From the NCBI GenBank assembly GCA_000165425.1, contig CT868018.1, positions 75,204 through 139,203 on the forward strand: 64,000 nt of DNA, given 5' to 3'. Below the pieces are notes generated by a model that ran no database searches, had not been told where the DNA came from, and was given only the letters and a program-made list of their open reading frames with translations. Positions 1 to 64,000 of the stretch are shown here, piece by piece. This DNA is from Paramecium tetraurelia (lineage: Eukaryota). A program made the translations under genes and the position numbers. Positions within the stretch are counted from its first letter, which is position 1. Each line of letters begins with the position of its first letter.

Positions 1-2453
1 AAATTGTAGTTTTTTAGCATTATACTAACACCTTCTCTATCTGCAATCCGACTGATAAAAAAGTTGAGACTCACGAATCAAGATTGTAGAGAATGACTTG
101 CTTAGATATCAATAAGGATAACACATTGATTGCCATAGGAGGTTATTAAGGTGAAATTCATATATTTTAAGTGAATTCAATAGATTCATTTTTTGGTTTA
201 GAAGGTCATAAAGATTATGTATCACAATTATAGTTTTCAAGAGATGGAAAAAAATTGGTTACTTGTTCTTGGGATAGAACTATAAGATTGTGGAATACAC
301 AATAGTAATCATAGATCAGCCAAACTTCATTTTATTTGAAGCCAAAAGTTCTCTCTTTAAGTTAAATAAGTGATACATCATTAGCATTGACAGGATTTTC
401 TGATGGTTTAATTTAAATGTGGGACTTGGAAAGTTCTGATTCTAAATTGGATTAAGAAAAGGGACATAGTTTGAAAATAACCTGTGCCATATTTTCACCA
501 GATGGCAAATTCATCATCTCTGGATCGTTTGACAAAACAATCAAAGTTTGGAATATTTAGACTGGCCAATAAGATCAAAATCTAGTTAAACATACATAGG
601 CCATTACTGCTTTATCTATATCGAACGATTCACAATTATTATGTTCAGGTAGCTTAGATGGATACATATACCTTTGGGATTTCTAAAAATTCAAGTTCTT
701 ATAGGAGATTAAACATTATGGATCTGAAATTCTAGACATAAAAATTATTCTGTTTAATAATGAATATAGAATCTTGAGTCAAACTAATGAAGAGACTGCT
801 CAATTATGGTTTAATAATGATTACCAAGAGTATTATTTACTTTATGATTACGATGAATAATAGAAGGAGAAAAGAAAGATGCTTGGATATGAATGTAAGG
901 AAATACTGAATCTGTCTAAGGGTCTATAAGTGGATGTGGGAAGGAGTTACAATATACTATATTATTTTTTGAGAGATTAGAAGATAAGTGCATTAGAATC
1001 TAGTTTTGATAACTAGAACAAGTTGATTGGAACTGACAAGGGAATCCTCTTGATTATTCAATGGAATGGGTAATCTTAGTAGAGGATTGTTTCTTAGAAT
1101 AAACCATTAGAAATCATCAAAACTATTAATCACAAATATTTTCTCACCATCACTGAGTAGAAAATACAGATATGGAAATTTTCGGATTACCTAATCAGAG
1201 ATACAGTAATAAGTGGGGATTGGAAAATCGTTGATCTTTTTGTTTGCAATGATAATATCTATTGTGGAGGTAACATCATTGAGATTTGGAATGTCCATCA
1301 GAAGACTAAATTGATAAAGAAAATTACTCCGACTGATTCCTTATCAGCTATTGGATACGATCAGAATAAAAATATTGTATATGCTGGACTAAATAATGGG
1401 TCAGTAATAATTTTCGATGTTTCCTACAATAATCAATCGGTATTCAGTGCTCATGATGGATAAGTCAAAAAGATTCAGTGGTTGAATTCTAAGAATATGT
1501 TATTTACTGGAGGGGATGATTGGAAACTTAAATTATGGGATTCATAGAACAATCTATTGAAAGAAGTGTCTGTTGACAATCCTATCTAATCGTTTTTTGT
1601 GTCCCTAGATGAGACTTATTATATTTTATAGTAACTTAATTCAGTGTCTTTATGGGACTTAGATAATTTAGAACGTGTAGAATACATGGTTAATATTTAG
1701 AAAACTTCCAAGGTTTTAGCAGTTTTTCCAAATTAGTAGGTGTTTTGGACAGAAGATACTCAGGTATCAGTGTTGCCCATCATGAATAAAAAGATTAAAT
1801 TTTCATTACTATAGTCCAACAGATCCCATTTTTCTTCGACCATTGCAACAACTGATAAAATGATATTGACAGCTGACCACAAAGGAAGTATATTCTTTTG
1901 GAATTTTGATGGAGAGAAGATTAAGTAACCCATAGTTTTGGACAAAAATGAATTGAGATCTATGGCTATATCTCAGGATTATACTAAAGTCATTCTAGGA
2001 TTCAAGAATTTACTGAACATAGTCAACTTAAACACAAATGAAGTCATCTACACCAAAGACATCCCTGATACTTGTTTACTGACAGCACGTTTTCTGAGCA
2101 GTACAGAAATGATCGCAGCATCAGAATCAGAGAATTTCCAAACTCTAATATTCAGCATCGCCAATGCAAACCAAAATCCTGTTATAATCAATGAACATGT
2201 TGGGCCCTCCTTTGGAGTGTAGGTTTACATTTAAGGACAGACGACTACTTATTTAACATATGGTAATGATAAATCAATTAGATACTATGTTAAATGTGAC
2301 AAGGAATACTCCTGTAAATATGCTTTTTCATCTACTTAGAGATTTGAATGCCAAGGAGCAGTCATATAGAATAGTGAAATTTCATCCAAGTCGAGAATTG
2401 ATCTGAAGGAATTGTTCAAACAAAAGAAGGCAACCTTCGTTGATAAGAAATGA
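1..2453 (+). CDS. WD40-repeat protein, 5'-truncated by the window edge
   Basis: Code-6 frame from base 3 to TGA 2451-2453. Repeats include LEGHKDYVSQLQFSRDGKKLVTCSWDRTIRLWN and GHSLKITCAIFSPDGKFIISGSFDKTIKVWN. Confidence 0.9.
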
Positions 2454-2714
2454 TACATATTATCCATACATCCTTTAAGGTTATATGATATAATTTATAT
2501 GATACATTTTTTAAATTGATTATTATCTAAAAAACCTTGGTATTTTTAATCTTACAATTAATATCAAGATTATGTAACCGTTGGAGCACAAGTTTACAAT
2601 CGTTGCAAACTAATTAATTAAGATTTATTTGATTTTTGGTTTATAAAATTTGGCTGTATATGATTTTTTAAATTGGCCAAAAATGGCTTAGTTTAATTAG
2701 AATTTTAATTGTAA

Positions 2715-3996
2715 ATGAGTTCAAGGTACCATAAACAGGATTAGAAATTTGACAAGGAGTTCTTGGCCATTGTGGATGCATTTGGAGGCAAGAATTGCAC
2801 AAGTTGGACTTAAGTAGCAAGGAAATTTGAATTGCAAACAGGTGAAAAAGTATAGAAAGCCAATACACTTCGATATCGTTGGGAATAATTAACAGGATAT
2901 TCAGAGAATTTTACAAAAGAATAACAAATCTAATTAATAGAAAGTGATATCAAATCCAGAGGTGTCAAAAGATAAGGCCTAAACGATTTCTATTAATTAA
3001 CAGGAATTAAGTAATTAAATTAAATTGATTTTTAGATTATACAAGGGAAGATTTTGTAGAATATCCTCACAACATATAAAACAGGCAATCCAATCAATCG
3101 ATGAGGTATTTGCAAAGGAAAGGAAACACAGGAGATGTGGAAAAAAGGATGCAGAATTCAGATTAAAATTATCACATTTGAGCATATATATATTACTCAG
3201 AGCAAAAGACACTTTGAATTCAGAGGGATTCAAACAGAAGAATAAAGGATTGGATCCATTCGAACAATATCTTTGTTAATAATTAATAGAAGCATCAGAG
3301 ATATGTGAAAGACTATACTTAATGCATGCCCGAGTGTTTTAAGCAGACAGAGTGGACAGATATCAATCATACATGAAAGTAATCAACAGAAACTAATACA
3401 GGAAATTGATGTTTTATGTAGAATACTTGGATATCCTCAGGAAAATCAGTGTGGAACAATGTACTAATGATACTATGGTATCTCATCCTTTGGTGCTCAG
3501 AAATATTAAAAAGAACAAGGAAACATTAGTATATAAGAATCTAATCTTGGAGAATGACTGGAGCTAAAAGTATTAATGGTTCAATGAATGTACATTGACA
3601 CAAATCTAAGAAGAAGAGTTTTCCTTATTGCTTAAATCAAGTACTAGAAAATCAAAACCAAAGAGTTCATAGTGTAGTGTTGATCCTTCAGAAGTAGATG
3701 ATAAAAGATAAAGTAAAAGAATCGAACTCAACAATTTACAATTTGATTTCATCCCTAAGCATTGCTAAAAGGTTTATGCCAAAATCAATTCTGGCAAAGC
3801 TAATAACAAGAATGAAAAAGAATACAGAAAATTCAGAGGTCATTTTATCAAACCTGGAGATACTAGAACAGATACCAGATACACCAAGATTTTCACCTGT
3901 GATGATGATTCTGAATATGATGCTGATCAAAATGAGCAAGAGGCTTAGATACAAGCCTCTTCTAGGTAAGAAAAAGTTATAAATATTGTACAATGA
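2715..3996 (+). CDS. Myb/SANT-like DNA-binding protein with acidic C-terminus
   Basis: MSSRYHKQDQKFDKEFLAIVDAFGGKNCTSWTQVARKFELQTGEKVQKANTLRYRWEQL shows Myb-like Trp spacing. A 25-nt intron at 3011-3035 restores the frame to TGA 3994-3996. Confidence 0.65.
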
Positions 3997-4114
3997 AGCC
4001 TTCATATCAGTACCTAATAAGAAGAAATAAAATTAGATTCCCCAGGACACACCTCAGAATAATCCTTGATGAATTTTATCAATATAAACAAATTAAAAAT
4101 AATATAATCAAAAT

Positions 4115-5426
4115 TCATTTATTTTTTCTACTATTTAGAATTTCTTCTCTAATCTTTATTATTCTTTCTTGGGTACTCAATCTTTCCTTCTGTTTACTCT
4201 TGCTCTTACCATTTTCTCTATTGATTTCAATCTTATCTATCATGCTCTAAGCATCTCTAGATATACCTATAAATAAGACCTGTCTAGATTACTTCTATAT
4301 AGAAATTGATTATCCTTCAAACATTGCTCTATTCTTTCATTCACTTATTCCAACTCATTTAGTTTTAATATGATTCTGTATATTTCTTTTTCATTTTGAT
4401 TCTAAATTGAATTGTAATGAGTCTAATTGTTAATTATTCATTTTCACCTTTGCATTCTTTCTTGCTCTTTTGGTTTCTTCCTTCTTGTTTTACAAATAAA
4501 TCTCTTAGAATTTATTTCCAATAATGGCTACAGGAAGTGAAAGTAATAATACTCCAAAAATTAGACTCAAGACTCCAATGAATTTTCCAAGTAAGGATTT
4601 AGGAACGTAGTCTCCGTATCCAACAGTTGTTATTGTTATGATTGCCCACCAGATTGCTTAAGGGATATTTTAAATTTGACTATCATCCACAAACTCTTTT
4701 TCTGCGAAGTACATAAAACTAGATATCAATATCACACCTCAGTAGTTTGAATAAATCAATACATATCATTGTGAAAAATAGGAGTAATGAGAGTGCTTGC
4801 ATGCTTTCTGATAATCCTCTTATTAATATCTATTCTACTTATCAATCACATACCTTGACTCCCAAGGAGAAAGTTGAAAACTTAAATATTCTGATCAGAC
4901 GAAGAACAATGAGCATTCTCAATACCTTTATTCTAGGATCAACCCACACATCAACAATATACAAGATTTGTTCAATTATAGAATATACCAATGCAAGTAT
5001 ATCCACTAAATTAAAAGGTTCTTAATTAGTTACTAATTTACTCTTAAAAAATTCAGCCAAAGTTTCATCAAAAGCATTAGAAGAGGCGACTCTAAAAACA
5101 TATTCCACTAAAAAGTAACCACTCACTCCTGAATTAGCAGTTACCCAAATGTCCATTATTCCTAATTCCTTTTCAGTCTCTAAAATTAGTAAAATAATAT
5201 CAAGTGAGATTATGAAGATCGATAAAATTGATAAGAAAAACGCCTACATTATTCATTCTCTTACTAGCTTATTGCATTCGTAATCATTCAAAATTAAGTA
5301 AATTTTTTATTATATTTACTTCTTTCTCTCCGATGAATACTCCCCAGAAACTGTTTGTCCTATCTAAGCTTATGACTTTGCAGATTTAATAGTTTTATAT
5401 GATTAATCATCCGAGGGCTAATTCAT
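4115..5426 (-). CDS. Voltage-gated K+ channel subunit (6TM, Kv-like)
   Basis: Pore [30 protein letters not shown]4 [18 protein letters not shown]6 [16 protein letters not shown]; several short introns. Confidence 0.93.
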
Positions 5427-5586
5427 TATTTTCTATTTTCCTTGAAAATATTATTAATAATTAATAGTTGCAGAATAAGTAAAATATTACATTGTTAAAC
5501 CAAGAATAATATATTATTTTGTACTTTCGATAGCATAAAAACTCAAAATAGAATAGCCAATTATTTTTGAATTATAAAATATAAAA

Positions 5587-6864
5587 TCATTAAAACAATT
5601 AAACACAGAATTCCCTCAATTAATCATCCTAAATAGATATCCATATATATTTATGTTTTTTTTTCTCTTTTTCAAATTCCAAAATAGCATCCTTCAAAGA
5701 CAATGCAATTCTATTCAGTAAAAAGTTTTGATTTTCCTTCTACTCAAATATTGCTTGTGGTATCGCTAATAATGGAATACAAATAGACTCGACTTTCAAT
5801 TGTTCATTGCATATTTATAAACTATTATTTTACAAATATGATTACATCTTTTAAAAAAAGTATTGCAATTTCTCAGCTCTTGTTTTCCTCTATTACACAG
5901 GACCAATGAATGTTAAAATATATTTGATCTTTTGTTCTTATAGTTTAAAACTCTTTGATAGAACCCACCTATTCCCTTTAGTGATCTATTCTCTGATATC
6001 CTATTCGAGAGCATGTCCTGCCTTTTCTATTATTTTCCCACTAGCTCCAAAATATGGGTTATTTTAATTCACTGGATTTACAAGTACCTCTACATCCTGC
6101 ACATCCGTAATGTATATATTTGTAGCCTTGACATATTCTGAAGATTAGAATGTTTTTTAAAACCCATAGAGTATATCTTCATTATGACAAACTACTATAA
6201 TTTCCAATTAATAGTCCAGTTTTAATTATTCTTAAACATCAATAAATGCTTTTTTATATTAAAAAGCCCAAACCTTGGGTTCAAAATTATCAAAGAATTA
6301 ACACAAAATAGGAATAGCCACTTTCTTGTAATTCAATTGGTATGACTTAATAACTCTAAAATGTAATTTGTAAAAATACATATTTTTTATAGACTATATC
6401 ATTAAATATTCATTGAATTTTTCTGGCTCAATTACAAATAGTAAATTTTTTACTTATTGTTCATTTTATAAGTTATAACTCTTAATGTGATCCACATAAC
6501 TAACATCAAATCTGATATCTGTCATTTCTTCCTCCTTCTCTTCCTATTATTTCATCACTAAGAATTGACTAAAGTCCAAAATCAATTATTTCTCCTTCAC
6601 CTTATTAAATAACACTGGCTATTCATCTAATCCACTCGCCTACCTTCTTTTCGCTTTTTCCTTTTCCTTAAGCTTCTTAAGTGCTTTTTCAAGCTTTTCC
6701 TATCCACATTTCTTAAATATTTCTCCAGAAACTCCAGGCTCTCTTAATAATAATGGGTTTGTTGGAAGTATTATTGCATCAAGATTTTCATACTCAGTAA
6801 TATTCCCTTGTTGAATATTAACACTAATATTGCCAATTTTAGAAAGGGAGGTAGATAATTACAT
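5587..6864 (-). CDS. Protein with two macrodomain-like (ADP-ribose-binding fold) regions
   Basis: N-terminal ISVNIQQGNITEYENLDAIILPTNPLLLREPGVSGEIFKKCG; second region KIYITDVQDVEVLVNPVNQNNPYFGASGKIIEKAG...ESICIPLLA. The span is 426 codons. Confidence 0.7.
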
Positions 6865-7189
6865 GGAAAATAATAATTATTATAATATTAGAAATCTTAC
6901 ATATATAAGTGGATATTAAAATTAATTTGTATACCATATTTCTTTATAAATAATTCAACTATAAATAAATCCTCTTAAATTTCATTTATCAACAAATAAA
7001 TCAATCCAATTCTGAAAAGAAATTGAAAATGCAAATCAAAAATTCAACCAATGGATTTAACTATTTTAGAAAATTATGATAATAAAATTAGACTTGAGAT
7101 AAACAATAGAGAAAGTGCTTAACTATTTATTTTAGGATAAGATTTCTGTATGAAAACTTATTTATTATATTTTAAACATCAAATCAAGT

Positions 7190-8598
7190 TCACTTCTTAG
7201 ATTTCTTTTGCTTTTCATATGCTTCTCTTAACTTCCTATCATTTCTTTGTAGATTTTCTAGAATCTCTTTATTTTTTTAGGCTAAAGGAATATCACCAGC
7301 TTTTAAAGCCTATAAATCTGATCTATTTTTGTGATCGCTTTCTAATGGTTATTTGTCCATTTTAATTTTATGAGGAACAACATATCTGTAGTCCCAGTAT
7401 CTCACATCATCGAAATTGATGAAACCAATATATGTTCCAAAAACTGTGGAAACCTTCTAACCTTTACAGGTAACATCAGCTTAAAAGAAATCAGATGTTC
7501 TTTAATATGAAAGAGACTTTACCTTTTTTTGACTTTGCCAATATCGATAATACATGACAGACCGTTGGCTTTGTCAGTGAAGGTAATTTTGTTGATGGAC
7601 TCCTACCTTAATTACCCAAAGAATGTGCCACTATACAATTCATTGGGGAAATCAAAGTCAATTTTCTATCCATCATTGAATTCAATTGATCTTCTGCCTT
7701 TATTAATAATCTAAAATTAGAACACAGAAATATACAGTAACGGAGTTTAATCCAGCCCTGCCTTCGACTAGATAGTATCCATAATATTTGTATTTTCTAT
7801 TTGGACCAAAGACCAAGAAATAACTGACAGGAGGGTGATGCATGATTTATTCACAATAAACCTGAGTACCATCATTATAATTGGCTTGAAGGGTTTCTCC
7901 TAGGATTGGGTTAAGCTTTGCTAAATGAGTAAAATACAGGTTTTAAAAAGGTATTTGTCCAGAAAAACGAAGACAAGGTGGCTGTGATAACAAGTTTGAA
8001 TCTCTCTAAGAAATCAGGTGTCATTGTGGCTTTGGTAATATACAAGGGGAAAATGGAGGCTAATTGTTAAATAATGAATGGTACTTCCATGAACTGATGT
8101 TTCTAAGGCTGTCTTGGGAATCATGACTCTAATAGGGAAACTCACTTTAGTAAGATTTAAGGATCCTGACAATATTTTCTTCCCAATTTATTTGACCATT
8201 TCCTTTCCCACACTTCTTGCTTTGGTTACTACTTTCTTATCGGCACAAATTCTGCCTCCCTTCTCATATCCTTCTGGATGACGAATGTCTTCATCATTAG
8301 GAAAGCATTTAAAATTGAGCACCAATTATAGGATGTCATCAGCTGGGATGTCATGGTAGCCAACGTATTCTAATTTATCAGGATCTGCGATGCCTTCATT
8401 CTCTTTATCCTATTCTTGAACTTAGGCTATTGGATCAAAGCCTTTAGCCTCCAATTCTTTATCTTCGTTTGTAACCACCTATGTTTCATCCTATAATAAT
8501 TCATAATATATAAATACATCTACAAAATCACTTTCATCTTTTTCTTCTTGCTAAGCTGAATTCGATTCTGGCTTCTTCTTTTTGAACCAACCAAACAT
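7190..8598 (-). CDS. Oxysterol-binding protein (ORD-only)
   Basis: LTKVSFPIRVMIPKTALE, NPILGETLQANY and the EQIMHHPPVS fingerprint; several short introns. Confidence 0.92.
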
Positions 8599-8752
8599 AT
8601 ACTGTATATTTAATATTCAATAAATTTATTATCAATAAATGGTGTTTAATGTCTCAATTCCGAATTCTCTTGCTCCAAATCTTATAAAATTGATAATATG
8701 ATTCTTATAAATAATTATAGTGATAAATCATCAGAATTGAGTTAGTTGAGAT

Positions 8753-10551
8753 TCATAACATGAATCTAAGGATGCCAATGTTTGCAGTATGTTTCTGATG
8801 TATTTCTTGAATGCTTTGTCATCTACAGGGATCTTACTAAAATCTGTTTTCTTAAAAAAGCTGAGCCATTCAAGATTAACATCAATGGGAATTTTCAATA
8901 GATTAGCTCTTTCTTCTAAGATTTGCTCTCTTGAATTGATATTTTCTTAAACTCTCCGTAATCGATCATTGAATTCAGTTAATTTCTACTTGTACTCTAC
9001 TCCAATCTCTTTGCTTATTTGCAGAGCCTCTTAACTAGCCTTCAAGGTACTCTGCGTTGAAGAATTGTATCCTTTCTATTTAAACCCTAAAGACGCAAGA
9101 GTTGATTGAAAAGTGCTAGATTACCTGAATTTAGACCTAGGCATCAAATTAGACTCTTATAAGTACAATGCCATCAACTCAACCTTCTTATCTTCTGAAT
9201 TCTCCTATTTTAGAGAGTTGGCAGAATTTAAAATAATTTCAAACTAATAATTCCCACCACTCTCTAAATTGTCAGTGTCTTCAGACTTCTTGAGTTTAGC
9301 AATCTCAAAGGAATTCTAAGATTTAACCTCTGATACTAACCTTGCAATTTTATGTTGAATTCCCAAACATTCGAACTCCACTTCAAAAAACCATTGAGGA
9401 TATAGTAATCTCAATTCATCTAATTTATCATCAATTTGTTAATAGAAATCTTAATTAACAATTTATTGTTATCCCTCTACAAAAGATTCGATTTTGTTAT
9501 AACCTAATAGAGTCTTCTCATAACTAAAAAACTTCCTATGACCTATCCAATGAACATTGTATTCATTTATATCAACATCTAAAGCAACTATTACGTATTT
9601 CTTTATTAAGTCTCTATCTTCTTCTATTTTTAGATTTCTAAAACTCAATTTTAGTATGTTCTATATTTCTGTTGTTAATGTGATTTAACACCAAAACCGG
9701 ATCATGTAACCTATTAATTTAAAATGGGGATAGAAATTAGACTAGTCTATTTAAATATTAAATTGCTTATCGTACATCAATTGCATTATGTCACATTGTA
9801 GATCATACTAATTTTAAAAAGTGTTCATCAATTTCTAATATTAATGATATAACCTAATGTAGAGTCTGATGTTGTGAGCAAAATCATTTTGTTTGTAATT
9901 TTCCAAATACAATTCCTTATAGAATTGACACAAATGAGCAATGTTATAGAACACTACACAACAACTCTCCAAGAATTAATTTTTAGGAAATAGAGAGTGT
10001 TACTGTTTAAAGAAATCTACAACACACCATTTCAAACAAATAAGAGAATGAAGGTCGTGTTCCTCTAATGTAGAATTGAGGAAATTGTATTATTCCTATT
10101 CTGGAAGTCCTTCAAAATGTTCTCTACTACGTATATACTTTGGTAATGATAATGCCAATTAGAACCATTCTGATGTGAACTAAGATATTGGATCGTTTTG
10201 GAGAATAGCCAAAGGTTCAGAGAATTAGTTTGATTCTTTTAATTGATTGATTTTTGAACAATGACTCCTGGTTTCCTACTATCGAATTTAAGGGTATAGG
10301 ATAAATCCTAGATTCTATTAATGCACCAATTAATTAAAGTGATTCTGACAGAAGGAACATTCCCAAATTGTTTTTCTTATTTCTGTTATCTCCTTTTAAT
10401 CTTATTAAAACAACCATTAGTCTTAATCTTTTTTGATATTTTGCACAGAAACATTTTGCGATTTGTCACCTTTCTACTTATTTGTCTTAATATATTAATC
10501 ATTTGTCTCTTCTGGTTCATCCTCAAAACATTAAGCCCAAAGATTTCCCAT
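8753..10551 (-). CDS. Hypothetical protein, possibly N-acylated (MGNLWAQCF)
   Basis: Long code-6 reading from ATG at 10551 to TGA at 8753; no domain recognised; intron content not resolved. Confidence 0.6.
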
Positions 10552-10821
10552 TAATTAATTAATTCATTGTAGAATAGTATAAATCAAATTTAAAGAATAT
10601 TCAAAATATCATTTTTAATTTGTACTTTCAGGATTCCCAAGCTTTTACACAACAAAATCCATTTCATAACACCTGTAAAAGTATCTTCTACCTTGACATT
10701 ACTTAAATCCATTCATTCGGAATTCAATATAAATTATGAACAGAATATCAACTTGATTTTACTTTACCAATTATCTATATATATAATCTAATATTGCAAT
10801 AAGTTACACATAATAAAAAAA

Positions 10822-12201
<1,380 letters not shown>

Positions 12202-12613
12202 TGCAGAAAGTGAAAATTATATATAAAAATATAATGATAAAATATTAATTAATAAAATCTTGAAAAAATATAATACATTGGTGAACTTGAATTAATTTAG
12301 TCTCATTTTATAAGTATATTTATGGTATTGAATCTCATTCTGAATGAGGTTCTTCGAATAAAGAGAAAATAAATAAGCTTTATAAATAATTTAAACTATT
12401 CATCTAAAATTACTAGTAAATAAGATAATACTAGATGGCATTAATCAATTTTAGAGTTAAATAATTAATCATTAGAACCGTCAGTCTTGCTAATGAGATA
12501 TTCTAATAGATGTGAGAGCTTTAATTTTTATTAATAAAATTGTATGTTCTATATAAATTCTCCAAGAAATTTAGATATTTATTTTCAAAAACGATTTTAT
12601 AAAAATATATTAA

Positions 12614-13225
12614 TCATTTCAAAGACCTATCAAATAGGGACAAAGAATTGTTTTCAAATAAAATCATTTAGTTTGCATTAATATCTATATAGTAATCCTA
12701 GGGCGACTTGTATTTTGATAATAATTTGTTATAAGGGAATATCTAATTCAATTCTTCAATTAATAAAGGAATGTAGTTTATATAGTTTTGCTTGGTTTAA
12801 GGACATTTAATCTTTGGATTTTTCATTACTGAAGGGACAGCATAGCCTTCCAAAAATTCTTACCAAGCTTCTCTTGCTTGTTTTCTATTTTATTATTAAC
12901 CCTGGATTATTAACTGTTGGTTAGAAAACATCTTTTTAAGATCTCCTAATTCAAATTTCTTCTACTATGATTCCTTATCTTTTTTGAGTTCTTTCAAGTA
13001 ATTGACAACTGATTGCAATCTCTTATCAACAGCCCAATGATAGAATTAATTCATAAAAAATGGTACCACTCTTCGTTTCAAGGTGCCTAAATTCGAGGAC
13101 TGTATTCTCTTTTCATTCAATTGCTGAATGAATTTTAGTGTCAAGTCTAAATTTTTCTTATCTATTATTAATGAGACTTTTTAATCATTATTAGATTCTT
13201 AACTTAGATTTATTTCTTGAATCAT
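12614..13225 (-). CDS. Hypothetical protein, 203 aa
   Basis: Uninterrupted code-6 ORF MIQEINLSQ...FDRSLK-TGA, translated end to end. Confidence 0.75.
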
Positions 13226-13563
13226 TAAATGAAAATTAATTTATTTAGATTGCTATTTAAATTTAATTTTAAAATAGAACAAATTTCATCTAAGATATAT
13301 CAGTTACGAACACTTAATTTTTTTCTTGATTCACAATTAACAAGGGAATTATTCAATTCCCTTGTTAATCATAATATTTTGATCAAAAGAGCCCACTAGA
13401 ACAAAATTTAAATTATCTATCCATCACCTATATATATTTTGTGTAACTTTACAATATTGAATATAAATTATTTATCTTTTACTACTACCATTTTCATTCT
13501 CTTATTAATTAATCAAAACCTTTAGCTATCAGATAATACTATTACATAAGAACATACTAATAA

Positions 13564-15559
13564 TCAATTAACAAAATATATCATGCATGCTAATTAGCTT
13601 TTAACATTTTATTTTGTCTAAATCTATCTCAAAAGCTTGTCTTGCTTGTCAGTTCTGCTCTAATTAATACAATTCTTATTTAGAAGTTAAGGACATTAAA
13701 CTTGCAATCTATCAATTATTATTTTGATATAATGAATTATTAAATAAATTATAATTTTTAGTTTTATATATTGTCAATATTGTAGATAATCTGAAAGTGA
13801 GGAATTTTCTTTAAATCGTTCTAAAAGTTAATTTTAATTAGGATATAATTCTTAGGATTTATTAAGGTTGAAAGTAGTTTAATCGAACTAGATAAAGTCT
13901 GGATTTTAAGTTTTGCAATATAAGTAGCATAAAATTACATGAGCAAAAGCAATATTAATTTATTAATTTTTATAATCTAAATAATTCTTTATTTATTAAG
14001 AGAAGCCTTTATTAAATTATTAGTCTTAATCCCTAAACTATGATATTGAATCTTATAAACTTTCCTCTGAGAATTATGCTAGCTGATCTTTGACATCAAA
14101 CAAATAATATTAAATTAATTCATTATAGGATTCCATTTCGCGATTTTATTCTTCAAGTAATTTATAGTCATCTTTATATTGCTTTTGATTTTTATATTAA
14201 TTCATATTCTCCTTAATCAATTTGAGAATACTTTAACATAATTTTTATATTTTAAAACATAGCATATCCATAAAATGAGGATTACAAAGAATTTAAATAA
14301 CCTCTTGCAATGTATTAGAAAAGAAGTACATCTCATTTATCAATTTAGTAATCTTATCTATTTCCAAACTCAATGTATTTTCTGCAATATCATTTCTTAT
14401 TTCTGAAATATCTATAATTTAAACAGATTTCTATGATAATCTGTCCTTCTAAACGATTGATTAGATTGGTTGTTATTATTACATAATTTTAGATTAATTT
14501 TATTCAATTTATCCTGATTATTACTAATAAAATTCTTGATAGTCATCGAATGAAATCGTATTAGCCTGTAATTGAATTTTACTGGTTATACCTAAAGAAT
14601 TAATATTAAAAAGGTACTATGAAAAGTTTTATCGGAAGCAAAAACAGGATGACGCATTAAATCTTTGAAAGTGATTCTGTTGTTAGGATTAAACTAGAGC
14701 ATTTTCTCCAAGAGATTTATAGTCTGGGCAGACACTTCAAATTTATTTTTCTAAAAACTAATGTTTGCTATTATTTAATAAATAATTCTTATACGTTGAC
14801 TATTCGATGTGTAGTCCCTTTATTTGAATGGTAATCTATCAAATAGGATTTAATAAAAGATAACTCCTACGGAAAACATGTCTGATGATAATCCATATTG
14901 ATTTTAATTAAATATTTCTGGGGCCATTGTATATAATGTTCCTAATTATAATATAGATTTTTGATCCTATAATAATTATGATATCTAATACTGCATTTGA
15001 AAAGACTTTCGAAAATCCCAAATCAGCAATTTTGTAAATGGAATTATTATGAACCATAATATTTTGTAATTTAAGATCCCTATGAATGATAAATTTTGAA
15101 TGTAAATCTTTTAGACCTTTTAATATTTGCTTAATAATTCCTATAGCATCGTTTTCAGTCAATTTCATTTTAAGATTGTTTAAGTGTTAATCCAAGTCTC
15201 CAGCTAAAATTAAAATAGTTAATTAAGATTACAATCACAATACTCCATCACTATATAGCAATATTCTTGATCTTAGAACGACTCAATAAATCTAACAACA
15301 TGGTCACTTTTAACCAGCTCTAGAGCTTTAATCTCTGATTATACTAGCTTTCCTACAATTCCATCACTTTCTTAGAATCTTTTTTTCTAAATAAGTTTTA
15401 TGGCTACTATTTCACGAGTCTCAAATTTTAATGCTTTAAAAACCTTAATTGGTAATTCATAATTACTTGTCCAAATTGACCTTTCCCTATAAATGATTAA
15501 ATCTAATATCCCTGAATCATTTGAAAATTTGATAAAAAATATGGGCTAGTTTATTTCAT
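13564..15559 (-). CDS. Ser/Thr protein kinase with long C-terminal tail (3' end approximate)
   Basis: IGKGQFGQ|VFKA, VAIK, IIHRDLKLQN, KIADLGFSK, GTLYTMAPE; three short introns in the kinase domain. Confidence 0.9.
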
Positions 15560-16104
15560 TAATTTCTATTAATTATATTTTAGAAATTCATTATCTCAAA
15601 ATAATTCGGAAGAATTATTAATCTTTAAAACTGAAATGTAGAAATATAAGCATAGAAGTAATAATGGATTATAATCAGAAACCAAATTTATGAGATTTAT
15701 TATTTTTGATTAATGAAGTAAATATATTATCACTACTCTTTTTTGATTTAATCAAAAATTTCTAATTAAATTAGAATTATATTTTTATAATGTAAATTTA
15801 TTAAATAGAAAAATAAAAATCTAGAATTACTTTTAAAATTATGATTGTATCATTTAATTATAATAATGTACAAAGTATTATATATAACCAATATTATGAA
15901 AATTATTAACAATTTCTCTTGTCTTAATCCTCATTTAAGATTTACTTTATGAATTAATCGAATCAAAAAATACAAACATTATGGATTGTAGTTGATTTGA
16001 TTGATTGTAATAATTAGAATTCCAACAAGATCACTAAAGATTAAATAATATTCTTCTAAGGAAATAACAATTATATAAAATATGAATAATTTATGAATTT
16101 TGCA

Positions 16105-18053
16105 TCAAAATTATACCTACTTTATGATATCAATTAAATTTTTCTTTTTTATATTGAAGAATTCTTCTTCAATTTCTATTTTTTCTTAACACAAATCTTG
16201 AAAATGCATACATTTTTAAATATGGAGCAACACAATTACTAGATCCTTCTTTTTTTTATTTTCAGCTTATTTATTGATTTCTTATTTAATTTATGTATGT
16301 AATTCCATTAATGCTTGACAATAACTATATTAAAATACTCCAGTTGCCTACTCCTAGAGTTCATTATTATACTCTTATCTCAAATTAGCGAAAAGGTTCT
16401 AATTTCCCCTTCTAATGGATAGTATTTTAATAATAATACATCTAATTAAGCACATTATAAAATTCGGAGTCTTAAATATAGGCTAAGAAGGCTCCTTTCA
16501 ATCCTTATAATTCTGGATAATTGGCTAGATCTTAGAGATAACTTTTGCTTTCAGATCTAATTCTTTTGAGGAGCATAAATTTTCCAATCAAGGACTTAGA
16601 TACATGATCATGTTTACTTTGCTTTCATTTTCAAACTATATTTGATTTATTTCACTATATGTCCTATTGCAAAACTACAAAGCATCCTATAAATAAAGAT
16701 ATTTTTGTTAAATTTTTGTATTCACTAGACTATTAGTGTTATTAATTTAACTTTTTATTTGTATACTATTGTAAGTTCTGTCTGTTTTGAAAACAGTCTC
16801 CTTTTCTTTGAGTTATTCTAGAGTATTTTAAATTGGTTATTAATTTTGTGACAAAGATTAAGTAGCCCTTAATTCATAAGCTAACTTCGATACATTTTCT
16901 TAATTTTAATAAGTATTGTTAATAATATTAACTTTCTAGAGGCTCTCCACATATTGAGATTATTAGTTTTATTAAGTTTTAAAGACGTCTTCATTTTACT
17001 TCAGAACACTCATCCCATCCTAATAAATTTGAACTTCTTTTTTATTATTATAAACATCCTGATAGTAACGAGAAGTCTCTATTTTGCTAACATTTTTCTA
17101 AGCGATTTAGCTGACCTTCGACATGTTTTAAATCTTAGTGAACATGGAATACTAAAATAATTAAGGAAAGGTTAATCTTTCTTTTGGATCTTCTTTTAAC
17201 ATTTTACTAATGACTTCTTTGATTTCATTTTGAATTACCACTCCATACTTGTAAAATTCGATTTTCTCTATATACTATACACTCTATTTATTTACATTAG
17301 CGAATGGCTGACAAATAGACTTTAACATCTGAGCAGTCAAAAGGCAATTCTCCAAAGAGGAGCTAATAGAATATGCATCCAATAGAGAATATATCTGATT
17401 GTAAGCCATAGCTATCATATCTAGCCACTTCTGGTGCCATGGTCCCAATCGTTCCCAAACATAATGTGACCTCCATATCCTAGATGTGATTTATAATAAA
17501 AACTTTGTTTTGCAATTATTTACAAAATCCAAGATCTGCAATTTTGACCTAATCGTTGTGCATCAAAATATTTGCCAATTTGATATCTCTATGAATTATA
17601 TTGAATTTATGCAATTCACTTAATCCACTTAAAACTTATATTATAATATCTATGACTTTCTGTTCTTGCAATCTTTTACCTTTTTTTTCCCAATATTTCT
17701 CCAAGTCTCCTGCTATAAAGTAATATTAATTAAATATTTACCATTACAATACTCCATTAAAATATAGCAATTAGATTTCGATTAAAAATAATGTTCCAAT
17801 TTCAAAACATTGGGAGAGTCTATTTTAGCTAGGACACTGATCTCATCTTTTAGTAATTCTCCCACTATTCCTTCACTATTGTTGAGAGACGCAAATTGAA
17901 TAATTTTTATAGCATGATAGGATTAATCAAAAATATTCTAACATTTATAAACCTATTAAAATGATTATATGAATAGAGAATTACGCAACCAAAGGATCCC
18001 TTGCCTAGTTCGTCAAGGAGTTTAAAGTCTCCAATTTATTTCCCTTACAGCAT
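16105..18053 (-). CDS. Ser/Thr protein kinase, tandem paralog of the preceding gene
   Basis: LGKGSFGC|VYKC, IIHRDIKLAN, KIADLGFCK, GTIGTMAPE, DIFSIGCIFY; same intron positions as the neighbour. Confidence 0.92.
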
Positions 18054-18369
18054 TTTAATAATTAATTTATATTAAAAATATATAATTTTCACCATTATAT
18101 TTAATATAAACCTATTTCATCCATTAAAATTATATATTTTTTTTTCTCTTTTTTAATGATTTTTTGTACTTGATGAAACTCAAACCTCATTCTAACTTTT
18201 TTTGTAAATGTCCAATTGTAGGACTAATAATTTGATGAAGAATCAAATTAATTAAGGAATTTAGAATTATCTATTCTTAATTAAGAATTAAAATTTAAGA
18301 ATTCAGAATTATACACAGATCAAGTATTTAAATTCAAGAATTCTAAAAGTTTTAAGCATTAATTAAGAA

Positions 18370-19428
18370 ATGGAAGAATTCACAATCCCTAAAACCTTTA
18401 AGGCAGCCTAATTAGTTGAATACGGAAAAGATCTGAAGATTGTAGAGATAGAAACACCATAATTACAAGAGGGACAAATTTTGATCAAGGTTGAAGCAGC
18501 CCCAGTCAATCCATCAGATTTGCTATTGAATGGGGGAAACTACCCTGCTGGAAAGGTATTGCCTGCAATCCCAGGAATTGAGGGTTCAGGAATTGTAGTC
18601 TAATTAGGGTATTTATATTAAGTCATCCCTTAGGCCAAATGTAGATAATGTTAAGTTGGGCACTAAAGTTGCATTCACTTCACACCAAAACTATGGCAGC
18701 TACAGTCAATACACTGTTACAACCAATAAATAAGTAATCCCACTTAATGATGACATCTCCTTTGAATTAGGAGCATCCTCCATTGTAAACCCTGTTACCG
18801 TTCTCCTTATGTTGGTAGAAACATAAGAATAGGGAGCCAAGGCAGTTGTCCATACTGCTGCTGGTTCAGCTTTAGGAAGAATGTTAGTTCGATATTTCTA
18901 AGATTCTGGAATAGATGTCATTAATGTTGTCCGAAAACCAGAACAAGTGGATCTTCTTAAAAAAGAAGGTGCCAAATATGTCTTAAATTAAACATCAGAA
19001 ACCTTCTTCCAAGACTTAAATGCGTTAGCTACTTAATTGAAGTATTATTCCTATTTCATTTTTTTAGTGCCACTGTCTTCTTCGATGCCATTGGAGGAAG
19101 TTTGACAGGTTAGATACTCAGCTAATTACCAAATAAATCAACAGCCTTCGTTTATGGATTGTTATCAGGATAACCTATCAGTGATGTCACTGCCAATGAT
19201 TTGCTTTTCAAGAGCAAGACTGTTAAGGGATTTTGGCTTAGCACTTCACTCCACAAGTATAATCCCTATGCCGATGTTAATGCACGAAAAAAATTAAATG
19301 AACTACTCAAAACAACATTAAAGACAGAATATGCTAACCAATATCCCTTAGACCAAATAAATGAAGGAATTGAGTTTTATAAAGCAAATCAAACTTAAAG
19401 GAAGATCTTGATTAGACCAAATCAGTGA
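18370..19428 (+). CDS. Medium-chain dehydrogenase/reductase (quinone oxidoreductase/enoyl reductase-like)
   Basis: ILIKVEAAPVNPSDL, IPGIEGSGIV, VHTAAGSALGRML, FFDAIGG; introns 18609-18633 and 19042-19067. Confidence 0.92.
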
Positions 19429-19477
19429 ACCAGTGTATATATATAGTAACAATTATTAAAAAGTTTTATATTCTATA

Positions 19478-21218
19478 TCATTAAAATGGAGGATTCAATA
19501 AATATATCTATAATCTATATTCAATTGAGTTCTCTAGAGACAAATTCATACCTAAGCGACGTCCTCCTGAAAGAGTTTTTATATTATACCAATAGCTTAA
19601 TCTGTATTCACTCTTTTCATCTTAATCATCGCACAGTAATAAATTTATGCTTTCATTAGGTGCAAATCCAAATGATTATTCTTATACTTAATACCAGTAG
19701 ATATTTCCATGAGTACTTTTAATCGCCTTTTAAGAATCAAAAGTTGGTCTAAACATGTCATTTGCAAAGTCACATGCTATTAAATCAATGATTTCTAAAC
19801 TCATAATGCTTAAACCTCCCAAACATAGTAAAGGGTTATCCCTGTCATGTTTAAAAACCATTTATTAGATTGAAGCCATTGTTTAAAGTAATATGGGCTT
19901 ATTAAATAACTCGTCATATATTAATTCAAATCCCTTCAGATTATTTTTTGGTAGATGTAAATGAATTTTGATTAAATGTCTAAAATTCAAAAGTGTATAT
20001 ACGTAATTTTTCAATTGAATTATCTTCCTCATCACATTCTCCTCCTCTATGTAATCTATTATTTTCTTTAATTTTTTTTTTTATTCCTTTTTTACTTGAA
20101 TTTATTATGCAGACACAGATTTGATCTATTCTTTCTTAAAGTTTTGTAGTTAAAGCATTGATGATATTTCTTATATTTTACTTCTCAAATCAAATTCTGA
20201 ATTAAGAAACTATGTTAGATTATTTTATATGGCTTCTACTTGACTCTAAAAATTGTTCTTATCTTTTTCTAAATTCAAAGTATAACTTTATTTAAAGGTA
20301 TCAAAACGCAGTTTTAATTTTTAAATACTGTCTATTACTTGTGTAACAGTCTAATTTAATGCTTATATATCTCCAGTTTGATTTATTAATAAGTATTGGT
20401 GCTATTATTCAAGTAGATTAAAGTTATCCTTCAAATTCAAGACATCCTACTATAATTAATCTTATCTTTGAGTAGTCAATCCTTGTTGCCTTTCAAAACT
20501 TAAGATCTCAAATTGATTAGATTGCAAATAGAATAAATATGGAAACAATAATATTAGGAGTAATAATAAAAATTTATTGTACAAAGATTATTTACTAAAT
20601 TAAGTGACTTGTTTTTCAAGCACTTCTAGTTTCTATTGGGACCTAAATTAATTATAAAACTAATTATAACCTTTTTATAGTTGTTCGTATGTCCAAATCA
20701 AGAGACTGCATATATTTCTCAATTTATGAAAACAGTGTTGTTAGTTATGATTTTGAATCTTCTTAATATTTATTTTCATCTTCAAAGAAAAACTTAACAT
20801 AAAAAACATGAAATGAGTTTTGGTATGGAAATGTGAATTTTTGCTCCAAATATGTAGAGGTCAAAAATTTTAGTAACTTGATTGTTTCTCCTTCTATTTT
20901 CTCAGTAGCATTCTTTATTAGATCAGCATTTCTACTTAATTATACTTCCTAGATTTTATTCTTTGAAAAGTCTAGCGCTTACTAAATAATCATTTGAATG
21001 AAAGTATTTCTTCTAATTTGTTTCTTTTTTATTTCATTAATAAATTATTCGAGCTCAATGAAATCATCAACATGCTTTACGACTTTGTTTTTACTTAAAT
21101 GATATTTAGTTAGACATTAGTAACATTAAATTTGCTTTTTTTCAACTTAATAACATTCCGCATTTAAACAGATATATTTTTCTGGACATTAAGTGTTTTA
21201 GCAAATTACAAATTCCAT
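19478..21218 (-). CDS. Hypothetical protein: Cys/His-rich N-terminus, coiled-coil middle, C-terminal domain with WYQVQEQSFGFAPNE...RLSYWY (may be two genes)
   Basis: MEFVICQNTQCPEKYICLNAEC...CYQCLTKYH at the start; TGA at 19478-19480; internal exon structure not resolved. Confidence 0.55.
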
Positions 21219-22105
21219 AAGTATTTAATATAATATTTTAATATCATTTGAGCAAGAAATATTATTAAATTTATATAATAATCAAAATTAATATGACTAA
21301 TAATCTCTATATATTCCATTAAGCGTGTTATTATTTAGTAACACAATAAGAAAATATAATATTAAATTTTATTTGTGAATTCTCGCTACTTGGCCTCTCT
21401 TTAATGTGGACTAGGCTTCACTTGTAAAAATTTGAAAAAATTGAAACTTTTCTTAATTATTTATATTATAAGAGGCAAGATAATTTAAATATTTCAAGTA
21501 GAATATTTATTTAATCTATTTAACTTTTCCAATCTTAAATTACCAATTCTTAAAATTTACGATGTCTCTCGGTCCAATCTTGTTATATAATTTGTCCTAT
21601 TAACTTCTTCCGTTACTATTTTATATCTAGAATTTAATAAGAATCGCTTTGACTTAATTAATTGTTATTTCAATTTAAATAGTATATATATGACAGATCG
21701 ATGAAAGTGCAGACTAATGATTAGCTTGCCATTTTAAGGAAATTAGGTTATAGATTCTATTTTGAGTTTCAATATTCAATCATATAGATTTTATGGCCTT
21801 AACAAATTAAATTGGCTCTTCAAATTATTAGTTGCATATTTTACCATATGATCTGGTGAAAAATAGAGATTAACAAATAGCTAAGAGACCTAGTCTCTAA
21901 GATAATCGCCTAAATAGCAAAATTCTCATGCTTTAGATGAATTGATACAATAATGTAATAATGTGAATAAAGAAGGTTATTGTGTAATCTTTCTCTGAAG
22001 ATCATAAATTCGATTAGTTAGATTATATCTGGATTAGATTTTCAAGAACATGACATTTTGATAATGAAATAAAATATGAAAGGGAATTCATATTAATCAA
22101 ACTCA

Positions 22106-22645
22106 ATGATTGCCATTTAAGGATTAGTTTACCTTCCTCATGGATTCTATTTGGGAATTGCCCAAATACCTTACCTCTAGACTTATGAATAGATGTTTAA
22201 AGAGAAAGGAGAAGAAGTTGTAAAATAAGAGGTTAAAGAGGAGTATGATTCAGAATCTGTTAAAAGGGAGTACGAATCTGAATCTATTGAAGCTTGTAAA
22301 AAAAACATAAGAAAATTCAGTCCTTATATCTGGCCTGGAGAGACAAAGAACTATTATAAAAATATTGGAAAAAAGTTAGCATCATTCATTACAAATAGTT
22401 TTGACTAATCTTATGTCAGAGAAGACCCATTTGTTAACTAATTTGTGAAAATGTAGGGGTAAAATTACAACAGAATTCATTTTTAAAAGCTATTTACTTC
22501 AAAAATTGCTCGGAGAATAGCAACAGAATTTTTTGGAAATTATCAATGGTGTTCCCAATTTATTTTGTAGAATAAAACTGAACTCGGGTTGTACTTAAGA
22601 CATAACAAGTAGATGTATAAAAGGAAAAGTTAGTCAAAAAAATGA
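22106..22645 (+). CDS. Hypothetical protein, 179 aa
   Basis: Open code-6 frame of 180 codons containing WPGETKNYYKNIGKKLASFI. Confidence 0.7.
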
Positions 22646-23982
22646 AAACCATTAATTTATATATGAATTTAAAGCACAAAAAATTATCAAATCCATTTAT
22701 TACTAGTTGATCAACAATTTTTTTAATATTTTAGCAGCACATAGAGCTAATGTAATGCACAATTTATAAAGTGAATTGATTCTACAAAAATAGAATATTT
22801 TTAACTTTTAATCTGCAAAATTTACCTTTCCAAAATATTTGAAAACTAGATATTTCAATTTTATGTATTTAACAATATATTATAAATCACATTAGAAATT
22901 ATTTTTGTAAAATGATATTACTTTTTCAATTAATAAGCAATTTTTAAATATAATATAATTCATATGAGTTTTGCTAATATTAATTATTATTATTAATATC
23001 GAGTATATTTTATTAAAATAAATTCAATATTAATATAATCTCAAGTGAGCGAATAGTATTTCTTTATGAATTTACTTAATTGATTTTAGTATAAGAATAA
23101 ATAAATACATTAGCAATAAATTATATAATCCTGTTAATTTCTTTTATAAAAAAAACAATGTTTTTTTCATTATTTATAAGTATAATAATCTTTTAAACCA
23201 AAAATTTTCTTCTCATGGATTAGATGTCTAAATAATGTTATATCTTGAAAATACTTATTATATATAATACATAAAATGATTCTTTTTTAGATATCGAATA
23301 TAATAAGTTATTTATAAAATCATTCATAACTTTAATAGGATGATGAACCCCTCCCATTTCAAATAATATATTAGAACTCAAATTTCATATAGTAAATACA
23401 ATTTTTAAATAAATGTTCTTGTTTCAACATCTGATTATTAGAAATATTTAGTGTTTGTTTGAATATATATATAATCTGCATATGCATAAATTTTATTATA
23501 CGAAGAACTTTTATTTGATGATGTTATTAATTATATGAATTTCTAATTTTTTAATAATGTTGAATTATTTGTTGATCCCTTATAATCTTGTGATTCTAAT
23601 GAATCTGTCTTAGATAAAATCTATATATAACTCAAGTTTTACTTAATTCGTATTAAGGATGTGTTAATTGCTCAAGAAACAAAAGTATTTGAGGGATGCT
23701 TCAAATTTAGGTACAGATCTGTTGTGTCATTAATTCATTCATGGATAAATCTAGAATAGGAGAATTAAAATATTTTAATAAGCTCAATGTGAATCTGAAG
23801 TAACATATTCTTAAACAGATTTTATATTTTAGTTATGATTTATCTCGAATAAGAAATCCATTCTCAAAATCAAAAATATGGTTTAATATTTAAAAATACT
23901 TTTTTTAATATTTAATCATAAAATCTATATTTACAAGTGCTAGAGAAATTTTTATATTTTATTATTTCACATTTTTATTATT

Positions 23983-25426
23983 ATGATATAAATTTTACTA
24001 CTCTATAGTATAATAGTGAGAGCGTAAAAATTACTTAAAACTCTTGAACTCGATGTAAATAATAAAATCTCAGGAATAATCAATGTAGAAAAGAATGATG
24101 AAAACCTTTTAATAGTATTTTAATTTGATAAATCAACTCACCCTATAGCATTAGTTTCTTAGGAGGAAATTTCAGATTCAGATTTTAATACAACAATTAA
24201 GCCAATATTTATTGAAAGTACAAAGGTTGTTTTTTTTGATTATGAATCAATTTAAACCCATTAATCCATTCATTTGGTTGAAATATAATATGTGGAGAAC
24301 ATATACTATTATGTCAAAGATAGATTTGGGCCATTTAAACTGAAAATATAAGTTTATTCGAAACCTCATTCTATATGCACAAACAATTGTTAAGGATTTT
24401 AGGTCAATAGTATGAAGTAAAGTTCTAGGTGTAGCACAAAATGTGAATGTGAATCTGGATACTTTGGATCATATTGTTAGTTTGAATTAATAAATATAGA
24501 ATAAGACGTAAATTATAAGATTCATTTAATTCCCCATAAAGCTGTGTATTTATCATTTTAATTGGAATAAGAAGCCATTTTAATAGCAGATGATGTCATT
24601 GATCCTATTAGTATCAAATCATTCAATTAATATAGCTGCTAGTTTTGGGGTTCAAGGGAAGAAAGGTTTCGAGATTCCAGATCAAACATCCTATACTGCA
24701 ATTCTCCACAGCCAATTGAGTCTGACAAAATTGATTCAGAATTTAAAATTTCAGTTTAAGGATGCTAAAATATTGATCATTGGATTGTATTGCCGAAAAG
24801 ATTAAACCATAAATGTTGTCCTTAAGCAAGAGTAAACTCCCTCAATATGGAGTGGTAATTGTTTGTTTCTAGCCTTTGCATCTTTCAACATAATTGTTAT
24901 AATACTTTGTTTTGGAATCACAAATCTATGCAGACACAAAGAGATTACAGTGAAAAAGAAGAGAAAAATAAAGATTAGACCCCCAAAAATAGAAGACCCA
25001 AAAAACTTCTCTGGTTCTTTTTTCAACAAATATTTCGAAATCTATGATTATGATGATTTCATATAAATAAATCCTCAGTACAACTAGAACACCCAGTGTG
25101 TAGTTTGTATGGAGGATTTAAATCAAAAAGAAATTAGTGTAACTCCTTGTGGTCATATATTTCACTATTAATGTTTAAAGAAATGGCTAATGAGAATCCT
25201 TAATTGTCCCTCTTGTAGATTCCAAATCACTTATTAACAGGTTATCGAAGGAGGATGGCTTGGAAGTAAGCTTTAATAAAATCCACTCTGTTAATAATCA
25301 AATTGTAAATCACATTCAGGCATTCAAAGAAGTAATTCTTTGATTGAAAACAACGAAAACGCTGATAGCATTCAAATGGTTGAAAAAGGCGATGAAAATT
25401 GTAAATGCGTAAATAAAGAATTCTGA
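23983..25426 (+). CDS. Signal peptide + EGF-like + TM + RING-H2 protein (membrane E3 ligase-like)
   Basis: MIQILLLYSIIVRA; CTNNC...CSTKCECESGYFGSYC; TM LFLAFASFNIIVIILCFGI; CVVC...CGHIFHYQC...W...CPSC; 25-nt intron 24611-24635. Confidence 0.85.
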
Positions 25427-25504
25427 AAATAGATTTAATGATTTGAATTTCAATATAGAATAATAAATAAAATTATAAGTAATGTTCTATCCAATAAATA
25501 ATAA

Positions 25505-26438
25505 TCATCTATATTGCAAACAATTAGGACATGATTTTTGTTCAGCACAATCTCTATGATAAACCTTCAAACAAGCATCACAATAAGTGACATTCTTGAT
25601 ATCAAAAGCATGGATTGGTACCATACGCTAACAAATACTGCAAATATGCCCTCTTTTTTAACAACTCTTACAAACATCGATATGCTTAAATAAAATAACA
25701 TAATATCCTTAAATAACTTTTGTCAAACTTCCATTATAAATTTCATATAAATCCTTTAAACTAAAGCAGTTCCTCTTTAAACAGAGATTCATTCTTTTGT
25801 CGAGCAAAGTTTGTACTAATTTTGGATCGCAAATCATGTCATATAATAAGTGAATTTATCTTTTGAGAACTAGAAATTCAAAAAGAGTCTTATTGAATTA
25901 CAATAATTTCGATGTTGGAGGTATTTCAAGAATGGGTAGATCGTATAATTTATCTATTTCAGATTAAGCAACTTTAGAAACCTTATAATGTCTTAAATCA
26001 AAACTCTCCAAGGCTTTCCATGGAATAGGCATTCTCACCACCGACATGCAATCGTTACAAAAATAGCGGCCGTGAAAAAAGCATAAATCACAATTAGCAC
26101 CAATAGTTAAGAATCCATTTGAAATTGGTTTTTGACATTGCCAACATTTGAAATTCTATTCTTTCAATTCATATTGTGGAGGAGGCTATGTGAATCTGTT
26201 AATATTGAGAGTTTCAATAATTTCTTTGTAGATCTAAAATGTTATAGTAAAGTAAACAAACCTCGTCATAAAGAATTTGAGAAGGTTTCTTTCCTTTATG
26301 TTTAGTGTATAGGTGAGGTGGAAGCTTAGTAAATTGCTCGCCAGAATCAGGGTGTAAGGAATCTCTTGATTGACTAAATATCCCAAAAAAATTATTAGGC
26401 TTGTTGACGGTAACCTAGTTTTGATTAATCCAAGACAT
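25505..26438 (-). CDS. Rubicon-homology (RH, zf-RING_9; DEF8/PLEKHM-like) domain protein
   Basis: CWQCQKPI...CFFHGRYFCNDCM...IPWKALESFDLRHYKVS...HIDVCKSCQKRGHICSIC...CDACLKVYHRDC...CPNC; one 28-nt intron. Confidence 0.85.
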
Positions 26439-26461
26439 TTAAAATAAATAATTAACAATTA

Positions 26462-27111
26462 ATGTTTGATGAGGCTGATGGAGATTATGTTGAATAGACA
26501 CCTTAAGATGATGGACTGGTGGATGTGGAAGTCATTGTGAACAAGGAGAGGCAATATCAACAGGAATTGTTGCAAGTGCTGAAATGGAAGGAGGATGAAC
26601 ATAAAGGATTGCGACAAGAATTAGGAGAGATTAAGTGCAAAATAGAGCAAATCCAATTAAAGTGTATTAGAGAGTCATTGATAAATAGAATACCAAGACG
26701 AAATACCTATGGTTGATCCCTACCTCAGAGAATACATTTAGGAATTGGGCGAATAACAATTATTCGACTTAGAGTCCCAAAGATAAGAATTAAAAGGAGA
26801 GAAGCAAGGCAAAATTGAATAATTGAGATAATTACAATAGGCCAAGAATTAAATAAAATTATTCTTTACATAAACTGAGATTTCAAGCTATTTACAAATT
26901 TCATACAAAAACATGTTAGAAAATCTTAATTAAGAGTTATTCTAATATATGCAGGAGAGAGCAGACTTGGAAGACGAACAATTTAGTTTCGACAAAAGAC
27001 TCAAATCTCTTAGATCTTAAATTAGAGTATGATATTCTTTTAGTTTAGGAAGTTACTGAGAAGAATCAAAAAATTATTCAATAAATAGAGAATAGCAAAT
27101 AAATTGAATGA
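26462..27111 (+). CDS. Coiled-coil hypothetical protein
   Basis: MFDEADGDYVEQ start, E/Q/K-rich; introns at 26664-26688 and near 27028. Confidence 0.7.
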
Positions 27112-27145
27112 ATTCTTGTATTTTATCATTTATATTTTCATAAAG

Positions 27146-28667
27146 TCATTGAGTTCTTTCAATCTTTTATTTTACCTTTGGGAAACGCTCAAGTTACTTC
27201 TCAAACATTTGACTTACCACTTAATCAAGAGGTACATCCTTACTCACAGTCATGCTTTTGGTTCCTGGAGACAATACTGAATTTGTCAATTTTTTAATGT
27301 GATCTTCATTCTCTTCCCTTTTGGAGAGATAAAGCAAACCCTTTTTGCTTGGCCCCTCATTCTTTTAAGGTGGCTCAAAGTTATAGGTTTTCCTTAGGAA
27401 TTCAGCAAACTGTTTCTCATTCTTTCTAAATTAAATTGTACACTACCTAGCCATTTTTTTAAGCATATAAGAAATATAGAAAGTTGCCCTTCTCAACATT
27501 ACTCATTTATCTCTGTATTTTCTTTTCTTGTTATTTTGGAGGCATGGAAGTTTCAGATTATTACCTTGTTTACAATTTTATTTGTTTAGGTTTGCTTTAG
27601 ATTGCAGGCAAAGGATTTATCTATTAAGATTATCTATGCATAATGCTATTTTTCAAGGTTAATCTAAGCAATTGTGCTTATTTAGAGTGAATGATAACAC
27701 CTTCATCGATGATTTATTGAAATTAAAGTGATTATATATTTTTCATATTTTTGAAACAAAATCACCAATTTCATTAACAGCATTTCTCAATTAAACCAAT
27801 TAAGACTTCAAATTATTTATGTTCTATTCCATCTCTGATATTTTGTAATCATTCTCCAATAATGCCTTTATATGTTAAAATATTCTCATCATGTCTGCAT
27901 CCAAATCACTATACTTTGTAAAAATACAAAATTATTACATGCTATTGCATTTCAGCCACTCCATTATTATTGGTTCTTTGTAGTTGATTGTTCTCATTAA
28001 CAATTGCAGCTATTTAATTAATTCTCTCTTCACATTCTTCACGAGTGACTCCATGCTTATGATTAAAAAGTTCAATCTACTCGTTTACACCTCCAAATTA
28101 TTGGCTAATTTCTTCGAGTTTTTCTTGCATAACCATAAACTTCGATTAAATCTCCTTATTTAGGATCTTATATAAATTATCCTCAATGCTCTTGATACCT
28201 GCTAAATTGTCTTTTGAAATTTTCTTCTCTAGTTTCTCAAGTTACCCTTTATCCAAAGTCACTTATTGTATAATCTGAGAATAATCTTATTATTATTATG
28301 ACTTGTATTATTGATCATTCAATTCATCTAAAAACCCTTATTGATCTATTACAGCTTTTTCGAGATTCTCCATTTTTAACAATACCTTTTGATTGTCCTC
28401 TTCCATTTTTCGAATCTTTTGCCACATCTTTTCTATTACCTATTAAAATCTTTCTGCATTCACAAATTTTTTTAATTCCTCTTGCACTTATAAACACGTT
28501 TGGCATGTCTTCTATGTATTCATTTCTTCCTAAAATTCTATTGTTGAAGGACCTTTATCCTAAAAGTTTTATTTCATTATAAAATCGATAATATTCAGCT
28601 ATCTTCCTTAGTTTCGACATGAGTTCGCTGATTTTAGATATTTATCTTATGAATTTTATCTACTCAT
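27146..28667 (-). CDS. Coiled-coil hypothetical protein
   Basis: MSRQNSQDKYLK start, long Q/E/K-rich frame, TGA at 27146-27148. Confidence 0.65.
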
Positions 28668-29708
28668 TAATTTAATATTATAAATTGAAATACAAAAGCC
28701 AAAATAATCATATTTCAAACTATCTCCTCCTATTATAGTAGCAGCTATTGAAATAAGAGAACGTAGAAAACAAATAAAATTTAAGCTATAATGATAAAGT
28801 GAAAAAAATTCATACATATGGGAATCACCCAAGGAATCTTCAAAAATATAATATTATTAAATAAATTTTGATTAACAATTAATTCAATGTATTTGATTTT
28901 ATCTAATTGCATATCTTAAACATTACATGCATAAGATTATTTTTAAAAAAATTAAGTCATTAAAAAAGGATATTAACTAATTTATTTTTTTCATTTAATG
29001 ATTTGCTCATTTAAATATAGAAATCATTGAAAATTTTTATTAATTAAAACCTATTGATATATTAGGAAATAAGATATGCCTTTCATTTGTAGATTAATCT
29101 GTTTTTTAAAGTTTAAAAAGATAGGTCTTTATTATCTAAGAAAATTAACAAAGTTCATATATATGTCAAAACTTATCCATTTGTAATACAAAAATCATAG
29201 TATAAAAAGGAGTAGAGAGTAAAATCCTTTATGATTATATTCGTTATTAAAGATAAATTCCTTGTATCCAAAATTTCTTGTTCTTAATTCCGAAGTCTGC
29301 CAATAATTAACACATATACAGAAATATTACAATTTTATTTATTCAAAGAATATATTGATTTATTTAGCTCTATCTGAAAAAAGTGAGTGATTCTGAATTA
29401 TGAATTCAGATCCAATAGCATTCTGAGTATTTTTATTTTTAAATAATTCCCTTTTTTAAGATTACTTTTTGAACCGTCAATTTACAAGAACATTGATGAT
29501 GTACAAAATATTGATTGGCTTTGATATTTGAAATAATGGAAATTTAGAAAAGTTTATTCTATTTAACAAAGATTATAATGTTCTTTTGATTAACTTAATT
29601 GAAAACTTGGATTAAATTAAAAGTTAAATCAATATTAGCAAGAATATTGTTTAACAAATGATTCTAATAAGATGACAAATATTTTGCATATGACAAATAA
29701 AATAATTT

Positions 29709-29843
29709 TCAATCTGTTTTATTGATTGTATGGCACTTTTTCATTTCCATCCAACATCCTAAACCACAAAAACCCAAAAGACCAACCAATATAGCAATCA
29801 AAAATAAATGACTGAAGGAAGGTTCAGAATACTCTATTTCCAT
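29709..29843 (-). CDS. Candidate 44-aa single-pass membrane microprotein
   Basis: MEIEYSEPSFSHLFLIAILVGLLGFCGLGCWMEMKKCHTINKTD-TGA; locally GC-richer than its flanks. Confidence 0.5.
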   Translation of the reverse strand: MEIEYSEPSFSHLFLIAILVGLLGFCGLGCWMEMKKCHTINKTD

Positions 29844-30786
29844 TAAATCCCTTAATTAAAATGTTTATTTATCTATATCAAATTACTCAAGCATTAAATG
29901 CTTAATTATCTTTTATCACATTATAGGTTAAATATATGCATTAAATATATTTATTTATTTGATTCTTGAAATTTATCAATGATCTTGTCCCTTTGTAATT
30001 TAGAAGAATCAGAAATTGACTCTAAAATGATATTGAATAAAAAATTTTTAAATTAGTCATCGGCTATTCTATTTCTATAATTTTCAAGTTAAGCACCCAA
30101 ATCTAGATCTTGCTAGTGCTTTTCTACTTGCCACACAATATTTAGACAATTTTCAATAGTTATGAATGAAATTTCTTTGATCTATTATATACATATCAAA
30201 AAAATTGAATAGTTAGTTTTCTATATTATGTTTTTTTTTTAAATTGATTAGACATAGATTAATAAACTATCAAAATGCTTATCTCTAGATACAAATTTTA
30301 TACATATCTAAGAACTTTATTATTTGTTAATAGCTCAATATAAAATGATAGCATTGATTCATCTCTTTTATGGAACCCTATTACTATTAATTTTAAGTAT
30401 CCCATTGATTATAAATTGCGCAGAATAATTTCTTCTCATACTAAGCAATAAATTATAATTTTCTATTTCATCATGCACAAGCTTTTTATTTTGTAAATTC
30501 TCAATTTTTATGTGTTAACAATTCGCAAAATAATTATACTTAATTTTAATTGTATCTACTTTATTTTTATGTAATTTTGAAGATGGGAAAAGATCAAAAC
30601 TTTTTTAAATTATTTGCATTACAATAGGAATCTAATAATACTAAAATGTTTATTACATTTATCTTTAGTTAATTAACAGTCTTCATCTACATTATAGATT
30701 GAGAATAGTTTTCAAAGTCCTATTTTTAAGATTCCCATCATATTTATTGTACTTGCTATTTATATTTATAATTCAATTAATATTAT

Positions 30787-31296
30787 TCATGTGTTATCAA
30801 TTATAGGTTTATTAGTTTTGGGTTAAGGAATTGGGAAAAATTGTCTACTAAGAGCTGAATAGCGTGAAATTAACGGCTCATCAGTTATCATTAGATCTGT
30901 GACTAATTTTAATGGTGTTATTGGCAAATCTCTTAACTGAGCATTCACTTTATTCTTAGAACGAGTAATAAATTTTGGGTACTGATGTAAGAATTAATAT
31001 TTTACGTCCTTTGGTGTCAATAAATACTGCTTTTTCTCATTATTTTCAATTTAATTTAATTCTTCGGTTCTAAAATGAATGGCATTTCCCTCTAAGATAA
31101 TAAAGAATAGCCTATTTCTTACATAGATCATTGAAAACCATATAAATTTAAACACCACACAAAGAAGCCAATTCATATGCCTTCTTTAGTAAACCTATCT
31201 TCCTTTTATGAAATGTAATCTAAACCATATTTAAGAACATACATTTCTTTATTGTCTGTCTTCTATTTTAGTGATTGAAATCTTTTTTCTGCCCAT
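30787..31296 (-). CDS. MADS-box transcription factor (MEF2/type II-like)
   Basis: MGRKKISITKIEDRQQRN|ITFHKRKIGLLKKAYELASLCGV; three short introns. Confidence 0.93.
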
Positions 31297-31513
31297 TATA
31301 ATTTAAATTAAAATAATTAAAATTTCATAAGCTCAATAAACCATCATTAGGTTAATCATAGATGAACTCTTTTTCTTTAAAATAGAATCCTTTAACTATT
31401 ATATATATATTTAAAATTTAAGAATAATAAGGCTTTTTGAGAGGACTAATTAAACTAAGAGCTTAATGAATTACTTTAATATAAATTTACTTATGAAAAT
31501 ATTATACATTATA

Positions 31514-34312
31514 TCAATTTAGATAAAATTATTTAACCTATTTACTTGATTTGACCAATCTTGATAATACTTTTGTTGCAATAACTATCAAGACTGTTGT
31601 TGCTATAAGGGCATTATAATTGAAATTATCCAGTAACATATCGTATGTCTAATATATTATTAAGAAAAATATACTTTATCAGGAGCGATTCTAGTGAAGA
31701 AAATATCAGAACCATAAACTAATAGTAACGCTGAGGATTCTAAATTTGTTGATTCTATTGAAAATTTCTCAATTTCGAACTAGATTAAATAATTAAAATA
31801 CAGTTTAGTGATATGTCAGCATGTTTAAAAAATTAATTGGTAATTAATATTAATAAGGAGGAAGCTCTGCTGATTACAGAGAATATTCTAATATAGGTTG
31901 ATCTGCCTTTTCTCTTCTTCTAGTGGAAACTAAGTTACGATCTAAAGAATGCAATTATCCTGAAGTTGTTATAATCAATAAATTCTTTTTTGTTAATGAT
32001 TTAAGAGTTCTAGACATTCCCAAATACTTGATTCCCAAAGGGCATCCATATACTTATTACAAGAAGAATGATTCAAAGTCAGCTTTATAATAGTTAGTAA
32101 TGATTGGTGTTTTTGTAAAGTAATAGTTTTCCAACATTTTAATAAATGATACTTCAATCTTAGCATGATAGATTTCAACAGTCCAAATTTCAAACATCAT
32201 TTAAGCCTTATTGTAATAAGTAACAAACACTTAGTGTTCATCAAAAACTAAATTAATAGGTTGGTTAAAGTCAGCCTCACTTTGGACACTCTAAAATATT
32301 ATTTTGCCAGTCTTAGCATTAATAATAAATAATTTTAATTTATCCCCATCTGAAGTTAAGACTGCAAAATTAGATTGATCAATCAATTTGAATATGACTT
32401 TTCTATCATCCCATATTGCAACTCTTGGATTTTCTTCTCCAACATGATAAGAAGATCTGATTATCAAAATTTCATCTTTCATATTAATTGTCCATATGTT
32501 GACTAATTAATTATTGAATAATTTATATCCTTTAAGTACGCCATTGTCATTTCTATATAAGATGATCTCTTTTGTATTTAAAGAATCATGTTTGGGATAT
32601 GTAAATATATTGTTTTCTTCATCAATTAGAATTACAATATTGTGATGTTGCCCAGGTCCTCCTTCCACTCTGTAGGGGATTGTCCATAAAATATTATTTG
32701 AAGATTGTGATGCAACCTATTGGATTATTCCATGTTATAAATCTAAAACAAAAGTATTCAAACGTTTTTTCTCATTCGAATAATAAAATAACACGTGAGT
32801 TGGCTTTGCATCATTGCTATCAAAATGTCTGATTAGATTGGAACTAAATTATTATGGAATGTATTACTCTATTTAATGATGTGCAACCAATTTAAAGGAT
32901 TTATCTTAATTATTAATCTATAATTTAATTAATAAAGATAACTCTTAAGTGTCATAACATAATAATGTTCCATAAGTTGTCAAAAAGTAGACCTTCTATT
33001 TCAATCCATAGGTTTATTCCATCTCTCTTGTTTAAACCTTCTCTTTACCCAAATTATCAATAAAATGAGTTGCTACCTCTTGTAAATCTCTGACCTCGTT
33101 CAAAATCCTTGAAACAATATTTTACACCAAAAACAAAGGATTGTTTGTACCGTGCTTCTCAAGTGATTCATAATATGTATTTTTATGTGTCTATTCTTAA
33201 TTTTCGTATTTTTCGTAAAAAACAGTATCAATGCTAATTAAAGATTGTTCAGTTGTCCATCTAATACCTTTATTATCAACTAGTACAGTCTGTAAATCTT
33301 TATACTGAATTAAAAATTATTTTTTATTTTAATCTATCAAAAAAGCATTTAATATTGATGTCTTTGTTTCTAATTCTATCATTTCTGAGTGATGTTATTT
33401 TGTATCTCTGTCAAAAGTCACAATAATTAACTCATTATCTTTCTATTTTAAAGTATAATAATATTTTTGAGTCTCTAAATTTTATATAACATGCTCATCT
33501 TGATTTAATTCATATTCAATTTACCCATCCAAATTAACTATCTATTTCTTTGATTTTTCATTAATTACTAGAGTTTATGTTAACCCAATAAATCTATCCA
33601 ATTTCTTAATTAGTTCAATATCTAATGGCTTGGCTGATTTCTCTTTGAGGTGATAAGCAAATTTTTCATCTTTATAAACAAGGGTGTTGCCAAATTCATA
33701 AATTTTACCATTATTCAAACTTTATACACAGTAATTTTATTATATAGATTCTCTAATTTAATAGATGCAAATTTCCGTTTATTTTTGCAAAACAACCACT
33801 GGAACATCAAAGATATATCCTGCGTGTATAATTTAATGATCGAACCTAAAGATATCTAACTTATATTCATACTTCTTAGTGAATTTGTTATTAAAGGTCG
33901 AGAAAATAGTTTATCCATATATAAGTATAAACTCTCCATTTAATCCTATTAAGCAATGGTCGATTTAGTCTATAATTTCTCCTTCTGTCAACACTGAATA
34001 TCCTTCATTATATAATTGCACAATCTATTGATTTGGTTCATACCTGACGTAATTGTAGGAATCACACATAGTATAAGTATTTCTTTATTTAACTTGGCCT
34101 AAATTATACGAGTACATAAAACCTGTAGATTTCTCAATAATTCCATGTTGATTGTTCGTATTTTAGTAAAATATAGTTTAATCCTAAACTTGAATGTATT
34201 TTAGTTCGCCAAATAGTCTTTTATTCCAATCATGCACTCCTGCTTGTTGTTAATGCAATGCAAGGACATTATTAAAGATAATTCCAGCCACGCTCACAAT
34301 TAATAATAACAT
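31514..34312 (-). CDS. EMC1: ER membrane protein complex subunit 1
   Basis: Signal peptide then ALHQQQAGVHDWNKRLFG; C-terminal STNLESSALLLVYGSDIFFTRIAPDK|TYDMLLDNFNY followed by a TM helix. Confidence 0.88.
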
Positions 34313-34378
34313 TTATTAAATTTAATATTTTAAGTTCAATTAAAAAATTTTGTATTAGTCTAATGCAGATATTTTATC

Positions 34379-35864
34379 ATCAATATTTCTACTAGAAGGA
34401 AGAATCAATTCTTATATATAGAAGTTCCTGTATTGCTATCTTGAATTTCTTTAGGGTATTCAACAACTTATGTATTTCGATTAAGTCCATATAATTCATC
34501 ATGAATTTAGGAATTTGACTGTGATCTTATTTGAATCAAAAGTATTTAATGTTATACAAAATTAAAATTTGCCATATTCCAAATCATTTAACCTTTTAGA
34601 TATTTCAAAAGTAGGATAATGTTTTGATTTTTGTTGAGTACTTTAATTTATATCACATATTAATTATTTAAGATATTGTTGATCTTGATTAATGAGATCT
34701 TTATTTCATAGTAATAACTTTATTGATTTCTAAAATATATCAAAACTAATGGAATTTTAAGAGGTTGTCTTAATATAATATTTTAATATTAATTAATGAT
34801 TATTCATTCATCAAGCCAGAATTAAAACTTAGTTTAGAGTCCAGTTACCCATTTGATAGCAATTCCTTTATAACCTGATAAGAAAAGAACTTTAGTTGAT
34901 TATGATGGATTCCTTCCCATAGCTAATTTAAGTTATGTTTCTGGATTCTAAATAATATCATGTTAAGATAAGACAATATTATCTTGTTCGGCCTAATAAA
35001 TGAAAGAAAATGAATACTTCTGAAGCATTTTCTTCTAAAAATGTAGCTTTGAATGATCCATCTTCTGATTCTAATGTGACAATTTTTCCGTATTCTTTAA
35101 TTTAGACCTTAAACTATTTTATAGTTTTAACACTTTTATATAAATAATTAAAAATACGCTGTCTCTTTGTTACCGCTTGTATCATTAATTTCTTATCTTT
35201 TGATGGCCATCTTATTTACTAACATTTTATTTGCTTAATCTTTTAAGACATCTTGAAGACTATTTGGCTTTTGTTAATTTTGAGCGGGTATATTAGATGG
35301 GATTTGAGCGGGGATTGGAATTTAAGGTTATTAATTTATTTTGGATGGTTATGCCACAAATGGACTTTATGGTTGTTAAGGAATAAATGGACTTGTTGGC
35401 TGTTATTAAGAAACGAAGGGGGAGGTTGGTTGTTAAGTGGGAGTAAATCCTGGTTGATTAGCAGGTTGATTGGTAGATGGAAAGTTACTTGGAACACTAT
35501 TTTTGTCCTAAAATATTTGAATATATACATACCAAGCATTCAACTCTTTCACCTCCTTAAAGGAATTGATTTATCTTTGTGCTTTTTTAAATCGGTTTTT
35601 GTTGATCATTTATTCTCCATACTTTATCTAAAAACTTACCATTTTTAACATGATCATCAAAAATGTCCTCAAATGTATCATTGGGTTTTAATTGAACTTA
35701 TTTTCCATTGACTGTAAAGGAGATGCTCATATATGATTTCTATTAATTAAAAATATTTATATTTCTATTAACTTAATTTTATTACATTTCAATAACCCTA
35801 ATAAATAAATATAGTTATTAATATATATTATCATCAACATTCAATATTTTTATTTCATATTCAT
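34379..35864 (-). repeat. Inverted copy of the segment repeated at about 40200-41805 and 42240-43260
   Basis: Reverse complement compared by eye. 34379-35281 appears identical to 40876-41805 except for a 27-bp indel. Confidence 0.95.
34804..35730 (-). CDS. Uncharacterised protein, copy 1 of 3 (small N-terminal domain, P/Q/S-rich linker, C-terminal domain)
   Basis: MSISFTVNGKQVQLKPNDTFEDIF...LQGGERVECL|DKNSVPSNFP...KFQFWLDE-TGA; three short introns; frame intact. Confidence 0.85.
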
Positions 35865-36406
35865 GATCCATAAAACTCTCTTTTATTTAATTTCATTCAT
35901 ATATATCTAAAGGTATTATTTTTTTAATTAATAATATTCTAACTCATAATTTACTCTTATCGCCAAATTGCTATTTAATTCTAGATCTTCTTCATCTCTT
36001 AATTCTTTCAAATGATAATAGTTACTCTTATTAATGTCTCCATATTTAATAAACTTATGTTTTGTAATATTTAATATTTGGAAACATAAATAAACCTTGT
36101 GCAGTTTACTCATAACTAATCTTGTTTAATGATTTTAAAGGAGAGACTAGTATATTTTGCAATTAATTTAACTAACTTATGAAACTGTGTCATTTAGTTG
36201 TTTTGTTCTGAAATGATCAACCAAAAACAATCAACAATTAGCGATATTATTTACTGTATTATGAAAACATCACGTTTTTTTCAAAATTTGCACATTTAAA
36301 GAAGGAACTTTTTTACCATCGTCAATGATTGTTGTTGAATTTGATGAATTCAATTTTTAAAGTATTACCTGCAAAGAGTGGAATTATATTTATTCATTAA
36401 TTTAAA

Positions 36407-37688
36407 ATGTATAAATCCAAACGAACCTAATATGGTGGATCGACTGCCAGCACTTTAGATCTGTTACAGTCATAGGATTGTCTATTTTGTCAATAATCTC
36501 ATTAATTTTGTTGCCTCATTACTAGAGCTCTTTACATCAAATATTCAGCAAGCCAGAATTATTACTATCAAAAGGATATTAATATAATACTTTTGCAATA
36601 ACGATCTAAACAATATACTGCTTATAAAGAATGGACTTATTATGATCCTAATGAGTATTTAAAAAGGTTTTATTCTTTAACTGATACAAGATAAAAAACC
36701 ATAGTATTAACTGAATATTATAAAGTAATTACTTTCAAAACTATACTGAATAGTTTCATCGAGATATTCCTCGTCTTTTCATGTTACCTATAGCTTCAAC
36801 ATTATCTAAATATCATGATAAACGCCGCAGAATAGAATATATAAGAATATCAAGGATGCTAGGAGGGCATGTTGAATAACCAACATCAACATAAAATTCT
36901 ATCTAAACAGTATTAATTGAATATTTACATAAACTTAGTCATTGCAAAATCTATTGGGTTAATTAAATTTTACTAAACAAGAATAATCTAACACTTTGAT
37001 TGAAATATAAAAAAATCTAAAAGAAGCCATAAATACATCCTAAAACAATCAAAGAGAATTTGATTCTCGTAAGTATAATCTACCTCTATAACTAAAAAAT
37101 TCTGATTATTACAATAAATCTAAATTAGATCATAAATCTGATACCAATTCAAGATTGGATTTTAAAGAAAATATAAATGATCTAATTTATAAAAAAAAGC
37201 CATTAAAAAATTCAGGTATATAAACATAAAGAGAAATTTCTTAACCCAAAGTATATAGCACTGAAAAAAATTGTAAATTATAGGTTCAATAGATTCCCCT
37301 CACTTAAAGAAATGGCAACAATACAAAATAATCAATATCTCCTAGACCTACGACTTAAAGATCTATAAAACCTTAAATTATGTAGTTATTAAAGCCTAAC
37401 CATAATAACAACAATAAATTAAAGGCTACTAACATTATCTTAGAATGTCTAATGAGAAAGCTGAATTTAGATCAAAAGACTCTCAAAAAATAAAAATCCA
37501 AGTCTCCTAATAATCCTTCTAATTAACAAGCGAAAAGAAAGAGAAGAGTAATGAGCACAAATTAAGAAGCAACAAAAATAGATTTGACTTAACTTAAATA
37601 AAAATAATCATAATTACTTTAGAGTAAGTTTGATTAAAATATTATTAATAAAGGATATAAAACAGGAAGAGCCTCAGCAATGGCTTGA
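36407..37688 (+). CDS. Hypothetical protein with conserved-looking N-terminal domain and low-complexity tail
   Basis: KYSASQNYYYQKDIN...EYLKRFY...LTEYYK|FHRDIPRLF...YHDKRRRIEY; TGA at 37686-37688. Confidence 0.75.
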
Positions 37689-38250
37689 TTAATTTAGTTA
37701 TATATTTATTTATTTATTACTATAAAAATAAAGTCAATTGTAAAAAGAAAAGTTTAAAATTGAATCTAAAATATCATACCCTAATTCAATTGTTCCATCT
37801 ATTAAATATAGGTTTTCTAATTTTGATCTAAAATTTTTATTTGGTTTATTCAAATACAAATCGATATCTTTCTATGAAAAATTCAATCTCAATATTATCC
37901 ATTGCAAATAACACATATGTAATTTTAGACTTATTGAATGATGGAACTATCCCCTTATTATATTAGGACCTGAAGTAGTGCCAGAAAGTTTGCACAAAAT
38001 AAATCTTTGATATATGATATCCATAAGAATAGTTAGTTAAGATATATTTAAATCTAGAGTCCATATATATATAAGTTAAAAACTGTCAAATGTCAAAAAA
38101 AAAATTGTTTTTTTTCTAATCTATTTACCATTAACTTTAAAAAAGTAAATATCTTGAGTAAATTCATATTTTCTAAAAAATGACATAATCATTTCAACAA
38201 ACTTTATATTGCAATTTAATAATAAAAATAAATACTTTAGTCAAGTGAAA

Positions 38251-40010
38251 ATGATGAAAAATTAAAGCCCTGAAAGTGATAAAAACCCAAAAATAATGAG
38301 AAAAATTAACGAGCACAATGCTTCACATCGCACAGATGAAAAGTATAATTTGTTAATGCAATTTCTGCTTATTATCATTTAAGAAAAAGTAACTCGATAC
38401 AATAAAACAGAATACCAAAACCATAAAAGAAATGCATAATCTTAAATTAAAGTAAAATTCAAATGACAGAGAATTTATTTTATTGTGACTCGTTTGGTAT
38501 AGGAATCCTATGGTAGAACTCTAAACATTCAGATATAAGATACTGTATATTTTCAAAATGGAGGGGCTAAATCTATTTTATAGAGTCTCAAAGATAGTAT
38601 AGATAAGCCATTCTAATTAAGAGTCTAATTATGGAAAGGATCATTATAAAAATTAATGCAAATATATGAATAACAAAAGAAAGAAGATTGCAAATGCAAA
38701 TATATAATTAGATTTGATTCAAAAATGCGAAAAATAATAATCAGCATTGAGTATTTCAACATTTTATATAAAAATGTAATTAAATAAAGAGTAAATAAAT
38801 AATATTAGTGAAAAATTAAGGAAGCAGTTTTGGTTAAATTTGATGATGATTCAGTGTAAATAATGACTGAAGCTGAATTTTTTTTGTTAATGTCTAAAAG
38901 AAAGGGCGATAAATTCTGGAATAAAATATTTTCTATTTTAAATTACATTAAACAAAGGGTTTTTTTAACACATAGAATTCATTTTAATAGAAAAAGAGAT
39001 AGTAATCATACTTATTTTGAGCGAAGCGCTATGGAAACTAGAATAATTAGGGGCGAAGTTATTTCAGCATCCACAGAGTATATTAGTCAAGCAATAGAAG
39101 ATGATTTCTTAATATAATGAAGGAAAAAAGTATTTTTGAGTATTTAAGATATAATACGTTTAAAATAATTTAGTTCTTAGATTTAAATATATCTTATATG
39201 AATTTAGATACTTGATGACACCATCATAAATGAAGGTAATTTGAATGGAATCAAGATGATAGAGCAGAATTTCAATTTTTTAATACTTATTAAATCAAAT
39301 ATGAGAAAAGAATAAAAGACGAGAGTTATATTTCTCCAAAACCTCATCATTCTAATAATAGCAAAAATGCAAATGACGTTGAAAATAGTGAGGAATATAG
39401 AGAAATTGACCCAAGAAAATGTTTAATCGAAAATATTAATTGCAATTGATTGCTAGGAATGCATAAAATATATTAAAATTAAAATAATATCATTTATTAT
39501 ACAAAGATACACCAAAGATAAGTTAATGGCAAGGTTGTATGTAAGATGATTATCAAGCCTTATTGTAATCAGTTGGTATTGATAAAAATTAATTTAACTT
39601 AAGGGAAGATAATTAATCAGAGATGACATTCAAACATTTACACCCTGATATATAGATAGTATTTTAGAGGATGATGAAAGGTCAATAATTATTTAATAAA
39701 CTAAAGAGTAAAATTTTATTAAAAAAACATTTTAAAACAACTTTTTATAGAGAACAACAAATCTAAACCTATCTCTCATTCAAATATGTTACATAGACTT
39801 TTTTTAACACCAGAAAAAAAGCAAAGATCACAAGCTGTTTCAAAACCTAGGTGGGATTTAATTTCAACTCTTAATTAATCTTCATTTAAGAAAAGCATCA
39901 GGTCGGTTGATAGAACGGTCAGCGAATTTAGATATGAAATAAGTAGAAATGGAAAAAGATCAGCAAATACTCTTAATAAGGTACTTGGGTTAGCTAATAC
40001 TTGGTTTGAT
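38251..40010 (+). CDS. Hypothetical protein or degraded gene (ends and exons uncertain)
   Basis: Coding-like frames (MMKNQSPESDKNPK...; MTEAEFFLLMSKRKGDKFW); its 3' part is duplicated from 41806. Confidence 0.4.
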
Positions 40011-40263
40011 ATTATTTTATTACCAATTATTATTAGATCAAATAAATTAAAAATCTTTATGATTATTAATTATCATTTAAATAATAAAGAAATAACAAAG
40101 TAACTAATGTAGAAGCAAAATATGTTGATTGAATTTAATTTATTAAAAGGAAAATTTTACCATTAACAAAACTTACATCAACATGAATATTAAGATAAAA
40201 TAATGAATATGAAATAAAAATATTGAATGTTGATGATAATATATATTAATAAATATTTTTATT

Positions 40264-40430
40264 TATTAGGGTTATTGAAATGTAATAAAATTAAGTTAAT
40301 AGAAATATAAATAATTTAATCTATTAGGGCTATTGAAATGTAATTAAATTAAGTTAATAGAAATTTAAACAATTTAATCTATTAGGGCTATTGAAATGTA
40401 ATTAAATTAAGTTGGTAGAAATTTAAATAT
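40264..40430 (+). repeat. 58-bp tandem repeat (about 3 units) just upstream of gene copy 2
   Basis: TATTAGGG(T/C)TATTGAAATGTAAT.. starts at 40264, 40322 and 40380; only one unit lies upstream of copies 1 and 3. Confidence 0.92.
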
Positions 40431-40452
40431 TTTTAATTAATAGAAATCATAT

Positions 40453-41353
40453 ATGAGCATCTCCTTTACAATCAATGGAAAATAAGTTCAATCAAAACCC
40501 AATGATACATTTGAGGACATTTTTGATGAATATGTTAAAGTTAAAGGGTGAAATTTTTTTAAATAAAATATGGAGAATAAATGATCAACAAAAACTGATT
40601 TAAAAAAGCATAAAGATAACTCAAATCCTTAAAGGAGGTGATAAAGTTGATTGCTTAGTATATCTATATTCAAATATTTTAGGACAAAAATAGTGTTCCA
40701 AGTACCTTTTCATCTACCAATCAAATTGATAATCAAAGAAGATTTATACCCCTTTAACCACCAATTTAACCCATCGATTTTTTATAACAGCCAAGTAATC
40801 AACCAATAAATCCATTAGTGAAATAACCAAATAAAATAAATTAATAATCTTAAACTCCACCTAAAGTACCCACTTAAAATTAACAAAAGCCAAATAGTCT
40901 TCAAGATGTCTTAAAAGATTAAGCAAATAAAATGTTAGTAAATAAGATGGCCATCAAAAGATAAGAAATTAATGATACAAGCGGTAACAAAGAGACAGCG
41001 TATTTTTAATTATTTATATAAAAGTGTTAAAACTATAAAATAGTTTAAGGTCTAAATTAAAGAATACGGAAAAATTGTCACATTAGAATCAGAAGATGGA
41101 TCATTCAAAGCTACATTTTTAGAAGAAAATGCTTCAGAAGTATTCATTTTCTTTCATTTATTAGGCCGAACAAGATAATATTGTCTTATCTTAACATGAT
41201 ATTATTTAGAATCCAGAAACATAACTTAAATTAGCTATGGGAAGGAATCCATCATAATCAACTAAAGTTCTTTTCTTATCAGGTTATAAAGGAATTGCTA
41301 TCAAATGGGTAACTGGACTCTAAACTAAGTTTTAATTCTGGCTTGATGAATGA
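40453..41353 (+). pseudogene. Copy 2 of the triplicated gene, disrupted and chimeric
   Basis: Premature TGA at 40549-40551 (codon 33) with a frameshift; diverged 5' half; 3' half matches copy 1. Confidence 0.8.
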
Positions 41354-41682
41354 ATAATCATTAATTAATATTAAAATATTATATTAAGACAACCTCTTAA
41401 AATTCCATTAGTTTTGATATATTTTAGAAATCAATAAAGTTATTACTATGAAATAAAGATCTCATTAATCAAGATCAACAATATCTTAAATAATTAATAT
41501 GTGATATAAATTAAAGTACTCAACAAAAATCAAAACATTATCCTACTTTTGAAATATCTAAAAGGTTAAATGATTTGGAATATGGCAAATTTTAATTTTG
41601 TATAACATTAAATACTTTTGATTCAAATAAGATCACAGTCAAATTCCTAAATTCATGATGAATTATATGGACTTAATCGAAA

Positions 41683-41711
41683 TATAATAGCAATGCAAGA
41701 CTTTTTAATTA
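41683..41711. other. IES-like 27-bp TA-bounded segment (both TAs included in the coordinates)
   Basis: cgaaa-TA-taatagcaatgcaagactttttaat-TA-cataag here, versus cgaaa-TA-cataag in the inverted copy (TA at 34473-34474). Confidence 0.7.
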
Positions 41712-42368
41712 CATAAGTTGTTGAATACCCTAAAGAAATTCAAGATAGCAATACAGGAACTTCTATATATAAGAATTGATTCTTCCTTCTAGTAGAAATA
41801 TTGATATCTCTCATTCAAAATGTTACATAGACTTTTTTTAACACCAGAAAAAAAGCAAAGATCACAAGCAGTTTCAAAACCTAGGTGGGATTTAATTTCA
41901 ACTCTTAATTAATCTTCATTTAAGAAAAGCATCAGGTCGGTTGATAGAACGGTCAGCGAATTTAGATATGAAATAAGTAGAAATGGAATAAGATCAGTAA
42001 ATACTCTTAATAAGGTACTTGGGTTAGCTAATACTTGGTTTGATATTATTTTATTACCAATTATTATTAGATCAAATAAATTAAAAATTTTTATGATTAT
42101 TAATTATCATTTAAATAATAAAGAAATAACAAAGTAACTAATGTAGAAGCAAATATGTTGATTGAGTTTAATTTATTAAAAGGAAAATTTAACCATCAAC
42201 CAAACATATATCAACATGAATATTAAGATAAATAATGAATATGAAATAAAAATATTGAATGTTGATGATAATATATATTAATAAATATTTTTATTTATTA
42301 GGGTTATTGAAATGTAATAAAATTAAGTTGATAGAAATATAAATATTTTTAATTAATAGAAATCATAT

Positions 42369-43205
42369 ATGAGCATCTCCTTTACACTCAATGGAAAATA
42401 AGTTCAATCAAAACTCAATGATACATTTGGGGACATTTTTGATGAATATGTTAAAAATGGTAAGTTTTTAGATAAAGTATGGAGAATAAATGATCAACAA
42501 AAACTGATTTAAAAAAATATAAAGATAAGTCAATTCCTTTAAGGAGGTGAAAGAGTTGAATGCTTGGTATGTATATATTCAAATATTTTAGGATAAAAAT
42601 TAACAACCCTTCGTTTCTTAATAACCGCCAACAAGTCCATTTATTCCTTAACAGCCAATAAGTCCATTTGCGGCATAACCATCCAAAATATTTTAATAAC
42701 CTTAAATTCCATCTAATATACCCGCTCAAAATTAACAAAAGCCAAATAGTCTTCAAGATGTCTTAAAAGATTAAGCAAATAAAATGTTAGTAAATAAGAT
42801 AGCCATCAAAAGATAAGAAATTAATGATACAAGCGGTAACAAAGAGACAGCGTATTTTTTATTATTTATATAAAAGTGTGAAAACTATAAAAGGATTTAA
42901 GATCTAAATTAAAGAATATGGAAAAATAGTCACATTAGAATCAGAAGATGGATCATTCAAAGCTACATTTTTAGAAGAAAATGCTTCAGAAGTATTCATT
43001 TTCTTTCATTTATTAGGCCGAACAAGATAATATTGTCTTATCTTTTAATGATATTATTTAGTCCCCAGAAACATAACTTAAATTAGCTATGGGAAGGAAT
43101 CCATCATAATCAACTAAAGTTCTTTTCTTATCAGGTTTTAAAGGAATTGCTATCAAATGGGTAACTGGACTCTAAACTAAGTTTTAATTCTGGCTTGATG
43201 AATGA
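42369..43205 (+). CDS. Uncharacterised protein, copy 3 of 3 (shortened linker)
   Basis: MSISFTLNGKQVQSKLNDTFGDIF...FWLDE-TGA; same three introns; only in-frame indels relative to copy 1. Confidence 0.85.
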
Positions 43206-43299
43206 ATATTTAATTATCACATAATCATTAATTATTATTAAAATATTATATTAAGATAACTTTATATTATATGGATATATAGCTTCTATTTTCGACGAA

Positions 43300-45050
43300 T
43301 CTATTATTTCTAATTGATAAAATCTCAATAAACCTTATTCTGTTTGAGCTTTAACAACTTTATGATTAAAATATTAAAAAATTTTAGAAATCAAATGTGT
43401 TTTTAGATAAATTTCTTTCCATCCTTTTTTTTTGAAATTCGTTATTTTTAAATGCTGCATTACATTCATTAATATGAATAAGAAGACATCATAAAACTAT
43501 TTTTTAATTTATTATTAATGATTTTGTCTGAAAGGAATAAACCAAGTATTCTGCTGTAAAGAAAATACAAACCTATTTCTTTATCTTAAGTTTTGAAAAA
43601 ACCACTTATTGTTAAATCTTTGCCTCCTATTTATGTTTCTCCTTAATAGAGAACATCCTAGAAAAAAGAATAAAAATTAGAAAATAGCTTCTCTTAAAGA
43701 CCTCCATAACCTTAAATTTTCAATAAATTTGAAGGCATAGGAGCTGTAGGATTATCACTTAATCCAATATAAAAGTAGCCTTTTTATTAATAATATGTTT
43801 TAATGAGCAGTAAAAAACTTGCTATATAAGTCTCAAAAAAGTATAATATACACAACAAAATTAATATATATAATTTACAAAATTACTCTTAGAAATATTA
43901 TACAGAATCTCAGGCTGACAAAGCAAATAAATGGTCATAAACAACATTTGATGAAGAATAATTATTAGAATATTTAAATAATTGAAAATAGTCATTTATT
44001 TTCACACTGAAATTTTTATCAATATGATGATTTTGTATGATTAATTTTTCTATTTTGGTGACAATAATTATAAACAATAATTTTCGTCATTCTCATACTT
44101 TTAGACTTTTAGATATGTGTGTTAAGAAATATAATTGCCTAATTTGTATCAGTTTCTTCGAAAGCAAAAGTTAATTAGTTTAAAATCTTCTATTAAAGAT
44201 AAATGTTCTTCAAATAATTAAAACTCATTTTTATTAAAATCAATTACAGTTTTCCTAGAATGATGTAGACAATATCATAAAGAGTCATTTCAAGTAACAA
44301 CAACACTATTTTGAAATTGGAACTTATCAATTAAATCAGCTATTACTTTTCTGTTTTAAATTTAGGATCACATAACATCAAGAAGTTCATTCAGTATAGC
44401 ATAGTAGTTTATCCTTCTCTTTAGCTAATTTAAAGTTCCTTCCAATTTCTTTTTAGTTGCTATTCAAAGTCAACCTAAGTTGCTGTATTTGAGTATCCTT
44501 TGATCAAATAATTATTTTAAAGCGACTGCGATTGCTTGTTGTAGACTGCAGTAACAAGTAGGATTCCATAACTCTCTCTATTCTTTTTTGGCTATAAAAC
44601 TAATCATTTTGGTATCTCATTATTTAGAGATTCAAATTCTGATTAATTGTAGTTTTGTGCAAATTCTTTTTATAAAGCATTTTCAATTTTTAAAGAGATG
44701 ATCTGATGCTTCTTATATTTTGTCAAATTCAATGTCAAATACTCTAATCATTGAATGATTGAATGATTGATCATTAATTAAAACTACAATCAGTTTGATG
44801 CTGTAAATGATTTGAGGACAGAACATAATCTGTTCTAAAACTGATGTATAAGTGTAATCGCCTTCTTTTATAGCAAATTATTTATTAATCCAAATTCTAA
44901 TCGATCCTTTTGTTAAGCCTTCACAATAGTAATCTTCTTTCCTTATTTGAGGAAACTATTTCAATATAGTGATCTTATTTAGAATATTGTCAGACTATAA
45001 AGAACTTCTCTTGTCATTGTTTTTAATCTCATTTGATTTATTGATAAATA
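43300..45050 (-). pseudogene. Probable degraded gene (boundaries approximate)
   Basis: Long coding-like stretches broken by several TGA codons and frame switches that I could not resolve with short introns. Confidence 0.35.
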
Positions 45051-45499
45051 ATAAAAATCAAAATTGTTTGATTATTTTTGTAAAATTTAATAATTTGAAA
45101 TAAAAATTTATGTAATTTATTTTCATTTTAATGCTTTAAGCAACTATGCTAACATAACTGCATTTGAAACAATTATTTTAAGAGCTAAATTTTTTTCAGA
45201 ATTTGAATTTTATAAAATATCTTTTATCGATTACTTTAGAGTATTTTATAATTAAAAATTTTTATAATTGTGATTCTAATATCCAACCTAAGATTGAGCG
45301 TAGACAAATATTGAGTTATTCGTTTTTACATCATAAAAAGGAATATCTTTCACAATTTATATCTTTTATTAAGTTTCTTGGCTAATTTTGGGAAGTAATC
45401 CCCAATCTAACTAAAGCGAAATTCATTCCAAGAAATTTCAAAAGTACAACAAGGTTTAGATTACATTATTTAAAACTAAAAGTCATGATTTAAAAGTTC

Positions 45500-47226
45500 G
45501 CATATAATCAAGCAAAATAAAACAAAACATTAAATCACCTATTGGCGAGTCCAAACACATTCTTTAATGGGCTTTAGATCGTTTTGTTATTCAGTGAGAA
45601 GGATTTAAAGATCGACATCTTGAAATTGAACTATCTTACAAAGTGTTATTTCAATTTCTTGAGTTTTGGTGTATCTTATATATATTAATTTCCACATTAA
45701 CGTAATCTTTGGCACATTAAATAACAGTGTTTATCGTTAACTCATCTAGGTACTCAGTTTGCAATGCTTTCTTGATAGTTGACACACTCACCTTAACATA
45801 ATCAACATATGCTATTTAGTTCATTCATAAATATATTTTAGTTAACATTTCCAGCCTATAAATATCACTTATTAGTTTTTATAATTTAAGAAAACTCACT
45901 CGTTTCATCATTTTTTAATATTAAATTTGTTATTTCTTCTCTTCATACGGATCGCTATATGTAAAATCTGTTTCGTCACAACCTGAATTTAGTTCATTTA
46001 AATTAACTTTTCTCACTACCTGTATTAGCTTATTCTCAGAGAATGTGTTTAAATAATTAAGCAAATCTAATATAGGATGTTTAATATCAACTAAGTTTTG
46101 AAAAAATACAACAACATCTAAATACGGAGCATGAGACGCTAAATATTAGATGAAAAATTAATGGATTTTGTCAGATTGGACTAATCTTCTTTTAATTGCG
46201 TGAGTTCTTAAGCAACTCTTTATATTTCCTATTGTCTTGCAGATTATTTTTAAGGCCAAATGATTGGAAGAATATCCATTGGGTTTAGTTTATTCATTAA
46301 AATACATATTATTCAAAGATAAAGCAAACAAAAATGAGATAAGTATATATTTAGCAAGAATAATGTATTTAGCTTTTTAGCTAAACTCAAGTTGAGTTAC
46401 TAATATCAAGGCAATTAATTCTAAAGCCTACTTAAAATTAAATGCAAAATAAAAAAAATTTAATTCTACTTAATAGATTCTTCAAATAAAGAAGATGATT
46501 TATTATAATCTAAATTGAAATTATTAAAATTTGATAAGTCAACCTTGCCTTTTATTAGGTTTTAGTTACGACTGAATTGTATTTGCTAACTTAATAAATT
46601 CAGTCAAGTATGTTGGCGTGATGCTGGCAACATTAATATTTGCATTTTCTAATTTAGTTCGCATATTAACAATCTCATGCAAAGGAATAAGGCTTGAAAT
46701 ATCAGTAAAGGACTCTTATTGTTCATATCTATCTGTAATTTAGGAAAAATGGGTTGGACTTATAAAGCTTGATTTCTGAGGTGACATTATTCCACTAAAT
46801 TAGGTTATCGAATATTAATGACCCTTAGCTGGGAATTATAAGTTGTTTTATTAAGGTGGAGGTGATAACGAAGATATTGATTATATTCTAGGTCTAACTT
46901 ATGGAATATTTACTTTTAATGCAATCCATTAATTTTACTTGGAGACGAATTTTGATTGCTTTTACCTGACTTAAATAGAAAGGAATCGTTTTATTTTGCT
47001 TTCTTACTACTGTATTCTTATAGTTTATTTACTAGATTGTTTAACGAAGGAGCACTGTTTATTCAACTTATAAATACTTAGCTTGATCCCTCTTTATTGG
47101 AGTCTTCCTTTGACTTTCAATTCCATTTTTTTAAGGGTCAAATCTTGTTTCTACAGGAGACTTTGAGTATTTATCGACCAATCTTTCCCTGTATAACTTT
47201 AGATTAAAATTTAACGATTCACTCAT
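45500..47226 (-). CDS. Hypothetical protein (3' end uncertain, possibly disrupted)
   Basis: MSESLNFNLKLYRERLVDKYSKSPVE start, S/P/Q-rich first half; frame ambiguous below about 45950. Confidence 0.45.
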
Positions 47227-47257
47227 TAAGTATATTTAATTAATGACAATTTAATTA

Positions 47258-48775
47258 TCACTCCTATTCATCTACAATTAATTATTCCATTTCAGAATCG
47301 ACAAACACTTCATTTATGATGGATTCAGTCTTGTCCTTTAATGACAGTCTTGGGAAATTTTATATTAAGTCAATTTTGGCATGTGGATCATTAAAGCAAT
47401 CGTCTTCTTGACTTTCTACAAAATCAAATAACACCTATCTTTAGAATTCATTTATACTTAGATTTTATCACTAAAATTGAATCTCCTTGTTCGAGTAGCA
47501 TTTACAAATCTGAATAGTATTGATATACCTTAAGTATTGGCTGGTTCCTCGGGTAAATTTGATAATAACTAGGCTTTTTTCAATAATCTTTACTCCTTAT
47601 ATGTAATAATATTTTTTATACTTCTTTTTGCTATTATTCAATTTATTTGGTTTATTCTTATAATCTTTATTCTTCATCCCTTTATTTTTTCAACATTGCC
47701 TATTGTTCTGCAAAACGATAAGCTTCTTTTTATTGTTGAATTAATAAATCTCTTTCTCTTTAGTCCTCCTTTTACTTTTGCACTTGCACTTGCGTTTGTT
47801 ATTATTGTTAAATATATTGGAAAGGGTGTTAATTATTGTAATAGTAATTTAAGTTCGGCTAATTAGGAGAATTGACTTCTTTTTTGAGATTTTCTACATA
47901 AATGTATTCTTTATTGAAAGCTGCCCTAATTGTCTTAATCCTTTAGGCAGTTACTTCAAAATTGGTATCCAAAGATAAAGAAATTTGTTCCATTAAAACA
48001 ACTTCATCCACAATATCTAATTTGTAAATTAAAATAGCTGGAGGTTCTGGTTTATTTGGAAATTATTCATTAACTTATGGACTATTCAACAACCCGAGTA
48101 TTGAATAATTTCTATTAAGATTTGCTACAAGGCTTTTGCAATCAGACATTTTTTGCAATACCAATAAGTTTTAATGATTATGTAAATAGACTAATAATGG
48201 CCTTGTTTCTTCATTTGCTTTTTTCAACTTTTCCTAAAAGTTTCCAGATTAAAACGCAATCTGTGTTTGAATCTACTGTTGTTAGAGGTATTTCAAGAAT
48301 TCATTCCCATAATTAGGTGCATTTTTGACTATATAGGAACTTAAATATTACAAAAATACGAGACGAGACCTGCGCCTATTCGAAAAGTTTTATTGATTAT
48401 GCCTTCCTTGGCTCTCTTTTCTTCCTGATATTTCCTATATTTTTCAATTAATGCATCATCTTAAGGTTATCTTCTCATACTTTAATTAGAATTTTAAACT
48501 CTTCCTACCTCTATAAGAAATATATTGTACCCTATGGAGTTTCTTAACTGTTTGACCTCTATTATAATTAATCTTATTATGGTTTCTATTGTGTGCCTTG
48601 ACTTTGAACTCCCTCAAAATCAAAATAGAGTTGTATTGCATTCTAAATAATAATGTTGTAATACATCAAGCTTATCTTAAGCCATCTAAATGTATGATTA
48701 TGCTTTCTAATAATCCTGGCATCCAGTTATGGCCATGAAATTATTTATGTTCTCTTCAGAATCAGATGGCTGCAT
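47258..48775 (-). CDS. UBA-like + coiled-coil + UBX domain protein (p97/Cdc48 adaptor, FAF-like)
   Basis: INNFMAITGCQDYQKAQSYIQMAQDKLD|NAIQLYFD; C-terminal LPEEP...ILFRFVNATRTRRFNFSDKIQ|VLFDFVES...LIQNFPR. Confidence 0.88.
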
Positions 48776-50069
48776 TTTTTATATATTTTTAATTATTATA
48801 GTCAAAGGTTTAATAGAATGGAATATAGTCTATATTAATTAATTATATATTCTGATAGTTTAGTTTTGAAAAAATTTAAACGGTTTTCTTTTATTCATAT
48901 GAATGTAAATGAGTGAATTTTGTAAGAGACAGCAACAGAATACGTGGGATTTACTGTAAATCATTAATTATTTATAATTAATATTCGAAATTTATTTTAT
49001 TATATTTATAGAATCTGCACATTTAATTAATATTGGTTACTGTTTATTAGTTATGATTGGAATAATACAAATGATATTTATATGCTAAACGATTTTAATT
49101 AGCTACAATGATAAGGTAATTTTGGAAATCAAAAAAGTCTTAAAATAAATAAAAAAAAATTGAACTATTTAAAAAAAACTCATTTTAAGTAAGTATTTCC
49201 AAATGTATGAAGAAAATAACCTGCCAAGATAGTTAATCAAATATCAATATTTTTCTAAATTATATGATCAAATTCGATAATTAGTTTTACTTAAATTTAT
49301 AATAGAAATTTAATAATGCATAAAGCAAGTAATATTTCATACATACATACATAATATTCAATTTGAATTTCATAGTATTTAAGCTATATTGAAAAGATTT
49401 AGAGATGGTGGATGGCACCTAAATTATTGATAATTCCAAACTATTGTAAATAAAAAAGGAATATAAGGATGCTTTAATGTAATCAATAGGTTAGCTTCTC
49501 TATATGTTAATTCAAAAAAAATAGATTAGTTTATAATTTATAATCCTCCGAATAATCAGGTCAGTATAAATGGTTTGCCTTTATCAAATAAAGATCGTTT
49601 TGGAAGACATTAGAATATGATTTATAATTATACAAATTTAATAAATACTTAATCTTCAAATTTTGGGAAAGTGAAAGGAAAGGAGTTCGATGAATCGAAT
49701 TTATTTGAAAACAGGTGATAAACAAATACAATTTTAAGAAATGAATTATTGCGTTTTAGTTTGTAAGAGTAATTAAAGAATAATTGAGGGTGTTTAATTA
49801 AATTACATATATATTGATACAAAATGAATATGATGATAGAATTAAGATTGTCTTATATTTTTTTGTCATCCAATTTACATATTGAATGTGCATAAATCAT
49901 TTCTTATAGGTTCCTATATCCCTATTATAATTTGATGTCTAAAGACTGATGCCCATATGAAGTAGTGCGTCTTAGGAGAATTGAAGACTCTGTTCTAATA
50001 AACATCAATATTTTTAAAGTAGCATAATTTCTACCAGAAATTTTAATTAGAATCAATCTATTAAGTTTA

Positions 50070-53000
50070 ATGCAAATTAAAAGTGCACTTTTGTTTATGC
50101 TCGTAGTTCGATCGTGGCAATCGGAACAAAATACTTGCGTTTGTGGTCATTTAAGCAATTAGGAATAGTGTGCTAAATCAACAATTTGTCAATGGGATGG
50201 AAATATTTGTGTTTTGAAAGAGGCCTATATTACCACGTAAAGTTAATTGGATCCTTCAAACTGTAAAATATATCCCTAAGAGAAGTGCAGTACGTTAGAA
50301 AAATGTGGATTTTACTTAAATATGTGTACTGAATTTAAGGATTGCAGCGTATTTTAGAAAGATTAGTGTTCTGAATCTTCTTATAGATGTGTGAGTGATG
50401 GGGAGAAATGTGTAGAAGTAAAAGAATGCGAAGACTATTTGACCAACGTAGCATGTTAAAATAAGAACATTCACGGTAAATATTGCAGTTGGGGCATATC
50501 AATTAAACCGAATTGTCAGGAAATTAAAGATTGTACCTTTTTGCCTGAATACTTTAAATCAGACTAGGAATGCAGACAAGGTCTTTCATATTGTACAGTA
50601 AGCAAAAAGTCTTAAGGATGTCAAGAGAGTGGGGAAAATTGTGTAGATCACCAGAATGAAAATTAATGTATAACTAATAGATCTCAAACAGTCAAGTGCT
50701 ATTGGGATACAATAACTTTATTATGCAAAGAACTAAAGTGCGAAAATATCACAGGATATACAGATGAGAGTTGTAAGAAGATATTGCCTGAATGTACTAC
50801 AAACGGGATAACTTGTACGGAGAGGAAAAATTGTGAGGATGCCTAAAATATTGAGGGGTGTATCACAGACAAAAAAAATAATAAATGTGCATTTTATAAT
50901 AAGGCTTGTATGATTAAAACTTGTTCTACTGCCTCGTCATAATATTCAAATTATTATCTTTGTTAAGGATACGACGATAAATTAGACTGTGTAAGTGTTA
51001 AAGGAGGAGGTTGTAAGAAGAGACCTGCTGCATGTGAAGATTTTGAATAGCAACTCGATTGTGATTTATAGGAATCTCTGGGATGTATTTGGTATGGTGA
51101 TTAATGTTTGGTTAGATAATGTTCTTATGCTCCTTAAAAATACAATTAAAGTGACTGTAAGACATTTGGATAATGCATTGGGAAAACTGGAGGTGGCTGT
51201 CAAGATTGGCCAGAAACATGCGATTTGATATTGTAATAGGAATTTTGTGAGTTCGATAAGGAAGGAAATTGGTGCAGATGGACTGACGGTACTTGCTTAT
51301 AACTAATGTGCACTAATTTTAAATATCCAAAATACGATTCTCATACTAAATGCCAACTCTTAAGTAAGAAATGTACATACAGTGTTCAGTTTGGAAGTTG
51401 CGTAGATTATTTATGTGAAACAGTTACTGATGATATGCCTTGTCAAAAGGATTATAATAATAATAAATGCATAAAGAGATTTGGATGTACAGAAAAAAAA
51501 TGTTCAAATGCTCCAGTTGCAATGAATACAAACACTTAGTGTGAGGGTTGGCTAGCAAATTGCACAGTTAATGTATTGGTGTTTGGTTCAGTCCAGTCCA
51601 TCAGAGGATGCACAAAGAAGAAGGCATAATGCAAAGATTGTTATGAATAATAATGTGTTACAACTGTTATTGGCGAAAAATGTAAATGGTCTTCAAATAA
51701 ATGTATTCCTAAATTATGTTCCGATGCAGAGATTACAATAATTACTAACGAAGATTGCTTAAGATACAAACCTTAAGGAGCTGCAGTTCCCTGTATTTTA
51801 AAAGTTGCTGGAGCTGGCTGTTAAGATTGGCCTGTAATATGCAGTGCTTTAGGGAATGAGGTTCAATGTAATTACGGATTGTATAATGGCACAAAATGCT
51901 ATTGGAACGGGGCAGCGTGTAAGGACAGAACTTGCAATAATGCTATAGATACTATAAACTCGAATTTTCTATGCGTTCAATATAATCCTATATGCATATT
52001 AGATTCAGATTAACTGGGTTGCAAACTTAGACCTAGTAACTTACAATGTTCTGATGCACCTGATTCCCCACTATATGATTCCCATGAAAAATGTTTTGTA
52101 TGGAATAATAAATGCACTGTTTAACCAGTCGTAGGTTGCTATTAGAAATAAACCTTGTGTTCTAATTATTTAATCAATTAATGTAATTATACCATTACAG
52201 GATAAAAATGTAAATGGGTGTCTGGTTCATGTGGACCTTTGAATTGTGAATTGAAGGTAGATACAGTTTCAGTATACAATAACTTTTGCGAGACCTATGA
52301 TATTAATTGCACCGTAAAAACACCCACTACTTGTATACCATTAAAAACAAATTGTTCTCAATATGTTGAAGAATAATCTTGTGTTATCAATTCAACTTAC
52401 GAAAAATGTAAATGGATTATATCATCTAATACGTGTACTGATTATACGTGTGAAATGAATACAACTGCAACTACTGAATCCTAGTGTTTCGCTATGAGAT
52501 AAGGGTTTAAATGCTAATTAATAATGAATTCTGATGGAACTTATGGTCCTGGCTGTGAAACTAGAAAGACTAGTTGCAGTGGGCTAGTGTAGGTAGTTTG
52601 CAATAAAACAGTGCTATAAGACGGATCTAGATGCTATTATAATTCTTCCTCTTGCACAATCTTAGGTAGTGAAAACTGCAGTGCAATTCAAACAGTGGGG
52701 TAATATTAACACCATATTTGCTTATATTATGCTTCTTATTGCATAGGGGATATATCAGGATAGTTAAATAAATGTTAGCATAAATATTATTGTGGGTATT
52801 TCAATAATGCACTGTGCAATTATATGATGTCAAATTATGACGAATGTACCATAGACTATTACTCGAATACATGTCGAGATAAAAAGTATTGTTCAAGTTA
52901 TCCATAAAACTAATGCTCTTACACTTCTTTAAGTGTGAGATGTGCTTGGTAGTCAACTTACTCTTATTGTTATGAATACGGTTGTTCCACGATCACAGCA

Positions 53001-56000
53001 AGTACGGACTCTAGTTGCCAAGCTTCATCAACTATGTGTAGATATCCTGGTAGCGGGACATCTTGTTCTCTTGTATATTATTGCTCTGATGTTTAATATA
53101 GAGCCTCAACTTGTTCAAGTACTATAACCTATTATAATGAAAGATGCTATTATGATGGCACTTATTGTGTATCTAGGATTTGCAGTCAATTAACTTATCC
53201 CTCCGATAATTAATAGTGCTATAAATGGAGGAAGGATTGTATTTACTCAAGTAGTTATACATATTGTATAAGTGGGTCATGTTCATATTTTACTGATGTC
53301 TACTAATGTTTTAGGAACAACTGTTATTATTAATATGGCTATGGTTGCACTTCATAAATCATGTGTAATTAAAACTCTAGTGCAACCAAGAACTATGATT
53401 GTGAGCTAATAAGTCCCATTTGCAAACTGAATTATAGGAATGGTCAGGGATGTGAATATAGATCTTGTAAGGATATTACAAGTTCATCAGTTTGTAATAG
53501 CTCTCGTAATTTTCATTGGGTGTATTGTTAATATACTTCAGGTTGTGTGCATATGACTTGTGATTAAATTACATTATAATCCAAATGTCAACTTGCCTAT
53601 GGCTATTATAACACAGCAGAAACATACGTGGCTAAATGTTACTGGTGTGATAGTCTTTGTTCCTACTCTAATACATGTGCATTAGGCTCGACACAACTCC
53701 CAGTATCACACGATGAGTGTCAATATTTGAATCCCACAAAAACCATCGCTTCAGATACCTTTAAATGCACTTTAAAACTTAATAATTGCAGTGATTATCA
53801 CTATTACAGACAATGTGAATACACAGTTACTGGGTAGAAGTGTTTTTGGGATAGAAATCAATCCCCTTCTTGTTTTGATTATTGTCTTACGAAGGTTCAA
53901 GCAGGTTTAACTCATGCTCAATGTTAAGCATATCATCCTCAATGTGTGGCTAATGCAGCTTCAAATAAATGTATAAACTTAGTCTGCTCAAGTTTTTCAA
54001 CTAGTTTGAGTTGCAATAATTTAACAACTTTGTGTATGTGGGAGCCAATCGATTCTGTCTGTGTTAAATATGAGACCTATTTATATTGTCATAGATTTGG
54101 TATAGAGGCGGATTGCAACTCTGGTAAAAATACTAGTAATAATGGATGTCTATGGAATTCAACAAGTTCAAAGTGCGAGGATAGAACATGTTCTAATTAT
54201 GTTGGTGTTCCTACCAGTTTAGAAGACTGTGATAATTGGCTAAAGAATTGTCAATTTGATTCCACTAATAATGTGTGTGTGGCTGATTGTTCAAGTGCCC
54301 CAAAATCAAAATAGTATGATACTTTAGAAGAATGTGAATAATATTATTAAGATAAAATATGCACAATTGTTCCAGGGGTCAAGAAATGCCAATCCTTATT
54401 CGATGATTGTTCTTCCTATTTGATTGATTCAATGTGTTAAATTGATAGTGCATATAACCCTTGTTTTTGGAGCATCCCATTGACGAAATGCTTTTCTTTA
54501 AATAGTTGTCTTATATTAGAGACAATCAATGATACGCATTTAAAATGTAATACTCTATGGAAAAATTGTACTGTGAATACTTCTTTAGCTGGATGCATCG
54601 AATTGGATGATTGTGCTAATTATACAATAGAAGATCAGTGTGTTATCGACAAAAATAACATTGATTGCTAATGGTTTCAAAGTAAATGCTATATTAAAAG
54701 TTGTTCAACTGCTCCTCTAGTTCTATACACACCCACCGATTGCCAAGCATATTTTCCATAGTCGATATGTACAAGCAATAATGATTCGGATGCATGTTTT
54801 GAAGGTCACAATGTTTGCAAGAAATATCCAATGTAGGCTTGTAGTTTACCAGGATAAATGAATACTTCAGGAGTTCCATGCTTTTGGGATTCAAATTAAT
54901 CAAGATGCAGAGAAAAAGTATGTAGTAATGCTCCATCCAAGTTCGAAACCACCGCATAATGTGAAGGCTTCCTTTCGAATAAACAATGCTAAGTTATTGG
55001 ATGTAAGTAAGTTGAATGTGAGGATTTTCCTTTTAGAAATGATGAAACTTGTAGAATTGCAATGGAGAATTTCAGGTGTACTACTAATGGATACGAGTGC
55101 ATCGAAAGAACCAATTGTGAAGATGCAACATTAGAAGATGCTTGTACTTTCGATTATTAAATGAATGAATGCCAATGGACTGATTATCCTGTGTATTAAT
55201 GTGTGTAAAAAACATGTGCTACTGCTCCTGTTGAATTGAAAACTCATATTGAATGTCAAAATTATCTCAAGGGATGCACTAACAAAATTGAAGGGGGATG
55301 CACTAATCTGAAAACTTGTCCAGAAATCATTACTTAAGATGGTTGCAAAATTGATATTAACAATGAAGAGTGCTTATGGGATTCCTTTTATGAAAAATGC
55401 TTCCCCAACCATTGTTAGGGATTTTGTGGGGATGGCATGATTTAACTGCCTCTAGAAGAATGCGATGATGGTAATTTTTTACCTTATGATGGATGCTATG
55501 ATTGTAAAATCCAATGTCCTCTCGGATGCAATGATTGCAATGGTAAGATTTGCCAAAAATGTAATGAAATTAAAGGTTACTATTATAACTCAGCCACATA
55601 ATAGTGTTAAACTAAATGTGGAGATAAGATAGTTAATGGATAAGAGTATTGTGATGATGGAAATGATATTGAGTATGATGGTTGTTATGAATGCTAGTAT
55701 TCTTGTGATATCTATTGTGTTAACTGTTATCAAGGAGAATGTATTGAATGTCCGAAAGGGTTCAATCAAAATGGACCATATTGTTTAAGCAAATGTGGGG
55801 ATGGAATCCAAAATCCCATTTTTGAGGAATGCGATGATGGTAATATTAGACCTAATGATGGATGTGATTCGAATTGTTTCGTAGAATCAAATTGGAAATG
55901 CAAAGTAGTATCATCTCTAAGTGAATGTTACTATCTGGTTTATCCTAAAATCGTTCTTACTTTAATGACAAAATAAACAGAGTAAAATCAGGATGTCAAA

Positions 56001-57560
56001 GTGAGTTTTTCTGAAAAAGTCAAACTAAATAGCACTTCAATTACTCCTGATGACTTTCTAAGTTAAATCCAAATTCTTATCACAAACAAAGACTCTGTTG
56101 ATTTTTCTTTTAATATAGTACCCATTAAACCAATCTCCTATGAATTAGATGATGCCTCCTATAGAATTACACTAACTATTAAAGAATAGATTTTGAAGCC
56201 AAATCTAAGAGTTATAATAAAATCAATATATCTAGTAAATCAATTTGATAATACGTTATTTATAGAACAAGATGATATAATATTGAATGACTCATTTGTA
56301 GTATCTGAAGACTCAAAATCTGTAGCAGCTAATGCAGCTTTTTTGAGCTAACTTATTATTTACTCAGTTTTAGCATTGGCAATAGTTTCCTTTCTTAGTG
56401 GAAACTTAGAAATATTATTCAATTTAATCGATGTTTTATAATAATTATCATACATTAGATACATAAATATTAACTTTCCATACCATTTAGATTTATATTT
56501 TGATGTATTCAACTTTGTTACATTGCAACCTCTGCTTGAATATGTTTAATTTAATTCTTTTGTTGAGGGTTCCTTAAATTTGGAAACTCCAGAAATATTT
56601 CCTTCAGGCAAATTCAATTTGTTTGGAGTGAATGCATATTTTGGAGTTAATTTTTAAAGTTTCTTAATTTGCATGACTGTGGGTTTTGCTAATTACTTCC
56701 TTTCCATAATTATAACTTATATTTTAAAAAAACCAACTGTGGGTTGGGGTGATACTCCAAGCAAAATTTCGAGATACTTTTATCTTCTAATCATGAAGGC
56801 CTATCAGTTACTATTTACTACTGCCTTTTCTTACATGCAATACTTTTTCTTTTCAGGAATAATTAGAATTTTCTTATCAAACTATTATGATTTAACATTT
56901 TCAGCATTGCTGTAAGTTATGAATTTCAACACCTAATCAACTTTACTAAAGTGGAGTTCCCTTTTAGCAGCTGTAACCTTGTTGATAAATGCCTCTTTGA
57001 TCTTGATATTTTATGCCTCATTGTCAAAGAAAAATGTATTCTAGAAGAGTCTATATGTATTAGTTGATGGATTAAATATTGGAAGGAATAAATGGAACAA
57101 ACAATTTAACACAGTAACTTTAGTAAAAAAATTGTGTTTTATTTACACACTAGTCTTACTTCAAGATAGTCCAATATTTTAGACTTTATTGATTTCCTTC
57201 ATTTCTTCAATTTTTGCTATTTATGTTTTACTATTATAACCTTTCGAGCATCAATTTGAAAACTATAAAATTATTGTGACTGAATTTTGTGTCAGTTTCA
57301 ATACTTGTTCATTTTTAGTTTATTGCTCCAAAGAAATATTCTATAATAGTGAAATGTCAGACATGCTTGGATGGTTAAATATTTTTATCTTTAGTTTTAT
57401 CTTAACATTTAGTTTAGCATTGGATTCCTATTCTTAGATTTTATAGCTAAAAAGAATATTTGACAAGATGTTATAACCTAAAGTCAAAAGTAGTAACTAA
57501 ATTAAAATTTAGTCAACAAAATTGTTCACTGTTGTGGGAGATAACGAAGTAAATTTTTGA
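50070..57560 (+). CDS. 2496-aa Cys-rich surface protein: surface-antigen-type repeats, three CGDG..ECDDGN..DGC repeats, multipass TM C-terminus
   Basis: ATG 50070 and TGA 57558 are in the same frame; signal peptide; periodic Cys with CxW motifs; many hydrophobic helices at about 56340-57430. Confidence 0.9.
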
Positions 57561-57590
57561 ATATTAAAAATTTAACGTAAATTAAAATTA

Positions 57591-58769
57591 TCAATTTATC
57601 TATTAAAAAATCTTTTATGCTCTTATCTTAAGACTTGATTTCATTAATTCTAACTAGGGCTTCAATTTTTCTGATTCGTATTTCTAAGATTATTTTATTA
57701 AGTCCAAATAAGCCTGAAATTCGGTTTAAAAATTTCTATTGTTTTTAAGCAACGAAAGTTAAGGTTTAAGCCTTGAGAGATTTTCTATTGCAAATTCTAA
57801 TTTTAGTTTGATTTCTATGTCCTTCAACATATTTGAGATCATCTCAGTACAATCATGATCATAGTCGGTTCTACTTGCCAACTCCATTTTAGCTATTTGA
57901 GTATATAGTAATTTAAATTCTTCCCTAGATTTCTGCTTCCTTTTTTCTGCAGATGTTTACTACTGTAATGCTAATAATTTACATCTAACAGAGTCATATC
58001 CTTATCTAAGCACTGAGGTCCAATTTCGTTTAATTTATCATTGTATTCTTTGAATTAGAGTAAAAGCTCTTATTAGCTTTGCAACCTTTTAACTTAATCT
58101 TTTGCTTTGTCAATGTATTACTGTACATTCTTCTCATTATAATTAGTGAATAGAAATAATTGCTTTTGAATTATTAGATCCTCAGCATTTTAACTATTTT
58201 GATTAATAATATTTTTAATTACATTTGTTTGACTTCTACATGCTTTTTTTAAGCTTCTTCTCCAGCCATTCTATTAAGTTCTTTTAAGAACGCTGCAAAT
58301 AATATGAATCATTTAGTTACATGTCTACTCTAATTTTTCATCTGTATTAAGAGGTTCAAAAATTCTTGGTTTCTTCCTGGCACTTGTATTGGTTTATTCC
58401 ACAATAGAATTTCCAACAGCTGTAGGCTTCTGGTCAATTGTTTTTTGAACTTTGACATTTTAATTAACTTGAGGTTGAGCCTTCTAGACATTTTGAGTAG
58501 GCTATTACACTTATTTATTGAAAGATTAATCAGGTAACTTTACTTCCTTGAAGTTATCAACATTTTCTATTTTAAAGTTGATTGTTTTTTTTTCTAGTGA
58601 TTGTACTGAATTTTCAATGATAGTGCCTGTTTTTTTTGCTACAACAGCAGGTTATTCACTAATTAAGGAGGACTTGTTTTAAAAGGTCATGTCTTATTCT
58701 GATTCTGAGAGTGAGTTCATAGGATTATAAAAGTATCGATCATCAATAGAAGAATCTGGAGAATACATA
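57591..58769 (-). CDS. Hypothetical protein with coiled-coil C-terminal half
   Basis: MYSPDSSIDDRYFYNPMNSLSESE start; short introns near 58300 and 58200; TGA at 57591-57593. Confidence 0.65.
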
Positions 58770-58829
58770 ATAAATATTTATGTAAATAATTACAAATAAT
58801 AGTTAATGTACAGAATATATATAAACTAA

Positions 58830-59500
58830 TAAATCTCTTGCGGGGCAAGATATCGTTTCTCTACTCAAAGTAACTTTGCAATTCTTTCTTTCCATATTTC
58901 TATATTTTTGGAATTTTATTAGTTTTTTCATCAATTGGAGGAAATCTTTGTGCTTCCTCTCCGTCTTCAAACAGAATCACAGTCGGCAATTACCTAGACA
59001 TTTCACTTGTATTGATCCTATAACATTCAGCCAATCTTGGTATTTTAGCTAAGTTAATTGAAATAAACTTCAATCCTTTTGTTGTATGATATAAAATATA
59101 TTATTATTTGATTATGTATTTACATGAAAAATTAGCCCAAATTTTCCTTAGTCTTTTAATGAATATAAATAAAATAGTACATAATTACAAGTATCTGCCC
59201 AATCTACATAAAACTCAGCGAAAACCATTTCAGTCATTTTGTAATTTTATATTTTCTTATTGTTTTTTTCCTTCCCTCTTTATTTCTTAGTAAATCTCTC
59301 ATTCAATTCTTCAATTATATCTCCATCTTCATTATCCCTAAATTTGACTCCAACCAATTCTTCAAATTCCTAGATCTCTTCGATATCTTAGATTTTTGTC
59401 TTGCCATTAAATTTAGGTTCACTACACAAAACAAATATCGCCAAACAAGCACCTCTATATAATAAACTAATCTTAGCGTCCATAAATAAATTTAATATAA
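58830..59500 (-). pseudogene. TMX2-like thioredoxin-related transmembrane protein, probably pseudogenised
   Basis: AIFVLCSEPKFNG, VFAEFYVDWADTCNY, INLAKYPRLAECYRINTSEMSRQLPTVILFEDGEEAQRFP; apparent frameshifts near 59140 and 58865; no clear start. Confidence 0.6.
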
Positions 59501-59739
59501 CAATTCTTTATTTAATATTATACTTATCATATCAAATTAAGTGTTTGATCAATTGAATCTAATTTAATTAATTACTGAGCGATTATTATACATCTAAAAC
59601 AAAACTTCATATCAATAATTTTTATCTTTTAGCTTAAGGGAGTAATTATTTAGATTCATGATCAAAAAAATCATAATTATAAAGAAGAAAAAATTCAAAT
59701 AATCTTTCCCATTACCTCATCATAAGTGTAAGGGAAAAA

Positions 59740-61210
59740 TCTTAGTAATCGTTCAGACTCTGCTATAGCCATCCATGATAATTAGTAATTATTTTATCTG
59801 GCTTAGTTTGTATTTGTATGGGGGATATCAGTAAGCTGAAGGCATTTTGTAAGACTTTTATAAACTCAATATAAATAATGATACCTATGTTAGGCAAATA
59901 TATATCATAAAATGCGAATATGAGCCTGGTCCTCGCTGTCGCCATTCACTTTATGCTTTCAAGGGTTGTCTTTATTCGGAGGATAAATATAATAATTAGA
60001 ATCACAATCACGCTATAGCTGATTCTATATCCAAAATGAAATATTTGTTCATGATATCTTTCAAACATTTTTGAAAAAACTTGAGATAAACGACTATTTT
60101 TTCATAACCATTAGATAGCTATAGTTTTATTGTTTATAATGATAAATTTTTTATATTTGGAGACTTTTACAATTCTGATATTTGCAAGCATTTTAGTGAT
60201 TTATATTCATTTAATTTCAATCTAAATAATTAGATTAAATTGAATAGATCCAAAGGAAGGCAATCGTCTCCGAGAGATGTTAGTTCTATAGCTATTTATA
60301 ATTAAATTCTATATTTGTTTGGAGGAAAGAATGGTGATTAAAGATTCAATGATTTATGACAATTTGATTTTTAATTTAAGAATGGAAGTTCATCCCCATT
60401 TTGGTTTGAGTGATATTCCCTCGAATGGATCTGGGCATTCACTTGTAGCATATGAAAGTTAACTAGTACTTTTTGGAGGAATACATGATATAACTTGGAA
60501 ATTGGATGACTTACTAGCTTTTAATATAAATAAGAATGGAAACCAATTAATTAAGATACTTCTCAAAGAAAGGAAATTGAAGTTCCTTCTCCTACTAAAT
60601 CTATTCAATGTCAGTAGAGTAAAAGAATTTCTTTCAAGTTAACACCAATAATCAGACCTATTAGTTTAAGAAAGCTTCATGTTAAACACCTAAAAAAGTA
60701 AGATCCTAAACTCAATCTTAACAAATATTATTTTCCTAAGAATTAGAATATAGTAATGAATGAGGCTAATAAAAACAAGATTCTTCCATTATTTCTTCAA
60801 TAAATTATGTTCAAGAAAGAAAGAATCACAAAGCCTTAAGAAAAAGTCTGCGATGATAAAACTGTACGATGTTGAAACCAATTAATGAGGTTCATTTTAA
60901 GATGATTGCAATATTACAGAAAATTAAAAAAAAACTTCAATACTTTTAATTGTAAAACCAAAATAGGATTTATACTAACAAAAGGAACATTCACTGAATT
61001 TGGAAAATAAATAATATCCAAATATTATTTGTTTTTAATTCTAGATTTATAATTCCTCTTGTAATGGTAAAATTTAATCAACGGGTAAAAACCATGTGCT
61101 CGTGATGGATATGTAATTGTAGTGTTTGAAAATCAAATGGTTCTATTTGGAGACGATAGACACACCATGACTTTTAATGATCTCTATATTTTAAAATAGA
61201 TATATGAATT
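59740..61210 (+). pseudogene. Kelch-repeat protein pseudogene
   Basis: LYVYGG, PGPRCRHS, LYLFGGKNGDQRFNDL-TGA (60357-60359), SGHSLVAYESQLVLFGG, KPCARDG..FGDDRH; stop codon and frameshifts. Confidence 0.8.
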
Positions 61211-61430
61211 GTTATTGATCTTACTATAATTTTAGTATCAATAATTTATATATTATAAATCAGGCAAAATATAAATAAGATATTAAGTATTACATTTGGT
61301 TATCCTACAATTTCATAGATGACCTGAAGAATTAATCCAAATTATTGAAATATTTTGGAGTTACATAACTTAGATGAAGGTTTCTTTGCTTTGTTGATTC
61401 AATATTAAATTTACATTTTAATTATAAATT

Positions 61431-62455
61431 ATGCAAGAAGTTATTGATTATGATGGCCTTTCATAAAACTTAAATTAATGTCCAATTTGTTAAGAACAAA
61501 AGGAAGATAATTCTGAATTAAAGTGTAAGCATGTATTTTGCAGGTTTATTTGTTAATAACATTAGAAAATGTTTAGAATAGTATTTAAATGTAAAAATAG
61601 ATGAAGGAATAGTAATGCAGATTAAATGTCCTTCCTGTCTGTATGAGCTCTCATATGATGAAGTTGTTTCAAATATTGAGAAAATCAAACTAGACAAATA
61701 TGCAAAATTAAGAACACTGTAATATGGTGAGAGTGATCCCACATTAAGACACTGTCCTAATAAATAATGTGAGTTATATGTTCTTCTGGATTCCAAAAGA
61801 TGCTAGTGTGGATAAGAAATTTGTGTTGATTGTGGGAATTAATACCATGGACTGAGCAGTTGTGATGAATTGATGGACTCAATATTTGTATTAGACAGTA
61901 GACAAGAAAAAATATAAAGGTGTCCAAAATGCAAAATCGTAGTTCAAAAAGAAGGCGGATGCAATCATATGACATGTAAGAGGTGTGAATATTAATTCTG
62001 TTGGATTTGCAGGAGAAAATACACATGTATTTTGTTTAAGAAAATAATGTAGAATAACATTATAATAATTACAACTATTTTTTCGGATGTCCAAATAAAC
62101 AATACTCAGATGATAGGCCATGGAAGTACCCAACATTAAATAAAATTCTGCCTTTCCTGTTGTTAATCTTACTATCACCTATTTGGATTTTTTTAGGAGT
62201 TATACTACTTGTAGGACATCCTTTCTCCGGAGCCTATTTTATATTTAATCGATGGGACAATGATGCAGTTGGTAGGTACAAATATTTATCAACTTTAGAT
62301 TGAGACCCGTCCAATTTGTAATGGTCATTTTTTTTGTTTATTTTATTGGAGGAATAGTCCTATACCCTTTTGTAGTGTTGTACGAATGCATAAAGATTCT
62401 CTATATCTTAGTGTCCTTACTAGTCAGTCTAATAAAGAGGTTTAGAAAATTTTGA
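61431..62455 (+). CDS. RBR (RING-IBR-RING) E3 ubiquitin ligase with C-terminal TM segments
   Basis: CPIC..[74 protein letters not shown]; three introns. Confidence 0.9.
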
Positions 62456-63276
62456 TTAATTTATTTATTCTAATGTTTCAAAAACAATTTGATTATCTTG
62501 ATATTGTTTGAACAAGTGGATGATAACATTTATTAACACTTAAATGTTATTTGATTAACTATGACTTTTAAAGTTATCAAAGGTTCTATACGAGAATTAA
62601 AACGCCTCTGTATCTTTTTCATTTTTTTAGTTTTTATTTTAGAGTTGTATTAGATTTAATAAAAATTATAAATAGTTGAAGTAGCAAGATTAGATCTGGT
62701 TAAAAAAATGCTAGAAAGACTGTCAAAAATTTAATCAGATATTTCATTTTTTAATTACTTCATTAGATACTTTCTAGGAATGTAAAATAAGATTAAAGGG
62801 ATTATCTTGATAATTTATGGTTAAGATATTTCTATGCTCATAATTTCATATCCAATCTAAATCCCAATTAATATTAGGCTAGTTAAATCGCATCTTCCTA
62901 ATGAAATTGAAATTTGACAACTTCATATTTTATTTTGCCTTCATAAATAGAAGAAACAGAAATCTATATCTGTAATACTAGCCCATAGTTTTAATATGAT
63001 TTAATGAATAGTATTTTATTTTTAAGGCAAGAATCAATGATAAGTTTTATAACACATATTTTGAATTTATCATTGAGATTAAATTACAAAATATTAATTC
63101 ATTAAATATTTTTTATTTGTATTTTTGTCAACAAAATTCCTATTTTTTGGGATAGATAATAAACTAAGGTTATAATGAGGATTTCACCTATTTTTATGAT
63201 CTTTATTAATTAATAAATGCTTTAATTTAGAGGATTCCTGATATTTGATTTAAAGAGGTCAATATTCTTCTTTGAA

Positions 63277-64000
63277 ATGAGAAGAGACATTGAACTCGAC
63301 CCAAAATGGTTTGCATTTCAGAAGGATGTTAGAAAAAAATTTAATGAATAAGATGTTTTAGAAGATAAAGTTCTGGAAATGAGCAATATTTATGGAAAAA
63401 TAAGAGGAAAATTTGATGATTTTCAAAGTAATTAAAATTCAGTATAATAGAAAGGTTTCTGATTCTAATAGCCTAAAATTCGGTTGAGGATATTTATTTA
63501 GCTGAATTATTAAATGAGATTTTCTCCATTTTGATAGTCTAAGAGCATTATATTAAAGTATGTCATTCCTAATATACAGTTCTTCAAAGAGGAGTTAGAA
63601 GCTTTGGCTTTTTTTGAGGTTGAGAAAATAATTCAAAACAAAGAATATTATTTAATCTAAAACTTTCATTCAATGCATATTCCTAATCTATTCTCATAAA
63701 TTTCCGATAATCAGAAACTATTATTTTCTAATGATGTAGAATTACAAATGGAAGTATCATAATAATAAGGCTAATGTACAAAAGAACAGATAATTTTCAA
63801 AGGATTTACAATTTTTGATACATAAAGATAATGCTTTTATATGTTAATTAAGAGAGGATTTGAAAATGACGAATTATGGAAGATGTAAAGAACACAAATT
63901 TCACAATATTTACTCAAAAGGTCAAAAGATCCATTGTAACATTTTTTTCTTAATTATGAAATGGGTTAATTCCTGTTTGAATATGATAATTAGGCAAGTA
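63277..64000 (+). CDS. Hypothetical protein, runs off the window
   Basis: MRRDIELDPKWFAFQKDVRKKF start; code-6 frame open to the end of the window. Confidence 0.65.

What the first reader, a model, noticed from the sequence alone, without database searches (positions are those of the whole stretch)
41683..41711. 27-bp TA-bounded IES-like segment present in one duplicate and precisely absent from the other
Seen: two about 900-bp copies (34379-35281 inverted; 40876-41805) look identical by eye except that the second has TA-taatagcaatgcaagactttttaat-TA where the first has a single TA (34473-34474). Known: Paramecium IESs are TA-bounded, leave one TA on excision, peak at 26-28 bp, and have the end consensus TAYAGYNR. 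The left end TATAATAG fits 7 of 8 positions; the right end (TAATTAAA) fits poorly. Inference: a weak or cryptic IES excised from one copy and retained in the other despite identical flanks, giving a natural test of position- or scnRNA-dependent excision. The insert is 3n and stop-free (IIAMQDFLI) in a coding-like frame.
Basis: partly seen in the sequence, partly recalled or inferred. Interest (0 to 1): 0.8.

Follow-up and report, generated by a model that had tools for sequence, protein, structure and literature searches.

The report
Weak Paramecium IES caught in assembly
A 27-base piece of germline-type DNA that Paramecium normally cuts out was left in one of two identical repeats in this assembly, but other cell lines have lost it from both repeats, so the difference is most likely an ordinary assembly snapshot and not a position effect.

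Summary
Both copies are real. The interpretation, stably excised from one copy and kept in the other, is not supported. A published table of somatic deletions lists this very 27-mer (PMC6771405 supplement). In isogenic sister lines, reads carrying it number 23 (18 C line) and 0 (25 C line). Each line has 2 reads lacking it that are placed on copy 2. A mapping simulation shows that reads with the segment land on copy 2 whichever copy they come from, so 0 means absent from both. In 4 of 4 public runs the only contig over the site lacks it, and one contig crosses the copy-2 junction (contigs can drop variants). The site is intergenic, 330 bp past a stop codon. Best reading: a weak first-peak IES, mostly excised from both copies, with a residual form assembled into copy 2. 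Whether copy 1 has it in the germline, and whether residual retention is copy-biased, stays open.

The parts
41683..41711 (+). 27-bp TA-bounded IES-like segment (41683-41709) plus the TA that remains (41710-11); GC 22%; left end 7/8, right end 4/8 to consensus; Cin-score 0
   Evidence: listed as MILORD.129.116921.116947 in PMC6771405 supplement
34473..34474 (-). single TA at the empty site in copy 1
40876..41805 (+). copy 2 of the identical block (3' part of gene X2 plus downstream intergenic DNA)
   Evidence: covered by contigs in runs X1, X3, X7
34379..35281 (-). copy 1 of the identical block, inverted; ends 67 bp before the EMC1 start codon
   Evidence: loose end into the EMC1 flank at 41805 in runs X1 and X7
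34804..35730 (-). gene X1, 283 aa, uncharacterised, three short GT-AG introns, ends ...FWLDE stop
   Evidence: P0003; introns read from the sequence
40453..41353 (+). gene X2; 7-bp insertion and in-frame TGA at 40549-51 in exon 1 (probably broken, inferred); stop TGA 41351-53 lies 330 bp before the segment
42369..43260 (+). gene X3, third copy; 16 of 478 substitutions from X1 and X2 in the 3' part; homology ends near 43260 and does not reach the site
41805..42368 (+). segment A2, tandem duplicate of A1 (39770-40452), 11 of 534 substitutions; its junction with the block is specific to copy 2
31772..34312 (-). EMC1-like gene (PF07774, E 4.4e-24), the unique flank of copy 1

Best explanation
The 27 bp are a short, intergenic, weakly recognised internal eliminated sequence (IES). 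A recent germline duplication or gene conversion made 903 bp of two inverted gene copies identical and most simply put the IES in both (inferred). In each new macronucleus the excision machinery cuts at the two TAs and leaves one (mechanism from established Paramecium biology, not tested here). Excision is complete or nearly so at both copies in most lines. The poor right end leaves a variable residue: about 6-16% in an 18 C line and none in its 25 C sister (shown from published counts; the denominators are neighbouring rows). The assembler met both forms inside an identical repeat and wrote the retained form into copy 2 and the excised form into copy 1 (inferred). Because the segment then sat in the reference, IES-calling pipelines could not catalogue it and logged it as a 'somatic deletion'.
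For: Published counts for this exact 27-mer: 23 with and 2 without (18F1); 0 with and 2 without (25F1). Neighbouring rows of the same tables have 138-192 and 89-100 reference reads. The lines are homozygous isogenic sisters, isolated macronuclei, about 90-100x, 150-nt reads. The contrast has Fisher p 6e-6 to 7e-5 with neighbour rows as depth proxy. Simulation: reads with the segment score best on copy 2 for 158 of 158 (from copy 2) and 140 of 158 (from copy 1); reads without it score best on copy 2 for 0 of 131 (from copy 1) and 17 of 131 (from copy 2). So 0 means neither copy carries it, the 'without' reads come from copy 2, and they are expected to be few. In 4 of 4 runs the contig over the site lacks the 27 bp, and bin depth equals 38/65 of the neighbours, i.e. 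no contig covers the segment. X17 record 9 lacks it and runs 44 nt past the copy-2 junction. Weak IESs are 5.4% of intergenic IESs against 0.7% in genes (PMC8354472 passage). [quoted passage not shown] Cin-score 0; shared somatic IESs have lower Cin-scores.
Against: No germline or PGM-knockdown read was seen, so presence in the germline is inferred from the sister lines, and presence in copy 1 is not shown at all. The IES table searched has no entry at the copy-1 site (none between 129.107082 and 129.112383; site expected near 109,711-714), though IES-bearing reads from copy 1 would be drawn to copy 2. Contigs collapse 1:1 variants here (A1 and A2 alleles are mixed in records 6, 16, 24), so contig absence of the segment is weak alone, and 2x depth cannot separate the models. 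Only 2 deletion reads per line are placed on copy 2. The 25F0 table has no row for the site and the 32F1 table is cut. I did not see how MILORD defines support_ref. My simulation is single-end with approximate scoring. X17 is only guessed to be RNA. The ends are unremarkable among TA-TA segments.
Confidence: 0.6

Rival explanations
1. Only copy 2 has the IES in the germline. Copy 1 lost it precisely, or was converted from an IES-free template. Copy 2 is still excised in most macronuclear molecules, so the assembly is again a snapshot, but residual reads all come from copy 2.
For: No catalogued IES at the copy-1 site. Precise germline loss of IESs is documented, 17 cases (PMC3464196 passage). 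All read counts fit equally well.
Against: Needs an extra event inside a tract with 0 substitutions in 903 bp. The catalogue gap is expected from mapping, and the catalogue has no entry over the whole repeat region, 129.113473 to 129.122044.
Confidence: 0.2
2. Both germline copies carry the IES, both are mostly excised, but the residual retention is strongly biased to copy 2 by something beyond the 96 bp and 807 bp of identical flank (chromatin, nucleosome phase, transcription). This is the surviving form of the first reader's idea.
For: The assembly has it only in copy 2. The copies differ 96 bp away. An RNA-like run has a contig through the copy-2 junction. Excision of homologous IESs in ohnologs is largely unlinked (PMC6771405 passage).
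Against: One assembly with one retained site is what equal low retention also gives. No copy-resolved count of retained reads exists here. Fixed retention in copy 2 is excluded by 0 reads in 25F1.
Confidence: 0.1
3. It is macronucleus-destined DNA (a cryptic IES) whose excision became heritable in laboratory lines through scnRNA comparison with the maternal macronucleus, as for the mtA promoter. The line assembled had a partly retained state.
For: Published as a cryptic-IES row. Weak ends. A second TA-bounded 57-bp piece nearby is missing in one run only. A neighbouring catalogued IES (129.113473, about window 38233) is weak and Dcl2/3-sensitive: 0.16 control, 0.58 knockdown.
Against: The segment is absent from contigs of four runs of four different studies and from one more line. 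Short first-peak IESs are mostly scnRNA-independent (PMC13085455 and PMC8354472 passages).
Confidence: 0.07
4. An ordinary fixed germline indel between duplicates that happens to be TA-bounded.
For: 7.5% of 27-bp deletions here look TA-bounded by chance. A 15-bp TA-bounded indel, too short for an IES, separates X3 from X1 and X2.
Against: A fixed insert in copy 2 would give about 90-100 reads in 25F1; 0 were counted while the isogenic sister gave 23. Copy 2 without the segment exists.
Confidence: 0.03

Closest known systems
Weak ('somatic') first-peak IESs of Paramecium tetraurelia (PMC6771405, PMC8354472)
   Same: TA-bounded, 27 bp, one TA left, intergenic, low Cin-score, retention that varies between sister macronuclei and is higher at 18 C
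   Different: Not in the IES table searched, because it sits inside the MAC reference; it lies in a 903-bp identical inverted repeat; Pgm dependence not tested
TA-indels: residual and low-frequency (cryptic) classes (PMC3464196 section 12; PMC4132734)
   Same: Two forms of one site coexist in macronuclear DNA; size at the 26-30 nt peak; logged as such in a published table
   Different: Logged as the cryptic class (deletion score 0.08 in one line), but that score is distorted by the repeat; the excised form is the major one, so it behaves as a residual TA-indel written into the assembly
[quoted passage not shown]
   Same: Recent duplicate of an IES site with homologous flanks
   Different: Presence in both germline copies is inferred here, not shown
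mtA/mtB cryptic IES excision (seen only as passages of PMC6771405)
   Same: Alternative excision states of one germline sequence
   Different: No gene or promoter is shown to be affected, and no inheritance of the state was tested

Membership tests
Paramecium TA-IES | TA at both ends, one TA left after precise removal | tested here: met
   junction also in published rows and contigs
Paramecium TA-IES | Length of at least 26 bp, in a peak of the periodic size distribution | tested here: met
   27 bp; first peak 26-30 nt (PMC4132734 passage)
   7/8 and 4/8; 4 of 39 local TA-TA segments score higher; Cin-score 0
Paramecium TA-IES | Absent from most macronuclear molecules | tested here: met
   0 and 23 reads against about 90-190 in neighbour rows; no contig with it in 4 of 4 runs (weak alone)
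Paramecium TA-IES | Present in the germline at the site (each copy) | tested here: inconclusive
   Inferred for at least one copy from isogenic sister lines; no germline read seen; copy 1 unknown
Paramecium TA-IES | Excision needs PiggyMac | not testable with these tools
   Runs carried no library description and only contigs were laid
Catalogued PGM-IES set (44,928) | Listed at this site | tested here: not met
   No entry at either copy in the retention table of PMC4132734; the pipeline calls only insertions relative to the reference
Cryptic IES / low-frequency TA-indel | Present in most macronuclear molecules, deleted in a minority | tested here: not met
   0 retained reads in 25F1; about 6-16% in 18F1
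Maternally controlled (scnRNA-dependent) IES | Retention after DCL2/3 knockdown or when present in the maternal macronucleus | not testable with these tools
   Site absent from the knockdown table searched
Spliceosomal intron | GT...AG ends on either strand | tested here: not met
   Sequence read directly
In-frame coding insertion | Lies in a conserved or annotated coding sequence | tested here: not met
   Four database proteins, one from P. octaurelia, end 330 bp upstream; frame P0001 has no Pfam hit, and its one weak library hit covers residues 40-75 only

The most novel reading that the evidence does not exclude
Both germline copies carry the same 27-bp IES with 807 and 96 bp of identical flank, yet its residual retention falls almost wholly on copy 2. 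That would show excision efficiency being set by context more than 96 bp away, where sequence-matched scnRNAs and iesRNAs cannot tell the copies apart. It could be measured from existing 150-nt reads.
Probability: 0.1. Interest if true: 0.55.

Novelty: new member of a known kind. Interest (0 to 1): 0.2.

Why it matters
As it stands it matters little: one more weak intergenic IES, with the practical lesson that an IES written into one copy of a repeat in the reference drops out of the IES catalogue and gets a misleading deletion score (0.08 where the excised form dominates). It keeps some use as a test site. The unique flank is only 96 bp away, so ordinary 150-nt reads can give per-copy retention for a sequence-identical IES pair. 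A strong copy bias there would be a clean case of long-range context acting on IES excision.

Tried and rejected
Misassembled duplicate: rejected. Runs X1, X3 and X7 have a contig for the copy-2-specific 5' part (40675-40905), their shared contig stops at 41805, X1 and X7 show a loose end into the copy-1 flank, and X17 crosses the copy-2 junction (the DNA runs' bridge over that junction was not among the rows shown). Coding role of the 9 residues: rejected. Ancestral state from a paralog: the only distant paralog in G000 (L015) also stops after ...DE and showed no evident match downstream by eye; no outgroup DNA for the site was available. Contig depth as a test between models: rejected, since about 2x depth is expected under all of them. 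The presence of the segment in the published strain-51 reference is not independent support: that reference is a polished older draft in which only 1-2 nt indels were corrected. Literature: the 27-mer is in no main text of the library. A 24-nt part was found in supplements of PMC6771405 only, and not in those of PMC8354472, PMC3698930 or PMC9670198 (one file each of the last two not searched). Searches for a study of position-dependent excision of duplicated IESs listed none by title (listings only). The ParTIES paper was not found. Earlier scan findings: none. The best runs hold only 0.88 of the words of 34000-43500; not explained, possibly collapsed variants. Only copy 2 with its flanks (40440-42360) was laid, and only 4 of the 24 listed runs.

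Full report
Observation. The two copies are as described. Leaving out 41683-41709 makes 40876-41805 identical to the reverse complement of 34379-35281 over 903 bp (alignments). The segment is 27 bp with TA at both ends, and copy 1 has one TA. G000 holds only these two copies of the region. TA ends alone are modest evidence, since 67 of 893 possible 27-bp deletions in the block can be written that way. The Cin-score, defined in PMC4787833 (passages), is 0.

Surroundings. The block belongs to a small array. An uncharacterised gene X occurs three times: X1 inverted at 35730-34804, X2 at 40453-41353 and X3 from 42369. A segment A occurs twice. Database proteins for the three copies are named as Paramecium tetraurelia; they and a P. 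octaurelia relative all end in ...FWLDE, at TGA 41351-53. The segment lies 330 bp downstream. The open frame through it has no Pfam match and no good match elsewhere in G000. Its one weak hit among 1.84 billion representatives does not cover the nine residues. The site is therefore best treated as intergenic. In the 3' part X1 and X2 differ at 0 of 478 sites while each differs from X3 at 16; in the 5' part X1 and X2 differ at 20 of 231. A recent conversion or re-duplication of a 903-bp tract between older inverted copies fits this (inference).

Independent runs. I laid 4 of 24 listed runs on 40440-42360, all kept as contigs. The copies are real: there is a contig for the part specific to copy 2, the shared contig stops at 41805, and a loose end leads into the EMC1 flank of copy 1 in X1 and X7. 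In all four runs the one contig over the site lacks the 27 bp, and depth in that bin is 38/65 of the neighbours, as expected if no contig carries them. In X17 the contig without the segment runs 44 nt past the junction that only copy 2 has. Against over-reading: these contigs mix alleles of A1 and A2, so they collapse 1:1 variants, and X17 is only guessed to be RNA. Contigs alone do not prove absence.

Published read counts. The supplement of PMC6771405 lists this 27-mer, with the same junction, as MILORD.129.116921.116947. Three of its rows place the window on that reference at an offset of 75,238-75,241. In the line developed at 18 C, 23 reads carry the segment and 2 lack it; in the sister developed at 25 C, 0 carry it and 2 lack it. 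Neighbouring rows have 138 and 192 reference reads in the first table and 89, 98 and 100 in the second. The lines are homozygous isogenic sisters, sequenced from isolated macronuclei at about 90-100x with 150-nt reads. The parental table has no row for the site, and the 32 C table is cut in the copy held. To read these counts I simulated single-end 150-nt reads with approximate local scoring. Reads with the segment go to copy 2 whichever copy they come from (158 of 158 and 140 of 158). Reads without it go to copy 2 never if they come from copy 1 (0 of 131) and seldom if they come from copy 2 (17 of 131). Three things follow. In the 25 C line neither copy carries the segment at a detectable level. 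In the 18 C line it is about 6-16%, and the copy cannot be told. The deletion reads are copy-2 molecules, and their small number is what the repeat predicts. One genotype giving 0 and 23 reads (Fisher p 6e-6 to 7e-5 on proxy depths) means developmental excision, not a fixed indel. I did not see how MILORD defines its reference count.

Mechanism. Shown: precise TA-to-TA loss, the excised form dominant, copy 2 also excised, and the level varying between sister macronuclei. Inferred: presence in the germline, PiggyMac-type excision, presence in both germline copies, and the assembler's choice of a residual form for copy 2. The IES table of PMC4132734 has no entry at either copy. That counts against an IES in copy 1, but weakly, because the catalogue was made from insertions relative to a reference that already holds the segment, and it is empty over the whole repeat. 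The germline state of copy 1 is the main open point (rival 1, 0.2). A copy-biased residue is not excluded (0.1).

Comparison with what is known. [quoted passage not shown] It warns that TA-indels are not IESs without further support. PMC8354472 (passages) gives weak IESs as 5.4% of intergenic IESs. PMC6771405 (passages and supplement rows) reports more retention at 18 C and largely unlinked excision of homologous IESs in ohnologs. PMC4132734 was seen as passages and supplement rows and PMC13085455 as passages. PMC3698930 and PMC9670198 were seen only through search listings and supplement searches without a hit. Unreadable or cut supplement files (one each in PMC6771405, PMC4132734, PMC3698930 and PMC9670198, the cut archives of PMC6771405, and all of PMC3464196, which were listed but not searched) could hold more on this site. 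It works like a weak first-peak IES and meets the tested features of one. Germline presence is inferred and PiggyMac dependence is untested.

Verdict. The feature is real and ordinary in kind, and it is already logged as a row in a published table. Interest 0.2. The site remains a cheap test of copy-biased excision, because the unique flank is within one read length.

Noticed in passing
window 42062-42118: Run X17 has a contig that skips 57 bp bounded by TA on both sides (not GT-AG). The three DNA runs keep it, and it is not among the published deletion rows found for this region. It may be a line-specific cryptic excision.
   Followed up: partly
window 43207-43221: 15-bp TA-bounded indel between X3 and X1/X2 just after the stop codon, too short for an IES; shows that TA-bounded indels arise here by other routes.
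   Followed up: partly
window 40540-40551: Gene X2 has a 7-bp insertion and an in-frame TGA in exon 1; the database model P0002 uses another start. Probably a broken copy.
   Followed up: partly
window 40259-40433: Three head-to-tail copies of a roughly 58-bp unit upstream of X2; X1 and X3 have one.
   Followed up: no
window about 38233: A catalogued IES (129.113473) maps here with retention 0.16 in control and 0.58 after DCL2/3 knockdown: a weak, scnRNA-sensitive IES 3.4 kb from the finding.
   Followed up: no
window 36716 and 44395: Published rare TA-bounded deletions: 28 bp in 2 of 194 reads (18F1) and 91 bp in 1 of 87 reads (25F0).
   Followed up: no
window 31772-34312 (-): EMC1-like gene (PF07774) whose start codon is only 67 bp from the end of copy 1.
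   Followed up: partly
L015 1498-1728 (-) and 3-815 (-): Distant paralog of the last exon of gene X (43% identity) with the same stop position, followed by a protein-kinase-like frame (motifs recognised from recall).
   Followed up: partly
window 41464-42212: The RNA-like run X17 covers the intergenic region and segment A but not gene X2 itself; if it is RNA, the site may lie in an unannotated transcript.
   Followed up: no
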